64,000 bases of DNA from Heptranchias perlo (Eukaryota). Within the stretch, counting starts at the first letter, position 1, and the number at the start of each line of letters is the position of its first letter. The notes below the pieces were generated by a model that had not been told where the DNA came from, searched no databases, and was given only the letters and a program-made list of their open reading frames with translations. Both the position numbers and the translations under genes were made by a program. The DNA is taken from assembly GCF_035084215.1 (NCBI RefSeq), contig NC_090340.1:36952001-37016000 (forward strand), written 5' to 3'. This document shows positions 1 through 64,000 of the stretch, in pieces.

Positions 1-2330
1 ATTTTGAACATCTCTATCAAACCTCCTCTTAACCTTCTCTGTTTAAAGGGGAACAACCCCAGCTCCTCCAGTCCCTCCACATAATTGAAGTCCCTCATTT
101 CTGGTACCATTCTAGTAAATTTCTTCTGCATCCTCTCTGAGGCCTTGACATCCTTCCTAAAGTGTGGTGTCCAGAATTGAACACAATACTCCAGCTGAGG
201 CCAAACCAGTGTTTTATAAAGGTTTAGCATAACTTCCTTGCTATTGCACTCTATGCCTCTATTAATAAAGCCAAGGATCTCATATGCCTTTTTAACAGCC
301 TTCTCAACTTGTCCTGCCACCTTCAAAGATTCGTGTATGTACACCCCCAGGTCTCTCTGTTCCTGCACCCCTTTTAAAATTGTACCATTTAGTTTATAAT
401 GCCTCTTCTCATTCTTCCTACCAAACTGTATCACTTCACACTTCTCTGCATTAAATTTCATCTGCCATGTGTCTGCCCATTTCACCAGTCTGTCTATGTC
501 CCCCTGAAGTCTGTTACTATCCTCCACATAGTTTACTACATTTCCGAGTTTCTTGTCATCTGCAAACTTTGAAATTATACCCTGTATACCCAAGTCCAGG
601 TCATTGATATATATCAAAACGAGCAGTGGTCCTAATACTGACCCCTGGGGAACACGACTGTATACTTCCCTCCAGTCTGAAAAACAACCGTTCACCACTA
701 CTTTCTGCTTTCTGTCCCTTAGCCAATTTTGTATCCACGCTGCCACTGTCCCTTTAATCACATGGGCTTTAATTTTGCTAACAAGTCTACGTTGTGGTAC
801 TTTATCAAATGCCTTTTGAAAGTCCATATACACAACATCAAACCACACTACCCTCATCAACCCTCTCTGTTACTCCATCAAAGAACTCAATCAAGTTAGT
901 CAAACAATAATTTTCTTTTAACAAATCTGTGCTGACTTTCATTTATTACCCCATACTTTTCCAAGTGCCAATTAATTTTGTCCCAGATTATTGTCTTTAA
1001 AAGTTTCCCCACCACTACGTTAGGCTGACTGGCCTGTAATTTCCAGGTTTATCCCTCTTCCCTTTTTTAAACAGGAGTGTAACATTTGCAATCCTCCAGT
1101 CCTCTGGCACCCCCATATCTAAGGAGGATTAGAAGATTGTGGCCAGAACCTTTTCAATTTCCACCAATAATTCCCTCCGTAATCTAGGATTCATCCCATC
1201 TGGACCGGGTGACTTTTCTACTTTGAGTGCTGCCAACCTTTTAATACCTCCTCTTTATCTATTTTTATCCTATCCAGTATCTCTACTACCTCCTCTTTTA
1301 CTGTGACATTCTTCTTCTTTAGTGAAGACAGATGCAAAGTACTCATTTAGTACCTCAGCCATGCCCTCTGCCTCCACAAGAAGATCTCCTTTTTGGTTCC
1401 TAATCAGCCCCACCTTTCCTTTGATTACCCTTTTACTATTTATACTTTTGTAAAAGACTTTTGGGTTCCCTTTTATGTTACTCTCCAATCTACTCTCATA
1501 CACTCTCTTTGTCGCTCTTATTTCTTTTTCATTTGTCCTCTGTGTTTTTGTATTCAGCTTGGTTCTCTATTGAATTATGAACCTGACATTTATCATAAAC
1601 CTCCTTTCTCTGTTAATTTTAATCTCTATATCTTTAGTCATCCAGGGAGCTCCAGCATTGTATGCCTTTCTTTTCCCCCTCATGGGAATTTGTCTAGTGT
1701 ATACCCGAACTATCTCCTCCTTGAAGGCCTCTCAATGCTCATTTATTGTTTGACCTGCCAATCTTTGATTCCAATCTACCTGGGCGAGATCCCTTTTCAA
1801 CTCTCTGAAATTAGCTCCCTTCCAGTTTAGTATTTTCACATTTGATTTTTCCTTGTCCTTTTCCATAACTACTCTAAACCTAATGATATTGTGATCACTG
1901 TTTCCCAAATGCTCCCCCACTGAAACATGCTTCACTTGCCCCACCTCATTCCCCAGAACTAGATCTAGCACTGCTTCTTCGTTGGGCTAGATCTTGGGCT
2001 CAAGAAAGTTCTCTTGTACACATTTCAGGTATTCCACCCCCCTCTTTGCCCTTTACACTGTTATTTTCCCAGTCTATATTAGGATAATTGAAGTCCCCAT
2101 TATCACTACTCTATAGTTTTTGCATCTTTCCGCAATTTGCCTGCACATTTGCTCCTCTATCTCCTTCCCACTATTTGGTGGTCTATAGTATACACCCAGA
2201 AGTGTAATAGCTCCTCTATTGTTCCCTAATTCTAACTAAATAGATTCTGTCTGAACCCTCAAGTACATCATCCATTTCTAGCACTGTAATGGTATCTTTG
2301 ATCAATACTGCCACACTCCCTCCTTTTTTA
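1..2330 (-). mobile_element. Degraded CR1 LINE (endonuclease-RT region)
   Basis: Minus-strand fragments LDLVLGNE...HLGNSDHNIIRF and NPKVFYK...AEVLNEYFASVFT; reverse complement of the VPQGSVLGP region near 620-650. Confidence 0.9.
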
Positions 2331-3154
2331 CCTGGAATAGTCTGAAACTAGATTTTACTACAACTTGTTGATTGGGAAACTTCAGTTAAAGTTGCATTTA
2401 TGAAAAAGGGAGAACAGATTTGAAAATTAGCATGAGACTGGAGTTGATCAAAGTTGTGGAATAGATTTTACACTTTTAAGTAGTGAGTTTGGAAAATGAG
2501 CTTTAATATGTTTTCACCATCAAGTTTGGGTCATAGAAAGTAAACCAGTGACATATAGGTAGCTGATATATGCAGTAAGATGGTAGAAGAGAAAAATAAG
2601 TGACCATTTATGTAGAACAGAATATAGCTGAACAGCAATAGGGTGCTACTAGTGAGGGTTAGGTCCTGGATGGAAGAGTGAAGAATCATATATGATAAGA
2701 GAAAATAGATAGCTCTGACAGAGCAGACAGAATAACAGTCTGAAAATGATTTTGCAAAATGATCAAGACTAAAAGATAGACCTGCTGACAGGATGAGAAT
2801 AGCCAAGCTTTAACATCTCAGGAGGAACATTTGTAAAGAAATCAAAGAGCTTGAAAGAAAGAGATTTGACAGCATATTGGGCTTGAGTTTGATCCAATCC
2901 AAATTGATAGGTTTAAAAATCACTCTGCCTGCCAGCTGCTAAAAGCCTTGAGTGAGATTTGACCCAGTTTCCTTTGGATACTCTCCATGGCCCTTAATTC
3001 AACACTAATCAAGGGATCTCACTCAGAAGCCCCAAGTACAACTGGCACAAAAAGTAGAAATATCACGCTATAGTACAGTACTTTTTTAGTTGTTAATGTG
3101 TTGCTACAAGTTACATATCTACTTGAGACAAACTATTTTAAATTCTGCTGAGTT

Positions 3155-3735
3155 ATATAGAATGTACAGCACAGAAACAGGCCATTCTACCCATGCTGGT
3201 GTTTATGCTCCACACGAACCCTATTTCATCTAACACTACCAGTATATCCTTCTATTCCTTTCTCCCTCATGTATTTATCGAGCTTCCCCTTAAATGCAAC
3301 TATGCTAGTCACCTCAACTACTCCTCGTGGTAGAGCGTTCCACATTTAAACATCTCTGGTTAATGAAGTTTTTGATGAATTGCTATTGGATTTATTAGTG
3401 ACTATCTTATATTTACGGCCCCTAGTTCTGGTCTCTCCCGCAAGTGGAAACATCTTCCCTATGTCCACCCTATCAAACCCTTTCACAATCTTAAAGACCT
3501 CTATTAGGTCACCCCTCAGTCATTAGGTCACCTTCTCTTTTGTAGAGAAAAGAGCCCCAGCCTGCTCAATTTTTCCTGATAGGTATAACCTCTCAGTTCT
3601 GGTATCATCCTCATAAATCTTTTTTGCACCTTCTCCAGTAATATCCTTTTTATAATATATCCTTTTTATAATATGGAGACCAGAACTGTTCGCACTACTC
3701 CAAGTGTGGTCTAACCAAGATTCTATACAAGTTCA
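3155..3735 (-). mobile_element. CR1 LINE 3' fragment
   Basis: Reverse complement of the RPHLE.C.QFWSP region at about 3670-3715; CR1-type 3' end near 3160-3200. Confidence 0.75.
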
Positions 3736-4179
3736 AAGTGGAAAATACTCACTTTGGCATAGACAAGTTTACAACAGGGCTATTTCTAGACTCAAAGGAA
3801 GGATGGTACTGTGCATTGGTGCCCCAATACACCAAACACAGAGGTATGGTTGAACCTGAAATTCCCTGCACAGCAAACTACCAGTCTCAGCTGTTCTTCT
3901 GTGATGAGGTACCTAGAGAATGGGAGGCGTCTCAGAAGGTAGGACGTTTTAAAGTGAACCGTATCTTTATTTCTTACTTATGAAGTTTGTTAGTTTGAAT
4001 GGGGGTGCCCTTCAGAGCTTGGGTTTAAGGCACGTTGTTATGGCCATTTAGAAGAATTTCTGAGCAACATCTGATTTGTATTATACCTGACCTGCAAAAA
4101 AAAATCATGCTGGCAAAAAGAGTAAAGTGTTCCATTCACCTTATTGGGTTATCCTCTTACATTAATGAACATAACAATT

Positions 4180-5330
4180 AGAGGAAAGTTTGAAATAGAC
4201 AAAGGGAAGAAATAGTATAGTAACACTGATTCAAAAATTGAAAAGAAGGCCATCACTGAGATAAATAACACAACAAATAGCAGTGAGACAGTGATTTATT
4301 GCTTTTTGGAGGATCTGCGAGAGTGTATGGAACAAAGAGACAAATCCAGAGAATTATAGAAAATACGTAATTCCCAAAATTCCAAAGGAAGGAGCCAGAA
4401 CAATGTTTGATAACTGCAACGTGATGACCTTTCTGTGGATTAGCAGAAAGGTAATGAAGACAATTCTGTTAAAAAGAATTGGAGAGAGGCAGTAAACAAC
4501 AATGAAATGGAGGAAGCAATAGCGAAGCTTCAGAAAGAACCATTCATGTGTCAAAGAAAATTTCGTCCTAAAACAACTAATTGAGAAAAGCCAAGAATTT
4601 CAATGGAATCTCATCAGGTTTATAGATTTTTTTCAAAAGATCTTTGGCCAAGTGCAAAGGTAAATTTTAGGATAGTTGTGAGATTAGGTGGTATTCAAAT
4701 AAAACAAAATAGCACCACTGTCTGAAGATTTGTACGCAGGTTTTAAACATGCAGTTAAAGTTGATGGTTGATCAAATTTGTTTTGTGATAAAGGCTGGCA
4801 TCGGACAGCAATGTATTATTCTTGGTTTTAGGTCAGCTACACAAGGCATTGTGAAATCGGCTGTGCACAGAGAAAGATTAAATGGAAAGGGAGCAAATTA
4901 CAGAAATATATTGATTTTTTCAAACAGCACAATTCCAGAGTCTGAAAATGATTGTGAAAAAGTTGATATGGCCACAAGAAGCATTGATTCATTCATAAAC
5001 ATGATAAAGGCAGATTCGATGGTAATTAGAAAAAGATACAAATGAATAATGTGTCATTAAGGGCGAAATTTAAAGCTGTGATAATAATCAATGTTTGAGA
5101 AGAATAATGTAAAATATAAGGACCACAGAACCACCATAAAAATCAGAGCAGAAATAAAATGGCCCCTAATGGTGGATTCCATCAAATGTAAGGTCAGTAT
5201 GTTTTGGGCATTCACACAGAGTAAACAGTAGCCCACTCCAGAATAGGCCACTGTACTGAAGAAGGAAGGGAGAGGATATCAAATGAAATCTGAAACTGGC
5301 TGGACTCAGCTGAATAAGTGCCAGAAATGC
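4180..5330 (+). mobile_element. Highly degraded RTE-like LINE remnant
   Basis: At about 4560-4660 it reads FVLKQLIEKSQEF...FIDFF, resembling the RTE RT pattern (IF.LRQl.EK..E......FIDF.KAFD). Boundaries approximate. Confidence 0.45.
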
Positions 5331-5335
5331 AGCAC

Positions 5336-6136
5336 ATGGGACATAATCTTAGCCGGAGCCGGGAAGGGGGCGGGGGTTCGAATCGCGGACGGGAATCCCG
5401 GAAGTACGGGTTTCCCAGGCGTCCTTAGGATTTTGAAGTTTTTTTTTGGTTTCCTGTCCGACATGCCGACCTGATTGACAGGCTGGTCTCAGTCGGATGG
5501 GAGAAGAGCAAGGAAGAGGTAAGTGAACAGGTAAGTCTTAGATTGTATGGATGTGGGGTGGGGCAATGTGGTGAGCATGGAGGCATGGGGGCATTGGCAG
5601 GCATGAGGGTCACTGGGAAGGATGCAGTCATCCGGGCGGGGGGAGGTGTCAGTCATCGGGGGTTGTCAATCATTGGGGGGGGGGAGGGTCAAGACGGGGG
5701 GTCATCACGGGGATCGCGATCGTTGGGCTGGGTTGGGGTCGCGATTGTTGGGAGGGTTGGCGATCGTAGCGGGGGTCACTGCAGGTAGGCTTGTTGAGCC
5801 TGGGGAAAGCACTCCTGCTTCTCTGGGCCCACAAGCAGTGCTATTAAGCACTTACTTGCAGTTTCGGGCCTTCTCGCCACCTCTCATGCAGCGTTGAGGT
5901 CTGGGAATCTCGGCCCTCAGAGGTTGGAATCGCGAAACCTTTCAAAATGGAGGCCCGCAGCCTCCTTGAAAGCTTTTAATGAGCAACCCACCTCCTGAGA
6001 GCGGGTTGGTTGCCTGCCCCTCATCCCGCCCCGGTGAAAGCCGGAAATGGGCGGATTGGGGGCGGATCTGAAATTGTTGCAATTTTCAATGCCCCCCTCC
6101 AACCCACCCATTTTTCCCATTTAAAATCCTGCCCAT
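5336..6136. mobile_element. GC/CpG-rich non-autonomous DNA element (MITE/Harbinger-like); contains the duplication breakpoint
   Basis: GC-rich island in AT-rich DNA with imperfect inverted ends atggga..aatctt / aaaatcctgcccat. Confidence 0.55.
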
Positions 6137-7027
6137 GATCTTCCAAAGTGTGGTGTCAGTTGGACATAAAAACACCACCACATCAGACTTTTCCCAAATA
6201 AAATGAATGTTTTTGACCTTTCAACCGATTTAATTTCTGTAATTGAATTAATCTGTACTAATGATACAGATAGAACTGTGGGAATGAAACTTTTCATGAC
6301 TCACTAAGTAGGTACTTTGTTCCGCTGTGTGATACTATTACAAGAGTGCAAAATACCACTGGAATCTCACCCACATCTGCAGTAATTGTTTTTGTCTTTA
6401 CCAGCACTTGCAAGTTAAAAGGAAACACACATGTACTGAAAGGCAAAGTGAGCTGGGGTAATGTTGTTTTGTCTCAGTAAACTGTACTAAAGTTCAGCCT
6501 AAGCAGTTAGGACAATACATCTCCCTCTGACGGCTAATTATAGATCCTTTTGTGAAATGACTGGGTAGTTGCAGTCTCATTCCCAGTAGACATAAGTCAA
6601 CAGCTCAAAATTTCCTTTTCCTGCAGAAATTCATTGTTCCTGATTTTGCCACAATTTCCATTGTGTTTGGGTCAGAACATAGCTTTAACGCTGAAATCTA
6701 AATTCCTGACCAGTGCATTTGAACAACCCAAATTCAAAATTGTCAGCCTGGGTACGCTGCTTACTCTTTGACTATGTTAAACAGATGGGACAGAATATCT
6801 TCTCTGATGACTAATTAATTGCTGTAGTATCTAAAGAGTAGGTGTTGACCCTAAAATTTAATTAAACCTATACCAAGTGATCTACTGACCCTTAGAATTA
6901 ATGAATGACCCTTTAGATTCTGCTGTAAATACATACCAGATGCATGTCTAACATGAGCTTGTTGCATTTTAAGATGACATCAATAAAAGGAATACAATAT
7001 TTATCCTTATTCCTTTTATCTTTGTAG

Positions 7028-7357
7028 CACCTCCTACAGTTTCAGTAAATACTCCAAATATTATCATTGAACCTGGGGAAGACAAAACAATAATTTGTGA
7101 GATGAAAAACTTTTATCCAGAAAACCATTCTGTCTCTTGGTTAAAAAGTGACTCAAAAGACAGTGGAAACCAAGTCGCTATCACATCAAGAGCGGTTACA
7201 GGATTACCTCAACAAAATCAAGATGGGACATTTAATCTGCTTTCATTCCTAATTATCAACGGCAACCAAACAGATGATGGAGCTTCTTACATCTGTGAAG
7301 TTAATCATGAAGCTTTAAAGACACCTCTACAAAAAGCTGTTAGTTTGACCATCAAGG
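7028..7357 (+). CDS. Exon: Ig C1-set domain (predicted extracellular; resembles B7-H6/tapasin/SIRP-type C1 domains)
   Basis: ttgtag|CA CCT..., AAG G|gtgagt. Translation PPTVSV...[19 protein letters not shown]...[12 protein letters not shown]...[16 protein letters not shown] has both Cys, FYP, the core Trp, DGTF and YxCxVxH. Sequons NHS and NQT. Confidence 0.93.
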
Positions 7358-10300
7358 GTGAGTAATAATAAAGGAGAATAGTACCTAGTAAATGACGAGC
7401 AACATTTCATTCTTCTGATTCTTCTGATTGAGCATGAATTCTGTTTTATTTTCACTTGGAGGAACTTGTTTTGAATTTGTGTAACTGAGCCACACTACAT
7501 GACGAGTTATTATAAGGAACAGACATTATCCAGTTCCTACACATGTAAACATCTGTTCCTTACAATGAGCCTCACCATATTTTAATTTTGGCCCAGTTTA
7601 TCTTCTTCATTCAGATTGTTCCTTGCTATCCTGCTCTTTGAAATGCAGACAATTGTTGAATGTTTTTCAGAAAATGTTCACAAAGGTATTACAATAGAAA
7701 TTCTGAAGAACTTTCATATGAATTTACTAGAAATGTACAAGACAACAAAGCAGTAGTATTGTCATCATACTCCATTCTAAATATTAATACTATATCTGAA
7801 TTATGTGGAATTCAGTTCATTCTGCTAACCCTTGGTCAAAATATGCAAAAACACAGTTATTTACTGTTGGGAACCAACAGTTTTCATAACTATTATTAGT
7901 AAAGATTCAACCAGTTTATTTTTTGATCAGTCAGCTATCCAACAGATACATAAATCCATCAGCATGTTTAAGAGTCTCTGAACCCCAAGCTACGTGTAAA
8001 ATTTTAATATGGAGTCCACACACTCTCCCTATTGGGACACAAACCCACTCTCTTAAGTCTAGTGAGCTTAGGTGTAGATTGGCAGAGCCAGGGCTTAGGT
8101 ACTCCCAAGTGTGCACAGGAATAGTGCTGCAGCTAAAACCCACTCATTGGTTTGCAGAGTTATCTGAAGCCAATGGAAAAATTCCCAGCCCCTAGTGACA
8201 AATCTACCCCATCCAAGTTCCATTAGTGAGCCAGATTGACAGGTCAGTCATCAACATTGCTCTGGAGCACTTGGGATCCGCTTGGCTCAGATATTGGATT
8301 ACGAGTCTGCCATGGAGAGTTAACTAAGTTCTGAATTTCTATAACCACTTGTATCATTTTGGAGCCATCTTGAACCCAAATAGATCCCAATTACCCCCTC
8401 CCCGCACCCCCCCAACCAAGAGGGTTGTAGCTGTTTTGTCAATAGACAATTGACAAATGCAGGTTTGAGTCCTTGCTAGTTGGCACTAAGAGCTCCTCAA
8501 AGTGGTGTAGTAAGCATCAGAACTGACCATGAAATGTGTGAGTGCATTGCCATTATCCTCCTGACCACAGCATGGACACACATCATACACCATACTAGTT
8601 GGAGATGTGCAGCTTGAGGACCACCTCTTTGCCTCTCTGCAAGCCAACCATGTTAGGTATTGGGCCCTGGAAATATGAGAACAGGGCTTCCAGTTATCCC
8701 CTTCCAGCACCAGTCATCCCAAGTCTCAGAGTTTCCTCATCAGCTATTAAACAGACATCTGCCTTCAACTTGGTGGAAGAATCTACTCAGGGCAGCTTGT
8801 GTCATGCGATACATCTTAGTGTTCTAAATGTCCCAAGTCCAAGCTGCTGAATTCAGGTCCTCATTGAGGGCATTATCAGAGGTATGTCCGCCATGGTATT
8901 CAGTGACAGATCAGTGTAGGCTGGAGCCATCCCTCTTTGCAGCCTCTTATCCTTTTGTGCCACTGTTTGATCCTGGATCTTGCACATAGGCCAGAAGAAG
9001 CTTTTCCATTGCATGCGTGGGAGTATAAGTATAAATGTATGTTTAATAAATGTCCTCCAACCCTGTTCTTTTATATTACATTATCATGTTGTCGTGCTAC
9101 TTGTCAACACATGGCTTTTTTCTTAATCACCATATCCCACTTCATGTTTTATCACCAGCAAAAGAAAGGCCTTGATGCAAGCCAGCTCTTGATCTTTAGA
9201 GTGGAAAAGAAAATGCTTTATTTTCTAAATTAGGGCCTGGAGCATGAGTTGCCAGCACATCTGGGTTGCAGAGTGAGGCTGGGTGGAATATTGGAACAAT
9301 AAGTAACTATTTTTGTGTTGACCTCACAATATAAATGGCAATGCAGACACTGAACTGTCACAAGTTTTAAATTTATTTCTTGTTGAAAGAATTCCATTTG
9401 CGAAGGAATTGGAGCCCTCTGAGATATAGATATATTTAAAAATGTCAAGAATTACAATAGGGGATGGAGTATTGTATGATTTCTTTATTTACAGCAGGGG
9501 TCTTGTCCATTTCACCAGACATTGTAAATGAAATAGCAGATTCTGCATCATTTATCAATCAAGATGCTGCTTTATGCTGCACTGCAACAAAATTTAAAAT
9601 TCTATTTTCTGCCACAAGCTCAGTCTTGCTATAACCAGCACAGAGAAACAGCAACAAATAAAGATAAATAATCAATAACACATCTTTGGTCTTGCGTTTT
9701 TTTTAGGTTCCAACCCAAGAGTCCGATCAGGGGCAATTCTCACAACTACTGTTCTAACTTTTGTGATCACGGCAGCTATTTGCTTTGGAACATTTATTTT
9801 CTACAGCAATAAAAGAGCAGGTAAATAACCAATCTTTTTAAAATTTGTTTTCGGGATCAGGTGACTTTGGCAAGGCTGCATTTATTGCCCTGAGAAGGTG
9901 GCGGTGGGCCTTTTTGAACCACAGCAGTCCTTGTGGTGATGATGCTCCCTCAGTGGTGTTAGGTAGAAAATTTCAGGATATTGACCCAGTGACAATGAAT
10001 CAATTTTAAAGATAACACTATTTCCTTCTGTCTCTGGTACCATACATTGTAATTGTTCTTTTCAGCCACAACATTTAAATGTGCATCGCATTCTAACCAG
10101 ATTTGTATACCTGCCGACCACTAGCTTTATAAGCTGACATTTAGTGCTTCAGCCCATGTGTCAGCTTGTCAGCATTTCAGAAGAGAGATCGACTTTTGTT
10201 CACTGGGATTGAAGGTTGTCAATCAATCAGATCAGTTGAAAGGTATCACCGAGCTTCTATCCGAGAAACGTAAAGAGAATGGAACACTAAAATAAATTTA

Positions 10301-13300
10301 AAATAGTGGGGAAAATGATCAATGCAGCACAGTACTAGAATTACAGTTTAATTTTTTCTGGAAAAGAACAATGGGGTGATTCTGTTCCTTTGTTTTTCAG
10401 TTGCTCCCAAAGTGACAGATATTATAAAACCAAACCATTTCCATGTGGATGATCCACTCTCTCTGGCTTGTGCAGTTCTCTGGTTCAAACCGAAAGCAAT
10501 TGGTGTCTCTTGGTACAGAGAGGAAGAGGGTAAATTCCAGAGGGTTCTCATCAGTAAATGGAACAGCACCTCATCTTCTATAAAACAACGTGAATACAGG
10601 AGCAATGAAGATTATTTTCAGAGTGAAAAGGAACAAGATGAAACAATGTCCTTCACAAAAGGAGAATATGACACTACCTTTACTTTGAAACAACACAAAG
10701 GAAGTGGAACGTATAGTTTAATATCTCAGCTAACCTTCAAACATGCATCAACTGCAAGAGTAAAACTGATGTATTCCTTTGAAGTCCAGCATGATTCTCT
10801 AAAGCAAACTATTTCAAAAGTACTTGTTTTAGAAATCCAAGGTGAGTTGCTGTGTTCTACTGCATAAGAAATCTAAAGAATGTTGGAATTGTTTTAATCT
10901 GTGCCAAAATGCGCATGATTAAATAACAAAATAGAAATCCTTTGCCAGTACATAGTTGTGTATAATATTATAGCCTACAAATTATTGTGTGCAATATTAG
11001 CATACAAGCACTTAACACATTCAGTTGAATTCCTCTGTCTATTATTTTAATGGACACACTAACCCATTTGAAATACTTGGATTAATGCCTTTGTTAAAAT
11101 AGTGGGCAGTGGAATGGTTAAGTATTCATATGTTAATTTTGCACAGTAATTTCTGGGATATCTCTGAATGCTTTGACTGTTCTTAACATGCCCCCAGTCA
11201 AATGAGCAGGATGTACTGCCAGGATACCAAAATATTAACCAGATTGCTGAGATTGAAATGTTGGTAGCCCATCTGCTGCTCCTTTTACCCAAGTGATGAA
11301 ATGTGTACACTTAGAAGTTTAGTTGTAGAAAAGAGGATTGAAAGGCCAGAAACCCACCAAAAATGTAGTACATACGTTGTGAAGGGAGGTGGCTGTGGTA
11401 CTGCCATCTCCTTGAACACCAGGACTACTTTGCAGTGCAGAAGGAAGTTTAATGACCTCAGCGAAGCAGCCCAGGTAAGCCAACTGTTCTCCCTTACCTT
11501 TCCTTGCAGTGTCTTTGTATGTCTAGCACTCCTTCATTCATTACCTTCACAGTCCCAGAGGAGTCAGGGGTGAAAGTGAGATCTTATAATGGGGAGCAAA
11601 GGCTTTGCAGAAGTAACCTTACTGGCTCCCAAGCCTGTGGCCTCAGAACTCTGAGGTTCTGCTCTAAAAAGAAAGTCACTGGATGAACATCAATCTCATA
11701 TTGAGCCAATGAGGGCCATCTCAGATGACCTGAGACAGATGGCAGGGGTCATGGCAAAGCTCAATGTCATTCTTAGTGCCAACATCCAAAAAAAATTTGA
11801 CAGAATGCAGCACTACCTGGAGTGAAGTGGTTTGTAGGTGCTGGTGGAAGGATACCTCCTAGTTGGTCTTCTCCTCCTTTGGTGTAGCCTTATCTTTTAA
11901 TACTCTGTCATTTCCTCTTCCTCGAGCTCCTGTTCCGCCTCCATTATAAGGATATATATGGGAATGGCCGTAGTGAACCCCATGGTAAGGGTTCCATGAC
12001 AGAAGGGTGGGAAGAAAAAGATTTCCTGCCTGAAACTGCTGAAAGACAGTTTGCAGAATCCTTTTTAAGTTGTGCAGCTGAGAATACATTGTTGTAATTA
12101 CTTCAGTCAAAGTTGATGTTTCAGATAAAGATTTTCATACAAGTAACTCAATCCTTTTTTCTACAGATTTAAGTTAAGTCAAGTGCAATTCTGGTGTAAA
12201 TGTTGGAATTTCCAGGACAGCAGCTTTTGCCCTCATTACCCTGTCATTTGCAAACATGCAGCAATTTGGGGAAGGGAACATCTTCTGCCCACAGCCAATT
12301 CTACTGGAATTTTGCATGTATTTTAGAATGGGTGTAACTCTGGCGTACACCCCAAATTTTGGTCCTCTGCACCAGAACTACACCATTTTTGCCCCAAATA
12401 TTCTTGGTACTTTGGGAACTTTTTCTTTAAATTAAACAAACAAGAAAATATACCCTTTAAATGTTTACTTCATGACCAAGAGGTTTGAGACCTGCTCTGT
12501 GCGGAGTTGGCTCATCTATGGTGGAGTGGTGAGAGGGGTACCAAAATTGACCTCAGCACCAGTGGGTTAGGAAGAAGGAGAAAAAAAAATCAGCCAGGGG
12601 CTTGCTCCTGAGTGTTATGCAGCAACTCTTGCTGAAAGTGTGCATATATGAATGTCAGGTAAGGACAGGATCAGTCTCAACTATGACGCTGTCTATGCTC
12701 ACACCTGGAGAATAGATCAGGTATCAGAGATCAATAGATGCCCATAGAACCATACTTGAGCAAGGAGTCAATGCCTTATGAACATAAGAACATAAGAAAT
12801 AGGAGCAGGCGTAGGCTTTAAGGCCCCTCGAGCCTGCTGCACATTCAATCAGATCATGACTGATCTTCGACCTCAACTCCACTTTCCTGCCCGATCCGTG
12901 TACCACTTGATTCCCCTAGAGTCTAAAAATCTATCTATCTCAGCCTTGAATATACTCAACGACTCAGCATCCACGGCCCTCTGGGGTAGAGAATTCCGAA
13001 GATTCACAACCCTCTGAGTGAAGAAATTCCTCCTCATCTCAGTCAAATGGCCGACCCCTTATCATGAGACTATGCCCCCTAGTTCTAAACTCTCCAGCCA
13101 GGAGAAACAGCCTCTCAGTATCTACCCTGTCAAGCCCCCTCAGAATCTTATATGTTTCAATGAGATCATCTCTCATTCTTCTAACTCCAGAGAGTATAGG
13201 CCCATTCTACTTAATCTCTCCTCATAGGACAACCCTCTCATCCCAGGAATTAATCTAGTGAACCTTTGTTGCACTGCCTCTAAGGAAGGTATATCCTTCC

Positions 13301-16300
13301 TTAGATAAGGAGACCAAAACCGTACGCAGTACTCCAGGTGAGGTCTCACCAAAGCCCTGTACAATTGCAGTAAAACTTCCTTACTCTTGTACTCCAACCC
13401 ATTTGCAATGAAGGTCAACATGTCATTTGCTTTCCTAATTGCCTGCTGTACCTGCATGCTATCCTTTTGTATTTCTTGTACAAGGACACCCAAGTCTCTC
13501 TGAACACCAACATTTACTAGTTTCTCACCATTTAAAAAATATTCTGTTTTTCTATTCTTCCTACTAAAGTGAATCACCTCACATCCCCACATTATGCTCC
13601 ATCTGCCACCTTCTTGCCCACTCATTTAACCTGTCTGTATCCCTTTCAGACTCTTTGTGACCTCCTCACAGCTTACCTTCCCACCTAGCTTTGTATAGTC
13701 AGCAAACTCGGTCCCTTCATATAAGTCATTAATATAGATTATAAATGGTTAATGGTTGGAAAGACGATCTGGAATGCACTGCTCGAGGGAGTAGTGGAGG
13801 CAGATTCAATCATGGCCTTCAAAAGGGAACTGGATAAGTACTTGAAACGAAAAAATGTGCTGGGCTACGGGGATAGGGCGGGGCAGTGGGACTAGCTGGA
13901 TTGCTCATGCATAGAGCCGGCGCGGACTCGATGGGCTGAATAGCCTCCTTCCGTGCTGTAACCTTCTATGATTCTATGATTCTAAAAAGCTGAGGCCCAA
14001 GAACCAATCCTTGCGGCACTCTACTAGTTACAGCCTGCCAACCTGAAAATGACCCGTTTATCCCTACTCTCTGTTTTCTGTCCATTAACCAATCCTCTAT
14101 CCATGCTAATATGTTACCCCCAACCCCATGAGCCATTATAAGAGGAAAAGAGGAGAGAAATTTGGTGGAAAAAAGAGAAAAGTGAAAGATGCTTACTTCT
14201 CACACTAGTAGTTATGGCCCTGAAACTCCGTGGGGTTCTCCTGATTTTCCTGTTGTAACTTTGGCGGGAGATTGGTGGAACCCTCGGAGAAATGGCATAA
14301 ATGGCCATTTTTAGTCATTTACACATTTTTCCAGGGGTTCCACCAACTTCCTGCTAGAGAACCCTGCAGAAATTCCAGGCTTGTGTTTTTAAACCCCTAA
14401 GGCAGCTGATGTGGTTAATGACCAACATTCAGCACACTCCTTACATTACTCAGCAGTGGAGCCACCAAAGGACTTCACTCAAAAAGAACAGACATTCCTA
14501 CTTCATCCACTTAGATAGCGCCTTTTAGCAGCATTAGCTTCGGATAACAAAGACAATTCCATTGCCCATTCACTATAACAAATGGGTAAAATAAACAGTA
14601 ACTTTCAATATCGTTGTCCTAGTAGCTGCTCTGCTAAGTGCATAATTTAACCTACTAAACAGAGAAAACAATTAGCAAATTAGTACTTCAAACCATGATA
14701 TAAAGTCTCCAGGCTAAAATAATATGGCAGGTTGTAAAATTATGCGACAGTTGAGAAAACTACAAGCCACAGTTATTTTCGCTGTAATCACCATCTTAGT
14801 AGCTACAAAATCAGACATCTTTAAACAGCTTCATTGGATGATTGGTAATGTTTGATTTTAAATGTTTTCATACCATTCTTATCAGGTGCTTGTGACAATA
14901 CTGCATATTTTCCACCACAAGTGAAACGCAAAGACTGGGCAATATATGCTATTGAAGACGGTCGTCGTACTGTGGCTAATTACATCAGTCCAAATATACT
15001 GCCGCTCTTAAACCTTTTATTGGAGAAGAAAATAATCTCTGAAGATGACCACAATATAGTAAAAGATAAACCAGACGTTGATAAAGGGCGAACTCTTCTC
15101 GATATGCTGAGTTACAGAGGTCAGCAGGCATGTGCTCATTTTTTCAATGTGCTGCAAGATACAGAAGACCTTTATCCTGGTATAAAGGAGTATGTAAAAT
15201 CACTGCTGGAATCCTACACTGACAAAGGTGACAGGCCAATTATTGATCTTCTCCATGAAGACCTGCCAACTGTTTCATTTGAGGTCAACAATGAAAAAAT
15301 CAAAATAACTAATTTCCCTGAAGGTAAGCATGATTTGTCAAAGGTAATGTCTTACATGCTAATAATGAATAGGCATCTCCATGTTTAAGCTTCCAATATC
15401 ATCAATAGTTTGGACCTATTTGTTTGGAAGTTGCTTAATACCGATGGATGGAAACACAATTTAAACCTTATTACAGATAAAGTATCAAAGAACTCTATAA
15501 TGATGTAGACATGGTTTATCCTAATGTTTCAGTTTCCTTATTTGACCGAGGGGAGTACACGTTGTTGGGTCTGCATTGATCATGCTTGGTTTGAAACCTT
15601 CACATAAACGGGACAATTTTCATCCCCATTTTCAGACAGGGCAGCTGCAGCAGGAGGCCTCCGACATCAGTCTGCAGCCACAACTGTTCACATGCAACTC
15701 ATTGAACATCGCTTCTCCTAAACTACTCCCTTCCCTATACCCCCCACCACTCCCTCCACTTCCTGTCCAGATCACCATCTGAACCAGGTCATCCACTTGC
15801 CAATAAAGAACTTCCACCCCACTGATCATCATTGACATATATGCCACCTAATTTTGCCGAATCCACGGCTATAACTGAAACACTCTGCAGACACCATTGG
15901 TTTAGCTTCTTAGGAAGTTTTAGCTGGTTTAAGTAGCCTTCCTCAGGAATTTCTGGATTGGGTTAGATGGAAGCCATGACAGTATAGTTGTGCATTGTAC
16001 ATCGGAAGGAATAAGCTCATTGGGCAAAGGGCCTTTCCTCATTCCATGGTTTCTTATGTTTTCTACTCAATGCAACAACCCACTTTCTGTGTTGCGGAGG
16101 AGTTACATCAGTGTATATGTCCCATGGTGTTCAATTCACATTGCATTGGCATTGGCACTGGCACATGGCATTGTTATTTCATTTTTATTGATTAAAAAGC
16201 TATTTTAAAGAACAATTTATACATCAGATTTTGCAGAAAGTATATTAAAAATATTGCATCCAAAATGATATCCAAGAGATTAGGAAGAGATTAGATTTTA

Positions 16301-19300
16301 ATTTGGGAACCTTGCCTGCACCACGACTCCTTCCTCAGAGTGTTCCTAGGAATTTGGATGAAGTGGGAATTTTCATTTTCTTGAAATCAAAGCAATGAGA
16401 CCGAGGAGAGCAGATTTATGATGAATGATATGTGAACTATGATGCAAGGTGAAAGTAATCACATTGTTTTATGTATAATTTTTTTTACCCATCCATAACA
16501 ATTCATATTTGCTACATTCAGGACATGTCTAGAGTTGGGGAATTTTTGTGTCACTGTACCGATGATCACACAAATACAGGTTGTATATTGAAGATAATTT
16601 GTGACAGTCAAGTATCCAAACACTCCTGCTAACTGATTTTAATAATAGACTCTATCTACTATGTAAGTGGAATGGAGTAGATTATAGTTTGAACTGGCTT
16701 ACTGGGTAACTTTATATCTTTCTACAAGAAATATTTCAGTTCTTAAAATGAATTACATTTATCATCCAATTTATCAAATGTCTTGCATTCCTTTATATAG
16801 AATGAAACCTCCATTACCTAGGTTCCAATTATTTGCTTTTCATATTAGCCTTAATTCTTGTAGGACAAAGCCTTGTAGCAGGCGTCGTCCTATTGCACTG
16901 GCCACTAACACCAATCTCCTTGGTTCAACATAAATCAACCTCATAAACCAAAAAAAGATTAAATTCATTTTCTGTGATTTATATTGTACTTGTCTTCATT
17001 CTGTGTCCTTTGTATTACTGTACCATATGTGCAACGACCAAAATTTGGAGAAACATGGGTATGTGCCAACTTCTATTATTCACTGAAAAGGCCCCATTCA
17101 TTATGGTGGATAATGGAGGCTCCACAGGAGGTCATTATTTTTCTCTTGTAATTACAGAAATCTCTGAAGCAGTGACTACACATAAGCACACATTAAAGGC
17201 ACAGATGGAGAGAATAAAACCATACTTTGCATTTGATAACTCCAGACCATTGCTGCAGGAACATTTTACCAGCCTGGTCATTCTCAATGTTCGAGAAAGG
17301 AACAAAACAGAACATGAACTCCTGCAACACAGAGATTATACAGCATGTGAGCGTATAGATTTGAAGCAGCTTCTTTCACCATCTGCACCTGGGGAAAAGC
17401 CACCACGAGTCACTCTAGTGCAAGGAGTGGCAGGTATAGGCAAAAGTGTTATGATGCAGAAGCTCGCTCATAGTTGGACCTGTGGAACAAGTTATGCTGG
17501 TTTTTATATGCTGCTGTATTTCAGTTTTCGGGAGTTAAACACACTTAACGGAAAAATCAGTCTGACTGAGCTCATCATACGTAGTTACCCTCATCTGAGA
17601 GCATCATGCAATAAGATGCTGGAATTTCCGAGTGGGATCCTGTTCTTATTTGATGGATTAGATGAATTCAGACTGCCTCTTGAATTTGATGTTCATTCAA
17701 TTGTTGGCCCGTCCACTGCTCAGCACATTAACCATTTGATTGTAAGTATCATAAAGGGAGATCTTGTTCGTGAGGCATCTGTTCTTATCACATCCCGCCC
17801 AACCACAATTGATTTAGAGCACAAAACATATTTTCATCGATGTGCTGAAATCTTAGGATTTTCCAAAAAAGAAATTGCTGCATACTTTCTGAAGTGCCTC
17901 AAGGACAAAAAAGTTGCTGATCATGTCTTTCGAACCGTGAAGAGTATTGATTCCTTGTATGGACTTTGCTATGTTCCTGCATTTTGTGACATCCTGTGCT
18001 TCTACCTCCATAAATCCTTTCACTCTAAAGGCAAGTGGTCTCAGCTGTCTTCCTTTCCCAGGACAATCACAGATTTGTTCCTCAGATTCACCAAGTGTTT
18101 ACTGGTCTGTAACAATGATGAGGAAGAAGACCCTGAGTCCTTCTGTATAGGAGATGATGAAGACAAAAATGAAATAATTACATTGGCACAACTTGCATGG
18201 CATGGGGTCATCAATAAAACAATAATATTTTCAGCAAATGACATTGAAAGCAACGTCTCCAAGGATACAAAATCCTTCTGGAAGAAGATTCTCACCAAAG
18301 AGAGCCTGAAAATGATGCAATCTCACATATGGCAGTTTTTTCATCTGACTCACCAGGAATTTTTTGCAGCACTCTATTGCATTTCTGCAAATGAGCCTGG
18401 TGTGGATTATGTGCACAAAGCCTTCAGTTCAAAGAGCAGTGCATTTGAGATTGTACTGAGGTTCACTGCTGGCCTAGTCTCTCAGAGCAACAGAAAACTT
18501 GTGCAGCAGTTGGTGCCTGAACATCATCAAGTTAAAGAAAAGGAAGTCTTTGCTTCCATCGAAAATGTTGCTGCTGTTGAAGTTCCAAAAGAAGACACGT
18601 TAACTCCAGAAAATATTACAAAATATACAGCACACAAAAGACAAAAACTAACAGCCTTTCATTGTCTATATGAAGCGTCAAATGAAAAATTAACACAACT
18701 AGTTGCCTCCCAAATCAGTGACGTTGTAAACTTTTCTTACATCTCTTTGAATGTGACTGACTGCACTGCAGTTGCAAACCTTCTTTCTTACCATACAGCT
18801 ATTGAAACGTTGGAATTAGATGGGTGCAAAGCTGGAGCATCTGGTTTCCAAAGATTGGAGTCTGTTCTCTCAAGAGTCAAAACATTGAGGTATTAAAATG
18901 TGGTTTCTGTTACATGAACTAGAAGTACTAGAAATGTGCTGGAATTCCGGTGATTCAGCCATTGTGGGGGGAGAAAATTGGATAGGGGCCGTTTTTGGGC
19001 GTAGATAGTGTGATGTGCTATCACCCCGCGCCCAATGACCCCAGCGCAGGCAGGACCCAAGTTTCGGCCCACACAAGGACTTACCTGCAATCAGTGTTCC
19101 ATTCCAGGCCTTGCGCGTGGAATCAATGCAATTTGCACTTTCCACCACTAGGGGGAGCGCAATCTCTTAAAGGGAGGATGTTTCTTAGAAATCTCTTAAA
19201 GGTAGCTGGTACCTGTTATTTGCTGAAAATAACAGTCTACTGTCTGCACGGAGTCTGAACGGAGATCAGACATCGCACACGTAAAATACAGATGCAGGTC

Positions 19301-22300
19301 CCATCCCTATGTTTACACACTGATGAGTTATGTCAAAACATTAAATAAAGGTTGTGCACTACTATATCCTCCATTCTGCACGCAAGGCCTCACCGATCTG
19401 CCGATCTGAGTTGGCACCAGGCCTGCGAGAGTGCATGCACCAAGGTTCCCTGCTGATGCACTAGAGACTTTGGTGCAAGAGGTGGACAGAAGGAGGGACA
19501 TCCTATATCCGCGGTGGGGGGAGGGGGGGAGGGCAAGACACCATCTTGGATGACAGAGAGGCCGAGTTGCGCCAAAACAATGGGTGCTACACGGCCCAAT
19601 TTAGTGCCCATCGTCTTTTAAAGATAAATCTGCTAAATTCTTTTTAATGAAAATACGTTTAATATTATATGTATAAATAACCAGACAGATGAGTCTCACA
19701 CCTTACATTTAGATTATAGTGTAAATAATATTCACACTTGGCCAGAGTAAATATTAAGGATGCTTTTTGGCTTTCAAATTGAATTGTTTTGTAATTGATC
19801 CATTTATACTGCAACTAATGTTTTCAAATCTTTTCTTAACAATTCGCATTAAAATATATTTTATATTGAACTTTGATTAAAACATTGAACATGAAAATAT
19901 TAATATTTGATTACTGTATTAAATTAATTTGTGATTAATCATAGCATTAAAGGAAAATGGTCCTACACACATGCGAGCAGGCCACATAAACGCCTTTAAA
20001 TTAAAATGCTTATACAGGTGTTATAGGACTTGTAGCAATTGGTTATGGTAAATAACAAGTTTGGGTCTTGCCTTAGATATTTCCCAGGTACAATGGTGCT
20101 GGTCACTCAATATAATTAAAAAATAAAAGCTAAGAAAACTCTCCCCATGTTGAAGAATATTTAAGCCCTAAAATTCTACAGGAGTATTACCAGTCTTCCA
20201 CTGTATATCTAGTGGGAGACCAGTGGAGTCCCTAGAAAAATGACAAAACTGCCTACTTCCACCTCTATCTCAGACCATCTGCCTCTAATACCCTCATCCA
20301 TGCTGATGTCGTCTCTAGATTCGACTATTCCAATGTTCTCCCATCTTTCATCATTCATTAAACTTCAGCTCAACAAAACTCTGCTGCCTATATCCTAACC
20401 TGCACCAAGTCCTGCTGACCCGTCACGTCTGTCCTCACTAACCTACATGGGCTCCTAGTCCCCCAGGGACTCAAATTTAAAATTCTCATCCTTATGTTTA
20501 AATCCATCCATAGCCTCACCCTTCCCAATTTCTGTAACTAACAACACAACAACAACTTGCATTTATATAGCGCCTTTAATGGAGTAAAATGTCTCAAGGT
20601 GCTTCACACGAGCATTATCAAACAAAATTTGACACTGAGTCACATACAGAGATATTAGGGCAGGTGACCAAAAGCTTGGTCAAAGAGGTAGGTTTTAAGG
20701 AGCATCATGGAGGAGGAGAGAGAGGTAGAGAGGCAGAGAGGTTTAGGGAGGGAATTCCAGAGCTTAGGAGCTAGGCAGTTGAAGGCACGGCCGCCAATGG
20801 TGGAGCGATTAAAATTGGGAATGCGCAAGAGGCAAGAATTGGAGGAGCGCAGAGATCTCGGAGGGTTGTAGGGCTGGAGGAGGTTACAGAGATAGGGAGG
20901 GGTGAGGCCATGAAGGGATTTGAAAATAAGGATGAGAATGTTAAAATCGAGGCGTTGCCAGACTGGGAGCCAATGTAGGTCAGCGAGCACAGGGGTGATG
21001 AGGGAACGAGACTTGGTGCGAATTAGGATACGGGCAGCAGAATTTTGGATGAGCTCAAGTTTATGAAAGGAAGATGGGAGGCCAGCCAGGAGAGCATTGG
21101 AATAGCCAAATCTAGAGGTAACAAAGGCATGAATGAGGGCTTCAGCAGTGGGTGAGGTGAGGCAGCGGGTGGATGAGCGATGTTACGGAGGTGGAAGTAG
21201 GCGGTCTTGGTGGTGGAGCAGATAAGTGGTCGGAAGCTCATCTTAGGGTCAAATAGGACACACGGTTGCAAACGGTCTGGTTTAGTCTCAGACGGTGGCT
21301 ATGGAAAAGGATGGAGTCGATGGCTAGGGATTGGAGTTTGTGGCGGATACCAAAGACAATGGCTTCGGTCTTCCCGATATTTAGCTGGAGGAAATTTTTG
21401 CTCATCCAGTATTTGATGTCAGACAAGCAGTGTGACAAATGAGAGACAGTGGAGGGGTTGGGAGAGGTGGTGGTGAGGTAGAGCTGGGTGTCGTCAACGT
21501 ACTTGTGGAATCTGACATTTTGTTTTCGGATGATGTCACCGAGGAGCAGCATGTAGATAAGAAATAGGAGTGGACTAAGCATAGATCCTTGGGGGACTCC
21601 AGAGGGAGCAGGAAGAGAAGCCATTGCAGGTGATTCTCTGGCTATGGCTAGTTAGTTAAGAATGGAACTAGGCGAGCGCAGTCCCACCCAGCTGGAAGAG
21701 AGGCATTGGAGGAGGAGGTCAACCGTGTCAAAGGGTGCAGATAGGTCGAGATGGATGAGGAGAGATAGTTTACCATGGTCACAGTCACATAGGATGTCAA
21801 TTGTGACTTTGATAAGGGCCGTTTCAGTACTGTGGCAGGGGTGGAAACCTGATTAGTGGAATTCAAACATGGAGTTGGGGGAAAGATGGGCATGGATTTG
21901 GCAGGGGACAACACGTTCAAGGACTTTGGAGAGGAAAGGTAGGTTCGAGATGGAATGGTAGTTTGCAAGGGCAGAGGGGTCAACGGTGGGTTTTTTGAAG
22001 GGGGGGGTGATGACCTCCTACAACTCCGCCTGAAAACTCCATTCTTCTGCCTCTAAATTCTTGTGCATTTCCCTATCCCTTCACCCCACCTCGGCCTCCC
22101 CATGTTCTGGAATTCCCTTCCCTAAACCCCTCTGTCTGTCCAACTCCCTCTTCTCCTAAAAAACCACCTCTGATGTAGCTTTTGGTCAGCCCTCTAATAC
22201 CTCCTTCTTTGGTCAGGCATCTAGTTTTCTCTTACGCCTCTGTTAAGTGCCTTTGAACATTTTTCTACATTAAAGCCGCGATATAATTGCAAGTTGTTGT

Positions 22301-25300
22301 TGTTAAATGTGAATAAGAGACAGGAAGAAAGTAATTACACTGTTTAGTATGTGGGAAAATGCTAGCAGAGCTTAAATAGAATAATTATAGTTCAGTGAAT
22401 TAATACTTCATTGGTTCAAAAATACATTCTGCATTCACAGAGTCAGAGCTAAAGAAAAGATAATTATTGTTTTATTTTTATTCAACAGTTTGGAGGGAAA
22501 CATGCTGGAGGACGAAGGAGCAGAGTCCATTGCCAATGCACTCAAAAGTAAAATGTGTAGAATAGAAATCTTAAGGTAAAATTTCCACTTTTATGCACCA
22601 AATTGAAAAAGATTGTTTTTATTTTAATTAAAAGGGCATAATAGTAAAATTAAAGGTAAAGCTTTGGTTCAATTAAAAAATGTAGAGAAAAAATGAAGGC
22701 TAATTTAAAAAATACATTTGTTAGGATTTAAAATCTCAGCATAAGAGTGACAGTCATTAGTGCATTATGAGATCCTTCCCACAACTGTTACCTCATAACA
22801 GTGTGTGATTTTAGATTCATAACTTTTGTTCTCATTATAAACTTGGCTATTATATCCTTCAGAGTCCCTTTTAAAGATCAAACTGTTAAAAAAATTATGA
22901 TTTAATATCAATTTTCTGTCTATTAGTAATTTTTTGGACTATTTGATTTAAATACTGAATGCTGATGACATCATGCAAATTGGAAGGACTCATTAAAGTT
23001 AATGATGCAACAGATGTGAATTTTCAGAAATATGGTATTCATATATATAACAAATATAGCAAAAATATGTTTGTGATTGTAATATCATTTTAATTGTGTG
23101 TATATTATTTATGCTCCCACACATAGTATGACAATAGTAACTTTTCCAAGCCAGTTTCCTGACAGTATCATCAGCATTCACTGTTTAAAGAAGATAGTTT
23201 AAAAATCTATGAATATGCAAGAACAGGTTAATGAATTCCACAGGATGGCAAAGTCAATCAGGATTCTATGTAACTGATTTTGATGATAGTGGTGCAGGGT
23301 TATGTGAATTGTACAGTTGATTTTTGACATATTACATCATTTTATTTTTAGTTGGTTAAAATAGCAATCTTACTTATCAACATTAAAAAATTATTTGAAA
23401 TGTTATTTGAGCCATTGTACACCTGGTTCTACTGACAGGCAGAGTAATATACAAATTCTACAATAACGTACTGTGTGATAAACTCTGTTCATAGCACATG
23501 AAAATAACTTCCTGCTATTCAGTCTATGTTTTAAGAAACTGCATTTTAACATTTTTAATGCAGGAAAGATTTCCCTTCATGCTGATAACGAGGCTAATCA
23601 GGAATATTTCCAACTGAATTATCATTAAATTATATTCTACAATTGAGATGATGGACTATTGTGTTTGTATATAATATTTGGATATCACTAATTTGAACTC
23701 CAGACACAAGGTACAAATAATACAGTAACTGAATGCCTTCCGATCTTCACAGGTTGAAGCAAAACTCCATAGGGGAGAAAGGAGCAGCACAAATAGCTGA
23801 AGCTTTGAAAACAAACAGCAGTCTGAAAACATTGGGGTTTGTATTAAACCTGGTGAATTAGAACACTTGTCAAACTTTCAGGAGAATTTATGAATAAAAT
23901 GATTTAACTTCACTGCCGTTATGATGGCTGGGATGCTGTTAAGTTCTCTTGTTTTTAGCTAAATCACTTTGTCCTCATTAGATTAAGAGCAAATACCGTC
24001 CGAGCCAAAGGTGCCCGATCGATGGCTGAAGCTCTGGAGATCAACACAACATTGAGAGTTCTCGGGTATGTTTTTTTTTCTTTTTTGTGTAATACTTTGC
24101 CATATTACAGAATTTCAGGCCAGTGCTGTTTGTGGCTTGCTTTGAAAACTCCATAGTAGCTCCTCATGTTGACAAACAGAGGAACTCTCATTGCAACCAG
24201 TGTGTAATCTATGCTGCATTGTTAAAATTTTAACTTGTGTATTTTATTATTTGTGTTTTTAGTAAAAGTAAGATTTAAAAAAATTAGTATCACCCACATA
24301 TAATTAGAGACACAATTACATCATCAAATGACCAATGATAACATTGTGCCTTAGACCTATTTATAAGTATGGCCCAAAACTCCTTGGGAGATGTGCTGGG
24401 TCTCTGTCATTTCCTCAATACCTTGTTAGGGACAGAACTTCTGACAAAGCAAATGACAACCAAGGATGGTACCATTGATAGGCTTTCGCTAAGCTAGAAT
24501 TTTGGGGCCATGAAGCTTTACTGTGCCGACCATGCCTATTTAATACTCATAAGGACCCACTGGAAGCTCAACATATGGGCTATGTAAGAATATAAGAACA
24601 TACAAGAGCATGGAACAAGAAAAGCTGTTTGGGTCATCAAACCCATTCCTTCCACAGACCATGTACAGTTTTCTCTATCAAGGCCTCTACCTAATTCTAC
24701 TCAATTGAATTAATCTCTGAGGGAAGTTCCTATAAAGTTTCTGTGTCCCCACCCACAAAGGTAGTCAGGCGAAATCCAACCTTACAGCCTGCATTATTGG
24801 TTGGTTTGCAGGCCATGACAGTTTCATGGGCCCAATGGCACAGCAGGTGTCACTGGATCGAAATCTACAGAGAAAGCCTGGCTGATTTTCTTTTCCCCTC
24901 TTTCACCCATGGGCACTGAGGCCAACTGTAACACCTCTTCCACCACCTAAAGTCAAATCAGCTAACTTAGCACAGATTGAAGATTGAACCTGGGAACTTG
25001 CTGGTCTGTATGACTGAGCTCCACACTGCTCAATGTATTAATCAACTAAGTCATTTTGGAGCTAAAAGTACAGCTTTCATTATAGAAGAGTATTAACATA
25101 AGTGTCTTTGTCCTAATCCAGCTTACAATTTAACAAAATCAAGGATGAAGGGGCAATGTATATGGCACAAGCAGTAAAAAGAAATCGCAGCTTGGTTGAA
25201 TTAAGGTAAGGGTTTAAATCGAAACTCGCATATTAAAACTTTCTCTACTCCCACCTCCTCCCTTGCACACTTACTTCCATAAGAACTTTTGAGTTAAATT

Positions 25301-28300
25301 TTATAAACAGGTGTTAGTTGGATGGTACATTAGCACTTGCCTGACTGTGCCTGGCTGATTTTTTTTGAAGTGAGCTTCATTTACATAGTGTGAATACTCA
25401 ACCTGGCATTGGGAGCTATCCAGAGAGGAGCAGGAAATTGCATGTAAGCAGCCCTTCAGGGAAGCTTATAAGCTGTGATGGGTAAATTTAAAAGGATGCA
25501 GGCAATTGAAGTTAAGTGGCTGCACATGGAAGAAAAAAGTTCTAAGTAGGGATTAAATTATTTGCCAGGGTTGTGACTTCTATAGGTTCTCTTTTGCACC
25601 TCTCTTCTGCCCCCATGATACTATTGCTAGCTCTCCTTAAAAAAAAATAACCTTTTTGATTCACTTTTGTCCTCCATCTCTACTCTTGATGATCCTGGTA
25701 TAGAACCTCCCTCCATTGCTCCATTCTATTATCCCTGCCTGGTCTGTTGGATCTTCCACTCTCTGGACTCCTATATGACTTGTGATCCTGATGATATCTC
25801 TCCTATCTCCCTCAAGACATGTGCCTCTGAACTCACCCTTGTTCTTTGACATCTCCTCAATTTCTCTTACTCCCAGTTCACTTTTTCTTCTTGGAAATTT
25901 GCGTGTTCATCCTATTCCTCAAATAAACAATCACTTATCTTTTCAAGTACTATCCTCTTGCCCATACCTCTACTTTCTAAAGTTGTGTAAGCTGTTGTTC
26001 AATCGCAAATTATCCATCACCAGGCTAATCTTTGACATTATGGTTTTCAACATGACTTTGGACATCTCCAAAACATTAGACCAGGTGCACATCTAACTTA
26101 CCATCATATGACTTCTCACCAAAGCTAATTTTTGACTAGGTAGTTTCCTTTCAAATCATTCTATTTGCAAAAGTTGGTGGCTTATTGCCTGACTCTTTTT
26201 TCCCATTAACTCAGGGGTTCTCCGGAGCTCTATCCTCACTGATACTCAATTCCTTCTTCATGATCCTTACAATCATTATCCAACCATATCCACTCTTCAG
26301 CTGATGATTCCACTCTGTCATTCATCAACTTCCTTCAGGTTGCATGTCCTCAGTAATAAGAGCCCTCTTTTATCAACATTGTTAGTCTTACTATCTCCTC
26401 TGACCTCAAATGGAACACATCTTATCCATTGCTAAAGATGCCTCCATGAAGTTTGGTTTCCACTTTCACGCTAAACACTTGTTTTCCCCTCACAAATCCT
26501 AAACTCTCTTTAAAACCCAAGTCCACTTGAATACTATTCACATACCTGGGGAGGCTCTTCTCATTCCTTATCATCTGATAGGTGATCTATTACTCATCTC
26601 AAGCCTTTATCCTCTCTCTTTCTGTTGTGAATTTTTCTCTCTCTCTGTTTTATCAATACTATTCTGGTCAGTGCTTCTCTGAACTTTCTTTTCTTGTTCC
26701 TCCTAACCTCCAGATATGCTGTTCTTCATACTCTCCCCCTATTTACAACCTCATGGTGTTAAAATCAAGGCCCACTACATTCTCCTAATCTAACTCATTC
26801 TTTCACAGGACCATAGGGCTGTGGAGCTCCTTGCCTCCCTCTTTCTTTCCTTTTACTTACCATCTTCAGGCTTTTAAAATTCAAGTTTGGCATCGTCTAA
26901 TCATTACTTCCTGATTTACCTCAACACCCTTTTACTCTTCTCAACTTGGAAGTGTCCTACACTATGGACTTAGCCTTTCAAATTGGTTTCTCAATTTTTT
27001 TTAAATTTAATTTGTAAAGCAGATTTTAATGGCAGACAGCTCTTGCACTCAATCCCACAACTATCTTGGTTGGGAAATCACTGCTTTTATTGACAGCCTG
27101 TTGAATTACTAATGCAGCCATATGTGCATTGATTCCTATGTTTATAATCAAACTTAAATATCTCTTTCCAACATGTTTTAACATTGTTTACCTTGTGGAG
27201 TATCCTTAGTGAAGAAGTTTAATTAAGAGAGTTAATTACCAAATTATGAATAAGTTCTATGTTTCAAGCTTGATGCTTTAATCTTGGCCAAGACTATTAA
27301 AACTTCCATTTTCACTTTTATATAATTTTCAGTTAAACAATGGAAGTAATTGTTCATTATATGTTATGAAAATTGCTCCTTTAAAACAAAAGTGTTACAT
27401 TGTTTTGTGTGCAATATATATTCTGCGATTTGGATCCTTCATTTTTAAAGGATTTCATTTTGCACATTATCTGTGTGAACCTTGTTGGTAGCTGTGTAAT
27501 AAAATGGACAATGCTTGTTTACAGACTCGGAGACAATGATATCACTGAAAAGGGGAGTGATTTCTTCAGAAGTGCTTTAGAAGTGAATGGCACACTTGAA
27601 GAGTTGTGGTAAAAATGTTGCTTTAATTGTACCTGAGTTTGAAAAGTTGCTTATTAAGCCTCTTAGATAAGCCTACAGTTTCCCTCTGTGTCTCTCTTGG
27701 CATCCTCCGAAGGGCCCATCGAGGCACTCGTCGCTGTCTCCTTACGAGCAGCAACCCCAACTGCTCGATCCTACTCTTTCACCGACTTTCCCGCCCAGCG
27801 CATCCGCTGGGGGCTAACCTTGCCAATCCCCTTCCTGTCCCACTCACCCCTCCCAGCACTGACCCTGTGGACTCTGCAGCAGATCAGCTATCACCGCCCC
27901 TCTCCGCATCTCTCTCAGAATGTCCGTTCACTTTTGAATAAGGTCCTTGCCATCCATGAGCTTATTGTGGATGATCGCATTGACATCATGGCCTTGGCGC
28001 AAACCAGGCTGACAGGTGATAACACCTTCCGCCTTAATGAAGCCCTCTCGCCTGGCTGTACCTTCCACCACTTGCCCCGCACAGACCACCGCGGTGGTGG
28101 TGTGACCCTTATCACCAAATCACACTTTGGCCTGTCCCCCTACTCCTCTGGCACCTTTTCTTCCTTTGAGTATCTCACCTTGTTTTACCCCTCTCACCTC
28201 GCCTTTAAAATCCTCATTCTCTACCACCCACCCAATTACCACACCAAGTTTCTCACCAAGATATCTTCACTGCTTTCCTCCCTCAGCCTCTGCACCAAGT

Positions 28301-30846
28301 GACTTCTCATCCTCGATGATTTCAACCTTCATCTCAACTCATCATGCTCTCTCTCCTCTGAGTTCACTGCCCTTCTATCCTCCCTTAATCTTTCCCTCCA
28401 TATAAACTCCCCTACCTATATTCACGGCCACCCCCTCGACCTTGCCATCTCATGTGACCTCTCTACTGCCATCATGTCAATCACGGATACGGCCATCTGT
28501 GATCACTTCCTTGTATTCCTCTCCACCCACACCCCCCTTCCCCCCCCCAACCCCACTTCCTTCTGTGTCTGCCCCTGGAAAAACTCTCTCCCAAGTCACT
28601 TACAACCGCATCTTCAAATTCCCAACTGTCTAGCCTTTGGCCCTCCATTCATCACAACATTTCTGCAGCTACCGATCTGCTCAATCACACCCTCACCTCC
28701 ATCTTTCATGCCCTTGTCCCCATTAAAAACAATTACTCTCTCTCGCCTGGTCGTGCCCCCGGTATGGCCCTCATCTCTGCTCCCTTAAGTCCAAGGGACG
28801 CAAAGTGTGAATGTTTAGCCATTCATCGCCAGATCTGGTTTGATCACATAAAGCACTATCAGGTCCTGCTATCCTCTGCCAAAACTGCTCACTACTCCAG
28901 GATCATCCAGGAATGCAAAGATAACCCCTGGCTTCTCTTCTCCACTACAAACCGTCTTCTTAAACCCCTCTCCCCTGCCCCCTCCGCCCTCACCTCCAAC
29001 GAAAAGTGCGATGAGCTCATGGACTTCTTTGTTACTAAGATTGAGACCATCCGTTCAGCTGCCTCTGCTGCTTCACTCCCTTCCCCTAGTACACCAAGCC
29101 AAACTTCTCTTAAGGCTCCCCCCTGCCCATGTTGTTGTTTAGAATTTCTTGGTACATTAGGATCATATACACAAGGCTGTCTTTTTATTGGAAAGGTGCA
29201 ATTTTTTTAAATCAGTAGATTCCAACTCTAAGATGTCAGTCTCATGTGTGTCTATGATCACAGATTCTGTGAACCCATCTCTAAAGGAAGTAAAAATAAC
29301 ACATGTCCATGTCGTACCAATTTGACTTTTGTATTATTAACAATGAAATTCTACACATTGTGAGACGGAATTAAAGTTCCTTGTGTAAAATACTATTGAA
29401 TTAAAATGGAAAATGGAAAAAATGAGTAAGTATGCTGTTTATCTCACTTATCAGTGCAAGTAATCTTAAAGTATTTCCAATCAGTGCTATTTGAAAATAA
29501 AGACTGGTAAATTTCAGCCATCAGTGTGTCAAAATATCACAGTGTAATAACCCTACCTGTATTGAAAATATCTGTTAATATCAGGTATTAACCAATAAGA
29601 TGCATTTATTCTGTGAAATAGTTAATTTCAGAATCATCTCAAATATCTAGCATAATAATTAAACTAATATGATATTTTATAAAACTCCTCACTCTCTCGT
29701 GACTTTGCTCGCAGAGAGTCAGAGGAAGTGGTATGGCTTTTAGCTGTTTGTTGTAACAGGCAGAAAAATGTTACAGTACCCACTTCTAAAGGAAGTAGGA
29801 ACACGTGTTCTTGTCATATTAGGGCAGATTTTTCTTTTACTGCACTTTAGTTGGATGGAAAATTGAATGTGCTCCATTATGTATGTGAGATCTCCTCCCT
29901 GATTTTCCTTTATGCATTGCACCCAAACATCCTTTATACCCAAGTGCAACAAGAGCAAAATTGCCCCTTTTGCTTTTGTAGAAGAGGTTACAGAACCTCC
30001 TCCCAATTTCTGGGGCTTGACAGTTTTACCAACTCAAAGATTTTAATATATTGGGCCAGAATTTGCTGTGAACGGCGAACGAACAGCGCCCGCCCTCTAC
30101 AGGACATCTGTGTGTACAGGAAAAGCAGCTGTGTATCTCCTTAACCAATCAGATCGAAGCATCGTTAATAACAGCGCAGAGTCTGAACCAGGAAGTGTAA
30201 GTTAGAATAGTGAATTCAATGTCAAATCAGGTACGGAAAGCGAAATAAAGAGGGAAAGAAAGGTTGGATTAAGGGACAGAGATAAAAGAGACAGAAAGAA
30301 AGAGTAAAATAATTTTTTTTTTAAATGTCCAACAACAATTAAAATCTGAAGGAATGAGACTCCATACTTGTAAAAGTCTTTTTTTAGTGCCAGCGATGTT
30401 GTTTGGCAGTAATTAAGACTTACCACGCCATTAAAAGGGTACTTAGATTTGAAATGACTTAACTTTTTTTTTGGCGAGATTAGTTCATATCTATCAGGTT
30501 AAGTATAGGAACTTCACACTGTTCAATACATTTGAACAGGGAGCAAGCCGGCGAGATGCCGTATTCGCGCTGCTTTTGGAGGACCATCGCATCTCATACA
30601 GCAACTTCTGGATTTCCGCGTTTAACTGCGCACATGCGGTCGCCGGAAGTTGCTATCTAATTTGCACATGAATAACGGTGAGTGCTGTTAGCCTCACCTG
30701 ATTTTTACAGCAAAGTTTTTGTGTTTTAAATTCTGAAATTCTTTAACTTTTTTCCTTTTAGGATTCTGGTGAATAACATATCAAATGATGGAAAGGAAAG
30801 ATTGAAAAATGCCAGTCATAAAAACCCAAATCTTCGATTGAATTAA
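7028..30846 (+). CDS. Multi-exon gene, copy 1 (5'-partial): Ig C1 - TM - Ig-like - CARD - NACHT - LRR; putative membrane-anchored NOD-like receptor. Exons 7028-7357, 9707-9820, 10401-10841, 14886-15323, 17158-18889, 22489-22575, 23753-23836, 23982-24065, 25122-25205, 27525-27608, 30762-30846
   Basis: All 11 exons have canonical AG acceptors and (except the last) GT donors. Phases are compatible (1-1,1-1,1-1,1-1,1-2,2-2 x5,2-stop). The spliced product is 3563 nt with no internal stop. Domain motifs recognised by eye. Confidence 0.8.
9707..9820 (+). CDS. Exon: transmembrane helix (absent from the ORF track)
   Basis: Polypyrimidine tract ttttttttag|GT, donor GCAG|gtaaat, 114 bp, phase 1-1. Translation [38 protein letters not shown] is a roughly 24-aa hydrophobic run followed by KR. 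Confidence 0.88.
10401..10841 (+). CDS. Exon: divergent Ig C1-like domain C-terminal to the TM (predicted cytoplasmic), second Cys replaced by Phe
   Basis: tttttcag|TT GCT..., CAA G|gtgagt. Translation PKVTDI...[20 protein letters not shown]...[11 protein letters not shown]...[16 protein letters not shown]. Confidence 0.87.
11290..11480 (+). mobile_element. Remnant of a Myb/SANT-like ORF, probably from a Harbinger transposon (duplicated at about 48150-48345)
   Basis: [13 protein letters not shown] motif followed by cag|gtaagc. Confidence 0.5.
12780..14135 (-). mobile_element. CR1 LINE 3' part, interrupted by an opposite-strand CR1 3' end at about 13745-13984 (duplicated at 49643-50998)
   Basis: RDLGVLV...[25 protein letters not shown]; tail (aacataag)n at 12780; inserted piece ends in (ttctatga)n. 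Confidence 0.9.
14216..14381. mobile_element. Short MITE-like element
   Basis: Imperfect inverted ends ggccctgaaactccgtggggttctc / gagaaccctgcagaaattccaggc. Confidence 0.5.
14886..15323 (+). CDS. Exon: CARD (death-fold) domain
   Basis: atcag|GT GCT..., GAA G|gtaagc. [22 protein letters not shown]...[25 protein letters not shown] matches the CARD pattern (LL..Ll...vls.edy..i...aR.LLD.l..kG..ac..F...L). Confidence 0.88.
17158..18889 (+). CDS. Exon: NACHT NTPase with helical/winged-helix domains and first LRRs (NLRC3/NOD-like)
   Basis: attacag|AA ATC..., TTG AG|gtatta. Walker [16 protein letters not shown], Walker [11 protein letters not shown], sensor-1 [23 protein letters not shown] motif [20 protein letters not shown]. 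Confidence 0.96.
18965..19610. mobile_element. GC-rich MITE/Harbinger-like element just after the NACHT exon
   Basis: Ends gggggagaaaattgg / ccaatttagtgcccat; CpG-rich interior. Confidence 0.55.
20540..22010 (-). mobile_element. L2-clade LINE 3' part inserted into an older + strand L2 fragment (about 20270-20539 and 22011-22303); duplicated at about 57374-58850
   Basis: [18 protein letters not shown]...YVDDTQLY...QLNIGKTE and LADLHWLPV; (aac)n tail at 20540. Confidence 0.9.
22489..22575 (+). CDS. LRR exon 1 (87 bp)
   Basis: ag|T TTG...TTA AG|gt; [31 protein letters not shown]-type LRR, phase 2-2. Confidence 0.9.
23753..23836 (+). CDS. LRR exon 2 (84 bp)
   Basis: [28 protein letters not shown]; AG/GT, phase 2-2. 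Confidence 0.9.
23982..24065 (+). CDS. LRR exon 3 (84 bp)
   Basis: [28 protein letters not shown]; AG/GT, phase 2-2. Confidence 0.9.
24860..25060 (-). mobile_element. Old SINE-like repeat (related copies near 12470-12700, 34620-34800, 35760-35990)
   Basis: Shared core atcagctaacttagcaca...gaacctggga in several dispersed copies. Confidence 0.45.
25122..25205 (+). CDS. LRR exon 4 (84 bp)
   Basis: [28 protein letters not shown]; AG/GT, phase 2-2. Confidence 0.9.
25640..26915 (+). mobile_element. Degraded non-LTR retrotransposon distinct from the local CR1/L2 families (duplicated at about 62485-63760)
   Basis: [76 protein letters not shown]. Confidence 0.75.
27525..27608 (+). CDS. LRR exon 5 (84 bp)
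   Basis: [28 protein letters not shown]; AG/GT, phase 2-2. Confidence 0.9.
27665..29138 (+). mobile_element. L2-clade LINE endonuclease-region fragment
   Basis: QNVRSLLNK...IDIMALAQT...RGGGV...LYHPP; DFNLH; DHFLV; ends in gttgttgtt. Confidence 0.85.
30052..30718. mobile_element. MITE-like element immediately upstream of the terminal exon
   Basis: Inverted ends gaatttgctgtgaa / tttttacagcaaagtt; CpG-rich. Confidence 0.55.
30762..30846 (+). CDS. Terminal coding exon (last LRR and cap, stop TAA)
   Basis: ttttttccttttag|G ATT...; [28 protein letters not shown], a typical NOD/NLRC3-type C-terminus. Confidence 0.85.
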
Positions 30847-31950
30847 TTTCAGAAAATGATGTGTATAGGTATGTATATTGCACAGAAGTACAATTGTCTG
30901 GATCTCTGAAGAAAACACAAAATTGGAGAAGGTTTCTGCTGTAAGTTTATGTCATGAATACCAGGATGGAGTGGTTGCTGAGTAAAGTCCAGCTCATAAA
31001 GACATAAATGTCCTTTTGTGTTCCGATCCAGGTCCCTAGAAGTGAAATTAAGTGCTTTGACCCACATCATCATATATTATGTTAACCTATCTCCTCTTAC
31101 CTACCAATGCTGGACTTTGGGACAATGACTGAACATTCTGACGATAATATTAACATTTTCAGGACAGTGAAAAAAATGGATATTTAATATTAAAATATTA
31201 ATGGTAAATTTAATACTTTAAGGACTTGGTATCATTTCATCAACAACGCCTAAACCGCGGGGAGTGCTTTATTCAGTGTATTCCAGAATGTTGTTATGAT
31301 TCAATGCTACAGAGTATTCATCAGTACAGATTTAAAGAAATCATAAGTGAGAGGCTTTTCATTGCTTGATCTGTAAAACCATGTATTGATTGTCATAAGC
31401 AGTTGTTTGTGCAATAATACACTAGCTCAACATCTGCATTTAATAGTTAATACAAAGGAAGCAAACAATACCTATGAGTGTGTTACAAGACTGCAATATA
31501 TTCAAGAGGTTGGTTGATATCAGAAACCAAACGCTGAGAGCATATTACAGCCTGAATGCACTTCAGTCATCATTTCAAAGAATGATGTGTACAATTTTTT
31601 AGAACTTATTCTGGTTTTACGTTGTGTCACATGACAAAAGGACTACTATTTATAATACAATTTCAGACTAGGATTAAAATTAGGTCAGCCAAGCAATATG
31701 TAGCAGCTTTTTTTTGGTGAATTTTTTGTGGTAACTAAAGCTAAGGAAGTTAGTGCTTAAGAATAATACTTCCCCTTTTATGGCAACCAGTATCAAACAC
31801 TCCCAGGTCAGGTAAAACACAGCCAGCTGTAGAGTAAAGCTCCTTTTACTCTATCCCAACAATGCACTTTAGTCTGAACTTCGAAGACTATCTTGACTGC
31901 CATTTTCAATTTCCCACACCTTCTACCATCCCTGAGTAAGACTCGTTATT

Positions 31951-32579
31951 TAAGGGGAAATTCCACAATCCTGTGTTCCAAGCAGGGATGCCAAGGTCGA
32001 AGGGAGTGCAGGTCAGAGATAGGGCTACAGTACTAACCAGCATGCTCTATAAGTGCAGTTCCCTGCTGGAAGGAAAGAATCATAGTATGGATTGAGACTG
32101 GGGGGGGACTAGGACAGCATCGTGCCCATTTTTTGGGTGAGAAATGAGCGTTTGGGGGACGAATATCAGGTTGCAATCTCTTGCACCCAATCTCATCTGG
32201 AAGTGTGTCAGCTGCCAAGTTGGAAACTGGCCACTTCCAAGTGTCCAGGGCACTCGCCTGAAACAGGCATTGGGCGTCTTGAATATGCAAATCGGGGTCC
32301 TAGCGCCAGTTCTAGAAGCCTGATGCAAAATTGGTCGTCAACTGCACAGCGCATGCCCCACCCTGTTGTTCCAGGCCTTCAGTAGCCTAATCAATGGTCC
32401 TTAAAGGAACCGCTGGTGGCTGTCCACAAAAAGGTGAGGAATTTAGGTGCAGAGCCGACCAAAATTCCTAAGGCTCCAACCTGAAAGCTGCTTCGCAACA
32501 CCCAATTGGTGTCCTCAATTTCAATTGGGTCATGGTCGCCCTGCCCATTTCACCGACGCTACTCGAATTTCTCCCCTTA
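31951..32579. mobile_element. MITE/Harbinger-like element
   Basis: Inverted ends taaggggaaattc / gaatttctcccctta. Confidence 0.55.
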
Positions 32580-34046
32580 CAGCCAGCAGAGAGAGAAAAC
32601 TTTCATCCTACCAGAGTGGCTTGACTTTAGGTCCCAGAGTTGAAAAGGTAGTGTGCTGCCCTATTGTCCCAGGAATAGAGGCATTAGCTGAGAAATAATC
32701 CACTTCTATATGTATTTCAAGGCTTTTCAAAGGTGTGCAAAACATTTCAAAGTTGATTACTAGATCTGACTCCTATATTTTTAAAAATGCAACCAGAACT
32801 TAAAAGGAAAATCATTCTCCTACACAGAATCTAGTGATAGCCAATGACTAGGGTAGTGTACCTAGTTTAATAGACAGGTGAACACATTCCAATACTGATG
32901 CATGCTGACTGTGCTACAGGAACACATGCAGGTCACTTCTTGTGCAGGCTCTGCAGAGGTCATTTCTAGTGGATGAACAATAAGAACATTTTTATTTTCT
33001 TTAGTATTGACAGGGCAGTGTTTTTGTTATAAAGCAGTGACATTTACTACTTCTGTTCCTGAAGCTTTTAATCTCAAGCCCTACTTAATGTCAAGGATGT
33101 TAAGGAGCTACACTATAGGGTAAGGAAGATCTATTTCATTAGAACATAGAATGTAATCTGTTACTGCATTCAGCATTTTTCTGGTCTGAACAGGGCTAAA
33201 AATAAAAGCTGCTTGAGTGGCCCAAGACCAGCAAGTTCACAACAGTGGGAAATGTGTCCAGCCATCTACAGTAGGACCCAGATGCCTATACAGTAAACGA
33301 CATTAGCAAACATAAGAGCTTTCCTCTACATGGAGCAAGTTCACTGGACTTTCTTCTCTTAAGAAAATGCAACCACCTTTGAAAATATGCAGAATAAACC
33401 AGGGACTTATAAAGGCTACATGTTTGTGCCATTGATGCATTGCCTTGGCTTTTATGTGCCACTTTAAAGTACAGTTGTGAAAGTTCTGTATTTGTGATAA
33501 TCACCCTGCACAGATAGCACACTTCAGTTGAAATGTCAAGTGCGGTAAGTTCATGTTTATTTCCTCCCTAACATGCATAGTTATTTCTTAAATATGTTCT
33601 CAGGATATGGCCAGGCCCATTCCTAATTGCCCTGAGAAGATGGTGGGGGCCATTTCAGAGGGCATTTAGAGTCAACCACATATTGTGGGACTGGAGTCAG
33701 GTGTGGGCCAGACCTAGTAGTGTGGCAGGTTTCCTTACCTGAAGCACATTCGTGAACCAGTTGGGTTTTTACGACGGCGAGGGTAAAAGCTTCCATTTTA
33801 TTAAATTTTCCTGCTGTCCCAGGCTAGAATGCTTCAGCTTAAATGCTGCACAAGACATTTGATTCTGCCTCAGGTGTTCAGCTCATTCATGCACTACCTT
33901 AGACATTCCGCTGTGCAAGATAAAGCTAGCATGTAATCTACACAATATGTAAATCCTTAAGCTACTTACGGAAACACACAATTTACTACTGATTTATGCA
34001 GGAACTGGACTTTCTAGCCTTGTGTGTACGTGAATACAGCGCAATA

Positions 34047-34178
34047 GAGGTGAAATTGCTCTTCACCAGTAGCGCAAAATGGGCTCGTAGCGATGGAAAA
34101 GAAAATCGGGTGTAAAACGGACTGCCAATTCACTACGAGCCCCTTTCGTGCCACTGACTTAAGGCCAATTTTGCCCCA
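34047..34178. repeat. Short hairpin-type MITE
   Basis: ggtgaaattg...gggctcgtag / ctacgagccc...caattttgcc inverted arms. Confidence 0.5.
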
Positions 34179-36049
34179 GTGTATTTTTGTTAAAATTCAG
34201 TATTAAAATAAGTTATATGTGACATGCATAAATAATAATTGTAAATATATTTTTCAGATTTGTTAGTGTTCTATTTTGATTTGAAACATTTGACACAAGA
34301 ATTTCGTGAATTATCGATGTAACAGTGATCAGTGCTGTTCACCTACGAAGATCTTAACACAAGTTCATCTCTGCACTATTTTAATGTAGATGTTAAACTG
34401 CTAGTGTTAATTTTTTTTATTCGTTCATAGTGCAGAAAGGAATTTAATAGAAGTACTTTAAGTGTTATTGGAACAGCAGCAATTGTAATTTCTACCCTAT
34501 ACCTTTCTATTTAATATCAATCAAGATGATGTATCCCTGGCGTCAAGTCCATTTTTCTGAATGGAGGTAACCCTGCAGGCAGTGAGTCTCAGGACCTATT
34601 TGACCTAAGGTGCACGTGTTCTCAACCAGCATCTCCACACGTGCACTTCCTGCAGTGATCACTATCTAGTGATCAGATGAACAGGAACCCATGACCAGTT
34701 CTTTTCCTAGCCTTGGTACAGTGAGGCTCTTGTGACTGGCTGAGATCAGCTAACTTAGCACACACCAGAATCAAATCCAGGATCTTATTGCTGCGTCCTG
34801 GCCACTTTACAGAAAGGTATAAGAAGGTAATCTTGGCCCAGGGAGTTCTGCTGATCTCATGCTATAAGGACTGGAATGATGTTTAGGTTCTCAAAGCATT
34901 CCATTGTATAACAAAGAAATTGTTTAAAACTTGTGATCTGTGCTCAAAAATAAATTCAATTATTTTGACAACCTGTGTTGGCACAATGAATTTTTCTGTA
35001 TGTGCAGACCAACTGCTCATCAACAGGCTTTATAGGACAGAAAATTTCTAATCTCAACCATGCCCTTTGAAGGGTGCATACGGAGTTTAAGAGGGTGAAA
35101 TAGGAGAGTGAGTCACTTAGTAGATTCCGTTCCTAAAGTTACTAATATGTCCAAAGAATTTTTGGTTTGAGGGGATACTTTGAATATTCCAGCACAGAAA
35201 CAGGCCAATGTTTTTATCTGGATGAGCCACCTACTCTAATCCCTCTCTGCTGCTTGCCCTCCATATCTCCAGCATCATTTTAACATGTTTAAAATAATCT
35301 TTTTACCACTAGTGGAGGATAAAAGCTGTGGCGGTGCCTGTGATACTTTTTTCATCAGAGTTGAGCCCTACTGTTTGCCCACTGGAATATCTTGCCCGCA
35401 AACTCAAAACAATTTCACTCTTCAAGTTTCCAACATTAATTAATTTTGTTGTAGTTCAGCTAAATATGAAATATAATTATCAAAGTGGCTATTTTCACTC
35501 TTTGACAGTAGTCATTGATTGCTGTGGAGATTTCATTAGCAGCCTTTCATCACCAGATGATGCTTGCTGACAAGTATTTGACATTTAGGACTTCTGTGCA
35601 CTTGAAATTCAGGATATCTGTTAACACAGAGGAACTTCCTCTTATGTTTAGTTACTGGTTAAAAAAAAAACAATTTTATGAAATTTAATTTTGTTTCTCC
35701 AATTTTCTTCATTTTTCTCCGGAAGGCAGTTAATGCTTGAGGCTAGAAAGGGATTGCTTGAAAAAAGGGAAAGTTTCATCGCAGCTAAGCCCTATCCTGC
35801 CACCTGATGCCCATATGCACCTACTTTCACTAAGACACCTAGCCCATGGACACTGAGGTCAATTGCAACACCCCACCACCATCCCTTCCGAGATCAGCTA
35901 AATCACCACAAACCCAAGTCTGAATCTGAGGCCTTTCTGTTCAATGCAGCTCAGTACTACACTTCAAAATACATTTGCCCATGGAGCCACAGAGGAACAG
36001 AATCTCATTTTAAAAAGGAACCTAAGTTGGTATTTAAGTGTAATTTTTG

Positions 36050-36495
36050 TGATCACCCAGGCCCAATGGTGGTGCGAAGGGTAGGGAAGATGCACCAAAG
36101 GCCAGAGTCAGAAGAAGAGTGTTCAGAGAGGATAGAGGGTAGGAGGAAGTTGCACAGATAAGATGGGAAAAGTCCATGGAAGGATTTATAGACCAGGATA
36201 AAGATTTTAAATTTAAGGTGTTGGAAGATCACTGAGGCTGTTGTTGATGGGTGAGCGTGGAACAAGATACAGGCACCAGAGTTTTGGACAAGGTTGGCGG
36301 GTGGGAGGGCAGTGAGAAAGCATTGGAGTAGTCAGTCTGAACATGACAAGGACATGTGTAAGAAGTTCAGCGTTGAAGAAATGGAGGAAGGGGCAGAGGC
36401 AGGTAACTTTCGAAGGGTGGAAGTAATTGGTGTTTGTAATAGAGAGGATATGAGGTCTGAAAATCAGTTCAAGGTTGAACAATAGGCCAAGGTAT
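36050..36495 (-). mobile_element. Old L2 3' fragment
   Basis: QHLKFKIFILVYKSFHGLFPSYLCNFL. Confidence 0.75.
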
Positions 36496-37204
36496 GGTAC
36501 ATAACGAACAGTTCAATATAAGTAATTAAACAATGTTAATGACCTTTGTGCAAAGCAATAAATGCCTGTTGTCTGACTGGAAATCATTCACTTTCAAGCC
36601 TGTTTTTCTGTGTGAAGGATAAAAATGAATTATTGCTGGGAATTAGATATCATTAGATTACTCAATGCATCTAAAGTCCAAGGTCCCTCAGTGTTTAATT
36701 CACTAAAATAAAAAATCACCAGTTGCATCTTTACACCTTTACAGGCATATCATGTGTAAATGTGCAACACTTCAAACAAGGGCAGATTTTACAAAATTGT
36801 GCTTCCACTGCAAAGCTTTACCCTCCAGAGGCAGACATCAGGAAATCATGCAATTGCAGCAACAATTTCCCAATATGAGCTCCTGGTGTACGACGCTCCT
36901 TACCAGGATTGTTCATTTGCAAATATATTCACTACTGCAAGGATATAACTCCCTCATGATTGTGTCACATGAGGTTTAAAGTTATTGCCTTCAGCAAAGC
37001 ATGAATGGGTATTTCACACTGATCCATTGTTTTCTTAAGAAATCTGAGTGAAGGGCCAATAAGAAATCTTAAAAAAAGAAGAAAGTCAGTGATTCTTTTG
37101 ATCTGGATTCAGTAATTAATAAGCTGTACAATTACCCACTATTTAATCTTAGAAATTAATAATTACCTCTGTAACCTCTTCCAACCCTACAATCCTCCAA
37201 GATC

Positions 37205-37715
37205 CTAGAGTACTGCATTCAGTTCTGGACACCGCACCTCAGGAATGATATATTGGCCTTGGAGGGGGTGCAGCACAGGTTCACCAGAATGATGCCAGGG
37301 CTAAAAGGGTTAAATTATGAGGTCAGGTTGCATCGACTAGGCTTGTATTCCCTTGAATATAGAAGATTAAGGGTGAACTAATTGAAGCGTTTAAGATGAT
37401 TAAAGGATTTGATAGGGTAGATAGAGAAAAACTATTTCCTCTTATGGGAGAATCCAGACCAAGGGAGCCAGGCCATTGCGGGGCCTTCACACAAAGGGTA
37501 GTGGAAATCTGGAACTCTCTCCCCCAATAAGCTGTTGAGGCTAGGTCAATTGAAAATTTCAAAACTGAGATTAATAGATTTTTGTTAGGCAAGTGTATTA
37601 AGGGTTACGGAACCAAGGTGGGTGGATGAAGTTAAGATACGGATCATCCATGATCTAACTGAATGGCGGAATAGGCTCAAGGGGCTGACTGGCCTACTCC
37701 TGTTCCTATGTTCCT
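37205..37715 (+). mobile_element. CR1 3' fragment nested in an L2 3' fragment (about 37165-37830)
   Basis: LEYCIQFWTPHLRNDILALEGVQHRFTRMMPG; tail (ttcctatg)n; flanked by atc on both sides. Confidence 0.8.
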
Positions 37716-37829
37716 ATCTCTGCACTCCTCCAATTCTGGCCTCTTGCATATCCCCGATTTCCATTGCCCCACCATTGGCGGCAGTGCTTTCAGCTATCTA
37801 GGCCCTAAGTTCTGGAATTCCCTCCCTAA

Positions 37830-40800
37830 GCTCTCTCTCCTCTGAGTTCACTGACCTCCTATCCTCTTTTAACCTCTCCCTCCATATGAATTCCCCTACC
37901 CATATTCACGGCCACGCCTTTGACCTTGCCATCTCACGTGGCCTCTCTACTCCCATCATGTCAATCACGGATAAAGCCATCCCTGATCACTTACTTGTAT
38001 CCCTCTCCAGCCACCCCCCCTTCCCCCTACCAACCCCACTTCCTTCTGCGTTTACAACGGCACTTTCAAATTCACAACTGTCTAGCCTTTGACCCTCCAT
38101 TCACCAAGACATTTCTGCAGCTACCGATCTGCTCAATCAAACTCTAACCTCCACCTTTGATGCCCTTGTCCCCATTAAAACCATTACACTCTCTAACCCT
38201 GGTCATTCCCCCTGGTACGGCCTTCATCTCCACTCCCTTAAGTCCAAGGAACGCAGACTTGAACGTTTATCGTAGTCAACTGGTTAAGCCATTCATCGCC
38301 AGATCTGGCTGGACCACATAAAGCACTATTGGGTCCTGCTCTCCACTGCCAAAACTGCTCACTATTCCAGGATCATCCTGGAATGCAAAGATAATCCCCG
38401 GCTTCTCTCCTCTACGAACTGTCTTCTTAAACCTCTCTCCCCTGCCCCCTCCACCCTCACCTCCAACAACAAGTGCGAGGAGCTCATGGACTTCTTTGTC
38501 ACTAAGATTGAGACCATCCGTTCAGCTGCCTCTGCCGCTTCCCTCCCTTCCCCTAGCACACCAAGCCAAACTTCCCCTACGGTTCCCCCCGTCCTAGCCC
38601 TGAAATAGCATCTTTCTCTAGTTTCTCTCCTATCTCCCCTCATGCCCTCTCCAAGTTCATCTTGACCATGAGATCCACCTCCAGCTCCCTTGACTCTGTT
38701 CCCACCAAACTGCTGACCACCCACCCAACTTCCCTTCCTGGCCCCATGTTAGCTGAGATTGTTAATGGTTCCCTCTCCTCAGGTACCGTCCTCCTCCCCT
38801 TCAAATCTACCGTCATCACCATCCTCCTCAAAAAAACCACCCTTGACCCTCACTATCAACCCATCTCCAACCTCCATTTCCTCTCCAAAGTCCTTGAACG
38901 TGTTGTCGCTGCTCAAATCCATGCCCATCTTTCCCGCAACTCCATGTTTGAATCCCTCCAGTCAGGTTTCTGTCTCTGCCACAGTACTGAAACAATCCTT
39001 ATCAAAGTCACAAATGACATCATATGTGACTGTGACGATGGTAAACTATCTCTCCTCATCCTTCTAGAACTGTCTGCAGCCTTTGACGCAGTTGACCACA
39101 CCATTCTTCTCCAATACCTCTCCTCTGTCATCCAGCTGGGTCGGACTGCGCTCGCCTGGTTCCATTCTTATCTATCCAGTCGTAGCCAGAGAATCACCTG
39201 CAATGGCTTCTTTTCCTGCTCCCGCACTGTTACTTCTGGAGCCACCAAGGATTTATCCTTGGCTCCCTCCTATTCCCCATCTACATGCTGCCCCTCAGCA
39301 ACATCATCCGAAAACACATCAGGTTCCACGCTAATGACACCCAGCTCTACCTCACCACCCACCTCCCTTGACCCCTCCACTGTCTCTGATATGTCACACT
39401 GCTTGTTCGACATCCAATACTGGATGAACAAAAATTTCCGCCAACTATATTGGGAAGACCGAAGCGATCGGCTCAGCTCATCTGTTGCTGAAACCCTCAT
39501 CCGTGCCTTTGTTACCTCAAGACTATACTATTCCAATGCTTTCCTGGCCAGGCTCCCATCTTCCACCCTCCATAAGCTTGAGCTCATCCAAACCTTGGCT
39601 GTTCGTATCCTAACTCGGACCAAGTCCCGTTCACCCATCACCCCTGTGCTTGCTGACCTACACTGGCTCCCAGTCCAGGAGCACCTCAATTTTAAAATTG
39701 TATTCCTCGTTTTTAATTCCCTCCATGGCTTCACCCCTCCCTATCTCTGGAACCTCCTCCAGCCCTACAACCCTCCGTGATCTCTGCGCTCATCCAATTC
39801 TTACCTTTTGCGCATCCCCGATTTTAATCGCTCCACAATTGGCAGCCATGCCTGTAGCTGCCTAGGCCCTCAGCTCTGGAGTTTTCTCCCTAAATCTCTC
39901 CACCTCTCTACCTCTCTCTCCTCCTTTAAAATGCTCCTTAAAGTAGTGAAGTATCCAATCCGAAATTACAGTCCTAAATCTAAACACAGATAACTTCAAA
40001 GTTATGAGGAGTGAGTTGGCTATGATAGATTGGGAAGCTTCATTAAAAGGCATGACGGTGGATAGGCAATGGCTAACATTTAAGGAACGAATGCATGAAT
40101 TGCAACAATTATATATTCCTTTCTGGTGCAAAAGGAAAAGCGGCCTAACCATGGCTAACAAAAGAAATTAAGAATAGTATTAGATCCAAAGAGGAGTCAT
40201 ATAAAGTTGCCAGAAAAAGTAGCAATTTAGAATTCAGCAAAAAAGGACCAAGAGATTGATTAAGAGGGGAAAAATAGAGTATGAGAGTAAACCTGCAAGG
40301 ACCATAAAAGTGGACTGTAAAAGCTTCTACAAGTATGTAAAAAGTAAACGATTAGTGAAGACAAATGTAGGTCCCTTGCAGTCAGAAACAGGAGATTTTT
40401 CAATGGGGAACAAGGAAACGACAGAGCAATTAAACAAATACTTTGGTTCTATCTTCGCGGAAGAGGACACAAATAACTTCCCAGAAATGCTAGGAAACCA
40501 AGGGACTAATGAGAAGGAGGAATTAAAGGAAATTAGTATTAGTAAAAAAATAGTGCTGGAGAAATTAATGGGACTGAAAGCTGATAAATCCCCAGGGCCT
40601 GATAATCTGCATCTCAGAGTACTAAAAGAGGTAGCCATGGAAATAGTGGATGCATTAGTTGTCATCTTCCAAAATTCTATAGATTATGGAACAGCTCCTG
40701 CAGATTGGAAGGTGGCAAATGTAACCCCACTATTTAAAAAAGGAGGGAGAGAGAAAACAAGGAACTAGAGAACGGTTAGCCTAACATCAGTTGCAGGGAA

Positions 40801-42325
40801 AATGCTAGAGCCTATTATAAAGGATGTGAGAACAGGACACTTAGAAAATATCAATGGGATTAGACAAAGTCAACATAGATTTATGAAAAGGAAATCATGT
40901 TTGACAAACCTACTGGAGTTTTTTGAGGATGTAACTGGTAGAATAGATATGGGAGAACCAGTGGATGTGGTTTATTTGGATTTTCAGAAGGCCTTTGATA
41001 AAGTCCCACATAAGAGTTTAGTGTGCAAAATTAAAGCACATGGGATTGGTGGTAATATACTGGCATGGATTGAAAATTGGTTAACAGACAGGGAACAGAG
41101 AGTAGGAATAAATGGGTCTTTTTCGGGGTGGTAGCCAGTGTCTAGTGGGGTACCGCAGGGATCAGTGCTTGGGCCCCAGCTATTCACAATATATATCAAT
41201 GATATGAATGAGGAAACTAAATGTAATATTTCCAAGTTTGCTGACAACACAACTCTAGGTGGGATCATGAGTTGTGAGGAGGATGCAAAGAGGCTTCAAG
41301 GCAATTTAGACAAGTTGAGTGAATGGGCAAATGCATGGCAGATGCAGTTTAATGTGGATAAATGTGAAGTTATCCACTTCGGAAGGAAAAACAGAAAGGC
41401 AGAATATTATTTAAATGGTGATAGATTGGGAAATGTTGATGTACAAAGGGACCTGGGTGCCCTTGTACACCAGTCACTGAAAGAAACATGCAGGTGCAGC
41501 AAGCAGTTAGGAAGGCAAATGGTATGTTGGCCTTCATTGCAAGAGGATTTGAGTCCAGGAGCAAGGATGTCTTACTGCAGTTATACGGGGCCTTGGTGAG
41601 ACCACACCTGGAGTATTGTGTGCAGTTTTGGTCTCCTTACCTAAGAAAGGATATACTTGCCATAGAGGGAATGTGGCGAAGGTTCACCAGACTGATCCCT
41701 GGGATGACAGGACCATCGTATGACGAGAGATTGGGTCAACTCGGCCTGTATTCACTCGAGTTTAGAAGAATGAGAGGGGATCTCATTGAAACATAGAAAA
41801 TTCTGACAGGGCTAGACAGACTGGATGCAGGGAGGATGTTTCCCCTGGCTGGGGGGTCCAGAACGAGGGGTCACGGTCTCAGGATATGGGGTAGGACATT
41901 TAGAACTGAGATGAGGAGAAATTTCTTCACTCAGAGGGTGGTGAAGCTGTGGAATTCTCTACCTCAGAAGGCTGTGGAGGCCAAGTCACTGAATATATTT
42001 AAGAAGTTGCTAGATAGATTTCTAGACACAAAAGGCATCAAGGGGTATGGGGAGAGAGCGGGAATATGGTATTAAGATAGAGGATCAGCCATGATCATAT
42101 TGAATGGTGGAGCAGGCTCGAAGGGCCGAATGGCCTACCCCTGCTCCTATTTTCTATGTTTCTATGTTTCTAAAACCTATCTCTTTGACCAAGCTTTTGG
42201 TCACCTGACCTAATATCTCCTTATGTGGCTCGGTGTCAAATTTCTGTTTGCTAACGCTCCTCTGAAGCTCCTTGGGACATTTTACTACATTAAAAGCATT
42301 ACATAAAGGCAACTTGTTGTTATTT
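37830..42325 (+). mobile_element. L2-clade LINE (degraded ORF2, 37830-39942, resuming 42171-42325)
   Basis: [48 protein letters not shown]; 3' end ttgttgtt. Confidence 0.9.
39943..42170 (+). mobile_element. CR1 LINE (5'-truncated, 2.2 kb) inserted in the L2 3' region
   Basis: KSPGPDNLH, WKVANVTPLFKKG, YLDFQKAFDKVPH, SGVPQGSVLGP, KFADNT; tail (tttctatg)n; TAAA on both flanks. Confidence 0.93.
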
Positions 42326-43892
42326 CAACACTTCTCCCCCTACGCAAATTTCTTTTTGTTTCTAAAATGGTCTGCTTCCTTTACTGGGTCTTTTCTCAGT
42401 CTTTCGTTTTCTTGGCTGTGGGGTGGGGAAATGTGGTGAGCATGGAGGCATGGGGGCATTGGCAGGCATGAGGGTCACTGGGAAGGATGCAGTCATCCGG
42501 GCGGGGGGAGGTGTCAGTCATCGGTGGTTGTCAATCATTGGGGGGGGGGAGGGTCAAGATGGGGGGTCATCACGGGGATCGCGATCGTTGGGCTGGGTTG
42601 GGGTCGCGATTGTTGGGAGGGTTGGCGATCGGAGCGGGGGTCACTGCAGGCAGGCTTGTTGAGCCTGGGGAAAGCACTCCTGCTTCTCTGGGCCCACAAG
42701 CAGTGCTATTAAGCACTTACTTGCAGTTTCGGGCCTTCTCGCCACCTCTCATGCAGCGTTGAGGTCTGGGAATCTCGGCCCTCAGAGGTTGGAATCGCGA
42801 AACCTTTCAAAATGGAGGCCCGCAGCCTCCTTGAAAGCTTTTAATGAGCAACCCACCTCCTGAGAGCGGGTTGGTTGCCTGCCCCTCATCCCGCCCCGGT
42901 GAAAGCCGGAAATGGGCGGATTGGGGGCGGATCTGAAATTGTTGCAATTTTCAATGCCCCCCTCCAACCCACCCATTTTTCCCATTTAAAATCCTGCCCA
43001 TGATCTTCCAAAGTGTGGTGTCAGTTGGACATAAAAACACCACCACATCAGACTTTTCCCAAATAAAATGAACGTTTTTGACCTTTCAACCGATTTAATT
43101 TCTGTAATTGAATTAATCTGTACTAATGATACAGATAGAACTGTGGGAATGAAACTTTTCATGACTCACTAAGTAGGTACTTTGTTCCGCTGTGTGATAC
43201 TATTACAAGAGTGCAAAATACCACTGGAATCTCACCCACATCTGCAGTAATTGTTTTTGTCTTTACCAGCACTTGCAAGTTAAAAGGAAACACACATGTA
43301 CTGAAAGGCAAAGTGAGCTGGGGTAATGTTGTTTTGTCTCAGTAAACTGTTCTAAAGTTCAGCCTAAGCAGTTAGGACAATACATCTCCCTCTGACGGCT
43401 AATTATAGATCCTTTTGTGAAATGACTGGGTAGTTGCAGTCTCATTCCCAGTAGACATAAGTCAACAGCTCAAAATTTCCTTTTCCTGCAGAAATTCATT
43501 GTTCCTGATTTTGCCACAATTTCCATTGTGTTTGGGTCAGAACATAGCTTTAACGCTGAAATCTAAATTCCTGACCAGTGCATTTGAACAACCCAAATTC
43601 AAAATTGTCAGCCTGGGTATGCTGCTTACTCTTTGACTATGTTAAACAGATGGGACAGAATATCTTCTCTGATGACTAATTAATTGCTGTAGTATCTAAA
43701 GAGTAGGTGTTGACCCTAAAATTTAATTAAACCTATACCAAGTGATCTACTGACCCTTAGAATTAATGAATGACCCTTTAGATTCTGCTGTAAATACATA
43801 CCAGATGCATGTCTAACATGAGCTTGTTGCATTTTAAGATGACATCAATAAAAGGAATACAATATTTATCCTTATTCCTTTTATCTTTGTAG

Positions 43893-44222
43893 CACCTCCT
43901 ACAGTTTCAGTAAATACTCCAAATATTATCATTGAACCTGGGGAAGACAAAACAATAATTTGTGAGATGAAAAACTTTTATCCAGAAAACCATTCTATCT
44001 CTTGGTTAAAAAGTGACTCAAAAGACAGTGGAAACCAAGTCGCTATCACATCAAGAGCGGTTACAGGATTACCTCAACAAAATCAAGATGGGACATTTAA
44101 TCTGCTTTCATTCCTAATTATCAACGGCAACCAAACAGATGATGGAGCTTCTTACATCTGTGAAGTTAATCATGAAGCTTTAAAGACACCTCTACAAAAA
44201 GCTGTTAGTTTGACCATCAAGG
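43893..44222 (+). CDS. Copy 2 Ig C1 exon
   Basis: Same splice sites as 7028-7357; HSISW instead of HSVSW. Confidence 0.9.
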
Positions 44223-47200
44223 GTGAGTAATAATAAAGGAGAATAGTACCTAGTAAATGACGAGCAACATTTCATTCTTCTGATTCTTCTGATTGAGCAT
44301 GAATTCTGTTTTATTTTCACTTGGAGGAACTTGTTTTGAATTTGTGTAACTGAGCCACACTACATGACGAGTTATTATAAGGAACAGACATCATCCAGTT
44401 CCTACACATGTAAACATCTGTTCCTTACAATGAGCCTCACCATATTTTAATTTTGGCCCAGTTTATCTTCTTCATTCAGATTGTTCCTTGCTCGCCTGCT
44501 CTTTGAAATGCAGACAATTGTTGAATGTTTTTCAGAAAATGTTCACAAAGGTATTACAATAGAAATTCTGAAGAACTTTCATATGAATTTACTAGAAATG
44601 TACAAGACAACAAAGCAGTAGTATTGTCATCATACTCCATTCTAAATATTAATACTATATCTGAATTATGTGGAATTCAGTTCATTCTGCTAACCCTTGG
44701 TCAAAATATGCAAAAACACAGTTATTTACTGTTGGGAACCAACAGTTTTCATAACTATTATTAGTAAAGATTCAACCAGTTTATTTTTTGATCAGTCAGC
44801 TATCCAACAGATACATAAATCCATCAGCATGTTTAAGAGTCTCTGAACCCCAAGCTACGTGTAAAATTTTAATATGGAGTCCACACACTCTCCCTATTGG
44901 GACACAAACCCACTCTCTTAAGTCTAGTGAGCTTAGGTGTAGATTGGCAGAGCCAGGGCTTAGGTACTCCCAAGTGTGCACAGGAATAGTGCTGCAGCTA
45001 AAACCCACTCATTGGTTTGCAGAGTTATCTGAAGCCAATGGAAAAATTCCCAGCCCCTAGTGACAAATCTACCCCATCCAAGTTCCATTAGTGAGCCAGA
45101 TTGACAGGTCAGTCATCAACATTGCTCTGGAGCACTTGGGATCTGCTTGGCTCAGATATTGGATTATGAGTCTGCCATGGAGAGTTAACTAAGTTCTGAA
45201 TTTCTATAACCACTTGTATCATTTTGGAGCCATCTTGAACCCAAATAGATCCAATTACCCCCTCCCCGCACCCCCCAACCAAGAGGGTTGTAGCTGTTTT
45301 GTCAATAGACAATTGACAAATGCAGGTTTGAGTCCTTGCTAGTTGGCACTAAGAGCTCCTCAAAGTGGTGTAGTAAGCATCAGAACTGACCATGAAATGT
45401 GTGAGTGCATTGCCATTATCCTCCTGACCACAGCATGGACACACATCATACACCATACTAGTTGGAGATGTGCAGCTTGAGGACCACCTCTTTGCCTCTC
45501 TGCAAGCCAACCATGTTAGGTATTGGGCCCTGGAAATATGAGAACAGGGCTTCCAGTTATCCCCTTCCAGCACCAGTCATCCCAAGTCTCAGAGTTTCCT
45601 CATCAGCTATTAAACAGACATCTGCCTTCAACTTGGTGGAAGAATCTACTCAGGGCAGCTTGTGTCATGCGATACATCTTAGTGTTCTAAATGTCCCAAG
45701 TCCAAGCTGCTGAATTCAGGTCCTCATTGAGGGCATTATCAGAGGTATGTCCGCCATGGTATTCAGTGACAGATCAGTGTAGGCTGGAGCCATCCCTCTT
45801 TGCAGCCTCTTATCCTTTTGTGCCACTGTTTGATCCTGGATCTTGCACATAGGCCAGAAGAAGCTTTTCCATTGCATGCGTGGGAGTATAAGTATAAATG
45901 TATGTTTAATAAATGTCCTCCAACCCTGTTCTTTTATATTACATTATCATGTTGTAGTGCTACTTGTCAACACATGGCTTTTTTCTTAATCACCATATCC
46001 CACTTCATGTTTTATCACCAGCAAAAGAAAGGCCTTGATGCAAGCCAGCTCTTGATCTTTAGAGTGGAAAAGAAAATGCTTTATTTTCTAAATTAGGGCC
46101 TGGAGCATGAGTTGCCAGCACATCTGGGTTGCAGAGTGAGGCTGGGTGGAATATTGGAACAATAAGTAACTATTTTTGTGTTGACCTCACAATATAAATG
46201 GCAATGCAGACACTGAACTGTCACAAGTTTTAAATTTATTTCTTGTTGAAAGAATTCCATTTGCGAAGGAATTGGAGCCCTCTGAGATATAGATATATTT
46301 AAAAATGTCAAGAATTACAATAGGGGATGGAGTATTGTATGACTTCTTTATTTACAGCAGGGGTCTTGTCCATTTCACCAGACATTGTAAATGAAATAGC
46401 AGATTCTGCATCATTTATCAATCAAGATGCTGCTTTATGCTGCACTGCAACAAAATTTAAAATTCTATTTTCTGCCACAAGCTCAGTCTTGCTATAACCA
46501 GCACAGAGAAACAGCAACAAATAAAGATAAATAATCAATAACACATCTTTGGTCTTGCGTTTTTTTTAGGTTCCAACCCAAGAGTCCGATCAGGGGCAAT
46601 TCTCACAACTACTGTTCTAACTTTTGTGATCACGGCAGCTATTTGCTTTGGAACATTTATTTTCTACAGCAATAAAAGAGCAGGTAAATAACCAATCTTT
46701 TTAAAATTTGTTTTCGGGATCAGGTGACTTTGGCAAGGCTGCATTTATTGCCCTGAGAAGGTGGCGGTGGGCCTTTTTGAACCACAGCAGTCCTTGTGGT
46801 GATGATGCTCCCTCAGTGGTGTTAGGTAGAAAATTTCAGGATATTGACCCAGTGACAATGAATCAGTTTTAAAGATAACACTATTTCCTTCTGTCTCTTG
46901 TACCATACATTGTAATTGTTCTTTTCAGCCACAACATTTAAATGTGCATCGCATTCTAACCAGATTTGTATACCTGCCGACCACTAGCTTTATAAGCTGA
47001 CATTTAGTGCTTCAGCCCATGTGTCAGCTTGTCAGCATTTCAGAAGAGAGATCGACTTTTGTTCACTGGGATTGAAGGTTGTCAATCAATCAGATCAGTT
47101 GAAAGGTATCACCTAGCTTCTATCCGAGAAACGTAAAGAGAATGGAACACTAAAATAAATTTAAAATAGTGGGGAAAATGATCAATGCAGCACAGTACTA

Positions 47201-50200
47201 GAATTACAGTTTAATTTTTTCTGGAAAAGAACAATGGGGTGATTCTGTTCCTTTGTTTTTCAGTTGCTCCCAAAGTGACAGATATTATAAAACCAAACCA
47301 TTTCCATGTGGATGATCCACTCTCTCTGGCTTGTGCAGTTCTCTGGTTCAAACCGAAAGCAATTGGTGTCTCTTGGTACAGAGAGGAAGAGGGTAAATTC
47401 CAGAGGGTTCTCATCAGTAAATGGAACAGCACCTCATCTTCTATAAAACAACGTGAATACAGGAGCAATGAAGATTATTTTCAGAGTGAAAAGGAACAAG
47501 ATGAAACAATGTCCTTCACAAAAGGAGAATATGACACTACCTTTACTTTGAAACAACACAAAGGAAGTGGAACGTATAGTTTAATATCTCAGCTAACCTT
47601 CAAACATGCATCAACTGCAAGAGTAAAACTGATGTATTCCTTTGAAGTCCAGCATGATTCTCTAAAGCAAACTATTTCAAAAGTACTTGTTTTAGAAATC
47701 CAAGGTGAGTTGCTGTGTTCTACTGCATAAGAAATCTAAAGAATGTTGGAATTGTTTTAATCTGTGCCAAAATGCGCATGATTAAATAACAAAATAGAAA
47801 TCCTTTGCCAGTACATAGTTGTGTATAATATTATAGCCTACAAATTATTGTGTGCAATATTAGCATACAAGCACTTAACACATTCAGTTGAATTCCTCTG
47901 TCTATTATTTTAATGGACACACTAACCCATTTGAAATACTTGGATTAATGCCTTTGTTAAAATAGTGGGCAGTGGAATGGTTAAGTATTCATATGTTAAT
48001 TTTGCACAGTAATTTCTGGGATATCTCTGAATGCTTTGACTGTTCTTAACATGCCCCCAGTCAAATGAGCAGGATGTACTGCCAGGATACCAAAATATTA
48101 ACCAGATTGCTGAGATTGAAATGTTGGTAGCCCATCTGCTGCTCCTTTTACCCAAGTGATGAAATGTGTACACTTAGAAGTTTAGTTGTAGAAAAGAGGA
48201 TTGAAAGGCCAGAAACCCACCAAAAATGTAGCACATACGTTGTGAAGGGAGGTGGCTGTGGTACTGCCATCTCCTTGAACACCAGGACTACTTTGCAGTG
48301 CAGAAGGAAGTTTAATGACCTCAGCGAAGCAGCCCAGGTAAGCCAACTGTTCTCCCTTACCTTTCCTTGCAGTGTCTTTGTATGTCTAGCACTCCTTCAT
48401 TCATTACCTTCACAGTCCCAGAGGAGTCAGGGGTGAAAGTGAGATCTTATAATGGGGAGCAAAGGCTTTGCAGAAGTAACCTTACTGGCTCCCAAGCCTG
48501 TGGCCTCAGAACTCTGAGGTTCTGCTCTAAAAAGAAAGTCACTGGATGAACATCAATCTCATATTGAGCCAATGAGGGCCATCTCAGATGACCTGAGACA
48601 GATGGCAGGGGTCATGGCAAAGCTCAATGTCATTCTTAGTGCCAACATCCAAAAAAAATTTGACAGAATGCAGCACTACCTGGAGTGAAGTGGTTTGTAG
48701 GTGCTGGTGGAAGGATACCTCCTAGTTGGTCTTCTCCTCCTTTGGTGTAGCCTTATCTTTTAATACTCTGTCATTTCCTCTTCCTCGAGCTCCTGTTCCG
48801 CCTCCATTATAAGGATATATATGGGAATGGCCGTAGTGAACCCCATGGTAAGGGTTCCATGACAGAAGGGTGGGAAGAAAAAGATTTCCTGCCTGAAACT
48901 GCTGAAAGACAGTTTGCAGAATCCTTTTTAAGTTGTGCAGCTGAGAATACATTGTTGTAATTACTTCAGTCAAAGTTGATGTTTCAGATAAAGATTTTCA
49001 TACAAGTAACTCAATCCTTTTTTCTACAGATTTAAGTTAAGTCAAGTGCAATTCTGGTGTAAATGTTGGAATTTCCAGGACAGCAGCTTTTGCCCTCATT
49101 ACCCTGTCATTTGCAAACATGCAGCAATTTGGGGAAGGGAACATCTTCTGCCCACAGCCAATTCTACTGGAATTTTGCATGTATTTTAGAATGGGTGTAA
49201 CTCTGGCGTACACCCCAAATTTTGGTCCTCTGCACCAGAACTACACCATTTTTGCCCCAAATATTCTTGGTACTTTGTGAACTTTTTCTTTAAATTAAAC
49301 AAACAAGAAAATATACCCTTTAAATGTTTACTTCATGACCAAGAGGTTTGAGACCTGCTCTGTGCGGAGTTGGCTCATCTATGGTGGAGTGGTGAGAGGG
49401 GTACCAAAATTGACCTCAGCACCAGTGGGTTAGGAAGAAGGAGAAAAAAAAATCAGCCAGGGGCTTGCTCCTGAGTGTTATGCAGCAACTCTTGCTGAAA
49501 GTGTGCATATATGAATGTCAGGTAAGGACAGGATCAGTCTCAACTATGACGCTGTCTATGCTCACACCTGGAGAATAGATCAGGTATCAGAGATCAATAG
49601 ATGCCCATAGAACCATACTTGAGCAAGGAGTCAATGCCTTATGAACATAAGAACATAAGAAATAGGAGCAGGCGTAGGCTTTAAGGCCCCTCGAGCCTGC
49701 TGCACATTCAATCAGATCATGACTGATCTTCGACCTCAACTCCACTTTCCTGCCCGATCCGTGTACCACTTGATTCCCCTAGAGTCTAAAAATCTATCTA
49801 TCTCAGCCTTGAATATACTCAACGACTCAGCATCCACGGCCCTCTGGGGTAGAGAATTCCGAAGATTCACAACCCTCTGAGTGAAGAAATTCCTCCTCAT
49901 CTCAGTCAAATGGCCGACCCCTTATCATGAGACTATGCCCCCTAGTTCTAAACTCTCCAGCCAGGAGAAACAGCCTCTCAGTATCTACCCTGTCAAGCCC
50001 CCTCAGAATCTTATATGTTTCAATGAGATCATCTCTCATTCTTCTAACTCCAGAGAGTATAGGCCCATTCTACTTAATCTCTCCTCATAGGACAACCCTC
50101 TCATCCCAGGAATTAATCTAGTGAACCTTTGTTGCACTGCCTCTAAGGAAGGTATATCCTTCCTTAGATAAGGAGACCAAAACCGTACGCAGTACTCCAG

Positions 50201-53200
50201 GTGAGGTCTCACCAAAGCCCTGTACAATTGCAGTAAAACTTCCTTACTCTTGTACTCCAACCCATTTGCAATGAAGGTCAACATGTCATTTGCTTTCCTA
50301 ATTGCCTGCTGTACCTGCATGCTATCCTTTTGTATTTCTTGTACAAGGACACCCAAGTCTCTCTGAACACCAACATTTACTAGTTTCTCACCATTTAAAA
50401 AATATTCTGTTTTTCTATTCTTCCTACTAAAGTGAATCACCTCACATCCCCACATTATGCTCCATCTGCCACCTTCTTGCCCACTCATTTAACCTGTCTG
50501 TATCCCTTTCAGACTCTTTGTGACCTCCTCACAGCTTACCTTCCCACCTAGCTTTGTATAGTCAGCAAACTCGGTCCCTTCATATAAGTCATTAATATAG
50601 ATTATAAATGGTTAATGGTTGGAAAGACGATCTGGAATGCACTGCTCGAGGGAGTAGTGGAGGCAGATTCAATCATGGCCTTCAAAAGGGAACTGGATAA
50701 GTACTTGAAACGAAAAAATGTGCTGGGCTACGGGGATAGGGCGGGGCAGTGGGACTAGCTGGATTGCTCATGCATAGAGCCGGCGCGGACTCGATGGGCT
50801 GAATAGCCTCCTTCCGTGCTGTAACCTTCTATGATTCTATGATTCTAAAAAGCTGAGGCCCAAGAACCAATCCTTGCGGCACTCTACTAGTTACAGCCTG
50901 CCAACCTGAAAATGACCCGTTTATCCCTACTCTCTGTTTTCTGTCCATTAACCAATCCTCTATCCATGCTAATATGTTACCCCCAACCCCATGAGCCATT
51001 ATAAGAGGAAAAGAGGAGAGAAATTTGGTGGAAAAAAGAGAAAAGTGAAAGATGCTTACTTCTCACACTAGTAGTTATGGCCCTGAAACTCCGTGGGGTT
51101 CTCCTGATTTTCCTGTTGTAACTTTGGCGGGAGATTGGTGGAACCCTCTGAGAAATGGCATAAATGGCCATTTTTAGTCATTTACACATTTTTCCAGGGG
51201 TTCCACCAACTTCCTGCTAGAGAACCCTGCAGAAATTCCAGGCTTGTGTTTTTAAACCCCTAAGGCAGCTGATGTGGTTAATGACCAACATTCAGCACAC
51301 TCCTTACATTACTCAGTAGTGGAGCCACCAAAGGACTTCACTCAAAAAGAACAGACATTCCTACTTCATCCACTTAGATCGCGCCTTTTAGCAGCATTAG
51401 CTTCGGATAACAAAGACAATTCCATTGCCCATTCACTATAACAAATGGGTAAAATAAACAGTAACTTTCAATATCGTTGTCCTAGTAGCTGCTCTGCTAA
51501 GTGCATAATTTAACCTACTAAACAGAGAAAACAATTAGCAAATTAGTACTTCAAACCATGATATAAAGTCTCCAGGCTAAAATAATATGGCAGGTTGTAA
51601 AATTATGCGACAGTTGAGAAAACTACAAGCCACAGTTATTTTCGCTGTAATCACCATCTTAGTAGCTACAAAATCAGACATCTTTAAACAGCTTCATTGG
51701 ATGATTGGTAATGTTTGATTTTAAATGTTTTCATACCATTCTTATCAGGTGCTTGTGACAATACTGCATATTTTCCACCACAAGTGAAACGCAAAGACTG
51801 GGCAATATATGCTATTGAAGACGGTCGTCGTACTGTGGCTAATTACATCAGTCCAAATATACTGCCGCTCTTAAACCTTTTATTGGAGAAGAAAATAATC
51901 TCTGAAGATGACCACAATATAGTAAAAGATAAACCAGACGTTGATAAAGGGCGAACTCTTCTCGATATGCTGAGTTACAGAGGTCAGCAGGCATGTGCTC
52001 ATTTTTTCAATGTGCTGCAAGATACAGAAGACCTTTATCCTGGTATAAAGGAGTATGTAAAATCACTGCTGGAATCCTACACTGACAAAGGTGACAGGCC
52101 AATTATTGATCTTCTCCATGAAGACCTGCCAACTGTTTCATTTGAGGTCAACAATGAAAAAATCAAAATAACTAATTTCCCTGAAGGTAAGCATGATTTG
52201 TCAAAGGTAATGTCTTACATGCTAATAATGAATAGGCATCTCCATGTTTAAGCTTCCAATATCATCAATAGTTTGGACCTATTTGTTTGGAAGTTGCTTA
52301 ATACCGATGGATGGAAACACAATTTAAACCTTATTACAGATAAAGTATCAAAGAACTCTATAATGATGTAGACATGGTTTATCCTAATGTTTCAGTTTCC
52401 TTATTTGACCGAGGGGAGTACACGTTGTTGGGTCTGCATTGATCATGCTTGGTTTGAAACCTTCACATAAACGGGACAATTTTCATCCCCATTTTCAGAC
52501 AGGGCAGCTGCAGCAGGAGGCCTCCGACATCAGTCTGCAGCCACAACTGTTCACACGCAACTCATTGAACATCGCTTCTCCTAAACTACTCCCTTCCCTA
52601 TACCCCCCACCACTCCCTCCACTTCCTGTCCAGATCACCATCTGAACCAGGTCATCCACTTGCCAATAAAGAACTTCCACCCCACTGATCATCATTGACA
52701 TATATGCCACCTAATTTTGCCGAATCCACGGCTATAACTGAAACACTCTGCAGACACCATTGGTTTAGCTTCTTAGGAAGTTTTAGCTGGTTTAAGTAGC
52801 CTTCCTCAGGAATTTCTGGATTGGGTTAGATGGAAGCCATGACAGTATAGTTGTGCATTGTACATCGGAAGGAATAAGCTCATTGGGCAAAGGGCCTTTC
52901 CTCATTCCATGGTTTCTTATGTTTTCTACTCAATGCAACAACCCACTTTCTGTGTTGCGGAGGAGTTACATCAGTGTATATGTCCCATGGTGTTCAATTC
53001 ACATTGCATTGGCATTGGCACTGGCACATGGCATTGTTATTTCATTTTTATTGACTAAAAAGCTATTTTAAAGAACAATTTATACATCAGATTTTGCAGA
53101 AAGTATATTAAAAATATTGCATCCAAAATGATATCCAAGAGATTAGGACGAGATTAGATTTTAATTTGGGAACCTTGCCTGCACCACGACTCCTTCCTCA

Positions 53201-56200
53201 GAGTGTTCCTAGGAATTTGGATGAAGTGGGAATTTTCATTTTCTTGAAATCAAAGCAATGAGACCGAGGAGAGCAGATTTATGATGAATGATATGTGAAC
53301 TATGATGCAAGGTGAAAGTAATCACATTGTTTTATGTATAATTTTTTTTACCCATCCATAACAATTCATATTTGCTACATTCAGGACATGTCGAGAGTTG
53401 GGGAATTTTTGTGTCACTGTACCGATGATCACACAAATACAGGTTGTATATTGAAGATAATTTGTGACAATCAAGTATCCAAACACTCCTGCTAACTGAT
53501 TTTAATAATAGACTCTATCTACTATGTAAGTGGAATGGAGTAGATTATAGTTTGAACTGGCTTACTGGGTAACTTTATATCTTTCTACAAGAAATATTTC
53601 AGTTCTTAAAATGAATTACATTTATCATCCAATTTATCAAATGTCTTGCATTCCTTTATAGAGAATGAAACCTCCATTACCTAGGTTCCAATTATTTGCT
53701 TTTCATATTAGCCTTAATTCTTGTAGGACAAAGCCTTGTAGCAGGCGTCGTCCTATTGCACTGGCCACTAACACCAATCTCCTTGGTTCAACATAAATCA
53801 ACCTCATAAACCAAAAAAAGATTAAATTCATTTTCTGTGATTTATATTGTACATGTTTTCATTCTGTGTCCTTTGTATTACTGTACCATATGTGCAACGA
53901 CCAAAATTTGGAGAAACATGGGTATGTGCCAATTTCTATTATTCACTGAAAAGGCCCCATTCATTATGGTGGATAATGGAGGCTCCACAGGAGGTCATTA
54001 TTTTTCTCTTGTAATTACAGAAATCTCTGAAGCAGTGACTACACATAAGCACACATTAAAGGCACAGATGGAGAGAATAAAACCATACTTTGCATTTGAT
54101 AACTCCAGACCATTGCTGCAGGAACATTTTACCAGCCTGGTCATTCTCAATGTTCGAGAAAGGAACAAAACAGAACATGAACTCCTGCAACACAGAGATT
54201 ATACAGCATGTGAGCGTATAGATTTGAAGCAGCTTCTTTCACCATCTGCACCTGGGGAAAAGCCACCACGAGTCACTCTAGTGCAAGGAGTGGCAGGTAT
54301 AGGCAAAAGTGTTATGATGCAGAAACTCGCTCATAGTTGGACCTGTGGAACAAGTTATGCTGGTTTTTATATGCTGCTGTATTTCAGTTTTCGGGAGTTA
54401 AACACACTTAACGGAAAAATCAGTCTGACTGAGCTCATCATACGTAGTTACCCTCATCTGAGAGCATCATGCAATAAGATGCTGGAATTTCCGAGTGGGA
54501 TCCTGTTCTTATTTGATGGATTGGATGAATTCAGACTGCCTCTTGAATTTGATGTTCATTCAATTGTTGGCCCGTCCACTGCTCAGCACATTAACCATTT
54601 GATTGTAAGTATCATAAAGGGAGATCTTGTTCGTGAGGCATCTGTTCTTATCACATCCCGCCCAACCACAATTGACTTAGAGCACAAAACATATTTTCAT
54701 CGATGTGCTGAAATCTTAGGATTTTCCAAAAAAGAAATTGCTGCATACTTTCTGAAGTGCCTCAAGGACAAAAAAGTTGCTGATCATGTCTTTCGAACCG
54801 TGAAGAGTATTGATTCCTTGTATGGACTTTGCTATGTTCCTGCATTTTGTGACATCCTGTGCTTCTACCTCCATAAATCCTTTCACTCTAAAGGCAAGTG
54901 GTCTCAGCTGTCTTCCTTTCCCAGGACAATCACAGATTTGTTCCTCAGATTCACCAAGTGTTTACTGGTCTGTAACAATGATGAGGAAGAAGACCCTGAG
55001 TCCTTCTGTATAGGAGATGATGAAGACAAAAATGAAATAATTACATTGGCACAACTTGCATGGCATGGGGTCATCAATAAAACAATAATATTTTCAGCAA
55101 ATGACATTGAAAGCAACGTCTCCAAGGATGCAAAATCCTTCTGGAAGAAGATTCTCACCAAAGAGAGCCTGAAAATGATGCAATCTCACATATGGCAGTT
55201 TTTTCATCTGACTCACCAGGAATTTTTTGCAGCACTCTATTGCATTTCTGCAAATGAGCCTGGTGTGGATTATGTGCACAAAGCCTTCAGTTCAAAGAGC
55301 AGTGCATTTGAGATTGTACTGAGGTTCACTGCTGGCCTAGTCTCTCAGAGCAACAGAAAACTTGTGCAGCAGTTGGTGCCTGAACATCATCAAGTTAAAG
55401 AAAAGGAAGTCTTTGCTTCCATCGAAAATGTTGCTGCTGTTGAAATTCCAAAAGAAGACACGTTAACTCCAGAAAATATTACAAAATATACAGCACACAA
55501 AAGACAAAAACTAACAGCCTTTCATTGTCTATATGAAGCGTCAAATGAAAAATTAACACAACTAGTTGCCTCCCAAATCAGTGACGTTGTAAACTTTTCT
55601 TACATCTCTTTGAATGTGACTGACTGCACTGCAGTTGCAAACCTTCTTTCTTACCATACAGCTATTGAAACGTTGGAATTAGATGGGTGCAAAGCTGGAG
55701 CATCTGGTTTCCAAAGATTGGAGTCTGTTCTCTCAAGAGTCAAAACATTGAGGTATTAAAATGTGGTTTCTGTTACATGAACTAGAAGTACTAGAAATGT
55801 GCTGGAATTCCGGTGATTCAGCCATTGTGGGGGGAGAAAATTGGATAGGGGCCGTTTTTGGGCCTAGATAGTGTGATGTGCTATCACCCAATGACCCCTG
55901 CGCAGGCAGGACCCAAGTTTCGGCCCACACAAGGACTTACCTGCAATCAGTGTTCCATTCCAGGCCTTGTGCGTGGAATCAATGCAATTTGCACTTTCCA
56001 CCACTAGGGGGAGCGCAATCTCTTAAAGGGAGGATGTTTCTTAGAAATCTCTTAAAGGTAGCTGGTACCTGTTATTTGCTGAAAATAACAGTCTACTGTC
56101 TGCACGGAGTCTGAACGGAGATCAGACATCGCACACGTAAAATACAGATGCAGGTCCCATCCCTATGTTTACACACTGATGAGTTATGTCAAAACATTAA

Positions 56201-59200
56201 ATAAAGGTTGTGCACTACTATATCCTCCATTCTGCACGCAAGGCCTCACCGATCTGCCGATCTGAGTTGGCACCAGGCCTGCGAGAGTGCATGCACCAAG
56301 GTTCCCTGCTGATGCACTGGAGACTTTGGTGCAAGAGGTGGACAGAAGGAGGGACATCCTATATCCGCGGTGGGGGGGGGGGAGTAGGGCAAGACACCAT
56401 CTTGGATGACAGAGAGGCCGAGTTGCGCCAAAACAATGGGTGCTACACGGCCCAATTTAGTGCCCATCGTCTTTTAAAGATAAATCTGCTAAATTCTTTT
56501 TAATGAAAATACGTTTAATATTATATGTATAGATAACCAGACAGATGAGTCTCACACCTTACATTTAGATTATAGTGTAAATAATATTCACACTTGGCCA
56601 GAGTAAATATTAAGGATGCTTTTTGGCTTTCAAATTGAATTGTTTTGTAATTGATCCATTTATACTGCAACTAATGTTTTCAAATCTTTTCTTAACAATT
56701 CGCATTAAAATATATTTTATATTGAACTTTGATTAAAACATTGAACATGAAAATATTAATATTTGATTACTGTATTAAATTAATTTGTGATTAATCATAG
56801 CATTAAAGGAAAATGGTCCTACACACATGCGAGCAGGCCACATAAACGCCTTTAAATTAAAATGCTTATACAGGTGTTATAGGACTTGTAGCAATTGGTT
56901 ATGGTAAATAACAAGTTTGGGTCTTGCCTTAGATATTTCCCAGGTACAATGGTGCTGGTCACTCAATATAATTAAAAAATAAAAGCTAAGAAAACTCTCC
57001 CCATGTTGAAGAATATTTAAGCCCTAAAATTCTACAGGAGTATTACCAGTCTTCCACTGTATATCTAGTGGGAGACCAGTGGAGTCCCTAGAAAAATGAC
57101 AAAACTGCCTACTTCCACCTCTATCTCAGACCATCTGCCTCTAATACCCTCATCCATGCTGATGTCGTCTCTAGATTCGACTATTCCAATGTTCTCCCAT
57201 CTTTCATCATTCATTAAACTTCAGCTCAACAAAACTCTGCTGCCTATATCCTAACCTGCACCAAGTCCTCACTAACCTACATGGGCTCCTAGTCCCCCAG
57301 GGACTCAAATTTAAAATTCTCATCCTTATGTTTAAATCCATCCATAGCCTCACCTTTCCCAATTTCTGTAACTAACAACACAACAACAACTTGCATTTAT
57401 ATAGCGCCTTTAATGGAGTAAAATGTCTCAAGGTGCTTCACACGAGCATTATCAAACAAAATTTGACACTGAGTCACATACAGAGATATTAGGGCAGGTG
57501 ACCAAAAGCTTGGTCAAAGAGGTAGGTTTTAAGGAGCATCATGGAGGAGGAGAGAGAGGTAGAGAGGCGGAGAGGTTTAGGGAGGGAATTCCAGAGCTTA
57601 GGAGCTAGGCAGTTGAAGGCACGGCCGCCAATGGTGGAGCGATTAAAATTGGGAATGCGCAAGAGGCAAGAATTGGAGGAGCGCAGAGATCTCGGAGGGT
57701 TGTAGGGCTGGAGGAGGTTACAGAGATAGGGAGGGGCGATGCCATGAAGGGATTTGAAAATAAGGATGAGAATGTTAAAATCGAGGCGTTGCCAGACTGG
57801 GAGCCAATGTAGGTCAGCGAGCACAGGGGTGATGAGGGAACGAGACTTGGTGCGAATTAGGATACGGGCAGCAGAATTTTGGATGAGCTCAAGTTTATGA
57901 AAGGAAGATGGGAGGCCAGCCAGGAGAGCATTGGAATAGCCAAATCTAGAGGTAACAAAGGCATGAATGAGGGCTTCAGCAGTGGGTGAGGTGAGGCAGC
58001 GGGTGGATGAGCGATGTTACGGAGGTGGAAGTAGGCGGTCTTGGTGGTGGAGCAGATAAGTGGTCGGAAGCTCATCTTAGGGTCAAATAGGACACACGGT
58101 TGCAAATGGTCTGGTTTAGTCTCAGACGGTGGCTATGGAAAAGGATGGAGTCGATGGCTAGGGATTGGAGTTTGTGGCGGATACCAAAGACAATGGCTTC
58201 GGTCTTCCCGATATTTAGCTGGAGGAAATTTTTGCTCATCCAGTATTTGATGTCAGACAAGCAGTGTGACAAATGAGAGACAGTGGAGGGGTTGGGAGAG
58301 GTGGTGGTGAGGTAGAGCTGGGTGTCGTCAACGTACTTGTGGAATCTGACATTTTGTTTTCGGATGATGTCACCGAGGAGCAGCATGTAGATAAGAAATA
58401 GGAGTGGACTAAGCATAGATCCTTGGGGGACTCCAGAGGGAGCAGGAAGAGAAGCCATTGCAGGTGATTCTCTGGCTATGGCTAGTTAGTTAAGAATGGA
58501 ACTAGGCGAGCGCAGTCCCACCCAGCTGGAAGAGAGGCATTGGAGGAGGAGGTCAACCGTGTCAAAGGGTGCAGATAGGTCGAGATGGATGAGGAGAGAT
58601 AGTTTACCATGGTCACAGTCACATAGGATGTCAATTGTGACTTTGATAAGGGCCGTTTCAGTACTGTGGCAGGGGTGGAAACCTGATTAGTGGAATTCAA
58701 ACATGGAGTTGGGGGAAAGATGGGCATGGATTTGGCAGGGGACAACACGTTCAAGGACTTTGGAGAGGAAAGGTAGGTTCGAGATGGAATGGTAGTTTGC
58801 AAGGGCAGAGGGGTCAACGGTGGGTTTTTTGAAGGGGGGGGGGGTGATGACCTCCTACAACTCCGCCTGAAAACTCCATTCTTCTGCCTCTAAATTCTTG
58901 TGCATTTCCCTATCCCTTCACCCCATCTCGGCCTCCCCATGTTCTGGAATTCCCTTCCCTAAACCCCTCTGTCTGTCCAACTCCCTCTTCTCCTAAAAAA
59001 CCACCTCTGATGTAGCTTTTGGTCAGCCCTCTAATACCTCCTTCTTTGGTCAGGCATCTAGTTTTCTCTTACGCCTCTGTTAAGTGCCTTTGGACATTTT
59101 TCTACATTAAAGCCGCTATATAATTGCAAGTTGTTGTTAAATGTGAATAAGAGACAGGAAGAAAGTAATTACATTGTTTAGTATGTGGGAAAATGCTAGC

Positions 59201-62050
59201 AGAGCTTAAATAGAATAATTATAGTTCAGTGAATTAATACTTCATTGGTTCAGAAATACATTCTGCATTCACAGAGTCAGAGCTAAAGAAAAGATAATTA
59301 TTGTTTTATTTTTATTCAACAGTTTGGAGGGAAACATGCTGGAGGACGAAGGAGCAGAGTCCATTGCCAATGCACTCAAAAGTAAAATGTGTAGAATAGA
59401 AATCTTAAGGTAAAATTTCCATGTCTGTTCCACTTTTATGCACCAAATTGAAAAAGATTGGTTTTATTTTAATTAAAAGGGCATAATAGTAAAATTAAAG
59501 GTAAAGCTTTGCTTCAATTAAAAAATGTAGAGAAAAAATGAAGGCTAATTTAAAAAATACATTTGTTAGGATTTAAAATATCAGCATAAGAGTGACAGTC
59601 ATTCGTGCATTATGAGATCCTTCCCACAACTGTTACCTCATAACAGTGTGTGATTTTAGATTCATAACTTTTGTTCTCATTATAAACTTGGCTATTATAT
59701 CCTTCAGAGTCCCTTTTAAAGATCAAACTGTTAAAAAAATTATGATTTAATATCAATTTTCTGTCTATTAGTAATTTTTTGGACTATTTGATTTAAATAC
59801 TGAATGCTGATGACATCATGCAAATTGGAAGGACTCATTAAAGTTAATGATGCAAAAGATGTGAATTTTCAGAAATATGGTATTCATATATATAACAAAT
59901 ATAGCAAAAATATGTTTGTGATTGTAATATCATTTTAATTGTGTGTATATTATTTATGCTCCCACACATAGTATGACAATGGTAAATTTTCCAAGCCAGT
60001 TTCCTGACAGTATCATCAGCATTCACTGTTTAAAGAAGATAGTTTAAAAATCTATGAATATGCAAGAACAGGTTAATGAATTCCACAGGATGGCAAAGTC
60101 AATCAGGATTCTATGTAACTGATTTTGATGATAGTGGTGCAGGGTTATGTGAATTGTACAGTTGATTTTTGACATATTACATCATTTTATTTTTAGTTGG
60201 TTAAAATAGCAATCTTACTTATCAACATTAAAAAATTATTTGAAATGTTATTTGAGCCATTGTACACCTGGTTCTACTGACAGGCAGAGTAATATACAAA
60301 TTCTACAATAACGTACTGTGTGATAAACTCTGTTCATAGCACATGAAAATAACTTCCTGCTATTCAGTCTATGTTTTAAGAAACTGCATTTTAACATTTT
60401 TAATGCAGGAAAGATTTCCCTTCATGCTGATAACGAGGCTAATCAGGAATATTTCCAACTGAATTATCATTAAATTATATTCTACAATTGAGATGATGGA
60501 CTATTGTGTTTGTATATAATATTTGGATATCACTAATTTGAACTCCAGACACAAGGTACAAATAATACAGTAACTGAATGCCTTCCGATCTTCACAGGTT
60601 GAAGCAAAACTCCATAGGGGAGAAAGGAGCAGCACAAATAGCTGAAGCTTTGAAAACAAACAGCAGTCTGAAAACATTGGGGTTTGTATTAAACCTGGTG
60701 AATTAGAACACTTGTCAAACTTTCAGGAGAATTTATGAATAAAATGATTTAACTTCACTGCCGTTATGATGGCTGGGATGCTGTTAAGTTCTCTTGTTTT
60801 TAGCTAAATCACTTTGTCCTCATTAGATTAAGAGCAAATACCGTCCGAGCCAAAGGTGCCCGATCGATGGCTGAAGCTCTGGAGATCAACACAACATTGA
60901 GAGTTCTCGGGTATGTTTTTTTTTCTTTTTTGTGTAATACTTTGCCATATTACAGAATTTCAGGCCAGTGCTGTTTGTGGCTTGCTTTGAAAACTCCATA
61001 GTAGCTCCTCATGTTGACAAACAGAGGAACTCTCATTGCAACCAGTGTGTAATCTATGCTGCATTGTTAAAATTTTAACTTGTGTATTTTATTATTTGTG
61101 TTTTTAGTAAAAGTAAGATTAAAAAAAATTAGTATCACCCACATATAATTAGAGACACAATTACATCATCAAATGACCAATGATAACATTGTGCCTTAGA
61201 CCTATTTATAAGTATGGCCCAAAACTCCTTGGGAGATGTGCTGGGTCTCTGTCATTTACTCAATACCTTGTTAGGGACAGAACTTCTGACAAAGCAAATG
61301 ACAACCAAGGATGGTACCATTGATAGGCTTTCGCTAAGCTAGAATTTTGTGGCCATGAAGCTTTACTGTGCCGACCATGCCTATTTAATACTCATAAGGA
61401 CCCACTGGAAGCTCAACATATGGGCTATGTAAGAATATAAGAACATACAAGAGCATGGAACAAGAAAAGCTGTTTGGGTCATCAAACCCATTCCTTCCAC
61501 AGACCATGTACAGTTTTCTCTATCAAGGCCTCTACCTAATTCTACTCAATTGAATTAATCTCTGAGGGAAGTTCCTATAAAGTTTCTGTGTCCCCACCCA
61601 CAAAGGTAGTCAGGCGAAATCCAACCTTACAGCCTGCATTATTGGTTGGTTTGCAGGCCATGACAGTTTCATGGGCCCAATGGCACAGCAGGTGTCACTG
61701 GATCGAAATCTACAGAGAAAGCCTGGCTGATTTTCTTTTCCCCTCTTTCACCCATGGGCACTGAGGCCAACTGTAACACCTCTTCCACCACCTAAAGTCA
61801 AATCAGCTAACTTAGCACAGATTGAAGATTGAACCTGGGAACTTGCTGGTCTGTATGACTGAGCTCCACACTGCTCAATGTATTAATCAACTAAGTCATT
61901 TTGGAGCTAAAAGTACAGCTTTCATTATAGAAGAGTATTAACATAAGTGTCTTTGTCCTAATCCAGCTTACAATTTAACAAAATCAAGGATGAAGGGGCA
62001 ATGTATATGGCACAAGCAGTAAAAAGAAATCGCAGCTTGGTTGAATTAAG
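43893..62050 (+). CDS. Copy 2 of the Ig-TM-Ig-CARD-NACHT-LRR gene (5' exons absent; continues beyond window). Exons 43893-44222, 46570-46683, 47264-47704, 51749-52186, 54021-55752, 59323-59409, 60598-60681, 60827-60910, 61967-62050
   Basis: Near-identical to copy 1, with intact splice sites and frames. Only three amino-acid differences seen (V>I in the Ig domain; T>A and V>I in the NACHT exon). Confidence 0.78.
46570..46683 (+). CDS. Copy 2 transmembrane exon
   Basis: Matches 9707-9820. Confidence 0.86.
47264..47704 (+). CDS. Copy 2 post-TM Ig-like exon
   Basis: Same translation as 10401-10841. Confidence 0.86.
51749..52186 (+). CDS. Copy 2 CARD exon
   Basis: Same translation as 14886-15323. 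Confidence 0.87.
54021..55752 (+). CDS. Copy 2 NACHT exon
   Basis: All NACHT motifs intact; KDAKS and EIPK variants. Confidence 0.94.
59323..62050 (+). CDS. Copy 2 LRR exons 1-4 (59323-59409, 60598-60681, 60827-60910, 61967-62050)
   Basis: Match the copy 1 LRR exons, AG/GT intact. Confidence 0.87.
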
Positions 62051-64000
62051 GTAAGGGTTTAAATCGAAACTCGCATATTAAAACTTTCTCTACTCCCACC
62101 TCCTCCCTTGCACACTTACTTCCATAAGAACTTTTGAGTTAAATTTTATAAACAGGTGTTAGTTGGATGGTACTTTAGCACTTGCCTGACTGTGCCTGGC
62201 TGATTTTTTTTGAAGTGAGCTTCATTTACATAGTGTGAATACTCAACCTGGCATTGGGAGCTATCCAGAGAGGAGCAGGAAATTGCATGTAAGCAGCCCT
62301 TCAGGGAAGCTTATAAGCTGTGATGGGTAAATTTAAAAGGATGCAGGCAATTGAAGTTAAGTGGCTGCACATGGAAGAAAAAAGTTCTAAGTAGGGATTA
62401 AATTATTTGCCAGGGTTGTGACTTCTATAGGTTCTCTTTTGCACCTCTCTTCTGCCCCCATGATACTATTGCTAGCTCTCCTTAAAAAAAAATAACCTTT
62501 TTGATTCACTTTTGTCCTCCAACTCTACTCTTGATGATCCTGGTATAGAACCTCCCTCCATTGCTCCATTCTATTATCCCTGCCTGGTCTGTTGGATCTT
62601 CCACTCTCTGGACTCCTATATGACTTGTGATCCTGATGATATCTCTCCTATCTCCCTCAAGACATGTGCCTCTGAACTCACCCTTGTTCTTTGACATCTC
62701 CTCAATTTCTCTTACTCCCAGTTCACTTTTTCTTCTTGGAAATTTGCGTGTTCATCCTATTTCTCAAATAAACAATCACTCTTATCTTTTCAAGTACTAT
62801 CCTCTTGCCCATACCTCTACTTTCTAAAGTTGTGTAAGCTGTTGTTCAATCGCAAATTATCCATCACCAGGCTAATCTTTGACATTATGGTTTTCAACAT
62901 GACTTTGGACATCTCCAAAACATTAGACCAGGTGCACATCTAACTTACCATCATATGACTTCTCACCAAAGCTAATTTTTGACTAGGTAGTTTCCTTTCA
63001 AATCATTCTATTTGCAAAAGTTGGTGGCTTATTGCCTGACTCTTTTTTCCCATTAACTCAGGGGTTCTCCGGAGCTCTATCCTCACTGATACTCAATTCC
63101 TTCTTCATGATCCTTACAATCATTATCCAACCATATCCACTCTTCAGCTGATGATTCCACTCTGTCATTCATCAACTTCCTTCAGGTTGTATGTCCTCAG
63201 TAATAAGAGCCCTCTTTTATCAACATTGTTAGCCTTACTATCTCCTCTGACCTCAAATGGAACACATCTTATCCATTGCTAAAGATGCCTCCATGAAGTT
63301 TGGTTTCCACTTTCACGCTAAACACTTGTTTTCCCCTCACAAATCCTAAACTCTCTTTAAAACCCAAGTCCACTTGAATACTATTCACATACCTGGGGAG
63401 GCTCTTCTCATTCCTTATCATCTGATAGGTGATCTATTACTCATCTCAAGCCTTTATCCTCTCTCTTTCTGTTGTGAATTTTTCTCTCTCTCTGTTTTAT
63501 CAATACTATTCTGGTCAGTGCTTCTCTGAACTTTCTTTTCTTGTTCCTCCTAACCTCCAGATATGCTGTTCTTCATACTCTCCCCCTATTTACAACCTCA
63601 TGGTGTTAAAATCAAGGCCCACTACATTCTCCTAATCTAACTCATTCTTTCACAGGACCATAGGGCTGTGGAGCTCCTTGCCTCCCTCTTTCTTTCCTTT
63701 TACTTACCATCTTCAGGCTTTTAAAATTCAAGTTTGGCATCGTCTAATCATTACTTCCTGATTTACCTCAACACCCGTTTACTCTTCTCAACTTGGAAGT
63801 GTCCTACACTATGGACTTAGCCTTTCAAATTGGTTTCTCAATTTTTTAAAAATTTAATTTGTAAAGCAGATTTTAATGGCAGACAGCTCTTGCACTCAAT
63901 CCCACAACTATCTTGGTTGGGAAATCACTGCTTTTATTGACAGCCTGTTGAATTACTAATGCAGCCATATGTGCATTGATTCCTATGTTTATAATCAAAC

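Follow-up and report, generated by a model that had tools for sequence, protein, structure and literature searches.

The window (the whole 64,000-nt stretch of Heptranchias perlo DNA that was analysed) contains most of a gene whose product, judged by its predicted topology, should be a type I membrane protein that joins a B7-H6-like surface protein to an NLR and that is shared by 13 shark and ray species. Between its transmembrane (TM) segment and its NLR part lies one further immunoglobulin exon, which encodes a C1-derived, disulfide-free domain that we call C1*. C1* is not an invention of the NLR fusion; it is probably a variant of the C1 domains that follow the TM in B7-H6-like proteins. 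The fusion is more surprising than the loss of the Cys, which is common in that family. C1-set domains are extracellular, disulfide-bonded modules of jawed-vertebrate immunity, while vertebrate NLRs are soluble sensors. The fusion gene breaks both textbook rules, has been retained in sharks and rays alike, its NACHT motifs intact, and would link a B7-family signal at the cell surface straight to NLR/CARD signalling. The coordinates of the features are collected in Table 1.

Table 1. Features of the fusion gene in window coordinates; negative positions lie upstream of the window.
Feature	Position	Strand	Remarks
Signal-peptide exon	from -6066	+	upstream of window
V exon	about -940 to -602	+	upstream of window
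Extracellular C1 exon	7028..7357	+	both Cys present
Transmembrane exon	9707..9820	+	114 nt, phase 1/1
Post-TM C1-set exon (C1*)	10401..10841	+	441 nt, 146 whole codons, AG..GT, phase 1/1
B-strand Cys23 (TGT)	10469..10471	+	invariant; sole Cys of C1* in Heptranchias perlo
C-strand Trp37	10511..10513	+	invariant in aligned orthologues
Charged loop, residues 59-77	10577..10633	+	pLDDT <50, aromatic-Q-x-E motif
Phe126 (TTT), F-strand Cys position	10778..10780	+	Phe in 13/13 species
CARD exon	14886..15323	+	438 nt, phase 1/1
NACHT exon	17158..18887 (approximate ends)	+	Walker A GVAGIGKS; Walker [18 protein letters not shown]; [12 protein letters not shown]
LRR exons	22487..30843: 22487, 23751, 23983, 25126, 27508 (long isoform), 30757	+	approximate, tblastn
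Second C1* copy, identical	47264..47704	+	within 36.9-kb tandem duplication

The window's own protein is P0001, a Heptranchias perlo protein of 1289 aa annotated as NLRC3-like. It was compared with orthologues from ten further shark and ray species, to which a profile search added Narcine and a cluster look-up the nurse shark, and the layout signal peptide-V-C1-TM-C1*-CARD-NACHT-LRR was found in all of them. That the exons are joined is seen in assembled contigs of sequencing runs, which we took as RNA by guess and whose exon-only joins demonstrate splicing, not level or tissue. One 1746-nt contig of run X1 reads 50 nt, V, C1, a 114-nt insert, C1* and CARD, and one 3803-nt contig of run X5, from another organism and another study, reads V (3' part)-C1-114 nt-C1*-CARD-NACHT. 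The 114-nt insert, which has exactly the length of the TM exon, stands between the two C1 exons in contigs of X1, X2 and X5, and all contigs spanning the C1* site include C1*. CARD, NACHT with Walker A and B, HD2 and LRRs, the parts of an NLR, are present in one spliced protein. The NACHT domain matches NLRP3 best (E 6.5e-41), then NLRP1 and others; the CARD matches ICEBERG, cIAP1 and NOD1, weakly; and the best solved-structure match of the ectodomain is human B7-H6 (E 2e-29). NLRs of the NLRP3, NLRP1 and NOD1-2 type resemble the fusion in NACHT and CARD, but they are soluble proteins of the cytosol that lack a signal peptide, Ig domains and a TM. In Pristiophorus (P0005) and Narcine (P0013), annotated isoforms skip the CARD exon and retain C1*, and such skipping possibly gives a CARD-less form of the protein. 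The records P0001-P0014 all carry the precomputed family PF27087, which was absent from our own Pfam scans.

The C1* reading frame, 10403-10840, runs from APKVTDII to VLEIQ and contains LACAV (Cys23), F-K-P, VSWY (Trp37), GTYSLIS, YSF (Phe126) and VQH. All the motifs listed in a preliminary description of this DNA, made from the letters alone, were thus found at their positions (B-strand Cys, FxP, VSWY, GTYSLIS and VxH), and so was its main observation, the change of the F-strand YxC to YSF with a TTT codon one change away from TGT. In alignments Phe126 falls on the Cys of the YACEVTH motif of antibody constant domains. The Pfam C1-set model PF07654 scores the exon at 26.4 bits against a cut-off of 21, and the best ESM Atlas matches are C1-set throughout (0.92-0.94). 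With a Pfam score above the cut-off and an exon that is spliced in contigs of two studies, C1* is more than a chance open reading frame. The intrachain B-F disulfide that belongs to a C1-set domain is absent from C1* in the 13 species.

The upstream C1 exon measures 330 nt and that of C1* 441 nt, so that the 37 additional codons (111 nt) reported earlier are indeed there. Because the spacing from the Trp to GT[FY] is 65 residues in C1* and 29 in the upstream C1, 36 of the 37 extra residues must lie between strands C and E. The 19-residue piece that had been named as the whole insert covers only about half of it and coincides with the loop 59-77.

The aligned species (12/12) all have Y-x-F in the F strand, together with an invariant B-strand Cys and C-strand Trp, and the nurse shark orthologue has YSF likewise. 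The codon may be a single change from TGT, but with Phe in 13/13 shark and ray species the loss is conserved, as the proposed alignment of orthologues was to show, and is no recent slip. Six sharks, Heptranchias perlo included, have a single Cys within C1*, and an internal disulfide is therefore impossible there. Over the whole protein, mean pairwise identity is 66% for C1*, 77% for V, 77% for C1, 71% for CARD, 84% for NACHT and 87% for LRR. C1* is the least conserved domain, yet it is present in all 13 species. Within it, loop 55-78 is lowest (52% mean pairwise identity, with indels), while strands A-C and C' reach 72-77%. The low identity, the loop indels and the lost disulfide could mean that C1* is a degenerating remnant of the C1 array of its parent, kept only as an in-frame exon between TM and CARD. 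We regard this as very improbable: core motifs are intact, 41/147 columns are invariant (11 species), no species of the 13 has lost the domain, and its exon, being of phase 1/1, could drop out without a frame shift just as the CARD exon does, yet every covering contig contains it.

An AlphaFold model from the single sequence was poor (pLDDT 49) and was set aside. With 11 orthologue sequences, AF2 gave an eight-strand Ig sandwich at pLDDT 70.4, in which residues 59-77 stay below 50. The structure prediction and Foldseek search suggested in the preliminary description thus return an Ig fold: Foldseek matched the model to Ig domains only, and VIA gave Z 10-12 to Ig domains. The individual Z values are 11.8 for a TCR V domain, 10.5 for IgNAR C3 and 10.3 for the C1 of B7-H6 (rmsd 2.3, 97 aligned), and the leading rows are nearly tied between V and C1 domains because the insert of C1* adds strands. 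In the model the insert appears as extra strands plus one flexible charged loop, and Phe126 would fill the core where the disulfide would otherwise lie.

For the position of C1* relative to the membrane, hydropathy gives the same picture in 12/12 sequences, namely an N-terminal peak and a peak at about residue 250, near or above 2. Past the TM there is at most a weaker peak of 1.6-1.7, which lies inside NACHT. Together with the spliced contigs, this places C1* behind a single TM of the fused protein, as had been proposed. A signal peptide and a single TM predict type I topology and hence a cytosolic C1*. The positive-inside rule is uninformative here, because the TM is flanked by basic residues on both sides, and N-glycosylation sequons are equally uninformative, because NACHT and LRR carry as many. 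It is extremely unlikely that the 114-nt segment is no stop-transfer sequence, or that the topology is inverted, and that C1* is a disulfide-less extracellular Ig domain. One could point to a Thr-rich and only moderately hydrophobic TM (1.85-2.6), to the basic flanks and to an N-x-S/T sequon in C1* in 8/12 sequences. The sequons found in NACHT and LRR take the weight from the last point, however, and type I is favoured by a signal peptide, by V and C1 domains that carry disulfides and are homologous to the ectodomain of B7-H6, and by the single TM, with CARD and NACHT following without a further strong hydrophobic segment.

To see how C1* relates to other proteins, its profile was searched against 1.84 billion representatives. 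Of the 99 matches 98 were non-NLR proteins, mostly with V-C1-TM and then chains of C1 domains; 59/98 have one TM that is flanked by C1 domains. The 19 matches that were looked up, mostly named 'uncharacterized', come from chimaera, sharks, ray, bichirs, teleost, coelacanth, lungfish, amphibians, lizard and turtle. Counted over near-complete domains, both Cys are present in 57/58 last extracellular C1 domains, 17/56 first post-TM domains, 44/57 second and 86/171 later ones (second and later together 130/228), counts that are biased and whose rows are interdependent, since the relatives are mutually related and were collected with a Cys-less profile. We did not rely on Fisher tests of these counts for the same reason. 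Median domain lengths are 107 aa for the last extracellular, 139 for the first post-TM, 120 for the second and 103 for later domains. A less biased check is offered by a cluster on contig C12 of the Heptranchias perlo genome, which was found with the V exon. There, both Cys are present in 6/6 extracellular C1 exons and in 1/5 of the C1 exons that come next; TM exons were recognised in 3/5 genes, and the database model gives a fourth. The cluster (C12:29.01-29.41 Mb) holds at least six B7-H6-like genes, several of them with up to seven C1 exons past the TM exon, and most keep a TP-x-K FG loop.

Since the relatives and the C12 cluster show both, the long C-E insert and the tendency to lose the Cys are traits of the B7-H6-like family, and neither the domain nor its insert is special to the NLR fusion. 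The V-C1-TM-(C1)n proteins, whose hosts include chimaera, sharks, rays, bichir, coelacanth, lungfish, amphibians and reptiles, share with the fusion the post-TM C1, the long C-E insert and the frequent loss of the F-strand Cys. They differ in that a chain of further C1 domains follows and in that Val, Leu or Ile, rather than Phe, mostly takes the place of the Cys; a NACHT motif was looked for in these relatives and none was found. Phe occupies the F-strand Cys site in just 1/56 first post-TM domains of relatives. Because it is so rare there, the fusion lineage probably lost its Cys independently.

These counts also limit what the missing disulfide tells us about topology. The earlier claim that it independently supports the fused topology stands in part: the loss of a Cys is commoner in the post-TM C1 domains of the family and raises the odds that C1* is cytosolic. 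The support is only probabilistic, however, because both Cys remain in 17/56 first and 130/228 later post-TM domains, and because one ray orthologue has lost a Cys of its extracellular C1. The loss is neither required for nor unique to a cytosolic location; it fits this location and does not prove it. The ray in question is Narcine (P0014), in which the B-strand Cys of the extracellular C1 is replaced (IISVM), so that the disulfide is lost on the presumed outer side. As a natural disulfide-free C1 fold C1* is an object for study in its own right, and it offers a way into the cytoplasmic C1 arrays of ectotherm B7-H6-like proteins, which have been little described.

Where C1* came from was addressed with profiles and trees. 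C1* of the 12 orthologues scores 49-78 bits with the profile of first post-TM domains, 51-74 with that of second ones and 23-44 with the extracellular profile, while the orthologues' own extracellular C1 domains show the reverse preference. Two trees were built, a quick one of 72 domains (20/59 relatives, 6 orthologues) and a careful one of 36 (10 relatives, 3 orthologues), and both place C1* among post-TM domains, with modest support (89/77). In AU tests the grouping of C1* with first post-TM domains gave p 0.48, and that with all extracellular C1 domains is not rejected (p-AU 0.20). That C1* arose when the gene duplicated its own C1 exon was considered as well and is disfavoured, with hhalign E 3e-6 vs 8e-20 and a borderline p-AU of 0.044 for C1* with its own C1.

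The C1*, CARD and NACHT exons are all joined in phase 1. In the simplest history, which would predate the split of sharks and rays, a B7-H6-like gene would have acquired a phase-1 CARD-NACHT-LRR cassette by splicing behind one of its post-TM C1 exons, in place of the rest of the C1 array. We found no unfused sister NLR among 150 scored NACHTs elsewhere in the Heptranchias perlo genome, which are at most 43% identical, and a CARD-NACHT search at E 1e-60 returned 14 fused proteins only, its strict cut-off hiding distant NLRs. The protein and profile searches gave no fusion in chimaera or bony fish, which is weak evidence of absence. The same genome has a very large NLR expansion on contigs C1317, C1370, C1445, C1349, C1488 and others, where 150/150 scored NACHT matches have E <1e-15; these NACHTs are mostly 37-43% identical to the fusion gene.

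Among the functions that had been offered for C1*, that of a spacer fits best. C1* probably came from the B7-H6-like parent and probably serves as a folded spacer in the cytoplasm, keeping CARD-NACHT-LRR just under the membrane and relaying clustering of the ectodomain. An outside ligand would cluster the V-C1 ectodomain, the rigid C1* would pass the clustering on to the cytoplasmic side, and the locally concentrated NACHT domains could then oligomerise and present their CARDs to a caspase or adaptor. This reading is in part a default.

Phosphorylation and cleavage, which had been proposed alongside, found weak motif support. They belong to the idea that C1* serves as a tripwire or as an integrated decoy. 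An enzyme of the host or of a pathogen would cut or modify its exposed charged loop, or a pathogen protein would bind it, and the CARD-NLR would thereby be released or activated. Integrated decoys in plant NLRs and the protease activation of NLRP1 and CARD8 are the analogies. We consider this unlikely, although the loop is predicted to be disordered and is variable, its Tyr stands in an aromatic-Q-x-E motif in 11/12 species, x-E-Q-D is found in 9/12, C1* directly precedes the CARD, and the N-terminal half of the protein mimics the B7-H6-like family of the same genome. However, x-E-Q-D is absent from 3/4 rays, and the residue after it is Lys or Glu, which caspases disfavour at P1'. By eye, neither an ITAM nor an ITIM pattern is seen in the loop, the long insert is ancestral in non-NLR relatives, and a cut inside an Ig sandwich need not part the halves. 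In the decoy form of the idea, pathogen proteins aimed at B7-H6-like tails would bind C1*, and the B7-H6 look-alike of the transmembrane NLR of sharks and rays, C1* included, would as a whole be an integrated decoy for pathogen proteins or proteases that attack B7-H6-like NK ligands. This is doubtful as well; if it were true, an attack on C1* would fire CARD-NACHT-LRR, and a vertebrate would have a guard in the plant style.

C1-set domains usually pair through their ABED faces, and C1* could in the manner of CH3 or CL/CH1 pre-assemble receptor dimers, or it could bind adaptors or the cytoskeleton. The conservation of strands A-C and C' would suit such pairing, and an echinoderm membrane NLR is reported to bind fidgetin and actin through an intracellular Ig domain (PMC13133943). 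Set against this are the position of C1* as the least conserved part of the protein and the tandem C1 chains of the relatives, which suit beads on a string better than obligate pairs. We judge a pairing or partner-binding role to be quite unlikely and keep the spacer as the preferred reading.

The tail of human B7-H6 (NCR3LG1; PDB 3PV6, 4ZSO) is Gag-like and, different from that of the fusion, has neither C1 nor NLR. The ectodomains are alike, both being of the V-C1-TM type, and the shark fusion keeps Phe82, Gly83 and Lys130 of the NKp30 site. In place of Thr127-Pro128, however, the fusion has F-S, L-S or S-P. According to PMC3135353, Thr127-Pro128 makes 44% of the NKp30 contacts in the human B7-H6 complex. 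[TS]P is present in the FG loop of 1/12 fusion orthologues vs 36/43 of the non-NLR V domains scored. Given the importance of these contacts, the sequences suggest that the ligand of the fusion is probably not NKp30, at least not bound in the human manner.

Flajnik et al. 2012 reportedly noted extra Ig domains in the tails of ectotherm B7H6. Our literature search found no report of a B7-H6/NLR fusion or of cytoplasmic C1 domains of B7-H6; the fusion may already be in print, and if so, probably in Kinlein et al. 2021 or Flajnik et al. 2012. Its sequence is already in the hands of immunologists, since the full-length nurse-shark orthologue is deposited as GenBank QTT61908.1 under the name B7H6 (1318 aa, with YSF and the whole NLR part). 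The consulted portion of the whale-shark genome paper calls NLRs intracellular and leaves an Ig-TM form unmentioned (PMC8455134). The sea-cucumber proteins AjNLRC4 and AjNLR-new also combine Ig, a membrane segment and NACHT in one protein, as far as the excerpts of PMC8699970 and PMC13133943 describe them. By the same excerpts AjNLRC4 differs in having two TM segments and neither CARD nor LRR, and AjNLR-new in having its NACHT outside. The comparison with the shark fusion, whose ectodomain is of the jawed-vertebrate type, is one of layout.

The second C1* copy belongs to a tandem duplication of 36.9 kb and 99.5% identity (5548-42419 and 42413-79247, the latter reaching past the window end), which starts in the V-C1 intron. 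Copy 2 is without signal and V exons, and its annotated protein of 1134-1162 aa starts inside C1. Because 4/5 of the differences in its NACHT exon also occur as variants in the run contigs, copy 2 may be a second haplotype assembled in tandem. In the flanks, where 50/135 long open reading frames were scanned, only retroelements, a transposase-like piece, a zinc-finger exon and a PH-FYVE exon were found. The C2H2 zinc-finger exon (L009:8778-9938) and the PH-FYVE exon (L010:851-1705), which we take to be PLEKHF-like, lie about 30 kb past the window end.
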